Shown: one piece after another, positions 1-64,000 of the stretch
Layout: every line of letters starts with the position of its first letter
How positions within the stretch are numbered: the first letter of the stretch is position 1
NCBI GenBank assembly: GCA_043228905.1
Contig: JBHGNT010000008.1
Span: 8,742,001-8,806,000, forward strand
Reading direction: 5' to 3'
Source: Azolla caroliniana
Lineage: Eukaryota > Plantae > Polypodiophyta
Length of the DNA stretch: 64,000 nt
Position numbers and translations under genes: made by a program
Notes under the pieces: generated by a model
Database searches by the model: none
What the model was told of the DNA's origin: nothing
The model's input: the letters and a program-made list of their open reading frames with translations, nothing else

Positions 1-622
1 TAATCACGGCAAGTAGTACTGAGGTCGCTGAGGCGAGGCTTTTGCCGTGCGCGTTCTTCTACCTAGCGTGTGATGGACCTTGTTATTGGACGGTCTTGTC
101 GTGTTGGTTCTTTGGGGCGTCTGCGGCTAAACATCCATTCGTCGTTGCTCGTTTGTGAGAAGACACAGATTTGGCGTGCCAAAAGTGTCACCGCTTAGGA
201 ACACGGTCTGCGGTCAGTCCTTCGACCTAGACCTCCAAGTGGTTGTGGAATAACGAATAGGCATCTATGCGTAATGCGTAGGGGAATGTTACCTGTAACC
301 TATCAGCGTATAAGGGAGACGGCTACAACCGACTCCTTAGCAATGGTTACACTTACGTTCTTACACGCTCAGGTATTCCAGACATACAGTAGATTAGCCG
401 TAGTTATACACAGACTTTCAGAGAAGATAGAATTCTTATTATGATACGTTCCTTTACATTCCAAAATTACACGCACCTCTATCAGAGGTTTTCTGCCCTT
501 TATATACGCAGGGTCTATTTAGCCGTTCATGCTTCCTGCGTGAACCGTTACATGCGTTATGATCTTATATTATTTCTTATTCCTATGCTCTTGTCCATCG
601 GTTACAATTCCAGCGGACAACA
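1..622. mobile_element. Probable partial LTR of an element extending left of the window
   Basis: Non-coding, ends in ...ACAACA exactly where a Gypsy RT/RNase H linker begins abruptly; no partner LTR in the window. Confidence 0.4.
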
Positions 623-1830
623 TTGCTGAAACAACCCTTTACTATGGCACCAATCCTTTTACATCCTAACCCAACTAAGCCTCTCCAAGTCAAAACAGAT
701 GTTTCCAATTTCGCCATTGGGGCGATCCTCTCCCAACCATATGAGGTCGATGTGCTTCACCCGGTGGCTAACTACTCCCGCAAATTCACGGCCCCAGAAA
801 TCAACTACCCCATATACGACTAGGAGCTTCTCGCTATTATTGCTGCTTTTGAAGAATGGAGACCCTATTTAGCCGGGGCGCAACACCGCATCCAATTGAT
901 TACAGATCACAAAAAATCTAATATACTTTTCTACCACACGAACCTTAAATCGTAGACAGACACGATGGTCGACCTTCTTGACAGACTATGATTTTGTGAT
1001 AATCTTTCAACCGGGTGCTCAACACACGACGGCTGATGTCTTATCCCATCGGTCTGAGTTCGAGCTCACTCCGGAGGAGGAAGCCTATGTTTAGCAGTCC
1101 CAGAGTTTGTTAAAGCCTAACCAATTCTACAACTTCGTGACTTGCTTGCTCTAGGATGACTCTTTGCTCAAGCAAATAGCAGAAGCCACTATAACTGACA
1201 AGTTCGCCACAGAGGTCAAGGGAGGTATCACAAATCCCTACCATGAGCCCAAAAGACCTGATTTAGCTCATTTTACAATTCAAGATAATCTTTTGTTTCG
1301 AGATAATATTTTTTATGTCCTAGAAGGTCCTTGTCGGACAACGGTGCTTCACGAGTGTCACGATGATCCACTTGTTGGTCATTTTGGCATTGCGAAAACC
1401 TTGGAGTTGATATCTCGGGGATACTGGTGGCCACAACCGTGGAAATTCATCAAAGAGTTCGTTAAGTCATGCGATGTTTGTGCTCGCTCTAAAGCATCTA
1501 ATCATCGACCATATGGTCTCCTTCGTCCTCTCTAAATCCCCAAACGGCTTTGGGCCTCTCTTTCCATGGATTTGTTTCCAATTTCAGGCAGCACCTTCTG
1601 CAAACCTTTGGTTGTACTGTGAATCTATCTTCCGCTTATCATCCGCAAACCGATGGACAAACAGAGCAAGTTAACCAAATCTTGGAACAATACTTGCGGT
1701 GCTCTCTTAGTTACCAACAAGACAACTAGGTTGACCTTCTCCCACTTGCTGAGTTCGTCTACAACAACTCGTTGCATGCATCTACGGGAGTTACTCCATT
1801 TTTCCCCAACTACAATCTCCACCCCCGCTT
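623..1830 (+). pseudogene. Degenerate chromovirus-type (Tf2/Tcn1-like) Gypsy pol fragment: RNase H and integrase
   Basis: LKQPFTMAPILLHP..VKTDVSNFAIGAILSQ..NYPIYD; HECHDDPLVGHFGIAKTLELISRGYWWP..SCDVC zinc finger; multiple stops and deletions. Confidence 0.85.
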
Positions 1831-2613
1831 TGGTGTAAAACCAGGATGGAATGAGCGAGTCGGCAATGTGCAACATGTGCACATGTATAGTAGGAAAATG
1901 GTGTATAGAATAAGGGGGAGGATTTATCCCACATTCTAACGTCCCTCCCTCCTTGGGCTATAAAAGGAAGGGAGGGTCCCTTGTAAAAGGGTTGCCCATT
2001 TTGAGTTAGAAGGGTATACCATTAGGTCCAAGGTATGATAATCTTTCTTCTTCTTACTTTCTTGTTTTCTGTTAAGGTTCTTCGAGTTCTTCTTCGTCGT
2101 CGTCGTCATCATGTGGGTTGAGTCTTCGTGTCTATTTAGGGTTTAGTCTGGTTAGGAGCTCGTATGTCTAAAGGGGTTTAGGCTTCTACCCTATCTCTTG
2201 TGCAAGACCCCGCTCGGCGCGACGAGCCCGAGAGCTCCCTGATCGGCGGCTTGGCAGCAAACTGTTGTTGTAACCTAACCTACCTTGGTCCGACTCGAAG
2301 TCGGGGTTGTATCTTCCTCTTGTACATATATAGTGAATTTTTGTGCATATGTGTCTGTGTTTGCGTCTTCGGAGTTTCTTCTTTCCTTTTCTGTGCATAA
2401 GTAGTGTGTGTTGAGTCAGTGTTGCACGTATTCTCTCTCTCTCCCTCTCTCATGTTCGATAGCCTCCGATATGCGTCCGGAATCATTCCGGTTAGCGCCA
2501 CAGCCGGTGCAACCGGGACCAGAGAGGGTCAGTCTCCCGACATCCATTTCTTCCTCGTCCGAGACCTCTGAGGTTCCGCCCCTTTCGACAAATACTCGCG
2601 GATTACCGCGACA
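1828..2613 (+). repeat. 5' LTR of element B (first ~20 nt missing)
   Basis: Colinear with 16555-17370, ends ...GCGACA, followed by the PBS. Confidence 0.85.
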
Positions 2614-2617
2614 TCTT

Positions 2618-2635
2618 TGGTGAACCCGACATGAA
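2618..2635 (+). other. Primer-binding site complementary to the tRNA-Trp 3' end
   Basis: TGGTGAACCCGACATGAA, one mismatch to the complement of plant tRNA-Trp ...UUCACGUCGGGUUCACCA. Confidence 0.8.
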
Positions 2636-3696
2636 AGGGCAGCAAGGGAGGATGGAGTTGGAAGATGAAAACTTCACAGAGATGGTGACCGAAATGGTTA
2701 AGGAATTCGGATGAGTTACGATGAGATGGGAAGCGGCGCAGTAAGCTATTGAGTGAGTGGTCGAAAGAGTCGGTTGTTTCAACGGGGACAAAGTCCCATT
2801 GTACTTGGAAGCCTACAATGCAGAAATGGAGGTGTGAAACGTAGACGAGGCGTTGAGGCTGAAGTTCTTCTGTCGGGTCGTTGTCATCCGTATGCACGCG
2901 GAAGTAAAGGAGCTCCGAGAAGCTCATAGTTCGTGAGAGTCCTATGAAGAGGCACTCCTGCAGGCATATGGAGGACGGCGGAAGAGCCGGGGATGACGCG
3001 ACTTTGAACAGTGGGTTGTATCGGCGAAGACCCACCGGGGCGCAACGAAGACGGTCCGAGAGTTCGAGCGGCGACTTGCTCGGCTCCGGGAGTGGGATCA
3101 AAGACTGGTGGGGGTGGACAAAGTCCTGTTGTTCGTTAGGTCGATTAACCAAGCAGAACGGGAGGCCATTGTAGTTGAGCTCGAAGACGATGATGGAGCG
3201 AATGGCCTTACTGAGGACTGGTCGGAAGTCGAACGAGTATGCCGACGGTTGGATGAGGAGCGGTCTGCGAAAGGTAAAGGGAAGGTAATGCGCGATGGCG
3301 TGTCATCACATCAAGGAGCGGGCACGCAACAAGAAGGATCGGTGAAGCTCGATGTTGAGGCCCTAGTTCGGGAAGCATACGAGGCTCTGAAGGTGATGGT
3401 CAACGAAGAAGAGAGATCTGGCACACAGACAGATTCCGGAGACTCGAAGCTAGTCGGCCTTCTGGACAACACGAACATGGCCCAAGTAGAGGCCAAAGAA
3501 TGGTACGACGTACCATGGGAGAGGGTCCGGAGTAAGACACCCTCTCGATTTGCGGAGAAAGACCGGCCGAGTAGGAGGTCGGGCGCGGACAAGAGCCCTC
3601 AACACGGATTCCGGAGACCGTCATTGCATCTGCTAGCTCCGATCCCCCCATCTTTCGACTCCTTTGCCGCCCCGTTCACGTCGGGTTCACCAAATA

Positions 3697-3745
3697 TGTC
3701 GAGTTGTTACGCGCGTGCATGTAGAAGGGGCGGTACCACAGGGAG

Positions 3746-3779
<34 letters not shown>

Positions 3780-4352
3780 TTGTAGATACGCTGAGCGAGA
3801 AGGCGAGATAAGGAACGTAACACTTGATTTCAATAACAAGAGAATACAAGAGGTTACAAGAGAATACGACTCTGACGGTTACAACCGACAAGGCGGCGAT
3901 GAACCCGACACGAGGATCCTACTCACGCACACAGACAGCACTCGCTCGACTCCCCAGAAACAAAACAAAAAGGGGGGGGGCAGAGCCTCTGCTGGAAGCG
4001 CACGGGCTGTCCACGAAGCAGAAGCAGCGAACTCCTGACCCACAGAGACCGACGACCGGAGGAGAAGAGAGAGCTCGGCACTCAGATCTGCAACAGCACT
4101 TCGTCCTCCCTAGCGCGCGATACCTGTTCCTTTTTCCTCTCCCTCCTTAAATAGTTCCCCAAAAAGGGGTGCCCCCTTTTCCTTAGCCAAACTGCTTTAT
4201 TCCTTGTTCCTGTCAACAGAGATACGCACAAAATCCCCTAATAAATGTGCGCTACCTAGTATTTACACCAGTCGCCTTAATTACGAATTATGTACAATAT
4301 ATCAATCCTCGCGTCCACCCGTGTAAGAGCCGGTTCATGCGCCTTTTCCTTC
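3697..4352 (-). repeat. Left LTR of element C (5'-truncated, followed by a second PBS)
   Basis: Direct repeat of 9694-10357 with only a handful of differences. Confidence 0.9.
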
Positions 4353-4399
4353 AAACCGCGCATGCGCCAGAGACGGGTAGACACCGAAGAAAACCGGCT

Positions 4400-7300
4400 T
4401 CACTCGTCGTTCTCCGATTCTCCGCCAGACCCGAACTGATCGTCGTCGTTACTCTCGCTCGCCGGCTCCGGCTCGTCTTCGAACCACCCATGAAGAAACC
4501 GTCTGTTCCACTGGCATGATCGGCTTCTGTCCATACATCAGCTCTGCCGGCATAAACCCTGTCACTAAACTGTGCGTAGTTCGGTCCGCCCATAGTGCGT
4601 AAGGAAGGAGTCGTGGCCAATTCCCGACCTGCCCACCGCATGCACACACCAATGCCTTTACGATCGGCCCGTGCCCATGTTCCACCTTTCCGTTCGCCTC
4701 CAGATTGTACGCCGTGGTGAGGGAGAGTTTGATGCCTAGCCGGTCGAACAGCTCCTCAGCCTCCCGCGCATCCAGCTCTCCCCGATCCGCCACGATCCTC
4801 CCGACGCACCCGTACCGACACACTACTTCTTCGATCAGGAACCGGCATACCGCCGCGGTTGTCTTGCTTTGCAGTGCACGGCCTTCCACTTGGTTCATTA
4901 ATTCTTCCCGTGCAAGCACCAGGTATCGCATCTGTCCTACCCCCATCGGCATCGTCACCAAGCCCACCATCCACTTGAAATGGACCGTAGGTGGGTAGGT
5001 CGGGTGTAGCTCGTCCCGGTGTTGGACTACGGAGTGCATCTCATAGCTTTTGCAAGTCGTTACGAACCGATGCATGTCCTGGTATAGCCCCGACCACCAG
5101 TACTTCTCCTTCAGCTTCTCGAACGTGGCCCACATCCCGCAGTGTCCGGCCCAGGGGCTCTCGTGAAATGCCGCCAGTAGTTTCCCCTGTTCTTCTTTCT
5201 TTGCCACTACTCGGAGTGGCATGTCGCTTCTCTTCTTTGGGTGCCTCCATATGCACCCGTCCCGTAGGAAGAATCGGTACGCCTTCTTTCGTACCTGGCT
5301 CGCCTCCTCTCTCGCCCATGCTGCGTCCGGCGTCATCGTCCGTAGGAACCTCCCGATTTGGAGCCACTCCCCGTCATACCCGCTTTCATCAAATTCGTTA
5401 AGCGCCAGAGTGTTCCTTTTCCTTGCCATTACGTTAGCCAACCCGAAGAAGTCCTCGCCGACTTCTTCGTCATCCGAGACCATGTCGTCTTCGTCGTTGA
5501 ACCTTGCCCTCGAAAGCATGTCGGCCATGGCGTTGTCATTTCCGGAGATGTGCCGTATCTCCGGGTTCAGGGACTTAATGTACGCTATCCACCGGTGCAT
5601 GGCTAGGTCCGGCGTCACGCATCCGGAAACCATGCCGAGTATCGGCAGGCAGTCTGTCTCGATGATCACCTCGGTCCCGATCAGATAATCCTTGTCGGCC
5701 TTGACTGCCGAAACGACACCCCAAAGCTCGCGCTTAACTTGGGTGTACCCTCGCTGCCGCTCGCTCAATACCTTCGCCCGAACCGGATCGGGAATCATAC
5801 GCCGTCCTTGTTCTCCTAACTGATTACCCACCCGATCCCGGTCGGGCTGGTGTCCACCGTCACGCAGATGGGAACATCCTTGCCGTAAACCGCTTTTCGG
5901 AGAGCCGGCGCTACCGTAAGCACCTCCTTCAGTCTCCGTATCGACTCCGTGTGCTCCGTCCTCCACTCAAAGCTACGCCCCTTTTTCAATAGCCCATAGA
6001 GGGGTTCCGCGACATGTGCGTAGTGCGGGATCCAGATGTGGTAGAACACGCATGCTCCCAAGAATCTGCGGACCTCCGTGACCGAATTGCAGTCATGCTT
6101 CATCGTGGAGATGGCTTCCACCTTGGCCGAAGATGGTTTCCGACCGTATGGTCCGCATAGGTGCCCGACGACCATGATCTCTGATTGCCCAAAGGCCGAC
6201 TTTTCCCCGGAGAAGGTGAGCCTCGTGCCTTCTAGTCTCTACAGCACCTTCTCGCAGTCATCGATGTGGGACGCCACGAAATTCCGACATCCGTCCGGCC
6301 CGAATGCCTCGTCCTTTTTCTCCACTGGGCATCCCCTGATTGGGATGTCGTCTAAGAATGGCATGGTGATGTCCGGGATAGAATCCATGAGTACTTTGTT
6401 CATCGCGTTCACCATGTGAGCCACTGAGTTCGTCCCTCCTTGTGGCAGGGTACACATCCGCACTAGGCCGAGAGGAGTCCGCATCGTCGTAATGTCTCTG
6501 CTCTCCACGGCTTGTTGGAACTAAGCGTACCCCGAGTACAGATCACCGACAGAATAGATCGACCTTCCAGCAAAGGCCTCCGCGAACTCATCTATGGTCG
6601 GTCCGATTCCTGCATTACGGATGGTCACCTTGTTGAACGGTTGCAGGTCCTGAATGAAGCGCAGCGTGCCGTTCTTCTTCGGCACCGTAAACCACCGATT
6701 CGAATACGGGGCACTCGACGGTTCGAGGATGCCCATCTCCACCTTTTGCTTCAGGAGCTCCATCAACTTCAGGATGTGAGCTCTCGGCACCGGAATCGGC
6801 TTGAGATTCCCCGGTACATGCGGTACCGTGAAGATCACCATCGGTTCGACAACTGTCGGGTCTACGCACCCAATCTCCTCCGGTGAGAATGCGAAAGCCT
6901 TCCCGTGCCTCCCGAGCATTCTACGAAACCGGTCCTCCTCCGTTGGCAGTAGAAAGCCGCCCCCACCGACCTTGAGCTCCCTTAGCATTATGTCGGTGAA
7001 CCGGTGCCCTATGCCAGCCGGATTCCGTAAACTTGGGTCCGACGCGACCCCCTTTATCCGCTCCTTGCTACCCTCTAGCAAGGGTGCCGCGACTGGCCTC
7101 ACCTTCCGGTCCACAGTCTTGTACTTTGTATCCACGCAGGCCGTCCGATCCGACCCGATCCTTTCCCCGAAGTCCGCGATGACTTCGTACATTCCCATTG
7201 ACCCTACCAGGACAGTCAAGTCTTCTCTAAGGTCTTCACCGATCACCTTTCGTAGTTCGCCCAAGGTGTCGTCAAAAGAGACCGCCTCCACGGCGCCGCT

Positions 7301-9648
7301 GATGTCTTCGTCGGGGAAGAGGACTCTGCATCCCCTGAGCCGCTCCTCCGCTCGCTTCCTCTCCCGGCCGCTGCCGCTGGTTATAGTACAACCTCCGTTG
7401 TCGGAGAACCAAAATTTCCTACCTATGGTACAGGTCTTCTTCCATACTGTACATTCGTGGGGTTCTTCCCGGGTGTCTAGACTATCGCGGCCCCACGCCT
7501 TGATAGCCCTCTCTAAAAATCCCCTCAGGTTTCGCCGCCGAGGGCCTCGCAGTTACGCTCATGGTTTGGTCGCACCGTTAGGAACTGGACCGAGTGACGC
7601 CCGTCCTGGCTCTTGACTCTTGCATAGGCTGAACCGTTGTCCAGCACCTTTGTCTCCATCCGTGCCGCCGTGACATAGGGCTCTCCTAGTATAACCGGAT
7701 GCAAGGACATCTCCTACACGAAGAAGTGATGGTCGATCTCGACATCGCCGATTTTCACCCGTACGTTCAGACAGGCCCCATGCAGTTTTTTTGTGGCACG
7801 CGTCGCTGCCCGTATCTTCCAGCCATGCTTGGTGTTGATCGGCCATTTACCCTTCTTGTAGAAATCCATGGACATCAGGTTGATTTCAGATCCATGGTCT
7901 ACCAACGCCACCACTGGTTCCAAAACGTTGTTGATCCGTACAGGGATTTCCGTAGTTGCCCTAGCCCAATGCGGCTTCGTGTAGTGGCTTCCCGCCAGCT
8001 CGTCTTCTAGGGCTTCGTCTTCCAGGTGCGTGATCCGCACCTCCACCAGCTTCTCCGGATCCGGCTCCGTCGAGAGCCTCTTCCGCTTCACCAAGTCTAC
8101 GATAGAGTCGTGGAACTCCCTCTTGGCGATTCCCAGCACCTCCCGCAATGACAACTCCACTTTGTTGTCGAGGATACGTTCCTCCAAGACCTTTCGCAGG
8201 TCTGTGGTCCTTTCGATTTCGGTGCTCAACCGAAACCCCGCCTGCTTCTTTCCGTCTGGCACGCCTGGATTGCCGGCACCGGTCGGTTTCGGTCTGAACC
8301 GGGTCTCATATCTCTACGGGGGACCGCCCCCTCCGGCCTTTCCTGCTCGTTTGTCCTCCACCAGAACCTCGTAGTTCTGGCAAGCGGCATCTACGAAGCC
8401 CGTTTTCTCTTCGACCGGATCGTCCCAACCGGTGACCTCCTGAACTCGTTGTTCTGCGCGGTCCGCCTCTTCCTTCTTCAGTCGAACTCCGGAGAGGCCT
8501 TCTAGCACTAACGGCCAGAATCCGGAGTCCTTCGCCTTCCGGGTCTCATCACCCCCGACCCGAATTCCCGCCGACACTGAGTAGTTAATGGCTTCGACGT
8601 GCCGTGCCGCGGCCTCTTCCATCAACCTCTTCATTCCGCCGCACCCCGTATTCAGTTCTAGGGCTCTCCGGGTCTCGCTCGTGTGCACCCGCCCGTTCCA
8701 GAGGTACACCACGTTGGTCCTGAGCGCGTCGGCGAAATCCGCGCAATCCTTTCGAATGTGACCGATCGCATCACACCACATGCACCGCTGCCCAGCCGGC
8801 GGCCTCCAGTCGCGAGGTTGTTCGTCGCTGTCTCTCTGGGCCTATGCGATCTGCAGGTCGCGCACCATCTGTGTCAGCTCCTCCAGAGCCGCTCCTCCAG
8901 ATGGGCCTCTGACCACGTCGTTCGATGCCGACCCCGACTCTGGCCAGATTCGGGTCTCTTACTTCCTACCGGCCGGCACCGATACCGGCTCCTCGAGCCT
9001 CCTCCCCGAGACTGGCCCCGACCCCGACGAGCTTCCATCGCTCCAATCACGTTGTTTGTCGAAACGGCTGCAGACCCCTTTTACCACGGCCCAGTTTGCC
9101 GTGAGACCTTCGTCCGTTTCCAATAGGGGACCCACCTTTTCCCTGTCGAGTGCATCCACCAACTTAACAAACAGTAGTACTCGACTTGTTTCAAGTACCG
9201 TCCGGTCCAGCGTCGACAGCCACGCAAACCGTTTTTCGAACTCCTGGAGGAGCACCGACGTGTTCCTCCCCTTTCCGGGGCTTTCCACCCACCCCATGAA
9301 GTCCCGCCTCAACAACTGAAGCGAGTCGTCAAAGCCGTACTTGTCGAGGAGTTGCAGCTCGAACTCCTCCCAAGTCTGGCATCCAGCCAGCACCTCGACC
9401 ACCTCCACGTGGATGCCCGGCGTCACCACCCGAGGGAATCCGGACAATCTCCTGTCCACCAGGATATCCCTCATGATCATTTCGGCCCGGTAAGCCTCCA
9501 AATAACTTGTGGCTTCTTTTCCTCCGAAACGGCCTATAGAGCCGATGATTGATTCAATGGCTCTGTCGAGGGTACTCGTCCCCTCACGAGCACTCACCAG
9601 TCGGTCGACGGCCACCGCCATTGCCTCTGCTAGCTCCGATCCCCTCAT
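4400..9648 (-). pseudogene. gag-pol of element C, interrupted by stops and frameshifts
   Basis: Gag MRGSELAEAM; CMWCDAIGHIRKDC knuckle; protease ALVDHGSEINLM; RT LPQGGTNS..PFLDD; integrase HESPWAGH..ADRGE..ANGKVE. Confidence 0.9.
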
Positions 9649-9693
9649 CTTTCGACTCCTTTGCCGCCCCGTTCACGTCGGGTTCACCAAATA

Positions 9694-10389
9694 TGTCGAG
9701 TTGTTACGCGCGTGCATGTAGAAGGGGCGGTACCACAGGGAGCAAGAGAGAGAGAGAGAGAGAGAGAGATAGATAGATAGAGTTTTGTAGATACGTTGAG
9801 CTAGAAGGCGAGATAAGGAACGTAACACTTGATTTCAATAACAAGAGAATACAAGAGGTTACAAGAGAATACGACTCTGACGGTTACAACCGACAAGGCG
9901 GCGATGAACCCGACACGAGGATCCTACTCACGCACACAGACAGCACTCGCTCGACTCCCCAGAAACAAAACAAAAAGGGGGGGGGCAGAGCCTCTGCTGG
10001 AAGCGCACGGGCTGTCCACGAAGCAGAAGCAGCGAACTCCTGACCCACAGAGACCGACGACCGGAGGAGAAGAGAGAGCTCGGCACTCAGATCTGCAACA
10101 GCACTTCGTCCTCCCTAGCGCGCGATACCTGTTCCTTTTTCCTCTCCCTCCTTAAATAGTTCCCCAAAAGGGGGTGCCCCCTTTTCCTTAGCCAAACTGC
10201 TTTATTCCTTGTTCCTGTCAACAGAGATACGCACAAAATCCCCTAATAAATGTGCGCTACCTAGTATTTACACCAGTCGCCTTAATTATGAATTATGTAC
10301 AATATATCAATCCTCGCGTCCACCCGTGTAAGAGCCGGTTCATGCGCCTTTTCCTTCGATTCCACCTATGGCCGGTTTTCTTCACGACA
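9694..10389 (-). repeat. 5' LTR of element C
   Basis: Starts TGTCGTG and ends CTCGACA on the minus strand; interrupts the Copia D RT at ...YAVRVVSR. Confidence 0.9.
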
Positions 10390-13300
10390 TCGGCTCACCA
10401 CTCTGACTGCGTATCCGATATCCGGTTGGGTACACACCATTGCGTACATTAAACTCCCGACGGCAGAGGCATACGGTATATTCATCATATCCGCCTTCTC
10501 TCTCTTCGTCTTCGGGCTTTCCTTACCGGATAATCTGCAGTTTGCTGAGAGTGTCGATCCGACCAGTTTCGCATCTGACATGTTGAACCACTGAAGCACC
10601 TTTGTGACGTAGTTCTCCTATGACAGCCGCAATTGCTTCTTTGACCGTTCCTGGATGATATGCATCCCCGATATCTGTCTTGCCGGACCCAAGTCTTTCA
10701 TTGAGAGGGTCCGGTTCAGAGCCTTCTTCAGCGTCCGTATCTTGACTTGGTCTCGTCCAACGATCAATGTGTCGTCCACATACAGGAGGAGTATCAGGAA
10801 ATCTCCACCTTCAAACTTCTTCACAAACACGCAGTGATCGGCCTACGTCTTGTGGTATCCTTGATCGTTCATGAAGGAGTCTACTTCAAACCGTAGAGGC
10901 TCTTCTTCAACCGGCAAACCAGGTGCTCCTTCCCTTTCTTCACAAATCCCTCTGGTTGCTGCACGTAGATCTCCTCTTCGAGGTCGTCGTGGAGGAACGT
11001 CGTCTTCACGTCTAACTACTCTACCTCGAGGTCCATGCTTGCCGCTATGCTCAGCACCGTCTGGATGGAAGTCATCTTTACTACCGGGGCAAATATCTCG
11101 TCGAAGTCCACACCCTTCTTCTGTTGGAACCCCTTTACCACGATCTTGGCTTTGTACCTTGGGGGATTGCCGGCATCTCCCGGTGTCAACTTGTACACCC
11201 ACTTATTCTGGAGTGCCCACTTTCCTTTCGGTAACTCCACCAATTCATACGTGTGGTTCTCATGCAAGGAATCCATCTCGTCTTGCATGGCACTCAACCA
11301 CTTGCGGCTATGGGTGTCCTCCTTTGCTTCTTCAAAGCTTTCCGGCTCCGCCTCATTGGTTAGCAACACGCGCTTTGCATCCGGAAATCTCCGGGGGGCT
11401 CTTCTTTCCCGGAGAGGATATCTGCGTCTTTGGTTTCCGGCCATCTGTTCCTTTGTTTGTGCTTCATCCGAATCTGATTCGGGATCTTGGCCGGTTCTGA
11501 TTCCTGCTTCCTCTTCTTCTTCTACCGGTTCGGTGTCCTCTCCATAACCGGTCGGTTCTTCGAGTGTCAACCGGCTCTTAGCCGGGTAGATCCGAATCTC
11601 ATCGAATCGGTCCTTTCCGGTCGACTTGGAGTACATTATCTTCTTCTCTGACTCCTAGTCGGCAAGAGTCTTGTCCTCCATGAAGATAATATCTCGACTC
11701 CTGAACACCTTCTTGTCTATGGGGTCCCACACTCGGTAGCCGAACTCATCATCGTCGTATCCGAGGAATATGCAAGGTTGGGACTTTGGATCCAACTTTG
11801 CTCTCCGGTCCTTTGCAACATGCACGTAAGCGAGACACCTGAACACCTTCAGGTGCCGGTAAGACACTTCCTTACAAGTCCAAACTCTCTAAGGCGTGTC
11901 TCCGTCCAAGGGCACTGAGGGTGATCTATTTATCACGTATGTCGTTGTCGCCAGCGCCTCAGCCCAAAACGTCTTGGGTAACTTTGCATGTGCCAACATA
12001 CTCCAGAACCTCTCCATTATGGTCCGGTTCATCCTCTCGGCCAGCCCGTTTCATTCCGGCATCTTCAGCATGGTAAATTCAAGCCGGATTCCCTCCGAGT
12101 AGCAGTACTCCTCGAACTGCCCCCGGTATTCTCCTCCGTTATCTGCTCAAATCGACTTCAACTTCTGGCCGGTTTCTCTTTCCACTCTCACGTGGAGCTC
12201 CTTGAAGACGGATAACACTTGATCCTTCGTCTTCAACAATGTGACCCACAGCTTCCGGTTGTGGTCATCTATGAATGTCACGAAGTACTACAATCTGGCA
12301 TGTGACTTCGTGTCCACTTGACACACATTGGTATGCACCATCTCTAGTGGTGCATTACGTCTCGTCGGTGGCCTTGAGCGGAAGGAGGTCCGGTTTTGCT
12401 TACCGGCCAAGCAGTCGGTGCACCTCTCAACATGCACGTCCTTCACCGGATTGAGGTTGTCTTCGGCAAGCCTTCTCATCCCCTTCTCGCTCATGTGACA
12501 CAGTCTCTTGTGCCACAACTCACTGGAAGTGTCGGATGCCACGTTCACTTCTTCCCAGCATAACCGGGCATTCATTAGGTACAGTGTGTTGACTTTCCGG
12601 GCCTAGGCCACTATTAGGCTCCCTTTGTAAAAATTCATGACTCCGTTCCGGATGCTACCTGTGTAGCCTTCATCATCCAGTCGATCAGCTGATATCAGGT
12701 TCAGTCGAACCTCCGGAACATGTCGGAAATCCTTCAGCAGCAACTTGCATCCGGTTGATGTCGTCAACAGCACATCTCCTATGCCGATAATTCGGCATGT
12801 CCCTTTATTCCCCATCCGGACACAGTCGTGTTCACCGACTGTGTAGGATGAGAAGCATTTCCGGTCCGGGTTCAGGTGGAACGACGCTCCGGAATTGACA
12901 ACCCACATTGTCTCATAGCCAGCAAGGTTCAACTCACTCTCCTTGGTGATGAGCATCAACTCTTCTTCACTTGCCGCGATTGCCGTCATTCCCTTCCTGC
13001 CCAGCCCCCTCCGGTCTTTACCGTTCCGGTCCGGTGACCTCTTCGAATCGGTATTGCCAGTTTCCTTGTCTTTCCGGAAATGCCGACAGTTCTTCTGGAA
13101 GTGCCTCGACTTCCCACAGAAGAAGCAAGTGGGCCTTCCCCTTGACTTTGACCGTGTCCCCGAGTTTTCCCGGTTCCGGGGACTCCAGTTCCTTTGTCTT
13201 CCACGTTCCGATTCGGTAAGGAGCGCTTTGGAGTCAGAGCTCGTATCCTTGTCTTTCCGACGCGCCTCCTCATCTAGCAAGCTCAACTTGACTCTTGCTA

Positions 13301-14547
13301 GGGATAGTTGTTTTCCTTCCGGCCCAGCGTTGCCCAACCTGACAACTAATGTCTCCTAGTTGTCCGGGAGGGAACCGAGCAGGAGCAATGCTAGTACCTC
13401 ATCGGTGAGAGGTACTTCCAACGATGTTGCCTGGTGAATCATCCCCTGGAAGGCATTCATGTGCTCCGCCATGCTAGAGCCAACTTGGTACCGGAGCCGC
13501 ACTAGCTTCCAGAATATCGAAACCCGATTAACAACATTTTTGTTCTGGAACATAATGCCGATCTTCTCCTAGAGCTCATGAGCCTTACTCTCCTCATTAA
13601 AGTTGTTGTACAGGCTCATGTCGATAAAGCACCGTATGTACATCGTTGTCTTCATGTGCATCACCTCCCATACCGTGGCATCGATCTTCTCTGGTCTCTT
13701 GTCCCCGAACTGAACCGGCAACCAAAGATCTTTAACCATGAGCATGTCCATTATCTTCGACTTCCACACTGAGTAGTTGGAGACGGTGAGCTTGAACGTG
13801 CCTCCCAACAAATCTTCCATTTTTCTATGTCGTTTCGCTCTGATACCAATTTGTCATGAATATGCAGAATAATGCTCGGCCACAACCGAGTCTTCAATCA
13901 CTTCATTAAGAATTACAAACACAGAAATGGGAATGTGGAGATAGATGCATTTATACACAAAACATTGTAACAAGAGAGTACACAAGATGTTAACGTGGAA
14001 AAAACCCTAAACGGGAAAAACACGGAACCCCACAGACTCCAAACTATCACTATGTCGAGAGGAATACAACAGGTAAACACGGAGGCAACGACCTCGTCCT
14101 CACGCTCTTCGCCTAGCGGCGGTTACAACAGAGACTTACTCTATTTCTCTCTCTCTCTCTCTCTGTTATGCTCTGTACAACAATTACACTCAATAACTCT
14201 ATACAAAATAATGACAACACACACACTCTCAGTTTGACCTAGGTCATATTTATACTAATATGACATTAGGACTATTTACAGATATGGCCCTAATGGGCTC
14301 TCAGAAACATATTTCCATATATGTACTTCATCCGGTGAGACCTTCTCACCGGGCCTGGATCATCCGGTTCTCACCGGGTCTTCCTTGCCAGGTACTCATC
14401 ATCCGGTTCTCACCGGGTCTTCCTTGCCAGGTACTCATCATCCGGTTCTCACCGGGTCTTCCTTGCCGGGTACTCATCATCCGGTTCTCACTGGGTCTTC
14501 AGTTGCCGGGTACTCATATCCCATCCGGAGGGACCGAAATCCTAACA
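10390..14547 (-). mobile_element. Copia element D, 3'-truncated at element C
   Basis: 5' LTR 13852-14547 (TGTTAGG...CATGACA); tRNA-iMet PBS TGGTATCAGAGC at 13837-13848; gag from 13820, CFFCGKSRHFQKNC knuckle, protease, LWHKRLCH, integrase, RT LLLYVDD. Confidence 0.9.
14355..14520. repeat. 39-bp tandem repeat (about 4 copies) inside the Copia D LTR
   Basis: Unit GGTACTCATCATCCGGTTCTCACCGGGTCTTCCTTGCCA. Confidence 0.9.
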
Positions 14548-16520
14548 CTGGGTTCGGTATGAAGGTGCCAATACGGAAGAGGGTGCGGAACGAGTTGCCC
14601 TCTCTACATGGGGAGAAAGATCGACCAAGACAAAGGTCGGAATTCAGGAAGAAGATGATCGAGAGTATGGAACGTGTCCAGCGGGATCGGCATCGGAGCC
14701 GAAACTCCGAACATTGGAGAATCAAGCCCAAGCGGGGCTTGATAGATCATAGAGTGGATGTTTTCCACTGATACCACTAAAAGGGTCAGTGGCCTTGGAC
14801 GAGTCATCGGGAGCCATTTTGGAATCAGTGCCCCCACATCTCATCCGAAGACTCCAGTAGCCAGCCCGATAGCCAACATGAGACCTAGAGAGATGGAAGA
14901 TGGAGGCGGGAGCACAACAAGAAGGTCGACGACGAGTTCGAGAGAAGAACACAGAAGCGGAGGAACGTAGACCAGTCCTATGGGTCACCTCACACTCGGC
15001 TAGAGACTTCGGCGGTTGGCATCGGATCCGACGTAAGACCAAGATACTGACGGTGACGGCAGGAGAACGGGATCCAGTGATGCAGAGAGAGATCGGATGA
15101 GAACCCGGAGAGCGGACTTCCGGATAACCGATCCGGAAGGGAGGAGGAAACAGGCCTACGAAGAGGCCAGAACACGGCCCACGGGAGAGGGTGCGGAGCA
15201 AGCCACCCTCTCGACATGGGGAGAAGGAAGACCCGGGATAGGGTCGGAAAGACGAGAGGCCCAAGGAGGATCCTTCACACCGGATCTAGAGACTTCGGCA
15301 GTCAACAGTGGAGCCAACGTAAGACCAAGAGACTGACGGTGACAGCGAGGGGACGAGGGCAAACGCAGTGGTGGGGCAATCCTACAACGATCCTCACACC
15401 GATCCGAAGACTCCGGCAGTTGGCCCAAGAGCCAGCGTGAGACCTAGAGAGAAGGACGGTGGTGGCAGGTGAACGAGATCCGACAAAGCAAGGGCCGAAA
15501 GAGAGGAAAGAGGTATAAGGCCGGTGACGCGGCCACAAACCAGATACGAACCCGATCGGCAGGGGTCAGCAGGACGAAGACGGGACGCGCTTGGTATACG
15601 AGGCGGTGGCTGAGACATATCGGAGACCGGACAAGGATCCTTTACACCGGGCTAGAGACTTCGGCGGTCAGCATCAAATCAATGTAAGACCAAGATACTG
15701 ATGGTGGTAGCGAGGGGATGAAGGCCGTAGCACCAGAGGCGCCGAGCAACCAAGGCATCGCGAGAACGACGAAGGCCAGGCGGGTCGAAATGGGCAAGGG
15801 TGATCCTTCGTGGGTAGCAGCACGGGAAGCTACCAAGGACACCCAAGCGGGGAGAGGTGTGTCAAGCCGAAAAGGGCACACCCAAAAGCGGATCAGAAGA
15901 CGTGTGTGTGGCCATCGAGGGCCGAAGTAAAGCACGGGTACAGGGCGGTGTTCGGCACAGGCGGTGCCGAGCAAGGAAGGTGGAAGATGGCACATGGTGG
16001 TGCCGGGTCGGAAACTGGGCGCAAAGAAGGATTGCACAGTTCGGTGGTCTCACAAAGAAGGTCGGGGAGGGATCCTCCACACCGGTTCCGGAGACTTCGG
16101 CAGTTCGGTCGTCGTGGCAATGTAAGACCGAGGAGAAGGAAGGTGATGGTGAGGGGACAAATGCAATGAACAATGGCACAGAACGGCAATCAGGACGACG
16201 CAAAGATTGACAAAGGCTAAGCAGGCCACTACTGGTGTCCCGCGGGCGGAAGACACCGAGCATACGGCGGGATGCGGAGCGTGCATACGGTCGATCAAGG
16301 GCCACAGGATGAGCACACGTACGAGAGAAGATTACGGCAAACGACTAGTCAAGCAAGGTCAACAAGGATAGTCATGGAGGCGCACTCTCGAAAGTCGACA
16401 GATCGGTGTCGGTAATAGCCGGCAAGGCAATCAGGTGTCGGGATGGCGGAGAACCCGGTTGATCACAGTCACCGAAATCTCTCACCTTTTCCTTTCATGG
16501 CACATACTGGTGGATGTATT
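14548..16520 (+). repeat. Internal region of element B with a dispersed ~60-70 bp motif
   Basis: CACACC..(T/G)AGAGACTTCGGC(A/G)GT..GTAAGACC motif at about 14838, 14988, 15270, 15390, 15637 and 16070; start of the motif also at about 3597. Confidence 0.7.
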
Positions 16521-16536
16521 GTTTGGTGGGGGTGGA

Positions 16537-17370
16537 TGCCGTGAAGATTTCCAACTTTGGTGTGAAACCGGGATGGAATAGGCAAGTTGGCAATGTGCAA
16601 CATGTGCACATGTATAGTAGGAAAATGGTGTATAGAATAAGGGGGAGGATTTATCCCACATTCTAACATCCCTCCCTCCTTGGGCTATAAAAGGAAGGGA
16701 GGGTCCCTTGTAAAAGGGTTTCCCATTTTGAGTTAGAAGGGTATACCATTAGGTCCAAGGTATGATAATCTTTCTTCTTCTTACTTTCTTGTTTTCTGTT
16801 AAGGTTCTTCGAGTTCTTCTTCTTCTTCTTCTTCTTCTTCTTCTTCTTCTTCTTCTTCTTCATCGTCGTGTGGGTTGAGTCTTCGTGTCTATTTAGGGTT
16901 TAGTCCAGTTAGGAGCTCGTATGTCTAAAGGGGTTTAGGCTTCTGCCATGTCTCCTATGCAAGACCCCGCTCGGCGCGACGAGCCCGAGAGCTCCCTGAT
17001 CGGCGGCTTGGCAGCAAACTGTTGTTGTAACCTATCCTACCTTGGTCCGACTCAAAGTTGGGGTTGTATCTTGCTCTTGTACATATATAGTGAAGTTTTG
17101 TGCATATGTTTCTGTGTCTGTGTCTTCGGAGTTTCTTCTTTCCTTTTCTATACATAAGTAGCGTGCGTTGAGTCGGTGTTGTACGTATTCTCTCTCTCTC
17201 CCTCTCTCATGTTCGATATCCTCCGGTACACATCCAGAATCATTCCAGTTAGTGCTATAGCCAGTGCACCTGAGACCGGAGAGGGTCGGTCTCCCAGCAT
17301 CCATCTCTTCCTCGTCCGAGACCCCCGTGGTCCCGCCCCTTTCGACACATACTCGCGGATTACCACGACA
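16537..17370 (+). repeat. 3' LTR of element B with an expanded (TTC)n tract
   Basis: TGCCGTG...CACGACA termini; homologous to 1828-2613. Confidence 0.85.
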
Positions 17371-17465
17371 ACGGGTTAACCAAATCTTGGAACAATACTT
17401 GCGGTGCTCTCTTAGTTACCAACAAGACAACTGGGTTGACCTTCTCCCACTTGCCGAGTTCGCCT
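17371..17465 (+). pseudogene. Chromovirus integrase fragment duplicating about 1668-1760
   Basis: RVNQILEQYLRCSLSYQQDNWVDLLPLAEFA; nucleotide match to the left flank of element B. Confidence 0.85.
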
Positions 17466-20400
17466 GTTCGTGACAAAAGGACAGAAGGTCGAGTCGGACA
17501 TCGACCTGTGGCACAAGCGATTCAGCCACATTAACATCCCACGACTTCGTGAAATGCAGATGAAGAACATTGTTTTCAATTTGCCGAAATTTCAGGGCCG
17601 TAATGGCCAAGTCTGCGAAGCCTGCCAACTAGGGAAGCAACACCGACTTCCGTTCCCAAATGAGCATAATCAAAGTCGAAATCCGCTCAACTTTATCCAT
17701 TCGGATGTATGGGAACCATCACAAAATGTGGGTCTTGGTGGAAGTCGTTACTTCGTAACCTTGATCAATGACTTCACTCGGCACACCTAGGCGTGCTTGA
17801 TCACGAGAAAGAGTGAAGTCTTCGCGTGGTTCCTGAAGATGAAGAACCTTGCGGAAAGGGAAACTGGGCGTAAGATCAAGTGCCTACGGTCCGATGGCAG
17901 GAAGGAGTACTTCTCTAACCAGTTCACAGGTTATCTACATAAGGAGGGAATTCGACGTGAATTCTCATGTAGATATATGCCGGAGCAGAACGACATAGCC
18001 AATTGGAAGAATCGGACAATCGAAGAAGCGGCCAAGGCAATGCTTGAAGAGAAGCATATGCCGAAGTTTTACTGGGAGGACGGTTGTTTATTTGTAGAAT
18101 TGGACTTCTGCTAATAGAGGAGTGTCGCCACACGAGTTGTATTTCAGAAAGAAGTTGAACTTGGCACACTTGAGGATTTTCGGCAACATTGCGTATGTGC
18201 ATGTTTCGAAGGAGAAGAGGAGGAAGCTGGATGCCAAAGCCGAGAAGTGTATCTTGGTCGGCTATTCAGACGAGCAGAAGGGGTATAAGTGTTATAACCC
18301 CCGAACAAAGGAAGTTCATGTAAGCCCAAATGCCGTATTCGACGAGTCTGCTTCGTGGTACTTGCCTTCACCTCCAATACCTCATGACTCCATTCCGAAT
18401 TCTGAAGAAGAGATCAGCGAGGCTGAGCTGCCTCCGCGTGATGAGGAAATTGGAGCTCTGACAGAGAGTCCGATCTCATTTCGGCTAAGCGGGCCGAATG
18501 AGGAGTTGGGCCGAGATGGCCAACCAAATGAAGAGTCGGCGAGTAGTGGAGACTCGGTTGTGTTGTCCCCGCGTAAAGAACCAAGGAGACGGTTTACGAG
18601 TAAAGAAAACGAGAAGAAGAAAATGTCAGAATACGATTTCGACAGTGCCGAGTTAGATCGGAGCAAATCTGACTTCGGGCCAATTGAGAAGGAACCTCCG
18701 TGGAAAAAAGGTCGTGAAATCGGGTAATCACAAATTACGTCGATCTACCCACCTGAAGAACCCCGTAAAGAGGTACGGGTACAATGAATACATGGCGCAC
18801 CATTATGCGTACATGACACAAGTGGCGGAAGTGCATGAGCCGGAGAGCTACGCAGAAGCAACGGAAGACACAAATTGGCGTGCCACGATGGAGGAAGAGA
18901 TGCGCGCATTATTGGACAACCAGACTTGGGACCTGGTTGACACCCCTAAAGGTGTTAAGCCGATCGGATGCAGATGGGTGTTTAAGGTGAAATACAACAC
19001 CAACAGCTCAATCAACCGATATAAGGCATGTTTGGTTGCGAAAGGCTACGTGCAGAAGCACAATGTCAATTACGATGAGACCTTCGCGCTGAACAGAACA
19101 CTTTGGCAGTCTGCCGATTGAAGAAGGCGTTATACGACCTTAAGCAAGCCCCGCAAGCTTGGAACATGAAGATTACGCAATGGTTGCATAGAATGGGGCT
19201 TACAACGTCCAAATCGGACTCCTCATTGTTCATTCGACAAGGATCGGTTTGTCTTTTACTTTATGTTGATGATTTAGTCATCGTTGGTGCTGACCTGGAA
19301 GAAATCGGTCGTGTAAAGTCTCAGCTTGCGGCATCGTTCGAAATGAAGGATCTTGGCGACCTTCATTACTTCCTCGGGATTGAAGTGATCCGTTCCCCCA
19401 AAGGCATATTGATCAGTCAACATCATTACGCGCTGAATATGCTCTTCAAGTTCGGGATGGTAGATTGTAAGCCCATCTCGACCCCTCTGGATAGAAACGT
19501 AAAGCTTCGCCGAGATTCAGGAAAGGCGTGCGACCCGACACGGTTTCAACAGATTGTCGGAAGCCTCATCTACTTGACGATCACTCGGCCGGACCTCAGC
19601 TATTTGGTCTAAATGATCAGTCAATTTATGTCACAACCCATGACTGAACACCTTCAGTGCGCGCAAAGGATATTACAATATGTCAGTGGCACGAAAGACA
19701 TGGCGTTGTTGTATCATGCAGACGTAGCCGAGCAGTTAGTCGGCCACATGGATGTCTATTAGGCCAGAAATGCTCACGATCGTACATCCACATCCGGATA
19801 TGCATTTTCATTGGGAAGTTTGGCGATTGCGTGGAGTAGTACGAAGCGGCCAACAGTAGCACTGTTGAGCACAGAGGCCGAATATCAAGGGGCGATTGTC
19901 GCTATGTGCGAAGTCATTTGGCTAAAACGACTATCGGGATATGCACGTAGAGGTGTCCGATCCAATGACGATCTATTGCGACAACCTCAGCAGCATCCAC
20001 CTTGTGAAAAACCATGTATTCCACGCTCGGACCAAGCACATTGAGGTGCACTACCATTTTTTCCGCGAGCGTGTCCTTTCTGGTGAAGTCGAACTGGTGT
20101 ATGTTCCGACAGGTCGATAGATTGCCGACATCTTCACCAAGCCCCTTGGTCTCGACAAGTTACGGCATTTCTCGGTTGCGTTGGGTTTGCGGCACCTCGA
20201 CATGCTGAACTTGGGGGGGAGACAGGAACAGGAATAGGAGCATGAAAGGAGCAGTAGTAACCGTGATGCCGAATCGGATGAAGAATTCGATTTCGGGCCG
20301 GCTGAAGAAGCCGAAAAAGAAAACAGGGGTCGTAATCGCAAGGAAGAGCCGAAGACAGTCGAACAAAGGGGAAACAAAGCCAAGAAAGGCGTAAAGGCCA

Positions 20401-21202
20401 AGACTAAGACATGGTCGGACATAGTTAAGGGCTTGAAGACAGAAGACGAATTGGAGACAACCAATTCGGGTGAAAGCGGGAATGAATCGAAAATGTTCGA
20501 TTCAATCGTAATGTTCGATTCAATCGTAATGTTCGATTCAGATACGCCGAATCAACTTAGGGCCAAGTGGAGAAAAGAGCAGCGAAAGAGGTGCCAACAC
20601 CGCGACAGCAAGGGAGCTAAGAAAGGTTGCATGAGCAGACAAGCTGACCGGAAGGGACGAAGCGCGCGGAAACGAACGGGTCGAGGAGTGCAAGCGAGGC
20701 ATGAAGCCAAGAGAGGCCGGAGCGAAGATCCGGAAAAGCATATGGAACCTCAAGTTGAGCTTGAGGGGGAGTGTTGAGAGACAAGCTCAACATTGGGAGC
20801 GTAAACGAGTGCGTAACCCAGTGCGTAGACTGGGTGCGTAAAACCGTGCACAAAATATGGTCATAGCGGTATGTAAACCGAGAGGCCGTTAGAATGTTAT
20901 TCCTCGTAAGGAATAATTTTGGGGGTAAGTGTATGATGCTCATTTATGAGCAGTCAAGTATTGTAAGTACTTATGTCAGCCCGATAGTCAGGGCTTGTAT
21001 AAAAGGTGCTCACTGAGCACCAAGTATATACAAAGAACATACAGAGAATTATTTTTGAATATAGTTACGTTTCTGCTCTCTCTCTATCTCTCTGTTTCTC
21101 CCTCTCCTTCTCTGTGATTTCTGTGTTTTATCGATCTGTCGTAATTTTGAACTATGTACTTAGTGTCTTACGCATACGCTTCCGCACACGTATTCTTTTG
21201 CA
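17466..21202 (+). mobile_element. Copia element E, 5'-truncated (GAG-pre-integrase, INT, RT, RH, 3' LTR about 20772-21202)
   Basis: LWHKRFSH; CLRSDGRKEY; LLLYVDD; TKHIEVHYHF; PPT TTGAGGGGGAG followed by TGTTGAG. Confidence 0.85.
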
Positions 21203-22165
21203 ATGAGCTAACTCCCTACGAGCTCCTTGTCGGAAGGAAGTCGATCCTGACACACCTCAAAGTGTTCGGAAGCATTGCGAATGTATGCATCCCAAACGAA
21301 CAACAACAGAAGCCCGACGCAACGTCGGAGGAATGTATCCTCGTAGGATACTCGTCCGAGAAGAAGGCATACAAGTGCTTCAACCCCTCGACCCGAGTTG
21401 TTCCGATAAGTCGGGATGTAGTCTTCGACGAATCAGCATCTTGGTATAAGCCCAATTCAGCTCCACCCGACCCGACCAATGAAGAGTACAATATTCGGTA
21501 TATTGATGTGAAGAGTACAATATCGACCTTCAAGCATTCCAAGCACGTCGCGGCCAAGTATGACCTTGGACAAAGGCAAAGGTAAGATGCCCGAAGACGA
21601 AGTCAACCACCCTGACGACAATGATTCGGATGTGTCGGCTCCCTCACTAGAGAGTGAGTTTGGTGTACCCATCATGCGGACACCCGGAGTAAAGAAGGCA
21701 CTCACATCGGTGAGGGAAAAACTTTGACGCTCTTCTAAAGAGAAGAATCTCGTCGCTCGACTCGGCTACAATGAGTACATGGCCCATCATTATGCCTTCA
21801 CGATGAAGATAGCGGCCGAACAAGAGCCCAAGAGCTCTACAAAAGTGGCTCATAACCCACGATGGGTAGAAGTAGTCGGCCTTCACCCACACTCTACAAG
21901 CCTTCGTCACCGTCTTGAGGGGGAGGAACCGAGATTGCCTCGGAAAGGCCAAAGAAAGCCGAAGGCCAAATGAAAGCACACGAAGCCGATGAAAGCCAAA
22001 GCGGATGTTGAACGCCTCACACTTGGGCTTGAGGGGACACGTTGAGAGATCGAGCTCAACTTAGTTTAGTTATTTAGTCAACCATGTAACTTCGTAGTTA
22101 CCTAGATAGAATCTAGTTAGGAATGTTGACTATAAACCCTTAAATAGGATTTTGTACTTGTACAC
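21203..22165 (+). mobile_element. Copia fragment F (integrase C-terminus, internal deletion, start of 3' LTR at about 22039)
   Basis: LTPYELLVGRK..HLKVFG..CILVGYS..AYKCFNP; PPT and LTR start similar to element E. Confidence 0.7.
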
Positions 22166-24321
22166 ATAGTATGTAAATTTCATGTTCATCTACTATATCA
22201 TTTGTTTTCCTACGTTGGAAAACGAACACGAATGATATTCAAAATTCATGTGTTTTTTTTTCCTTTTTTTCTTTTTTTTCTTTTTTTCCTTTTTTTTTTC
22301 TTTTTTCTCTCTTTTTCCCCCTTTTCCCCCTTTTCCTCTACACATCAACATTACGCTCTCCTCTCCTCTCCCACCTAGCCTCGAACGATCTGTTGCTTGA
22401 ACTATCTGCATACCAACGAGACTCAAGTATGTTTAGGGTTAATAATAGGGTTTTAAGTTGTTTGAACTTTAGGTCATAATAATATGCTATGTAGTATAGA
22501 AATTTCTGTAATTTTTCAATAATTTCTGTAAATGTTTTGTAATTTTTGTAATTTTTGTAATTTTTTGTAATTTTTGTAATTTCTATCATTTCTGTAATTT
22601 CTTTATAAGTTTTGAAATTTCTACATCATTTCTTTGTGATTCCTGTAATTTTTCTTTTATTTGTTCTATAATTTCTGTAATTTTTTTATAAAGTTTGTAA
22701 TTGCTTTAATTTTTCTATAATTTCTATCATTTTGAAGTAATTCGTGTAATGTCTATACACACATACTAAGCTATATAGTACAAAATATATATGCACAAAA
22801 ATTACAATAAATAGATTTTGATATTTACGTTTTACATTAATTTAGGAACTAATGGGTAGACAAAAGGGACTAGAGTGGGAACATGTTCTAATTCAAGTAA
22901 AGAATGCAAAAGGAACGCATTTGATGAAATGCAAATATTGTAATCATGTCTTTGTTGGTGGCCCTCATCGAATTAGGGCCCATATATTGGGAATAAGAGG
23001 ACAAGGTGTAGAAAAATGCACAAAAGCAAGTGATATCGTGAGGAGTCAATTTAAAAAATGCAATGGTTCATGGAAATGATCACTTGAATTCAAATGTACA
23101 AACAGATGCAAATAGTAATACTATTGTGAATGCTAATGCAAATGCGTCTACAGATGCCTCTATTTCTAGTTCCATTTCAATGAATAAAATGGCTACTAAA
23201 AAGCAAAAAATAGAGATGACTGGTTCACTCCCAATGTCTTTTGAATTGGAAATGAGGAAACAGGCAGAAGAGGCTATTGCAAGATGTTTTTATGCGGAAG
23301 ATATTGCACATCGGAAAGTGGAAAGCTCATTTTTCCATGATATGCTTATGGCTATTTCAAAGTTGGTCCTTCGTTTAAAGCACCTTTTGCTTATCAATTG
23401 CGTAAGAAATATCTTAATGGAGAAGTTGTAAATGTTGAGCATGATCTTATATTGTTGAAAGAGAGTTGGAAGACACATGGATGCACTATTGTTAGTGATA
23501 GTTGGTCATACACTAGAAATAGACCAATTATTAATGTTTTAGCTTCTTCACGACATGGCACAATGTTTTTGAAATCAATAGATATAAGTGGTCATGTCAA
23601 GACAGGTGAAAACATATTTAAAATTTTGAAGGATGTTATTCTTGAAGTTGGACCATCAAATGTAGTTCAAGTTTGTATGGATAATGTCGCAAATTGTGTG
23701 GTTGCGGGACATATGATAGAAAAGGAGTGGCCATCTATAATTTACACTAGATGCACTTGCCATTGTGTTGATTTGTTGTTGGAGGATATTGCCAAATGTG
23801 CTTGGATTGATGCCATTTTGCGATCACTGTTACCCGGTCGGCAAAGGAGTTAAAGACCAGAATGTGAAAGGGATTGTATATTCGGAATCTATTATAATTA
23901 AGTAGTTTATGAGACGTGAACGGACGAACCGGAATCAGTATGCCGATCCGGATCCGGACCGGTTCTGAACAAGTGCCAGCACCGTTTTGTACTCAGCACC
24001 AGTGACCTATATAAAGGCCCGGTTACAATGTAAAACTTTGACGGATAATTAATAGAGCTTCTTGTTTTATCTTTATGTGTTGATTACCGTTCTGTGCTAA
24101 TTGCTCTATCATACACATGTATCAAGTCTAATGCCATATTGCTAAGTAACCAATTAAAGTCTGGTTAATCGTTGAGTCTTAAGTTATCTCGCCGTAGCAC
24201 CCCTTTGGTGAAGTGTCTTCCGTAGACACCCTATGTTAGGCCATCGTCCGGCCCTAAGGAATAACACAGTTTTTGGCGACCACGATTCCTGCACAATCGC
24301 AACGAACAACGGCGGGAATGG

Positions 24322-27300
24322 ATGACTAGACCAACGAACGACTCGATTATGAAGCGAGCAAGGAGACTTGTTGAACGCCTGAGGAAGCGAGAGGCTTTCC
24401 AACAAGTGACAGAAGAAATCGGAGCAGATCGCTCATTTTCCAAGGTAATCCGAAGAGTGGTCAAGGAGTCACTTCGTTTACAACAGAACGACTACCCGGA
24501 CGAAGGAAGCAACCTAAGCAGCCTCCGGGAAGCGGAATCCCTTCTCCAAGCATTGGCAGCGGGCGAAGGTGAATCCGAAGCATTTTCGGCTTTTGAATCG
24601 GGTTTGGAAGGGGAATACAACGCGCATACGAACTACCGCAGTAGTAACACCCCAGACGAACCGGAGGACGAGGAGTCGGATACCTTGCCGACACCGGAAC
24701 CAGAATTGACAAGGTTGGAACCTCCGGCACCAAAAGTCGAGCACACTCCGGAACCCGAAGTCGAGGAAGAGAGACCTCCGACACCGGAAGTCGAGGAGGA
24801 GAGGCCTCCAACACCGAAAGAGGAGCAGGAAAGACCTCTGACGCCGACAAAGGAGTGGGAAAGACCTCCAACGCCGACAGAGGAGGAGGAAAGACCACCG
24901 ACACCACTAGCCCGCGTACCGACACCAGACAACGACATGTCGTTCCAATATCCCAGATACCAGGATGATCCGGGCGTGGAAGCCCACGTTCATGTGTTTC
25001 AGCAGACTTGGGAGGCAAACCATGTGTCCCAACGCTTAAATGCGGCCGAAGAGGAACGCTCAAAAATGGCAGAGTTCGGCATGACCCTGGAGGGACTGGC
25101 CGCCAAATGGCACCGAACACAAGATCCTAGCACCATCCCCACGTTTGAAGCATTAAAGACCAAATTCTTGCATTTCTTTCACAAGGAGATGGACCAACGG
25201 GAAATGGTAGGCCTATTTTACATTATCCGGCAGGAACCAACGGAGAACATTCAACAGTTTGTCATCCGGTTCCAGCGGATCCACAGTCAGCTCAACCGGG
25301 CACCACCGGAGGAAGAAACAAAGGCCATATTCTTAGTAGCACTCCGGGAACCCTTACGAACGGTGTGCACCGTCATTGATTTCCACACCAGCAGCATAGA
25401 TCAAGTGATCAATCGAGCTCGGGAAATGGAAAAATCAAGTTCATGGCTAACCATGGGCGCACTTCAGTGTGCACTACCGACAGATGAGGACCTCCGCTTC
25501 CGGCAAGCAATTCAATGTACGACATACATGAATGCCGAACATTCAGCGCTGGAATGCACCATGTGTTCCCAATGCTTGCTCTGCCACTCCAGAAGTCACA
25601 CAATGGAACGGTGTGAGTATAACTTGTTAAATCGGCAAGCAGCACCGGTCCAACAAATTGAACCACGAATCAACCGGGAGGAAGAAGAAGAATGCTGGCG
25701 GCGAGAGGAGCGCTACCAGCCGGCACAAGATGTTTGGTACAGCGATCGAAGAGACACTTATGATCGGTATGACAAACAAGATAGATATCGGGACTATAAT
25801 GGACGGTACGAGAGATACAACCGGGATCACTCCCCTGGTTACAACCAACGATGTGACGACTATGGCAAGTATGACGACCAACCCTATCAAGGTTACCAAA
25901 ACAAAAAGAATTTCAACAAGAAACGTCATTTCAACAAAAAGGGGGGTCATCCACGGGAACCGGAAAAGGGCGCTCCAAGCAGCCAACCGGACCAAAACCA
26001 AGCACTTACCATAGGACCTCAACCGGGTGCAGGCACAAACGCTGAATCCAGCAACACCCGGAAGGCGTACTGCTATTATTGCCGGCAAGAAGGCCACTAT
26101 AGTAACCAATGTCCAGCGAAGAGCTACGACAAGCAACCAGCGGTGAACATCGTAGTCGCGGAAGTCGCGGACTTACAACAAGTCACTACAAGATCAAAAG
26201 GCAAAGCCACGGAGTGGGAAACTCAAGAAGCCATCCGGAAGCAGGCAACCAAATGGGTAAAGAAGGCAAACGAGCGGAATGTGGCAAAGCTCGAACAACA
26301 AAAGGAGAATGCCGAAGAGCTCACCGGCATAGGGCAACCCGAAAACCCAACATGACAGGCGTTACAAGAATGCCAAATAACGTTGTCGTTAGGCCGGCTA
26401 TTGCAACTGGTACCATGCTTCACAGAATGATTGAAGACAGGAATGATGGCAGTCGACACACCACCGGCTCCGGCATTCTTTTCAAATCCGGAGGAAGGAC
26501 CGGCGGTAGTAAACACGAGCAGTCCGGCAATCACAGTCATCGTGAAAGGAAAAGAGCTACTCGGCACGATTATCGATGGAGGATCCAGCGTGAACATGAT
26601 CAGCCTCCGAATGTGTAACACTCGAGGAATCCATGACTGGGAACCATGCCCATTTTGGTTTCGAATGGCGGACACAAGCTCAGTACGGCCGACCGGATTA
26701 ATACGTGATTTGGAAGTGACCATTGGGGGTCACACATTTCGCATTTCGGCAATAGTTCTCCAGCTACAGGCTCAAGGAGCTTACCCACTATTGTTGGGAT
26801 GCCCTTGGTTAAAAACAACACACATCAAGCAAAATTGGAGGAAGAATTTAATTACATTTCGGCGTGGAAAAGCGAAAGTGCGAGTACCGACTCAACCACG
26901 GTTGGGTACCGGCAAGGAATTGACGCCACTATATGTGGAATGTGTCAATATGCTGGAAGGATTGGTGGACGAAGAGTTCGATCAATACTTACAGGAAAAT
27001 CCAAAGATCGTACCTCTGTTCAAAATTGATGTAGCTGAAGCAGTATCACCGTACATACTGTAACCGGATGGGATCGACGAGGAACCGGATAAAGAAGCGA
27101 TACAGGAGTTACGGCAAGCACAGGAGGCACTGGAAAGAGAAATGGCAGTGTCGCAGCGCGTAAAAGCATCCCAACTAGAAGAGGTAAACCTAGGTACCAC
27201 AGAGGACGCAAGACCGGTTCACATCATCAAGGAAATGACCCCGGAGAACAAAACGGCAATGATCCCACTCCTAAAAGAATTTTGCGATGTGTTCGCCTGG

Positions 27301-30002
27301 TCCTATGAGGACATGTGGGGATTCGATCCTCAGTTGTATCAACACCAGATACATCTGAGTAAAGACGACAAACCGGTAACGCAACGGCGTTACCAGATGA
27401 ACCCGAATTACACAGCAAAAGTCAAAGAAGAAATCGACAAGTTGCTAAGGGTTGGCTTCATTCGACCGGTAAAGAAAGCCTCATGGCTTAGTCCGATAGT
27501 CGTAGTACCGAAAAAGAACGGTAAGATAAGAGTTTGCGTCGACTACAAGAAATTGAATGCGGCTAAGGTAACGGGCGCCTTCCCACTTCCATTCACGAAT
27601 GGAGTCCTGGATGCGGTCACCTGTCATGAGGTGTAGAGTTTTCTGGACGGTTTCAGCAGCTATAATCATATCCGGATGCACCCCGACGACCAAGAGAAAA
27701 CTACTTTTGTCACCGAATGGGGAGTCTTTGTTGCCGTAGTTATGATGTTAGGACTGAAAACGGCACTGACAACCTTCCAACGGATCATCATGGAGATTTT
27801 CGAAGAATTCATTTTGGCATTCATGCAGGTGTTCTTGGACGACTTCGCTGTTTATAGCCGGGAAGGGGATCACCTTCAGCACCTCCGACTATGTCTGGAG
27901 AAATGTAGGGTTTACCGGCTAAGCCTGAACCCGGCAAAATGTTCAGAGTGGCCAACGAAGCGTTACTTGGCCACATCGTGAGCAAGGACAGTATTGCAGT
28001 GGATCCGAACAAGGTCAATGCTATTTTGGAGGCACCGGCACCAACCACGGCAAAGGCATTAAGCCGGTTCTTAGGACAAATTCGGTGGCATAGCCAAATG
28101 CTCCGGTATCTGGCAGACCTAGCTACACCATTGCATGCCGTTGTACATCGGACACCATTCCAATGGACGGACACAAAAGACAAGGCTTACCGGGCACTAA
28201 AAGTACTATTGTCACAAGCGTCGGTGGTGCAACCTTTGGATTGGTCTAAAGAGTTCCATGTGTTCGTTGACGCGTCCGACATCGCAATCGGGAGCGCGCT
28301 TATGCAACTTACAGAACCAAAGTGGTACCGGCCAGTGTATTATGCCAACCGGAAGCTGTCCCAAGCAGAACGTAATTATTCCACAACGAAAAGAGAGGCC
28401 TTGGGCATGATCTACAGTGTCACCAAGTTTAGACATTATCTGTTGGGAAGGAAATTTTCCTTTCACATAGATCATTCGGCGCTCCTCTATTTGGTGTTCA
28501 AAGCATCACTCACCGGTAAGCTTGCCCGGTGGACGTTACTATTACAAGAATTTGAGTTCGAGATATTCCACCGACCCGGCATACAACATGCGGTAGCTGA
28601 CTATTTGAGCCAGTTAGATTCCGGCGAAACCGGTGACAGCGTCCCAGACGAGTTCCCGGATGTAGAGCTGTTTAGAGTCACAGCAGAAACGGCAACGGAT
28701 GGTATGGTCGCAGAGGAAGACAAGTGGCTCACCAACATGCACCAATTTCTGAGCACCGACTTACCTCCGGAGGAGATGAACAGAGACGAGAGGAAACGCT
28801 TAGCTGTTCAAAGCCGGCACTTCTGTCTATTACAGGACACACTGTACCACAAAGGCGCATATGGCATATGGCGGCATGCAGTGCGCAGCGACGAAAAGGA
28901 CATAATATTGCACGAAGCACACTACAGAGTGGCTGGAGGACATTATGCCGAAGACGCTACGGCAAGGAAAATATGGCAGAGTGGACTATGGTGGCCAACA
29001 ACATTGAAGGATGTAGTTCGGTACGCTAAAGAATGTGACCTATGTCAGCGAATGGGCCAACCAACCAAACAAGCCAGGATGCCTCACCAGCCCGTGCTAC
29101 CGTTAGAACCATTTCAGAAATGGGGGTTGGATTTTGTCGATCCATTCAAACCACCAGCAATGAGAACCGGCAACCGGTACGTGATTGTCGCTATGGATTA
29201 TTGCACAAAATGGGTGGAACCCAAAGCACTATGCGACAACACCGCGACATCCACAGCAAAAATTTTATATGAATACATCTGGTGCCGGTATGGATGTCCG
29301 ATAAAGCTAATAAGTGACCAAGGTGGGCACTTCTTAGGGCAAGTGGTGGAAAGTTTGACGACATTCTATGCAGTGGTGCATAAACGGAGCACTCCCTATT
29401 ATCCGCAAGCCAACGGATTAGCCGAGTCAACAAATATAACACTTCAGAACATCCTTCGAAAAATCGTCAATGAGAACCAAACGGATTGGGATACAAAGCT
29501 ACACAGTGCACTCTGGGCCTATCGAACGACATATAAGACAAGTATCCGCACAACACCGTTTCGCCTAGCATTCGGATTGGAAGCAGTGATGCCGATCGAG
29601 TTCCAGGTACCGAGTTTACGAATACAGATTCGGGAACGCCTAAATGAGAAGGAATCGGAAGCGATCCGGTTAGCCACGTTATGCGAATTGGAAGAACACC
29701 GGCTAGCCAGCATCATGCACCTAGAACTAGAGCAGCGGCGAAGGAAAGCATTCGTGGATCGTCACCGAAAAGGGAACGAAAAGATGTTTGAAATCGGTAA
29801 GCTGGTACTAGTATTCCAGACCCGGATGGGTAAGATGCCGGGGAAGCTACGGTTTCGGTGGACCAGTTCATACTGGATCACGCGTGAGTTCAACGGTTCC
29901 TACCAGTTAGGGACACTCGCCGATGAGGTTCTGGGTCAATGGGTCAATGGGTTCCGACTCAAACCATACAATGGACCCATGCCAAGAAACCCATTTGAAT
30001 GA
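24322..30002 (+). pseudogene. gag-pol of element G, with premature stops and a frameshift
   Basis: EEERPPTP repeats; CYYCRQEGHYSNQC; protease IIDGGSSVN; RT VFLDDF; RNase H FVDASD; integrase KWGLDFV..SDQG..QANGLAE. Confidence 0.92.
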
Positions 30003-30423
30003 GTAAAGGCCGACACAGAACCAGACACCGGTAAGTCGAAAGAGACGGCAACACGTTTAGCAATCGGCAAGCGCAAAGCCGGTAAGAGGGAGCACGAGCT
30101 GGCAAATGGCAAGAACGACGTGATGGCAAGCAGTCCAACGGCCGGCAAGTCCTACAATTCGGATAGGGGTCCGGTGGGACCGAATGCGAATTAACCAAAC
30201 TTGTTTTATAAAATAAAAAATAAAAAATCAAATCAAATCAAATCAAAGTAAATCATGCAAGGGCAAGGTGTGAATGGACACATGCAAGAACAAGGAGTGA
30301 ACAGGCACTTTGAAAAGGTACGTAGTGGGCTATTAATAGGGTATTAAACCGCCACCACATGGCACATCATTCTATTCTAGTACACAACGTGCACACGTGC
30401 GGGTAAGAAAAACAGGCGCCAAC

Positions 30424-33400
30424 ATGCAGCAAGAAAACCCCCACCGCATGGAGGTCTTCACATTTTGCGAACAAAGGAGCACAAACGCACACAAGCGATT
30501 GAAGATCATCAGACGCGAGCCCACGCACACAGAGCCTCCTCACACACATCCCTCACCAGCGCTCACCGACCTTGAAGAAGCCATGGACTGCCAAGCACTC
30601 TCTGAAGCAACCAAGAAGTGGCTAAGGTAACATGGGTTAGAAGGTTTCCTCACGATCATGGAAGCGCCACCGCATCGGGAGGCGGAGAAGATAGTAAAGG
30701 AAATCGACACAGAGCTGATCACGGAGGAGGCCATCCATGCTTTGATTGGCCTTCCGGAGGGGGGCATCTTCACTATCGACAACCCTACCCCGAAGCAGCT
30801 CCGAAAATATTTTGGCGAATACTCTCTGGCCAGCAAGGCTTACAGAACACAGGGCGGCAAAGATACATTATTTTGAGAGATTGCCCGTGTGCTCCATGAA
30901 TTTGGACATGTATACCCTCGACCCCCGTGCATGCCTCAAAACCGAGCCAGCTTAGTCATAGCAACGTATGAAGGCGTCAAGGTGGATTGGCCGGTACTGA
31001 TTGCGGACGGCCTCTGTGCAACCATCGACTCTGTAAGAGGCAAGGAGGGTCGAAAAATATGGACTGCATTGGCGCAATGGCTCACCCTATTGGCGCCACC
31101 TATCGAGCCCATCAAGACCATGAAGCGGGGGAGAACGACTGAAGGCACCCCGAAAACGGCTTTGAAACAGCAGCAGTTGTTGGCCTCTAAGGCACCCAAA
31201 GGGAAGGCGGCTGACACAGACAAGGCGGCAAAAGAGTGCGCCAATAGGAAGCGGTAGGCAGAAATGCAGGAAGAGACACCGGCACGACCGGTTCAACAAG
31301 AGTCGGACCCGGCAGCAAAAATCAACATCGGGACTCAGGAGGAGGAAGCGGAGGAGGAACCATTAGAGCACCTCCAGCGGCGCTAGAAAGCAAGCACCGC
31401 AGAACAGGCCGGGGAGCGATGGCACGCCTCTACCCCGCACTGAGCATCCCACACCAAGGGTGGAACCGGAACCGGTTCGGACAGAACCAGTCACAGAGCT
31501 CCCTGCACAACAAGCTATACCAGCAGGTCAGGATACGGCAAGGCCCGAAATTCAAGCGTCGGTAGTACAGTTGCCTCCCTCACTGGAAGGTCAAGAGCAA
31601 ACAGAGGCAGAGCGGCCAACGGAGGCGCAACCGGAACCAGAACGGCAAAGTGGTCACCAACCAAAGACAGAGTTGCAGCTCGACACAACCAGACAAGACC
31701 GACCACTAGCTAGTGGAACCAACAGCCAACCCTCCATGCAGACGCAACAACAGGGCACCGGCAGCCAATGGCTCCGATGGATTGGATAACAGATTGCCGG
31801 AGTGGTGCACTACATAGAGGCGGAAGAGAAAGCGCAGATGGACCGGTTGCTAGTCACAACCGGACAACTCGAGACGGCCCAGTCGAGAATCCGGAGGCTA
31901 GAGCAAGACTTGGACCTGTCCACAGAAGAATTGGCCAAAATGGCCTTAACCGGACCACAAATCCAAGCACCGGTGACTCCGGTAGATGTACAGAATAAAG
32001 ACACACTAGCACCTATACATAGTAATAAGACCCTAGAGATGGAACCAGTCCCGGAGACTATGGCGGCACAAGCGAAAGAGCTTGCCGAATTGAAAGATGA
32101 ACTAGCCGCACAAGAAGCATTACGCACCCGAGAAAGGGACTTGAAGAAAGCGGCAGAAGAAGAACAAAGAAAGACTGCTTTCAACCTTCGTCGGGCCGAA
32201 GAGAATCTGCAGAAAGGACATTAGGCATATGACCGGCTTAAGGAGGAGAAAGAGAAAGTGTTGCAAGAAAAGGATAAGCTGCGACGGATGGCGGAAACGG
32301 AGATTGAAAGACTTAAAGAAGAACTCTGTCAACAGAAAGATCGGGAAGACCGCGCTCGCCGGCAACTCAACCAGATGTTGAAGCAGAAGACTGATGATTT
32401 TGAGCACCTGCACTGGGACTATAAGCACCTGGATACGGAGCATAAGAAGCAGTAGGAGAAGATGGCAGAGCTCTGGCAGGAAGTTCATCAAGCCGAGACA
32501 GCATTAGCTGAAGAACGGGCTGAAAGAACAATGCTACTGGAGGAAGCCGTGCAGGAACGTATGGAGCTCCATAAGCAGCATTATGAAGAAAAGGAAAGAG
32601 CGACAATGGTATTGCAGAGGTTGTAGAACACCTACCAAAACCAATTGTCACATTACCAGGAGCAAGAGGCGGACACAGTGAAGCTGATCAAGCAATTGAA
32701 GGAAGAACGACAAGCCACGGAGGACAAATCGAAGATGGGACTTGAGCGGATCCAGTTCATTGTCTAGGCATGGAGGAACAAGACAAAACGCTTGATTGAA
32801 GAAAGCTCCGTGCAATGGTGGGACAAATGGGCAAAACACACAGCCGAGCTCTAGTTGCTAAGGGCGGACGCGGAAAACCGATAGAAGGATGGCGACGACT
32901 GCTACATGCTAACAAAGGAGGACTTCACTGCCGTAAGAGATGAGTTAGCAGAAGACTTTGTAACTCTGGCGAAGGAACAGTCAGTAGTGGTCCGACAACT
33001 GGTAGCACAGTTGGACGATGATCGACTGGATGCTCAAATCTAGTTTGAAAGCTATGAGCGGACCAGGCTACGGCAAGAAGAAGCAAGGCAGGCGGCGACC
33101 GTCAACCTCAGCGATGAGGAGCCATCGTCGGGGCAAGGACTGGATGGAGACAAGGCCGGGGAGAGTCAACCGGAGTCAACTCCGGCAGAGCAGCTGACGG
33201 AGGAATCACCGCCACAACCGCCAGTACCGGGAGCCGAACAGATGCCATCCAAGGAGCAACAGTCAAAGGAGTCGGAGTCGGAGCAACAACAGACACGACC
33301 ACAATAGCAACAACATCCACAACATCAGCAACAATAGATTCCCGAAGAACCATTGGACACCCTGAAGCAGAGTATTCTGGATATCTTGGACGAAGGCTAA
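30424..33400 (+). pseudogene. Extra ORF of element G (about 990 codons): globular N-terminal domain, long coiled coil, Q/E-rich tail
   Basis: Consecutive + strand ORF fragments join across TAG/TGA stops and probably one frameshift; ends ...ILDILDEG* at 33400. Confidence 0.7.
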
Positions 33401-35076
33401 GGGCCGGATAGTGGGATTCGACGTACAAGGTACTATCCCACGGGTGTGCCATGTGTTACCCGGCCGACAAAGGAGTTAAAGACCAGAATGTGAAAGGGAT
33501 TGTATATTCGGAATCTATTATAATTAAGTAGTTTATGAGACGTGAACGAACGGACCGGAATCGATATGCCGATCCGGATCCGGACCGGTTCTAAACAAGT
33601 GTCGGCACCGTTTTGTACTCAGCACCAATGACCTATATAAAGGTCCAGTTACAATGTAAAACTTTGACAGATAATTAATAGAGCTTCTTGTTTTATCTTT
33701 AAGTGTTGATTATCGTTCTGTGCTAATTGCTCTATCATACGCGTGTATCAAGTCTAATGCCATATTGCTAAGTAACCAATTAAAGTCTGGTTAATCGTTG
33801 AGTCTTAAGTTATCTCGCCGTAGCACCCCTTTGGTGAAGTGTCTTCCGTAGACACCCTGTGTTAGGCCATCGTCCGGCCCTAAGGAATAACAATCACCTA
33901 TGAAGATTAGTGGTTTCATAACTAGAAAACAATATGCTTTGGCCATGTTTCGCAAGTTTAGTGGAAAAGACTTGCTTAAACCTTCTACAGGTAGGTTTTC
34001 TTACAGTTTTATTGTGTTATCAAATTTGTCGGATGATAAAGTATATGGTGGTTTGAGAAGAATGGTGGTTAGTGAACAATGGTGCAATTGGAATGGTGCC
34101 AAAACAAAGAAAGCAGAAGAGATGGTTTCAATTGTATTGGATGCTAACTTTTGGGCAGATGTAAAGATGATTGTGAAGGTATGCAAACCAATTTTAAAGC
34201 TTCTTCATTTGACTGATAGGGAAGGTGCTACAATGGGATTGATTTATCAATTTAAACAACAAATGTTTATGGAGATAAACAATAAGACAGATATTGATCC
34301 TATGAAGGTTGATGAAATAAAAGAGTGTTGCATACATACATTAACAATGTTGGAATCGCCATTGCATGCAGCGGGATATGTTTTGCATCCATTATGGACA
34401 GCAAATGATCAAGAAATAGATCATGATTTACAAATGGGCTGGATGAAAATAGTCATGCTTTATGTTAGTGGTAATATAGTTTTACAAAATGCTTTGTTAG
34501 ATGAGTTTTATGCATCTAGAAAACAAGCATCATATTTGTTTCAAGTTCCATTTGCAAAGGATGCTAATAGATTAAGCACACCAATCAAATGGTGGGAAAC
34601 TTTTGGAGCAAGCACTCCCAAATTGAAGAAACTTGCAATTAGAGTGTTATCTCAAGGTACAAGTGCATCATCTTTGTGAAAGGAATTGGAGTACATTTTC
34701 ATTAATACATACTAAAAGGAGAAATAGATTGAGTTCAAATCATGTGCAAAATTTGGTTTTTTTGCACACAAATCTTCGTATTCTTAAGAAGATTAAAGAA
34801 AGAGGTTTCGATCCTATTGAGGTTACTATTGACATGATTGAGAAAGACAATGATGAAGAACGATTATTGGTGTTGCAAAGTGAACAAGAAGCACAAGAAG
34901 TTGATGAAAATGAGAGCCTCACCAATGTGATGGCTTATCTTGATGATAATGCACAAGATGAGGATGATGATTTTGAAGATGATGATATCACCTTGAATGA
35001 AGATTAGGAATGTTCATTTTGATGTAACACCTCGTTGAGAATTTTTTTGAAGACTAGGCATTTTGGATAGTTGTTA

Positions 35077-36735
35077 TTAGAATTTACGAAAAAAAGCATA
35101 TTGTCTTATGTTGGCACGTGTGCCGCTTCCATCAGATGTACGGACTTCGCATTGGATGGACCTCCCGTATCGGCCCGTAGGATAATTATCACCACGGCTC
35201 ATGTAGCCGCCGTTATGGTGTGACAATCGTCCACCATCGCCGCACGTGTAGCCGCTGTCGAAGTAAGATCTTCGCTCTCTATTGTATCCTTCCAATTCAA
35301 ATTCCGGCGAGGTATGGTGGTGATGTATAGGCCGCGAGTGTGGCTTGTGCGAGGCTAAAATATATTGGTTTGAATTTCATTCGATGTGACGATGTTGGAC
35401 AGATGCCCTCGATGGGTATTTCGCTTCCGCCGCGCATGAGGGAACCGTGTGCCCTAGATGGTTAGTTGGGTTGTAGATAGGATTAAAGAAAGGGCGATTA
35501 GGGTTATAAAGTAAGACTCGTGGGCCATAATGGTTTTGATGAGGATTTCTACTTACTTGATTATTTGTTATGTTGCATATGTATTGTAGGAGGAGGTTCC
35601 GGTGGTTCAATGATCGAGGATTTCTTTTTGCTGGAAAATTAGGGTTAGGGTTAGGGTTAGCAATAGGGTTAGATTTTTGAAAGGGATTAGGTTTTAGGTT
35701 CTTTGTAGAGGATTTTAGTTTGGGGTTGGGGCTAGTGTTAGAGTTAGCGTTAGCTTTAGGGTTGGGTTTTTGAATGGGATAATTTGTAGAGGATTTCTTT
35801 GGTTTTTCATTCCCAATGTAATTTGGAATTGTAAAGGGATTGTTATTAACATTATAATCTTCATTATCACTCATCTCTATGTCGATTTCTCTAACATTGT
35901 TGTGCATGCTACTCTCTGCTTTGTCTCTACCGATAGTGGTCTTCTTTCTAATAGCCACGGTAATAGAATATGTAATTGCTACTTCATCACAAGATCTAAG
36001 GATTTCTGTGGCAAACTCTTGCTACCAATGTGCCATTCTATCTTGGAAGGAATCGGGACCTACTAGTGATGTTACTTCTTGTATGAATGGGGGTTCTTGC
36101 ATTGTTTCCATTATTTTTACTATGTCAGTACGAACTTGATTAGGAAAATCATCTATGGCTTTGGTTAATGCGTGGACTGATAAGTCTAAATGCCGAATAT
36201 AACATGTTGTAATATCCTTGCGATATTGTGTTGTGAGGGCTAGAAATTCTGTTCGCAAGCTCGAATTGATCTCCTCATGACCTATTGTTAATTTCGGTGG
36301 GTGAACCCTAAGATTATGAGGGGTGATGTCATGTGAGTTTAGATCAGAGATACGCTTATACGTATTCTTAGCTTCTTGTGTGCGCCTATAAAGATGTTTA
36401 AATTCAGATACCACTTTACGCTTATAGTCGTCAAAGTGGTGTGAGGACATATATGAGTTGGAGGAATTTACCTTTTCATTACTAGGATTAGAGTTGATGA
36501 AAGTTGGGGATAATGTAGGGGCGCGTTGCCGTTTATTAGGACGTTTGTTGGCACTTCTAGGTTTTGTTGGTGTCAGTGTAGTTGATGCCATCGCTGCAAA
36601 AGTCATCATCTGTTGTGGAGGGAACTCGGCACTAAATGGCGATTCGATGCGAGTCGAACTATCACTATTGTGGGTTCCAAACTCCGATGATAATCCCTCC
36701 ATAGGAACCAAGATAACAATTATTGTTGTGACCAT
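35077..36735 (-). pseudogene. PLE-associated ORF of unknown function (about 550 codons, two in-frame stops)
   Basis: ORFs 36022-36735, 35377-35958 and 35077-35295 share one frame, separated only by single stop codons. Confidence 0.65.
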
Positions 36736-36949
36736 AGTGTCATGACAAGGAGTGCGAGCGAACTAGCACAACTATTGAGATGATATGGGAAGAGTAAGAA
36801 AAGAAATAAAGCAATGATGCAAGTGAAACTAAGGTGAGTAGGATTAGAGGTGAACAAGAGTAAAAGAGAATGAGAGAATCTGAGAATGAGATGAAAGAAG
36901 AGAAGAGTGAGTGAGAAAAAAGAAAAGCTTAAGAAATTTTCATTAGAAA

Positions 36950-37001
36950 GACCTTGTGCAAACTAGTTTCGCTCTAGGTAGAGCTCATCAGTGCCAAGGT
37001 C
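36950..37001 (-). ncRNA. Minimal type I hammerhead ribozyme
   Basis: Minus strand GACCTTGGCA-CTGATGA-GCTCTACCTAGAGC-GAAA-CTAG-TT^TGCACAAGGTC: complete core, helix II, helix I with one bulge, palindromic helix III. Confidence 0.9.
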
Positions 37002-37239
37002 ATTTACAACAAGAGGGTAGGTTTATATAGGGGGAAGAGAGAGAGAGAGAATAGGAGTTTAATGATGGGAGAGAGGGAAACGGGGAATTGTGATAGGCAA
37101 AGGATTGATAAGTGAAAGTGGGTTAGGGGGGGGTTATATGTATGTATATGATAAGTGATAGGTGGGGGTGGGTGTGGGTGTGGGGGTGGGCTCTAAGAAG
37201 AGGGGGATTATAGGGGTGGGATATAAAAGGCATATAGTA

Positions 37240-38322
37240 TTAAGTGGGAGTATTTATGGATTTATATTTAGTTTTGACGAGAAGGGAATGAATGGACTTA
37301 GACTTAGTCCAACATATGAAGGGTCGCGGTAGTTCGGATAGTTGGGGATGTGTGGCTAAATCTACGTGGAGGTTTTCTAGCATGTCGTGAATTCCTAATC
37401 TAGGGGTATCTTTCGTATACCTAAGTTTGAAGATGACAGGTATAAGGGTACTTTTAGGTTTTCTACTAAATACTAGTGATTTCCTAACGCTAAATGGGAC
37501 CTTTTTATAATTCTCTAATATAAAAGAAAGGGGATATCCTCTCTTAACTAATCTACTAAAAAATAGTTTTTTCATTCGAAGGAAACCTAAGGGGGTACTT
37601 TCTCTAATTAGGTATCATTTTAGTTCATTAATAATAAAATGGCGTTTTAAGTGAAGGGGGTGAACTGACGAGTATGAGAGATACCGGTAGGCATTTTGGG
37701 GCTTTTGGTAGCAATTAAAGGAGAAATGTGAATTCTTTAGGTTAATCCATAAATCTAAGAACGGTAATCTAAAGGGAGAAGTGGTGATGGTAATTTTGAT
37801 GTAATTATTAGTGGAGGTGTTATAGAACTGGAGGTAATTTTCTAATTCGGGTTTAGTACCCGTCCATATCCCGAATGCATCATCTATATATCTAGTGAAA
37901 TAAAAAAGATTAGGGTGTGATGCTTGGGAGTTCTCTAAGTGAGCTAAGAATAGGCATGCATAAACTATAGAAAAATTACTACCCATGGTTGTACCCTTGA
38001 CTTGTTGATAGATCATGTCATCAAAGGATAGAAAGTGATATTCTAACGTGAGTGCACTAAGTGTATAGATAAGGTTAGTTTTAGAAGATTAAATATGTGG
38101 GGTAATCATTTTTCGTAAAGCTTGGAATCCTAACCTAGGGGGTATGGTGGGATATAAAGATTGAACATCAAAGGTGAAGATAAAGCTATTAGGGGGTGGG
38201 GTTGAGATGTTCTAAAGTCTAAACAAGGGAATGTGAGTCTTTCAAATATTGCTTCTGAAGGAGAAGGATAGGCATGAGTTGGTGGTGAAGCCATTTTGAT
38301 GTTTGTTCAAAAAGGGAGTTAT
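37240..38322 (-). pseudogene. PLE reverse transcriptase (motif A to thumb), no C-terminal GIY-YIG
   Basis: FTFDVQSLYPTIP; YQQVKGTTMGS; RYIDD; LPFLDL; YQKPQNAYRYLSYSSVHP; FSRLVKRGYP; ends SIHSLLVKTK..*. Confidence 0.9.
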
Positions 38323-38764
38323 TGTACGTAAGTGGGAATATATTCAGGATCCTCCACTACCAAGTATATTGAATATAGGACTTACATCCTTGTACCTATA
38401 TTCTACTCACACGTGTGCACCGTCGTTGCACATGAGTTGTATATATATCTCATTGTGGGTATTTTTGTATTTGATGATGCTAATTTAATATAGAGTTAAT
38501 CATCCCCCATCTTGTGTTGCTCATAAGTGTACTTCTCTCTCTCTTCCTCCTGCACACATATCACTTAATCTTCCGCTTAACTTAATCATATAATTAGGTA
38601 CTAATTAACCCGTGCTTAATTGCCTAATTCTTAACAACAAAGATGTCCTAAACCCAGTGTGTACAAATGGGACAATTTGAATACGTCCATTAGAGACCCG
38701 TATTCGACACTAAGTTACGTGGTTGACAAACTAACTAAATCTAGTTGAGCTCGATATCTCAACA
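38323..38764. mobile_element. Stack of LTR fragments
   Basis: 38637-38710 matches the LTR end at 60740-60811; 38711-38764 is the reverse complement of the LTR start at about 22039. Confidence 0.6.
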
Positions 38765-39792
38765 ACGCTTATCGAGCCAAGTGAGTCATAAAGCTCCTTG
38801 ATCTTCAAGGAGTACCTTGTGATGGACATGTTGCTTTGTTGAATGTTATTCAACTCTTTGCAGAGTTGGAGCATTCGTGTCGTCGTATTGGCGGCGAATA
38901 TTTTCTTGAGATTCTCCTAAGCTTCTTTCGGCATATTGGCTTCTCAAATGTAGTCAAGCATGTGGTCATGGACACATGTCACCAACCAATACATCACTCG
39001 GCTTGCAGCTTGCTCCCATGTTGGGTATTCGGGAGTCGTTGGGTCGGGTCGATTTTCTTGTGCTCCTTTGATGTAGCTCCAATAGCCTTGGCCGACAAGG
39101 TATTGGTGCATCTTGTACTCCCAATATGCAAAATTGTTTTTATCCAACTTCTCGGCTAGGGAGAGCACTCCCCATTTGAGTATTCATTCTGTCGATGTAG
39201 ATTTGTTTTTAGTTTTCCTTCTCTCTCGAACACAAGCTATGTAGTCGCACTACGATAATGATGAGCCGGTTCTTCTTAAACGTTGGCGTAGAACACAACA
39301 CATGCGAATGGGCTAGATCGAGCTAACAAATCGCTTTGATACCATGTAAAGAATCAGATATGATTTTGTGTAGCTGAAGAGATGTGTGTTATGTGTGAGA
39401 GAACAGAGAGGAGAGAAACACAAGATAGATAGAAAGAAAATGAAGTACTCAAGAAGATGTATATTAACAAGGAGAATATGAAATACAAAAATGTGACATT
39501 ACAAGGAGCAACAACTAACACTTTATGAAGTAGGAGGAGGGTGGTTTATATAAGGTCACCCTTTCTCTTCATTAACTCACTACAATGCCCACTTTCTTTC
39601 TAGAAACTTGGGGAATGTGAAGACTCATTAGTCATGGGGAATATAGAACTCATTAGTTATGTGTCATAGAATATGATTCTATGGCGCATAGTTAATGTGT
39701 AGAGAGTAGTGGTGACTTTTGACCTTTGAGTTCTAATAGATTCTCAAAAGGTGTGTTCACACACTAGACTAGGTTGAGCTTGATTCTCAATA
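38765..39792 (-). mobile_element. Truncated Copia: 5' LTR (39345-39792), tRNA-iMet PBS, gag N-terminus
   Basis: PBS TGGTATCAAAGC at 39333-39344; EKLDKNNFAYWEYKMHQYLVGQGYW. Confidence 0.8.
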
Positions 39793-40524
39793 GGGTTAAT
39801 CAAGAATGTAAAGAAGGGATGATTACTTTTAATCCTAGGGATTGAGACAACTCATAAGGCCAAGTGTGAACTTGCATGGGGCCTTTGGTCTGGCTATAAA
39901 TATGAGGCCTTGCTAGCATCATTAGACACACTATTCGACTATGTCGAGTCAATGATCTTGTGGTGACCAAACTCTTGTGGCAAGTGTATGTCAGTACTAG
40001 GTACGACTCGATGCCACCATGGCAGTTGTATGGGAGGCTGTTCAAGGGTTGATCTTTTCGCTCAGGAGTGGTCAGGTGGATACTCTCTCTCTTTCTCTCT
40101 ACTATTTATAATCTATTTCCTTGTCTTATGCTTACATTAGAAATAATGCCTAGCAATGAGTGAAGAATGAATACCCATGTCGGATTGTGGGGCGGACTGG
40201 TAACCACGATGCTACGTTCGTATCACATTGGGGATAATGCATGTATATGTGTAACTAATTGGCATATGAGTGAAATAGCCATGTCGGATACCTGGGCGGG
40301 CAGCCGGACATGGGAAAAAGGGGAGAGATATATATATGTAGAAAGATATGGCCATGGAGGACATTGGGGGGCGGGCGGGCCGAAAAACACACAGACGCTG
40401 GCACACTCATTAGAGTCAAGGAAGGAAGAGGGAGGAGTATGTGTGTGACATGAGAGGTTTCAAAAGAAGAAGAAGAAACAGGAACAAAGTGAAAGGAAAG
40501 ACGGACGCTCTTTTTGAAAATTTT

Positions 40525-40660
40525 GATTGGTGGAGAGCGGGGAGGGCCGGATCGATGACAAGGCAGAGGAGCACCGTCGGATCGAAAGATTAGGGAACGG
40601 ACGGTGCAGATGGAGGGGCGGGAATTTTCGAAATGGCCTCCCCACCCCCCCTTATAAATA
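40525..40660 (+). promoter_or_regulatory. Histone promoter: reverse CCAAT, type I Oct-like composite element, TATA box
   Basis: GATTGG at 40525; GCCGGATCGATGACAAGG at 40546-40563 resembles CGCGGATCGNTGACGTGG; TATAAATA at about 40653. Confidence 0.55.
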
Positions 40661-40800
40661 CAGTCTCTGAAGAAGAAGCGGAAACAGAAGAAGAAGTTCC
40701 GCCATCGCCAAAGATTGTCTGTCTATTTGATCGTTCAGCTCTCAGTCTCAGTCTCTGATCTTTCTCTAGCAGGAATTCAAGCACCAATCGATCAGAATCC

Positions 40801-41377
40801 ATGGAATCTGGGACTGCCTCCAAGGGCGCCAAGGGCGGCAGAGGAAAGGCCTCCGTGGCCAAGAAGAAGTCTGTGTCCAAGACTGTGAAGGCTGGTCTTC
40901 AGTTCCCCGTTGGTAGGCTCGCTCGTTACCTCAAGAAGGGAAGGTATGCCCAGCGCATCGGATCTGGTGCCCCTGTCTACCTTGCTGCTGTCTTGGAGTA
41001 CCTTGCTGCAGAGGTAATTCACACGCACAAGATTCTGTGATCTTATGATCACGATTCTTTGCTTCTTCTCTTCCATATTGCTCTGCTTTATCTTTGTGAA
41101 TGTAATTAATGTCCTCATTTTAATGTTTCAGGTTCTCGAGCTTGCTGGAAATGCAGCCCGTGACAACAAGAAGAATCGCATCATCCCGCGCCATATCCAA
41201 CTTGCAATCAGGAATGATGAAGAGCTTGGAAAGCTCCTGTCTGGTGTAACAGTGGCCTATGGAGGAGTTCTTCCTAACATACACCAAGTACTCCTACCGA
41301 AGAAGACTGCTGATAAGCCGGAGAAGGCTCCTAAGGCTTCCAAATCTGTAAAGAAGGCCGGTGCACCTTCAGTTTAG
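40801..41377 (+). CDS. H2A: Histone H2A (H2A.M/H2A.W-like), exons 40801-41013 and 41132-41377, 152 aa
   Basis: [42 protein letters not shown]|[22 protein letters not shown]; phase-0 GT-AG intron at the usual plant H2A position; intact frame. Confidence 0.97.
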
Positions 41378-41406
41378 GGAGCCGCTTTAATTTACTCGAC
41401 TCAAAT

Positions 41407-41422
41407 GGTGTTTTTCAACACC
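41407..41422 (+). other. Histone 3'-UTR stem-loop-like element
   Basis: CAAAT-GGTGTT-TTTC-AACACC-ACCA: 6-bp stem and 4-nt loop, 29 nt after the stop codon. Confidence 0.75.
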
Positions 41423-42324
41423 ACCATTTTCTTGTGGTTTTGGCCTCTAGTTGTGGGGATTGGATCATTGTGCTTTGTTTATTCTGTTCGTGGAGGTTGG
41501 AGAGGCACGCTCACATTCCTGTGCAAGGAACTTAAAATGTCGTAGCGTATGAAGAACTCTTAAAATTTGAAACCCGAAACACATAATTTGTAGATCTGAT
41601 GTTTATTAAAGTTTAGGGGTTAGGGTTTTATATACGTGCTTGAATCCCGAAGGCTTGAAATTGTTTATTGGTGAATCAGAGAGCACTACCTTCCACAACA
41701 CAACCGGTGAGTCTTTTGTGCAGCTTGGGGATCATTGTCATTTCTAATGCAATCAGTAGCGCAGACTGAGCTAGGCTTGTTTTGGTTGATGATTACGTTC
41801 TGCAGACGAAATTGTGAACGTTTCTAGTTGAATCTAGTTGGATTTGATGAAGTCAATGACATTTGGTGTAGTTTAGTCTAATTGTAGAGACAGTTTAGAA
41901 TTTCTTATCAGGCTGGAACCAGTGACTGAACCTTGTTATTGGTTTTGAACTGCGTCGAATCATTAGCAACACTAATGATTTGTATTGTAAACTTTTGAAA
42001 TTAATAATAGTATTGAGTATATACAAAATTTTCAAAACCAAACTTACAAATCATTGCTTCGTTCCGTAGCACCTTCCTTTTCATTTGATATATAATAGTA
42101 TGGCTTTTTTTTAGTAGTCTTGAGTATTTTAAGTTTGGGTTTTATCAAGGTCTAGACACAAAGAGGAGTTTCTTTTCTTCTTCTTCTTCTTCTTTTTGTA
42201 ATGAATCTACGTTACTTTTCTGAAAGAACAAAGAAAGTTCAAGGAAAATTGTAGTTGACAAGGGTGTTTCTTTTGGTCTCGTCCTGCACATGTGGAACAT
42301 TCAAACCTGAATGAATGTGCGTCG

Positions 42325-42838
42325 GCTCAACTCTAAACCGTTTAGCTAAACACGGCTTAGGCTTGAGCTTGGATAATGGTTTGAGCTCGGTTTGGCTTGG
42401 CTTGAAGATGAGAAAGAATGGAGGAGAGAGTAGGGAGGAAGAGAGAGAGGTTCATAGAGAGGAGGCCGAGTGAAGAAAGCTCGGATTAAGGTGGCTATGG
42501 TGGCAAGACCTAGGGCAAGCCATGTCAATGTTCTAGCAAGCAACACCCTTTTGTCCTTAACAGTGTCTTGTAGAAGTAGGGAAATTGGCATGCATGTCTC
42601 CATAGCTATCAAATATTTGTATCTGAGATGAGATGGTGCTGGTGCTGGTGGTAGTGGTGCTGCTGATGATGTTGTTGAGGGGAAATAAAATAATGGTGAG
42701 GTTCCCAAACTGGTTTGGGGATCGATTTGGTTTGGTTTGGTTCAGGTTTGAGAACCCCAAAAACGGTTTAGGCTTAACTTGTTTGGCTTGGATAAGGCCA
42801 AACCGGTTAAGCCTAAACCGAACTATTGATGATCCCTA
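42325..42838. mobile_element. Probable non-autonomous hAT/MITE remnant
   Basis: Clusters of AAACCG/CGGTTT-type repeats at both ends; right end ...GATCCCTA (TAGGGAT-type terminus); left terminus not seen. Confidence 0.45.
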
Positions 42839-43244
42839 TATGTATATACATATGAAATTTTATGTAATAAAGTTGTGGGCATATTTGGTCAAGGTGCATG
42901 GGTTTGTGTAAAAAAAAACTGTGCTTTACTATCGAGGAAAGCAGTCTATATATGTATGTATACCTTTTCATTTTAAATGAAAAGGAAGATGCTACGAAAC
43001 AAAGTAATTTGGAAAATTGCGCCATCAAACGAAAGGAAGGTGCTACGAAAGAAACGTAAATTCGGGAAATTGCGGCCTTACTCGGCTTCCTTTCATTATC
43101 AGGTGTTTTACTTGGAATCAAACATGAATGCTCTACATAGATACATATACATATGTACATACATATATTATTGTTAGCTATATTTATATAGCACACTAGA
43201 GAACAGGGGAATGAAGAAAGGAACAATTCCTATACACCTCCCAC

Positions 43245-43739
43245 AGAGGAATGTTTTTCCCATACACAGAGCTCATATAACCAGAAACAGAGGAGAAACA
43301 GAGGAGCAGATTGTTTGTATGGTTTCTGAGAATCCCATACACGGAGCTCATATAAGCAGAAACAGAGGAGAAACAGGGGACCAGATTGTTTGTATGGTCT
43401 CTGAGAATCCCATACACAGAGCTCATATAAGCAGAAACAGAGGAGAAACAGGGGAGCAGATTGTTTGTGTGCTCTCTGAGAATCTCATGTGATACAATCC
43501 TCGGAACAAACTTTACCACTCTCAAGGTGAGTTTTCCATAGAGAGAAATTTATTCCCATACACGGAGGAGAAACACAGGGGAGAGGTCTGTCTCTCCTTT
43601 CTTTGCTCTCCAGCTCCCATGTGATACAACCCTTGGAACAAACTTTACACGGCTCTCAGATGAATTTTCCATAGCGATGAATTATACTTAAAAACAGAGG
43701 AGAAACAGGGGAGAGTTCTGTCTCTTCTTCGCTCTCCAG
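43245..43739 (+). repeat. Tandem repeats upstream of the CNGC start (3 x ~75 bp, then 2 x ~130 bp related units)
   Basis: Unit CCCATACACAGAGCTCATATAAGCAGAAACAGAGGAGAAACAGGGGAGCAGATTGTTTGT; GTGATACAA..GGAACAAACTTTAC duplicated. Confidence 0.85.
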
Positions 43740-46700
43740 ATGCTATCTATGGATTTGGATGAATCTGATGAGATACCCATGCTATTAACAAGCTCTCAAA
43801 CAGCTGATCACACCTTCGTCGAGCTTTCCAATTTTCTCTCGCCTAGACCAAAACAAGCTAATTCAAGTCACCATACCTACTTCAGTGCTCCTCTGCAACC
43901 CAGTTCCAACAAAAACAGATATGCAAGTAGACCCGTTCAAGGAAACAGAACAAACAAACCTACTGAAGAGAAAGATAGTACAATTAAGCGTCACAAGAGG
44001 TTCTTTAGTGGTCCTGTTGGTGTACAGAATGAAGCTGCTACAATAACCCCCCTGGAAGTGAAAGGAACTGTCCGGAAACGCCCCCATAGTGTTGCTCCAC
44101 ATGAACATCTCTTACGATCAGGTCCTTTAGGGAAGTGTGACGATCCATTTTGTACCACTTGCCCATTGTATCCTCTAAAAGAAGAGCTGGACACGAGGTC
44201 TCCGCCCTATCATAAACTCGTTGATGGACAGGTTCTTACTTTACTTGATTATGAATTGTGATGAACTAAAGTAGTTCTTACCATCATTTCATAAAATTTG
44301 GCTTGATTGTTTCGAATGTCCAAGAAATAGGGTTATGTCAAGTATTTCCATTAGCTTGTTGGACTTTCATTTGAACAGAAAATAGGGTTAGTTTTTGCAA
44401 GAATATTTGTAATCATATCCTGATGCATCCAATTAGGCCAGAGGTAACCCCATTAACCGAGTGGTTGGACCATTTTTCCAGCAATAACGCGAATGCTATA
44501 ATTGGTACATATATTTTATGAACATGCACGTAAATGTAAATTAATAGAATAAATTAGGCCAGTGATAGGGCCACTGCCTTGGTGGATAGCTATTTGGTTG
44601 TCTATAAATCCAGTTGCTATGGTTGGAACATAGACCTACACTTAATTGTCATGAGCATACAGAGAATCATACATTAAATGTGTCAATTATGCCAGTGATA
44701 GGTCCATTTTTTCGGTGACCCAACTTTCTTACAATTACTGCTCAAAACTTGACTTAATTATCACGAGTCTACATGGATGGCCATTTAGACTTATCTTAAT
44801 ATTTTATTAGCGGAGTCACCTACATTAGAGTTAGGCTCATTAACCTGATGGATGGCCATTGGTCACAATTGTTGGTTATGGTTTGGACATAGTCCTAGGG
44901 TTAGATGATATGAGCATAGATATAGTCATACATTGATGGGGCAAAATTAGGGCTGAGATAGTCTCATTAGCGTAGTGGATGTTAGTCTTGGTGTTATGAT
45001 TTGAGCATACGCTAGGAATGATTATTATGAGCACACACACATAAGCATATGTTAATGGATCAATTGGGCCTGAGATATGGTCTGCCACTGTCGATGTGCT
45101 CTTGCTTAAACAAAGGCTGAGAATCAATCGAAAGCCATTGATACATTAATGGACTCCATTAGGCGAGAGCTTGACCTATTTTTGATCTTTCGATTTTGAA
45201 ATGCTGCCCCTTGTTTTATACCTCACATTTAATAGATTCTATTTTTGTATAAAAGTCTGTTGCATCGTACAAACATTTAGCTTGGATATTGTCCAAACTA
45301 TCATTGAATTAGTATAGCTTGGTGATTACAGTGACTGCTTATGTAATTCGTCTAGTATGCACTTCGTTCTCTATTATGTGACTCCATTTGAAATCCTTCG
45401 GATGAATTATCTCATTCTCCAACAAACACATCATGATAAAGTATCAAGTGTATTTACATTCAATTTGGTATCACACTGCTGAGTCCTGACTAATCCAAGT
45501 TCGATTATGCAACTTTTAAGCATGTATTTAGGATGATTATTCTCAGTTTCAACAAACATGCATATGATAAAAGATATCTGAAGATACCTAATATGGACAT
45601 GCATGTCTTTTATAACCTTCTTTCCTTCTTGTATTCAGGCCAATGGTAAGGCTAATAATAGGATAAAGCAGTTCTTCAAATTGGCACATGCTTGGGGATT
45701 AGCTTTCGTACCAGGAATAATGCATCCTCATACAAAGAAACTGCAAAAATGGAACAAATTCTTTTTAATCTCTTGCTTGCTGGCAGCATTTGTGGATCCC
45801 TTGTTTTTCTTTATCCTCTCGGTTGATAAGGTAATCTACAAATCTATCTGTTTTGAGCCTCAATGCTTGGTTGATATTAACTGTCAACAATATCGAGATA
45901 TGCTGGAGCTCTAAGCAATCACCAAATGTAATGGAACATACTTGGAAGTAGACCATCTATGGCTTTTTACGCGTGTCTTCTAAATAAAGGGGTAGAAAAA
46001 AAATCTTATAGACTATGGTATATGTATGTACTTCTTAGATACACATAATAAACAATTGAGAAAGTTCGAATTTATTTTGCCTTAGATCTTGCACCAAGCT
46101 ATATGAATGATATCTTCAACCTTTGAAAACCACTTGAACTATTGTTTATGCTTTTGCGTTTTATTAGAATTACCTCCAGACAATAAAATATTGTTTTTGT
46201 AGAAAGTGATATGTAACTCCATGTTTTTAGGATCAATACAAACTCTTAGTGTAATAGAACATTATGGAAGGTCGTGGAACTTTATGCAATGTTATGAGAG
46301 GTAGTTAAAGGTTCTAATAAGTCATTAGATAAGTAATGAACTTATATAAAAGAAGTCATGGGAGGGGATTATCAACAGATCAATACTAGTTATTGAATAC
46401 ATCTCCTATGTGTAAACGCTTCCCTAGTAGTTGGACAGAACATAGCATTGTATCAATATTCAAGAGCGGAGATCCCATGATACCTAGAAATTATAGGGGC
46501 TATCTCGATTGGCCATTACGTGGCTAAACTATGGCCACTTGATCTTTGAGTTTGAATTGAGTGTATGGGAAGGAAGAAAGAATGAACCAACGACAGGAAG
46601 AAAGAAAGATATATTAACCTCTTTTAAGAGGCCAAAATGGCCTATAAGACCAAACAAGAGATTACATCAGAAGTGTTGTGTCATCTTTGAGAACAACAAA

Positions 46701-49700
46701 TCAAAATAAAATCAATATTACTAAGTAAATAAGATAAAAAGAGACTAAAGAATTTGGTTTTTGGCACATGTAAGATTCTCAAGGTAGATATGTTATAACT
46801 TTTGTTTTCGAAAGATCTCTAGCATAGGTCGATCCAGAATGGAGAGGTCACCAAAGCGAGGGAAGCACCTGCGATGGCAGGAGATAATGGCCTTTATAAG
46901 ACCAACAAGAGACTACATCTTAAAACGTTATCTCATCTTTGAGAACAGCAAACTAAAATAGGCATAACTAACTAAAAAAATTAAATAGAAATATAATTAA
47001 GAGTGTGATTAAAGAATCTTGACATCCATACATTTAAGATTCTCAAGTCAGATATATTGTATGTTTTGTCTTCGAATGATCTCTAACATAGATCGATCCA
47101 GAATGGAGAGGTTTTCAAAGTGAGGGAAGCACTTGCAATGGTGGAAGATAATGGCCTTTATTGATGATGGTGGTGAAATCATGGTCCACGAGGCCGAGGC
47201 CTACATGCATGACGAATTGCTATTGCCAGATCTATTGTAACCCCTTTAAAAATGTACTGGTTGAGGTTCCATTTGTGTTGCCCTTGATTGACTTGTGGCA
47301 TGAGTAGGAATGATGGGGCTAAAGAAAGCTATGATTGTTTTTTGTTGATGAGCTTGTGTGGCCGTGTTTTTGTCTCTCAACAACTTCTCCGTGTGTCTCT
47401 TGATTTCTAGCAAGAAATTCCCCAAATACTGTTGGTCCTAATATTTTATTACCTTGCCTAGTGGGCCGAAACATTGCTTAAAGAGGCAAAGGTATGTCCC
47501 ATTTATTTCATTAAAAACAGAACAATGACAAACATAGCGTTCTTCATATTCCACTCCTTGATGACACAATTGGCAAATTCTTGCTTCTAGAGGTATTTGT
47601 GCATATTTTTTTACCTCAACCTCTAACTGATGTGAAGAAGTGCCGAACTGCCCTATCCAATGTGCAGCTGTAAGATACATGTATGTCCATATAAGAGGGC
47701 CTGATGAAGAATCCATCCTCCAATGTGTGTAAAACGTGTCTTATAGTGGGCCATTATCCTTCCACGAGATATCGTGGGGCTTATCTATGTTATTTTTGTT
47801 TTCAAACTTGATAATATCAGTTTGGATCATTCTATTCTTTTCCACTTTTTTCATGTTTATAGAAACAATTCAAGCTATATTGGAGTGGGGGTAGTGCATT
47901 TATGTTTATGCCATGTGACTCGAACCATCGAACCATTGTTGGGTTTCAGGATACCAACATGAATATCTCCATGTTCAGCAAGTTGTTTTGAGGACGTAAA
48001 TGCCAACCTTGAGCTTCGTTTGGGATCTCCCAAAGCCGTTGGATATTGGTCATTGATTGGGATAATGCCTCGATGATTAATGGGGCAGCCCCAATCTCTA
48101 CTCGGATTATATCATGTGGGCAATCATTGAGACTAAAGGTCTCTTTAAACCTAAGTGGCCAAAATGGTCTCATCTGCAGGCATCATCGTTGTCATTTACA
48201 GTTGTTGTCTGGCTTCATTGACATCTGTTAGCTCAGTTGCTTGGCTTTGTGGACAGTCTGGAAGTTAATCTTAATAGTTAGGATTTGCCTGATGATTTGT
48301 CTTAGTTAAGCTTTGTAGACAGACTTGGGAGTAACTTTGTAGGTAGGCTTGGTTGACTTCTTTGGTAGCCTTGGTTCGAATGCCGCAAGGCTCCATTCAG
48401 AGACCTCCCATCGCTCATGAATAGAGGTCTCCGTCAGTTTTCCCGCCTGTAGCTATGCCTCTGCCATAAATTCACCACATGGTCACTGGAAACAGTCAAC
48501 ACTCTTAGAATCAGGAAAAAATTGCCCACTTGAACACGCCAAAATGATTACATTAAATAGAGCCAAATGATTTTAGAGGCGTGAGTAAAATAATTAAAAT
48601 GTTGGAAGAAAGTAAAAACAAAGGAGGAACATGTGGTCATGAAAAGGTGGGCAGATGGAATGAAAGAATTCAATGGGATCAAAAGCTGAGGGGCATGTAT
48701 GTCTCTATGATCCATTGTGGCCTTCAATCACTTCGCATTGAGCCAAATGATTTTAGAGGCGTGATTAAAATGTTGGAAGAAAGTAAAGACAAAGGAGGAA
48801 CATGTGGTCATGAAAAGGTGGACAGATGGAATGAAAGAATTCAATGGGATCAAAAGCTGAGGGGCATGTATGTCTCTATGATCCATTGTGGCCTTCAATC
48901 ACTTCGCATTGAGCCAAATGATTTTAGAGGCGTGATTAAAATGTTGGAAGAAAGTAAAGACAAAGGAGGAACATGTGGTCATGAAAAGGTGGACAGATGG
49001 AATGAAAGAATTCAATGGGATCAAAAGCTGAGGGGCATGTATGTCTCTATGATCCATTGTGGCCTTCAATCACTTTGCATCGAACGATGATCTCTGTTAG
49101 CATGGAAATTTATCTTCCTTTCCAAGGTAAATCTCTCTACCTAAAACCCTAAGTTCAAGAAGAAGAAGAACAAGGAATGAAGACTTTGCTTGACCGATAC
49201 ATACTGACCTCAGTAATACCCATGAAGACCAAAATTTTCATATAGAACATTGAGACCATTGGTTGTTGACCTTCGATTTGGCAAAGAGTGCAATATCTAC
49301 TGGACATCTCCTAAATCAGCTGCTAAGAGAAATCCATTCAACTGCTTATATATGGTCCTTGGGACTTCAGCCCATATAGGGCTTTCTGCAGCCTCAAGGC
49401 CTTTCAGAATCGGGTAGCTGAAAACTTGGTGGTTGCTTCATTCAGCAAAGTGAATCTACATCCATCCGGTATGCTACATAATTCCTGCGGTAGACATTGC
49501 CAAGATGCTGCACCGTTCCAAGCCATTTAGTTAAGAACGAATGCAGAATTTGGTTAATTGAAAGAGATGTGGATTGAATTCGAGAGAAGGCATTTATGCA
49601 AAAAGTAGATTGGATAGCCACAACAATATTACTTATTACACATGAGAATAGGTTTTTTATTGTTATTTTCTCCCCTTCACCTAATAATCAGGGGCCTTTA

Positions 49701-52700
49701 TATAGGGTTTCCCATGTAGTCAAGGTGAAGCATGCGCCACCACTCAGAGCACATGCTTTAACCTTCTCATGCACTAAGGTCTAAACATTCACCACCACTT
49801 CGCACACATGCTTTAGCTTGCACTTATGTGCTCATAATTATTTTATTTTTATCTAATTTCCCACACAAAAACTACATGTAATTCTATCTTATTTGTATTT
49901 ATATTGCCTCATAGATTGGAGGTATAAGGTTCGAATCTTGTCTTCAAAAATCACGTGCACAATGTTCTGATTAATCGTAAAAATCAGGTGTTCATGCTCT
50001 TGTTTGAAATGAGAACCTTTCCTTGGTCTTGATGTGGTTCATATTGTGTACCAAGGGCAACATGATACTGGGTCCTCGGGCTGATTGACATCTCTAGATC
50101 CCAGCTCTTGTGTCTGTTCCACCTTTCGCTGGTTTGTTGGATATATTCGTTTCTATTGTCTCAGATTGTTAGGAATATGTCCCTCCAGTGGGAGGAGCCG
50201 ATTGTTTGGGCCAAGAAGTGCTGACAGTCGAAGACTAGTAGGAGCAAACTGCTTGGGCTGAGTACCGATAGTTGAAGAGTCGACTGCGAGAAAGTCGACT
50301 GGGTGAGTCGACAGAAAGGAGATCTAGGTCGAAGATGCGACCAACTAGTCGGGCCAACCAGATGGTCGATGACCAGGCCGACTAGTCGAACCGGCTGGAC
50401 AATCAACACTAGGACCGACTGATGGCCACTCATTATTATAGATAATAATAGTAGTGTTGTGTAGTAGTGGCTACATTTGTAAATAGCCCATACAAGGTAT
50501 AAATATAAATACACCTAGGGCAAGTAGTGTCTCGTGTGTGATCCTTTGTTGTAGAAAGAAAGAAAGAAAGAAAGAAAGATATATTAACGTCTTTTAAGAG
50601 GCCAAAATGGCCTATAAGACCAAATAAGAGATTACATCTTAAGTGTTGTCTCGTCTTTGAGAACAAATCAAAATAAAATAAATATTACACAGTAAATATA
50701 AAAGTAAATAACATGAAAAGAAAAGAAATGAGGGAATCTGGTTTTTGGCACATGTGAGATCCTCAAGTTAGGTATATTGTAGCTTTTGGCTTCAAAAGAT
50801 CTCTAGCATAGGTCGATCCAGAATGGAAATGTCTCCGAAGCGAGGGAAGCACCTACGATGGCGGGAGATAATGGCTTTTATCTGTCGATGACAAGGGTGT
50901 CGAGGTCGTGGTCCATGGGACCGAGGCCTACGTGCACGGCAAATTGCCATTGCCCGATCAATTGCCTTGCATAGTGGGCCAAAGCCTTGTTTAAAGAGGC
51001 AATGGTATCTCCCTTTGATTTCATAAAAGACACTACAATGACAAACATAGTGTTCTTCAGATTCCACTCCTTGATGGCACAATTGGCAAATTCTCTCTTC
51101 TAGAGGTAGTCGTGTATATCTGCCTACCTCAATCTGTAGCTGATGTGATGAAGTTCGCAGCTGCCCTATCACACTACGCAGCGCATAGGATAGATGTATG
51201 TCCATATAAGGTGGCCTGATGACAAATCCATCCTCCGATGTATGTAAGAAGTGTGTCTTATAGTGTGCCATCTTTATACCAAGTGGTATTTTGGGGCTGA
51301 TCCATGTTATCTTGTTTTCCAAGTTAATAATATCAGTTTGGATCACTCTATTTTTTTCCACTTTGGTCATATTTAGATGGGGACAGTCCAAGCTATATTG
51401 GAATGGGGGTAGGGCATTTATACTCATGCCATGTGACTCGAACCATTGTTGCATTTCAGCATACCAACAATGAGTGTCTCCATTTTCAGCCAGTTGTTTT
51501 GATGACATAAGTGCCAACCTTGGGTACCTTCGTTTAGGGAGCTCCCAAAGACATTGGATAAATGTCACTGATCAGAATAACGCCTCGGTTATTATAGGTG
51601 CTGCTCCCATCTCTGCCCGGATTATATCGTGGGGCACCGATGCTTTGCTCCTTATCATGTGAGAAAGAAAGAAAGAACGACAGAGAAGAGTGAGAACGAG
51701 AAGAGAGACTGCGAGAGCGGCGCCGTAGCTGTGGCTGATACACTCAGATTAGAGAGTGTTGTACTCTAATCCCGTCCTTGTATATCCACTATATATATAA
51801 TGAAGCTCCGTTCTCCGTGGTTTTCTCCCGCTTTAGGGTTTCCACGTAAAATCAGTGCACATTGTCTTCTGCGTTTCCTGAACTGTGTATTTCAGCGCAT
51901 TCCTTTATTGTGGATTGACGATTCATTTCTCAACACAGATATCCTATCTGTGGTATGTGGCCATTCATCGAAATCCACTTCCGGGCTGAATACTATCTTC
52001 CTTCCTGTCAGATCATAGTCCGTAGGGCTTAGACGTTGACTTGCATCCAATGAAGATGCATCTGTTGCTCAGCTTCTAGTTTTGTCCCAAAATTGCACAC
52101 GCACCCAACATGTACTACCAACCACATATAGATATGTTGCCAACAGTGTCTTCCCTGAATAAGCTTCCAATGGAGTCACCCACTCCATGGCCATCGTGAA
52201 AATTTGATCGAGTATGTAGGTCATAGTGTTAATAGCTTCCATCAGAAAGATGCCTTATTTTATTTGTTTATATGAGTTCTTCTACTTCGTTAGATAGATT
52301 CATAGATTCAAGTCTTAGCTTATAATATAGAATTGTGTTTTTATAGTGACCCTTCTAGCATGATCTTACATTGTCGTCAGATATATATTGATTGACTCTT
52401 CTTTGAACCCTTGATGTTGTAGAACTAGCAGTATTTGAGTGCCAATTATTGTCTGCTTGTAAAACTAACCTACATGAAGATATATCTTTAGCAACTTTAA
52501 TCTCACTGGAGGCCTGAATTTTGTGAGCATCATAGATATATGACGTCAGTATACCTTGATGCATGCAGGTTGACATTCATGTTCACAGAAGTTGTGGATA
52601 ATGTTAAAATATATGACGTCAGTATATCTTGATGCATGCAGGTTGACATTCATGTTCATATACAAACCTGTAAGTTTTAAATCTATGGTCTTTCGTTCAT

Positions 52701-53343
52701 ATGTACAAACCTGTTGAACATGACCTTTGAGGCATTTGTTTTCCCTATATACAAGCAACTTCAGCAATATTTGCTTACTATGAAACAAATGGTCGGTGAT
52801 GCAGCATGCCTGCTAACATCATATGATTGTATATAAGCCTTTGGCAGCATTGTACTACATTTCTTTTTCTGTGTTAAAGTTAGTGAAAGTCTATATATAT
52901 CATTAAAAAGAATGGAGCAATTTTCTGTTTTGGCAGGATAATCATTGTATATATTTTGATGTAAAATTTGCAAAAGTAATAACAGCATTGCGGAGTGCAG
53001 CAGATCTTGTTTATATTATCCACATGCTTTTGCAGGTAATAAATGAATTTGGTATGCTTTACAGGTATTTTCTTCTGGTTTTGTATCTTAACAGGAATGG
53101 TTTTAGTTTCCCTCCCAGGCCCCACCTTACCTTGTGTTTGCAGCTTATTTGAAAGAAAACATTATAATTTTACTATAATAATTCTTTGTAACCATTACTA
53201 TTTCTCAGTTTCGATTGGCATATTTTGGGCCATCATCTGGAATCGGTTCCGGGCCTCTCATTGATGAACCAAAGCAGATAGTGGCACACTATCTTTTGGG
53301 ATGGTTTTCCCTTGACTTGGTTGTGGTATTGCCTCTACCTCAG
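43740..53343 (+). CDS. CNGC20: Cyclic nucleotide-gated ion channel, group IV-A (CNGC19/20-like), 5' part: exons 43740-44231, 45639-45830, 52937-53035, 53209-53343; presumably continues beyond the window
   Basis: EHLLRSGPLGKCDDPFCTTCP; VPGIMHPHTKKLQKWNKFF..VDPLFF; DNHCIYF..LRSAADLVYIIHMLLQ; FRLAY..LDLVVVLPLPQ; four phase-0 exons with GT-AG boundaries. Confidence 0.9.
46380..46545 (+). pseudogene. LINE RT N-terminal fragment
   Basis: Reads approximately WTEHSIVSIFKSGDPMIPRNYRG.SIGH..AKLYG with a frameshift. Confidence 0.6.
46594..48160 (-). mobile_element. Two tandem 5'-truncated LINE (RTEX-like) 3' ends
   Basis: SSHQLEVEV..ARICQLCHQGVEYEERYVCHC; shared 3' UTR and (CTTT)n tail. Confidence 0.8.
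48560..49080. repeat. 171-bp tandem repeat, 3 copies
   Basis: Units start at 48560, 48740 and 48911; copies 2 and 3 are nearly identical. Confidence 0.95.
50167..51935 (+). mobile_element. Solo LTR with TSD CAGAT, interrupted by a LINE
   Basis: CAGAT|TGTTAGG ... CTCAACA|CAGAT. Confidence 0.85.
50553..51661 (-). mobile_element. 5'-truncated RTEX-like LINE inserted in a GAAA tract
   Basis: ORF 50792-51568 with LRTSSHQLQIEVGRY..ERICQLC..ESEEHYVCHC; AGAAAGAAAGAAAG on both sides. Confidence 0.85.
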
Positions 53344-53862
53344 GTATGCCTCTGGAACATAATTTGTCTCACAGGCATATGTACTTTTTGACTGTTTAGT
53401 GTTACCGAATTGTTAAAACTGAGATATATTAGCCAGCTACTGCACTACACAATACCATGTCTATTTATCGTTGAATCAATTAAAGTGTAAGAAAGGATAT
53501 AACAACATCGATGTAGAAGTAAATAGGATGACTTATCTACATTGGACATTGGCAGCTACTTTGTTGGAGAGTTTCAAGTCTAGGGTCTTGAGAGAAGTTG
53601 TTGAAAGATAACAATACAACCACAACAGCTCATTAACAAAGGACCACACCTTTCTTTACCTCCACCACTCCTCATTCTACAAGTCAATCAAGGACTACAA
53701 AGTAGGATCTTGACCACAACACTTAACAGGGGTTATAATAGATCAGTCAATAACAAGTTATTGTGTATTAAGGCCACGCCCATTTGAACTTTGATACCAT
53801 CACCCTTGACATTGATAGATAAGAGCCATTACTATCTGACACAAAGGTGTGTCCCTTGCTTC

Positions 53863-54490
53863 AGAAAGAAGAAAGATATATTAATGTCTTTTAAGAGGCC
53901 AAAATTGCGTATAAGACCAAACAATAAATTGCATCTTAAGTGTTGTCTCGTCTTTGAGAACAACAAATCAAAATAGAATAAGTAGTACTCAGTAAATATA
54001 AAAGTAAATAAGATAAAAACAGATGAGGAAATCTGGTTTTCAGCACATGTGAGATTCTCAAGTTAGACATATTGTAACTTTTGTCTTCAAAAGATCTCTA
54101 GCATATGTCGATCCAGAATGGAGAGGTCTCCGAAGCAAGGGAAACAACTGCAGTGGAGGGAGATAATGTCCTTTATTTGTCAATCTTGGATTGTCTCATG
54201 TTAGAGATCTTTTGAATGCAGAAGTTTCCATCCATCTAAATCGGGAATGCTAAGTGCTCAGCTATACTAGTTTAGTTATATTTAATTTGGTTTGTGTTTT
54301 TCAAAGACGAGACAACACTTAAGATGTAATCTCTTGTTTGGTCTTATAGGCCATTTTGGCCTCTTAAAAGACGTTAATATATCTTTCTTTCTTTCTTTCA
54401 AAGACAAAACAACATTTTGAGATGTAATCTCTCCTTTGGACTCAATTCCATTTTGTTCCTCTTAAAAGACTTAATACATATTTTCTTCTC
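53863..54490. mobile_element. Short LINE 3'-end copies in inverted orientation
   Basis: 53863 to about 54185 on the minus strand; about 54190-54399 on the plus strand; degenerate third copy to about 54490. Confidence 0.8.
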
Positions 54491-54780
54491 TTTTCCTATA
54501 TCTACTCTTCCTTCATCCATGAAGGACATTCATTGCTCTCAAATCTTGTGCCTATTACATTTCATTCAGAACATTAATGGTAGACTTCGATAATCAGTTT
54601 AAAGGTTGATACTAAACCACCTACTCCCTGTCATATATTGCTGAAAAATTGTGTCAGGAATAAGATTTTATTTCAGCTTCACATGCAAATACCTTTTTCT
54701 GGTTCAATGACTATGTTATGATTGGGTATAATGAAGTGAAGAAGAGGTGACACTATCATCTAATCAGAACAATCTAATTA

Positions 54781-54820
<40 letters not shown>

Positions 54821-55195
54821 GGGTGCTGAGGTCGTGGTCCATGGGGCCAGGGCCTACGTGCGCGACAAATTGCTATTGTCTGATCTATTGTAACTCCTTT
54901 GTTATGTACTGGTCGGGAGCCCATTTGTGTATCCCTTGATTGACTGCAACATTAGTAGGAGTGATGGGGCTAAAGAAAGTTGTTATTGTTCTTTGTGGAT
55001 GAGCTTGTGTGGTGGTATTATTACCCTTCAACAACTTTTCCCTATGTCTATTGAGTTCTAGCAAGAAAAGTCCTAGGCACTGTTGGTCCTCATATTCCAT
55101 TACCTTGTTTAGTGGGCCAAAGCCTTGTTTAAAGAGGCAATGGTACCTCCCTCTGATTTCGTCAAAGACACTACAGTGACGAACATAGTGCTTCT
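54781..55195 (-). mobile_element. LINE 3' fragment of the same family
   Basis: Homologous to 47190-47550 and 50900-51060; (GAAA)n tract. Confidence 0.75.
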
Positions 55196-55284
55196 TCTTG
55201 GCCCTTTTCTATCTCAGTTTGAAAGCTTTCCATGTATGTGCTGATGACAAGCTTCCCCTGTAGTTTGAGAAAATACATTAGGTT

Positions 55285-58200
55285 CGTTGGGGTAAAGGCC
55301 CTAAATGACCCCCTTATAGTGTGTACATGTATATAGGCCTATTTATAAAGGCCAAAAGTCACTCATCACTTTTTTGTTACTTTTGGGCCAAGTTCAGTGT
55401 GAACTTGGCAAACCCTAAATGGGCCATATAAAACATAAGTTAAAAACTTTTGGATCTCTCTTAAAAGGTGAGCTCCTCCAACTATTGCTCTCTCACTCTC
55501 TCTCTCTCTCTATCTTTTCTACCATAGCTCCACTATTGCATCTAAAGGGCCTATACTAGGGTGAATCCTGAGTATTCCTTAGCCCTATTGACATCAGTCC
55601 TAACCCTTACAACTGGTATCAGAGCAGATTTAGGGTTTCTGAACTTCTGCACAGTTGCTGTACAGCAAAGAACAGGTGTTCAGACCTCTTTATTGTGAGC
55701 TATGGCGTCATCCTCCTCAAAAGCGAAGAATCTTTTTGAGATTCGACGATTTGAGGGAACAGGTTTCGACTTGTGGAAGGAAAGAATGCAAGGAATTCTT
55801 TTTTTGAAGGATTGTGAGAGTGCGTTGGAGGCAGAAAAACCAGAGAACATGTCAGAAGATGCATAGCAGATTTTAAACAAAAAGGCTATCATATATATCA
55901 AGATGGCTGTTTCTGATGAGATCTTGATAGATCTCAAAGGGTTGGAATCTGCTTCTAAAATATGGGCAAAGCTGAAGGCCACATATGAAAGCAGTACACC
56001 TGTTAATCAAGTACACCTAATGCGAAAGCTCGTTGGCATGCAATTGGATGAGTCCAAGAGTGCAGCTGAACACTTGTCCTTGTTTACAGGTACCTTATCA
56101 CAGCTGCAAGACTCAGGAATGACTCCTTTTGATGATAAGCTCAAAGCCATTTTCTTGTTAATGACACTACTTGACTCATGGGAGACATTGGTAGTCTCAT
56201 TATCTAATAGCCCCAACTTGACCTTTGATGGTATTAGGGGCTCCATACTCAATGAAGAGATCAGGAGAAAAGCACGTGGAGAAGGTGGCAACTCAGCCAA
56301 CATGGTTAGAGGTAGGACAGATAAAAGAAGTAACTATGCACATAGGAACAAAAGTAAAAGCCATGAAAGGGGAAGTAGCAGCAAAGTTAAAAGCAATGAC
56401 GTAACATGCTATCGGTGTGGCAGGAAAGGCCACAAGAAACCTGATTGCCGCTATTACAAAGCTGAACTTGAAAGAAAAAGGAATTCTGAAGATAAGAGAA
56501 AGGACAAGACTAATGCACATGACAGCCAAAAGGACGAAGAGAAGGCCAATTTGGCCTCTAATGTAGTCATAGAGGAGCTGTTAGATGTTGAGGACATTTT
56601 ATGTGCTAGTTTTTCAGCAGATGATACTTATGCATATGATGCCTCTCCAAATATTCCTTCAGAGGACATGTGCATCACTAAGAATGATCTTATTGATGCT
56701 TTGCTGACTGTCAATGATGCATTAGCCCAAACATGGATAGTTGACTCTGGTGCTTCATTTCATGTGACTCCTATCAAGGAGTGTTTTTTTACTTTTACTG
56801 TAGGCAGCCATGGCCATGTATACCTTGGAAACAATCATGCATGTTCCATTGAGGGTATTGGCACTGTGCGTTTTTCTACAAATGGCACTAATGAGCTGGT
56901 TTTGCATAAAGTGTGTTATGTACCAGGGATCAAGAAGAGCTTGCTTTCTGTGGGGCAAATGGATATGCATGGTTATAGCATTCTCTTTGAGAGAGGATCA
57001 TGGAAAATGACAAAAGGTTCAAGGCTGATTGTGAAAGTTCACTCCCATATGGAGTTGTGGCATAAGAGACTTGGCCATATGAGCCAAAAGGGTCTCACTA
57101 GGCTTTGTAATCTAAAGAAGCTTGATGCTAAAGGCACGCAGCTTAATTTTTGTAATGAATGCCAATATGGAAAGCAAGTGAAGCTTTCCTTTTACTCTGG
57201 CGTGTCTCGTAAGTCTTGTGTACTTGATCTTGTTTATTCTGATGTGTGTAGCATGCCCACCAAATCTATGGGGGGTGCAATGTATTTTATCTCATTTGTT
57301 GATGATTTCTCTAGAAAAATTTGGGTTCAATTGCTTAAATCTAAGGATGAAGCCTTAGCTGCATTTAAGCGTTTTTATGCATTTGTGACCACTCAAACAG
57401 GCAGAAAACTGAAATGTTTGCGTACGGACAATGGTGGTGAATATACAAGTGCTGAATTCAAGAAATTTTGTGAAATTTTGGGTATTAAGAGGGAGCTTAT
57501 TGTTCCATATAACCCCTCTTCTAATGGTGTGAGAAAGTGAGATGCATGCTGTCCACTGCTAATCTCCCTCATGTCTTTTGGGGAGAGGCACTGAAAACTG
57601 CAGTACATGTATGCAATAGATCCCCTCACACGCTTTAAAGGGTGACATCCCTGAAGAGGTTTGGTCTGGCAAACCCGCTTCATATGATCACTTACATGTC
57701 TTTGGCTGCGAGGCTTTTGTACATATAAGGCCTGAGCTGAGAAACAAACTTGATGCCAAGTCCATTAAGGGCTTCTTCATGGGATATGGTGAAGAAGGCG
57801 AAATGGGTATAGGATTTGGATACCCCAGCTCAAGAAGGTTATACGCAGCCGAAATGTTGTTTTCAATGAGGCAAGGCTGCTTCAAAACAATTGTGCCTCA
57901 AAAGATGACTATAAAAGGGTTAGATTTCAGCATGACCAGCCACCTGTTAGACCTAGTTTTGACCATCAGGATCCACCACAAAGGACTGAAAATATTGATC
58001 ATCCAGTGGTTTTGGAGCCAGAAGATGTTGGACAGCAAGATGAGGATCCTGAAAGGAATATGCAGCCAAATAATAATGCTGAAAATGGTGCTGAAAATAA
58101 TGGACAGCAGCCCAACAATGATGATTTGGACCTGCCACCTGATGTTGATCCATTTCCTGACAATATGGATCATTGGGTGAGACGTTCTACTCGTATAAGA

Positions 58201-60130
58201 CGAAATGTGAGTAGATTTGACCCCTCGTTGCACTACATAATGTTGACCGATGAGGGAGAACCTCTTACATATAAAGAGGCAAAGGCATGTGAGCACAACA
58301 ATAAGTGGGAGCTTGCTATGCAAGAAGAGATTAAGGCTTTGCATTCAAATAATACTTGGGACTTGGTTGAACTGCCCAAAGGAAGGAAAGCTATTCCTAA
58401 CAAATGGGTATATAAAATCAAGACCGTTGATGACAAACCCAAGTATAAAGCAAGGCTGGTTGCAAAAGGATATGCTCAAACTAAGGGCATAGATTTTCAG
58501 GAAGTGTTTTCTCCTGTGGTAAAAATGACCAGTTTGTGAGTGCTATTTGCTATAGTGGCTGCACTTGATCTGGAATTAGACCAAATGGATGTACATACAG
58601 CTTTTCTGCATGGTGACATTGACGAAGAGCTTTACATGAAACAGCCTGAGGGCTTTTTTATTCCTGGAAAGGAACATTTGGTATGTAAGCTCAATAGAAG
58701 CTTGTATGGGTTGAAACAAGATTCTAGACAATGGTACAAAAAGTTTGACGCTTTTATGCTCAAACATGAGTACAAAAGAAGCCATGCTGATCACTGTTTG
58801 TATACTAAAAGAGATGAAAGTGGCGACCCAATCATTCTTGTACTATATGTAGATGATATGCTCATTGCTGCCAAGAAAAGGAGCATTGTCGATGTCCTTA
58901 AAAAGCAGCTGAAATCTGCATTTTCAATGAAAGACCTTGGGGAAGCTGAACATGTACTTGGAGTAAGAATTAGTAGACAAAGGGAGCAGCACACACTGTA
59001 TTTATCTCAAGAAAAATACATTGACAAGGTGCTGGACAGATTTTGTATGGCTGACGCAAAGCCTCTAGGAGTGCCTTTACAGCCATATGATAAAGTCTCT
59101 AAGGAAGATTGTCCTAAGACACAAGAAGCAATCAATGACATGCAAGGTGTACCTTATGCTTCAGCTTGTGGTTCACTTATGTATGCTATGGTTGCTACTA
59201 GACCTGATATTGCCTATGCAGTGGGAGTTGTAAGCCGATTCATGGCTAATCCGGGCAAGGCACATTGGAATGCAGTAAAGTCCATTATGAGGTACTTAAA
59301 AGGGACTAAAAATAAATGCCTCTGTTATGGAAAAGGCCCATTAGAGCTGAAGGGTTTCTGTGACGCTGACATGGCAGGTGATGTGGATACACGGAAATCC
59401 ACAAGTGGCTATGTATTCACACTTGCAGGTGGTGCTATATCATGGTGTAGTAGGCTGCAAAAGGTTGTTGCTTTGTCCACTACTGAGGCAGAATATATCT
59501 CAGCCACCGAGGCTTCCAAGGAAGCAATATGGTTAGCACGTCTATGCAGTGAGTTTGGTTTGCCTGAAAAGGCACCCATTCTTGGTTGTGATAGCCAAAG
59601 TGCCATCTGTTTGGCAAAGAATGCTATGTTTCATGCACGCACAAAACATATTGATGTGCGATATCACTTCATTCGAGAAGTGCTTGAGGATGGCCTTATC
59701 ACATTGATAAAGGTCCACACATCACAGAACCCTGCGGATGTACTGACCAAGTGCTTACCCAAAGCACAACATCAGATATGTATACAAATGGTGGGAGTCA
59801 TGTAGCTTAAAGGCGTCATTTATGCCTTTAAGTGGGAGGTTGTTGGGGTAAAGGCCCTAAATGACCCCCTTATAGTGTGTACATGTATATAGGCCTATTT
59901 ATAAAGGCCAAAAGTCACTCATCACTTTTTTGTTACTTTTGGGCCATATAAATGGGCCATATAAAACATAAGTTAAAAACTTTTGGATCTCACTTAAAAG
60001 GTGAGCTCCTCCAACTATTGCTCTCTCTCTATCTTTTCTACCATAGCTCCACTATTGCATCTAAAGGGCCTATACTAGGGTGAATCCTGAGTATTCCTTA
60101 GCCCTATTGACATCAGTCCTAACCCTTACA
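55285..60130 (+). mobile_element. Full-length Copia element H in a CNGC intron
   Basis: LTRs 55285-55611 and 59841-60130; TSD AGGTT; PBS TGGTATCAGAGC at 55614; PPT AAGTGGGAGG. Confidence 0.95.
55702..59805 (+). pseudogene. Copia H gag-pol, disrupted
   Basis: CYRCGRKGHKKPDC; WIVDSGAS; LRTDNGGEY; VLYVDD; NPADVLTK; stops and frameshifts. Confidence 0.92.
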
Positions 60131-60476
60131 AGGTTATGGTGCCAAATGTTTGCAATTCATCATGGCCGTCAAAGTATTGTATTCAGAAAGTATGCGACAT
60201 ACTTAATTGCTTAACACAATTATAGTCAATGATACAATGACAATGCATACTGATAAGAATCTCTTTATATTATTCTCTCAACATGATTCCAAACTGCATG
60301 AATTGTACATGCATATATAGTTTCTAGAGGGTGTCCAATAGATATCAGGAATAGTTACACCTGGACATATCTTGTAATTGTTTGGATCAGCAAACACTAA
60401 CTACTATTTAATATATGTTATATTTACTTGTTTATCTATTTATCAGACACTGTATGCGTGAAAGCATGGGAATGGG

Positions 60477-63400
60477 TGTTGGGAACTGAGACCGTCAGTG
60501 CGGAAACATAAACAGCACCTTGCTATGAAGATCACCGAGTTATCATGTGTAAGCAAGATGCAACAGAGAATCTGAGAGAGAGAGACAGAGAGGCATGCAA
60601 TGTAACATTATTATTCAGAGAATGGTTACAATGCAATGGAGGTGGCAGCTCTCTAACAAAATAACAACCACCTTATGAGCTAGGTTACAAAGCCCTTTAT
60701 ATACTAACTGGGCTAGGGCAATGACGCTTTGACATATTTACAAAGATGTCCTAAACCTAGACTGTCCAAAGAAACAGTGTGAATACAGCCATTAGAGACC
60801 CGTATTCGACACTCCCCCGTAATGGGTGTATACACCAAAAAACCTATAAAAGAATAAATAAGAGTTACAGATTATACCAAAATTGTTAAACATATCAGTT
60901 TTGTTCGAATCGGCAAAACCCGAAAAGTAGAAGGTCGAGTCGGTAGGGGTTGGAAGAACTAAAGCCGAGCTTCAAACTATTGATTTCGATTGTCTGAGAA
61001 CGTCTTGAATGTCCGACTCAATCGGACTGATTTTTCTCTACGCCCATCTAGTGTCGAAGGGATCGGAATCAATCCGCCAAAAGACACTTGGTCATCCCAT
61101 CTGTGACATTATCGATTGTAGATATCTTCTCGAGGCCGATTTTCCCTGAAATGACGCAGTTCCGAACAAAGTGATATTGAACATCGATATGCTTGGAGGT
61201 GTTGTGATGAACCGGATTTTTCGATACAGCAACAACACCTTGATTGTCACTGTAGACAACTGGAGTTGAGTCGAAGTTGACTTGTCGAAATGTGTGTGCT
61301 AGGCGACCAAGCCATAAGGCCTCTTTCGCCGCGTCAGACGCGGCTACGTATTTTGCCTCGGTCGTTGATGTGGCAATGCACTCCTGAAGTTGACGACTCC
61401 GATGGCATGAGCAATGTCAGGCCGTGTCGCGACCATCGCGTACATCAAGGAGCCGATTGCTGGTGCATATGGTACCGACTTCATATCTTCCCCCTCATGA
61501 CCGGATGTTGGGCAGTCTCGTTGAGATAGTCGAAGGTTAATGACGAGTGGGGTCAAAGTGGATTTGTCCGACTACATGTTAAAGTGTTCTAGGACACGTC
61601 CGATATAGTCAGATTGGGACAGAAACAATTGTCGTCGATTCCGATTTCGACTTATCTTCATCCCAAGAATGTGTCTTGCCAGACCGAGGTCTTTCATGGC
61701 AAACTTCAATTGCAGTTGCCGAACAAGTTTGACGAGATCACCGGTATGACGACCGGAGAGTAGCATGTCGTCCACATAGATGATAAGGAAGATGGGAGAC
61801 CCATCTCGGGCTGTTTTGGTGAAAGGCAGTGGTCCTCATCGCTTTTAGAGAAACACACTGATTGGATGAAGTCGTCGAACTTCTTGTACCACTGTCTCGG
61901 TGCGTGCTTTAGGCCGTATAGACTCTTCCTGAGTCGGGAGACTAGATATTCCTGGCCGGTTTCTACAAAGCCTTTCGGCTGCTCCATATAAAGTTCCTCC
62001 TCTAAATCTCCATGGAGGAAGGCCGTTTTTACATCTAGCTGGGTCAGCTCCAAGTTCTCGATTGCCACTACGCTGAGTAGAAATCTCAGGGTCGTCATTT
62101 TCACCACTGGTGAAAAGATCTTGTCGAAATCGACGCCATATTCCTGTCGAAACCCTTTCGCAAATAATCTAGCCTTGAATTTTGGGATGGCCGAATCGGA
62201 AGTCTCTTTTAATTTGTAGACCCACTTGCATGGAAGAGCACGTCGATTCTTCGGTAATTCGACCAAGTTCCAAGTTTTGTTTGCCCGAATGGAGTTCATT
62301 TCCGACTCCATCGCCAGATGCCATGTGGTCGAATTGGCTGATGCCGATGCTTCTTCGTATGATGTCGGTTCTCTAGTGTTCGTAAAGAAGATTCCTAGAG
62401 AGTACCTTTTGGGGGGTTGGGACAGTCGCTCGGATCTTCGAGGTATGACAGGACTGGTTGCATTGGATATCGGAGTTGGATGGTCGAAAGCCGAATCGTT
62501 TGGCTATGCCACGTCGATCGGTGCCGAGTCGGTGCTAGAGGATTCGGCTACCCGTGAAGCTGACCTCGTATTATGGACCGGGCCTTCGTGAAGGGCTGGT
62601 GCATCTGAAAAGGTTACCCTTCGGACTTCAATAGCCCTTTCGGCCGTCTTGTGCATAGCCGACTCATTGAACACTACGTCCGAACTTCGGACGATCTGTC
62701 TGTGCTCAGGGTCCTAGACTGGTATCCGAATTCGTCATCTGGTCCATAGCCAAGGAAAATACATTTCCTGGACCTTGGTTCTAATTTTCGGCGATCGTCT
62801 TTGGGGATGTATCCGGTTCTAGATAAATGCGTTATGCCGGCCTTGCTGAGGTGTCTGAGTCATCCATGCCATAGTGAAGACATTGGAATATCAACCAGGA
62901 ACAAGTCACCCTCTCTGAATGTGACGTAGAATGGGTACAAAGAATGTACTTTCGGTCCTCGAGCAAGCCGGAGGTTCCCCCTGTGGAGTGTCCACCCCTT
63001 GATGAGAAGCCGACACGCATTCTGTCTTCGTCCAATTGTCCGACTGAGATCAAAGGTATGTAGAGCTCAGGTACATGTCAGACATTGTGTAGTACTAAAG
63101 TAGAACTACCTGGGAGGTTGAGTTCTACAGTGCCGATTCCGATAATGGCGCGGTGTTGTGAATTTCTGACTCGTACTGAGTCGGAGTGTCGGGCCGAATA
63201 TTGCCGAAACTAGGATTTGTGAGGGGTCACATGATAGGACGCACCCGAATCCAAGAGCCATGTGCTCGATTCCTCAGTTGTAAGCAGAACTTCTGATTCA
63301 ACTAGGTTTTCAATGGATAGTATGTTCGAGTTGGTCGACCGTACTTTGGCTGAAGAGCCGACGTAATTGACCTCCTCATGCCGGCCACTCTTTTGATCTG

Positions 63401-64000
63401 CTCGTTGAGGCTTATCATTCTTCGCTTTGAGTGCAGGGCAATCGGCTTTGATGTGCCTGGGTTTCTTGCAGTAGTTGCAGATTCGGTTGTCTCGGGACTT
63501 GCTCCGACTTCGCCGATTGTTTGGTGGTCGGGAGGAACTTCTTCCTCAACTGTTTGATTGGTCGGTTGAACCTTGTACTACATAAGCTTCATTTGTTGAG
63601 TCTTTTGCAAACGATTTCCTCCGAGCTGCTTCAATAAGTATTGCGCTCGTAACTTCGGAGTACTTCACAGCGGCAGTAGAAATGTTGCACATTGTTGTGA
63701 CGAAAGTTTCCCATGAAGGGGGAAGACTACTCATGAGCAACATTGCTCTTGTTCATCCTCAATTGTCTGGGAGCTTAAGCTTTTGTACTCATTCAGGTGT
63801 GCCTGGACCAAGTCAGATTCTTTCATCCGCAAGTTGTAGAGGCGCCGAATCAAATATATCTTTGTGGCAGCAGCCTCCTTCTCATAAGTGTCTGACAATG
63901 TCTTCCATAGCTGAAAGGCTGTCAAACACGACTGCACTGTGAAGTACTTTGACTCCGATAGGTGCATCTGAATGGTGGCTTGGACAATTCTATCGAGTTT
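60477..64000 (-). mobile_element. Degenerate Copia element I (3' LTR 60477-60811), extends beyond the window
   Basis: PPT at 60812-60818; RT QLDVKTAFLHG; gag SSLPPSWETFVT; internal deletions. Confidence 0.88.

What the first reader, a model, noticed from the sequence alone, without database searches (positions are those of the whole stretch)
41401..41430. Metazoan/algal-type histone 3' stem-loop behind a land-plant, intron-containing H2A gene
Seen: 29 nt after the H2A stop lies CAAAT-GGTGTT-TTTC-AACACC-ACCA. It has a perfect 6-bp stem with two basal G-C pairs and a top U-A pair, a UUUC loop, an A-rich 5' flank and an ACCA 3' flank. Known: this is the geometry and position of the SLBP-bound stem-loop of replication-dependent histone mRNAs in animals, several protists and volvocine algae, whereas land-plant histone mRNAs are generally described as polyadenylated and without it. 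Inference: this lineage may retain an SLBP/stem-loop pathway, or a relic of it, here on a spliced variant H2A. No purine-rich U7-type downstream element is visible, so processing could be U7-independent or the hairpin could act inside a poly(A) mRNA.
Basis: partly seen in the sequence, partly recalled or inferred. Interest (0 to 1): 0.82.

Follow-up and report, generated by a model that had tools for sequence, protein, structure and literature searches.

The report
Fern H2A.M histone mRNA stem-loop
A small RNA hairpin just behind a histone H2A variant gene of what is likely a fern is a real, conserved copy of the signal that was shown in 2026 to end tail-less histone messages in mosses, ferns and cycads, so it is a new example of a known system; the only fresh part is that it sits on a spliced variant gene of a type that survey left out.

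Summary
The hairpin is real: GGTGTT-TTTC-AACACC at 41407-41422, 29 nt after the stop, the only strict match in 128 kb of both strands. Rfam Histone3 gives 23 bits, below its cut-off of 34. The gene is an intron-containing H2A.M-type variant whose nearest named relatives are fern proteins. Chen et al. 2026 (PMC13130582) report SLBP and poly(A)-less, stem-loop histone mRNAs in moss, the fern Adiantum and a cycad; this exact 16-mer marks two cycad H4 genes that are 93-95% poly(A)-less. In one relative's contig the motif is unchanged while its flanks differ (0 of 25 against 12 of 46 positions, p=0.006). Relatives' spliced contigs also run through the hairpin, so a dual ending (stem-loop or poly(A)) is the likeliest mode. 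What is left as new: that survey excluded H2A.W-clade genes, and two unnamed H2A.M/W-clade loci also carry the hairpin. SLBP in this genome and the true 3' ends were not testable. The scan noted the same motif before, behind H3 and H4 genes of this genome and a moss H2A.

The parts
40574..40583 (+). CCGTC joined to a GGATC core, resembling plant histone-promoter S-phase elements (motif names recalled, not tested)
   Evidence: positions 40574 and 40578; meaning is recalled
40653..40659 (+). TATA-like box (TATAAAT)
40801..41013 (+). H2A.M-type histone, coding exon 1 (71 aa; L1 loop RYAQ)
   Evidence: motif definition from PMC12459048 passage
41014..41131 (+). 118-nt GT..AG intron between codons; four other plant-type H2A loci break at the same place
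   Evidence: spliced out in contigs of 4 of 4 runs; L027, L041, L050, L080
41132..41377 (+). coding exon 2 (81 aa plus TAG); lysine-rich tail ending [14 protein letters not shown], no KSPKK
41402..41406 (+). A-rich 5' flank CAAAT
   Evidence: unchanged in the X10 contig, one change (41403) in X3
41407..41422 (+). histone 3' stem-loop GGTGTT-TTTC-AACACC, likely SLBP site
41423..41426 (+). 3' flank ACCA; predicted end of a poly(A)-less isoform about here (by analogy, not measured)
   Evidence: ACC follows 34 of 47 hairpins
41427..42000 (+). downstream 3' UTR of a read-through, likely polyadenylated isoform; its end lies at or beyond 42000 or is unknown
   Evidence: spliced contigs of relatives align in pieces up to 41606 (X2) and 41999 (X10); no AATAAA in 41378-42200, ATTAAA at 41605, AATAAT at 42003

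Best explanation
[quoted passage not shown] Shown here: sequence, position, splicing, conservation of the motif in relatives, and read-through contigs. Taken from published work on other species: SLBP in ferns, poly(A)-less ends at this 16-mer in a cycad, and mixed ends in Adiantum. Inferred: SLBP binding to this copy, cleavage after ACCA on this gene, and coupling to S phase. How the cut site is chosen is open; no animal-type purine-rich element is visible, so either a diverged U7 RNA or SLBP-guided cleavage/trimming would have to do it.
For: Identical 16-mer listed for Cycas debaoensis contig000176.14 and .6 (H4 best hits), poly(A)-less ratios 0.93 and 0.95. Among the 27 cycad rows with ratio >= 0.6, all start GGUG and the top pair is U-A in 14, G-C in 8, C-G in 5 (my count from Table S9), i.e. 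compensatory change; none of the 14 low-ratio rows starts GGUG. SLBP is listed for Adiantum (3) and Ceratopteris (2). Window protein is nearest to fern H2A (103-106 of 113 core residues identical for named ferns, against 86-93 for flowering-plant types; tree group 94/83, not starred). X10 contig: 0 changes in 41402-41426 against 12 in 46 flanking positions (Fisher p = 0.006). Position test on fetched H2A loci: hairpin within 170 nt of the stop in 45 of 77, in 0 of 66 distal windows and 9 of 3850 shuffles. Adiantum Table S6: 28 genes span 0.05-0.95 poly(A)-less, median about 0.28, its two canonical-type H2A genes that I could identify 0.35 and 0.36, which fits mixed ends.
Against: No read ends at the hairpin were seen; all runs were contigs, which cannot show ends. 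Spliced contigs of two runs (X2, X10) bridge both the splice joint and the hairpin and go on for hundreds of bases. SLBP was not checked in this genome (no genome held). Cycas panzhihuaensis keeps an SLBP gene but its histone mRNAs are polyadenylated, so a hairpin does not guarantee use. In animals an intron is said to prevent stem-loop processing (PMC3661734 passage). Only 2 of 28 Adiantum genes exceed 0.8 poly(A)-less. Below Rfam's cut-off. L004, an H2A.M-like locus, lacks the hairpin. The conservation test rests on one contig; for X3, X5 and X6 the table does not list all differences.
Confidence: 0.62

Rival explanations
1. The hairpin binds SLBP but is never the 3' end of this gene's message. 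Because the gene is spliced, all messages are polyadenylated downstream and the hairpin acts internally, on translation or decay.
For: Spliced read-through contigs. No purine-rich downstream element. Intron and stem-loop processing are described as mutually exclusive in animals. Loci L002 and L024 are short intron-free contigs that also continue about 490-570 nt past their hairpins. The preprint describes fungal transcripts with a stem-loop followed by a poly(A) tail.
Against: Contigs cannot show a shorter isoform, and the library type is not on record. Canonical-type H2A genes of Cycas (0.84, 0.98) and Adiantum (0.36) do give poly(A)-less ends; their introns were not checked here, but the intron at this place is common in plant H2A loci.
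Confidence: 0.22
2. The hairpin is a relic. It is inherited from stem-loop-using ancestors and is no longer used in this species or on this gene, as suggested for Cycas panzhihuaensis.
For: [quoted passage not shown] The relatives compared are only about 90% identical, so little time may have passed.
Against: The motif is unchanged while a quarter of the flanking positions differ in X10. The stem is perfect and matches functional cycad copies letter for letter.
Confidence: 0.13
3. A chance hairpin in an AT-rich UTR.
For: 42 perfect 6-bp/4-nt hairpins per strand in the window; regional folding z = -0.21; below Rfam cut-off.
Against: Single strict hit in 128 kb and it lies 29 nt after a histone stop; exact 16-mer in cycad H4 genes and behind H2A in L007, L036, L037; 0 of 66 distal windows.
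Confidence: 0.01

Closest known systems
Land-plant histone stem-loop/SLBP system (Chen et al. 2026, Genome Biol, PMC13130582: Physcomitrium patens, Adiantum capillus-veneris, Cycas debaoensis)
   Same: Identical 16-nt hairpin to two cycad H4 genes; same likely lineage (fern); mixed poly(A)-less and polyadenylated ends reported.
   Different: That study kept only canonical-clade H2A and excluded genes clustering with H2A.W, H2A.X or H2A.Z. The three Adiantum homologues of this protein that I looked up are in its gene list but not in its poly(A)-less table. So H2A.M-type genes were not measured.
Stem-loop and SLBP survey of Zhao, Bond and Ni Leathlobhair (bioRxiv 10.64898/2026.10.14.759114)
   Same: Reports near-canonical stem-loops close to stop codons in bryophytes and gymnosperms, SLBP in seed plants and mosses, LSM10/LSM11 homologues in land plants.
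   Different: Main text has 0 occurrences of 'fern', 'intron', 'H2A.W' or 'H2A.M'.
[quoted passage not shown]
   Same: 6-bp stem, 4-nt loop, GG-CC base, U-A top pair, U at loop 1 and 3, A-rich 5' flank, ACC 3' flank, about 30 nt after the stop (animal median 30 nt).
   Different: Stem reads GGUGUU rather than GGCUCU; 23 bits against a cut-off of 34; gene has an intron; no purine-rich HDE; SLIP1-binding motif not found in plant SLBPs.
Human H2A.X dual-ended mRNA
   Same: A variant H2A whose gene gives both stem-loop-ended and polyadenylated messages (PMC8015243 passage).
   Different: Different variant clade; the gene here is spliced within its coding region.
H2A.M (non-flowering land plants) and H2A.W (seed plants)
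   Same: RYAQ in loop L1; groups with fern proteins next to the H2A.W clade. H2A.M.2 marks constitutive heterochromatin in Marchantia.
   Different: This copy lacks KSPKK, which several of its fern relatives have. Its chromatin location is untested.

Membership tests
[quoted passage not shown] | 6-bp stem, 4-nt loop, G-C at pair 2, U at loop position 3, ACC 3' flank | tested here: met
[quoted passage not shown] | Close behind a histone stop codon | tested here: met
   29 nt; enrichment 45 of 77 proximal against 0 of 66 distal in fetched H2A loci
[quoted passage not shown] | Reaches Rfam gathering score (34 bits) | tested here: not met
   23 bits; L007 and L036 with the same 16-mer also fall short, 29.7 and 24.4
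[quoted passage not shown] | Conserved in orthologues, with compensatory changes in the family | tested here: met
   0 of 25 against 12 of 46 in X10; compensatory top pair in the cycad table; pairs 3-6 covary among 35 distinct hairpins, which were however selected for pairing. No compensatory change was seen among this gene's own orthologues.
Land-plant SLBP pathway (Chen et al. 2026) | SLBP gene present and expressed in the organism | not testable with these tools
   No genome held. Present in Adiantum and Ceratopteris per Tables S7/S8.
Land-plant SLBP pathway (Chen et al. 2026) | Transcripts end just after the hairpin without poly(A) | tested here: inconclusive
   Only contigs were available; they show read-through and cannot show ends.
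Metazoan U7-dependent processing | Purine-rich histone downstream element shortly after the stem-loop | tested here: not met
   At most 5 of 10 purines in windows starting +1 to +21
Metazoan U7-dependent processing | Intronless gene | tested here: not met
   118-nt intron, spliced in 4 of 4 runs
Metazoan U7-dependent processing | U7 snRNA, LSM10, LSM11 in the genome | not testable with these tools
   No genome held; no U7 in the window at Rfam cut-off
H2A.M | RYA[Q/K] in loop L1, non-flowering land plant | tested here: met
   RYAQ; nearest to fern proteins; definition
H2A.W | KSPKK C-terminal motif | tested here: not met
   tail ends [14 protein letters not shown]
H2A.M | Heterochromatin localisation | not testable with these tools
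   shown only for Marchantia H2A.M.2

The most novel reading that the evidence does not exclude
In ferns, and in at least some other plants with H2A.M/H2A.W-clade genes, the heterochromatin H2A variant is made from a message that is first spliced and then cut at an SLBP stem-loop without an animal-type downstream element. Splicing and stem-loop processing would then be compatible in plants, unlike in animals. The H2A.M/W lineage would be an ancestrally replication-coupled, stem-loop-controlled histone that switched to poly(A) only when flowering plants lost SLBP.
Probability: 0.4. Interest if true: 0.5.

Novelty: new member of a known kind. Interest (0 to 1): 0.24.

Why it matters
The general point (land plants with SLBP-type histone messages) is already published, so this copy changes little by itself. 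It adds one untested class of gene: the H2A.M/W heterochromatin variants, excluded from the one survey of real 3' ends that I read. If these spliced messages do end at the hairpin, ferns offer a simple test of how a histone 3' end is chosen without a visible U7-pairing element and despite an intron. It would also tie supply of the heterochromatin histone to the S-phase pathway. The test is cheap: re-analyse the existing Adiantum and Cycas long-read data for the excluded genes.

Tried and rejected
Whole-genome scan for SLBP, U7, LSM10/11 and paralogous hairpins: no genome is held. Rfam at gathering score over the window: 0 hits. Sequencing runs: no RNA holder listed on record, all 11 rows are guessed RNA and kept as contigs, best share 0.15; 3' ends therefore not measurable. 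The X1 contig that matches the coding region without differences stops at 41328 and does not cover the UTR: no inference drawn. Protein search with exon 2 against longer proteins returned fused or multi-copy H2A entries and was useless for lineage. The antisense control (18 hits) is invalid because a stem is its own reverse complement; it was replaced by distal and shuffled controls. An intron in the 3' UTR was considered from the 220-282 nt skips and not claimed: the letters between are not known and the X10 contig length leaves no room for a 280-nt deletion. A conserved downstream element among plant-type loci was looked for by eye: a G-rich/GATTT-like stretch follows the hairpin in L002 and L024 and weakly here, on three sequences only, so not claimed. 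Folding stability of the region is not above shuffles. Weak snoRNA-like Rfam hits near the gene (E 1-8) are treated as chance. L029 was not counted as a hairpin-negative locus because its reading ends in a non-histone tail; L077 gave no parsable stop. Paper searches with no hit: H2A.M + Marchantia + H2A.W + S phase, H2A.M + H2A.W + ferns. Searches listed nothing on stem-loops of H2A.M/W genes by title or abstract start; I did not open most of those papers, so S-phase expression of H2A.W/M is not documented here.

Full report
Observation. The window holds one histone gene among LTR retroelement and hAT remnants. Its coding region runs 40801-41013 and 41132-41377 around a 118-nt GT..AG intron, and contigs in 4 of 4 laid runs skip exactly that intron. 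Perfect 6-bp/4-nt hairpins are common (42 per strand), but with the histone-type filters this is the only site in 128 kb; a relaxed pattern adds 3 others. Rfam Histone3 scores it 23 bits, E = 0.0015 in a local search, under the cut-off of 34. Regional folding is not above shuffles (z = -0.21). No purine-rich block follows within 21 nt.

What the gene is. The protein has RYAQ in loop L1 and no KSPKK tail, which fits H2A.M as defined in PMC12459048 (passages). The nearest named proteins are from Ceratopteris, Adiantum and Pteridium: 103-106 of 113 core residues identical, against 86-93 for flowering-plant H2A types. In a 46-row tree it falls in the fern group (support 94/83, not starred), beside the H2A.W clade. 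The organism is therefore likely a fern; this is inferred. H2A.M.2 marks constitutive heterochromatin in Marchantia (PMC12867329 passages). The intron is not special: four other plant-type H2A loci break at the same codon.

Prior art. A paper search found two 2026 works. Chen et al. (PMC13130582; I read the abstract, passages, the histone Results and Methods sections, parts 1, 25, 26 and 29 of the spreadsheet plus row searches, and passages of the figure supplement; figures and the three FASTA supplements were not readable) report poly(A)-less, stem-loop histone mRNAs and SLBP in Chlamydomonas, Physcomitrium, Adiantum and Cycas debaoensis, with loss in Selaginella and flowering plants. Their Table S9 lists this exact 16-mer for two cycad genes with H4 best hits and poly(A)-less ratios of 0.93 and 0.95. 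By my count of the 27 rows with ratio of 0.6 or more, the top pair is U-A in 14, G-C in 8 and C-G in 5. SLBP is listed for Adiantum and Ceratopteris. In Adiantum leaf the 28 tabulated genes range from 0.05 to 0.95 poly(A)-less, median about 0.28, only 2 above 0.8. The study excluded H2A genes clustering with H2A.W, X or Z, and the three Adiantum homologues of this protein that I looked up appear in the gene list only, not in the poly(A)-less table. The preprint 10.64898/2026.10.14.759114 (abstract, passages, two of three Results parts, one Methods section, first part of the Discussion; supplements closed) reports near-canonical stem-loops in bryophytes and gymnosperms and LSM10/11 homologues in land plants; its main text never mentions ferns, introns, H2A.W or H2A.M, though its per-gene files may hold such loci.

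Conservation. All 19 differences of that contig are accounted for. For X3, X5 and X6 no change is listed in the stem either, but their tables omit differences near alignment ends, so I do not count them; X3 has one change in the 5' flank. Among 80 H2A loci from metagenome contigs (best 80 of 503, scan stopped early), a GG..CC hairpin lies within 170 nt of the stop in 45 of 77 with enough sequence, in 0 of 66 distal windows and in 9 of 3850 shuffles. The window's 16-mer recurs exactly in L007, L036 and L037, and its stem in 19 loci. Pairs 3-6 covary among 35 distinct hairpins, but these were selected for pairing. Within the H2A.M/W group, L002 (5-nt loop, 48 nt after the stop) and L024 (loop TTGT, 87 nt; inside the H2A.W clade at 97/88) carry the hairpin, while L004 and eight loci of flowering-plant H2A.W type (five placed by the tree, three by tail motifs) lack it, as do two H2A.X-type loci. 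Rfam did not list L002 or L024. The organisms of these loci are not named.

Transcript ends. Only assembled contigs were available, and RNA origin is a guess by the tool. Single contigs in X2 and X10 bridge both the splice joint and the hairpin and continue to 41606 and 41999 in pieces. This shows that a long, spliced read-through form exists in relatives, with the caveat that a contig is not one molecule. It says nothing against a shorter isoform, which an assembly would absorb. No AATAAA lies in 41378-42200; ATTAAA (41605) and AATAAT (42003) are candidates only.

Mechanism. The best reading (0.62) is a working SLBP site giving a dual ending, as for moss and Adiantum genes and, by analogy, human H2A.X (PMC8015243 passage). 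Shown: motif, position, splicing, conservation, read-through. Inferred: SLBP binding, cleavage after ACCA, S-phase coupling. The main rival (0.22) is an internal SLBP site in an always-polyadenylated message; in animals an intron is said to block stem-loop processing (PMC3661734 passage). Against it, canonical-type H2A genes of Cycas (0.84, 0.98) and Adiantum (0.36) give tail-less ends, though I could not check their introns. A relic (0.13) has a precedent in Cycas panzhihuaensis but fits the conservation poorly. Chance (0.01) is excluded in practice.

Novelty. The system is known in ferns, so this is a new member of a known kind. The residual point, a stem-loop on spliced H2A.M/W-clade genes, was not found in my searches, which cover only open-licence papers and preprints. 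Earlier notes of this scan describe the same motif behind H3 and H4 genes of this genome and behind a moss H2A and H3.3; I read them after reaching my reading, did not check them, and do not count them as support. Interest 0.24.

Noticed in passing
L024:604-619 and L002:505-521: Two unnamed H2A loci of the H2A.W/M group carry GGTGTT..AACACC-ACC hairpins with atypical loops (TTGT; 5-nt TTATT) that Rfam does not list, while flowering-plant-type H2A.W loci lack them.
   Followed up: partly
L010, L015, L016, L018, L019, L021, L047, L055, L056, L072 (60-95 nt after the H2A stop): A non-animal variant of the hairpin with GGTGAA/GGTGAT stems, A-rich 4- or 5-nt loops and often a GAG-rich stretch about 10 nt downstream; 5-nt loops occur in several loci.
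   Followed up: no
L054 and L069, 23 nt after the H2A stop: A shared hairpin with a C-G base pair instead of G-C (CGTGTC-TGTA-GACACG) followed by a shared TTCTGTACGATT stretch.
   Followed up: no
window 40548-40583: Two CGGATC cores and a CCGTC motif upstream of the TATA-like box, resembling plant histone-promoter elements (names recalled).
   Followed up: no
window 41612-41626: Short plant-telomere-like run (gtttaggggttagggtttt) in the downstream UTR region, within a stretch where relatives' contigs do not align.
   Followed up: no
window 43692-44261: An open frame without Pfam hit that looks like an exon of a neighbouring gene rather than a transposon.
   Followed up: no
window 2500-36800 and 50800-62500: Nested, frameshifted Ty3/gypsy and Ty1/copia remnants and hAT (DUF659) pieces make up most of the window.
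   Followed up: no
PMC13130582, Fig. S7a text: The main text and legend give 33 of 51 high-ratio genes with a stem-loop, while the figure's own label reads 45/51.
   Followed up: no
L036:1534-1652: A 5S rRNA gene lies about 750 nt downstream of the H2A hairpin.
   Followed up: no
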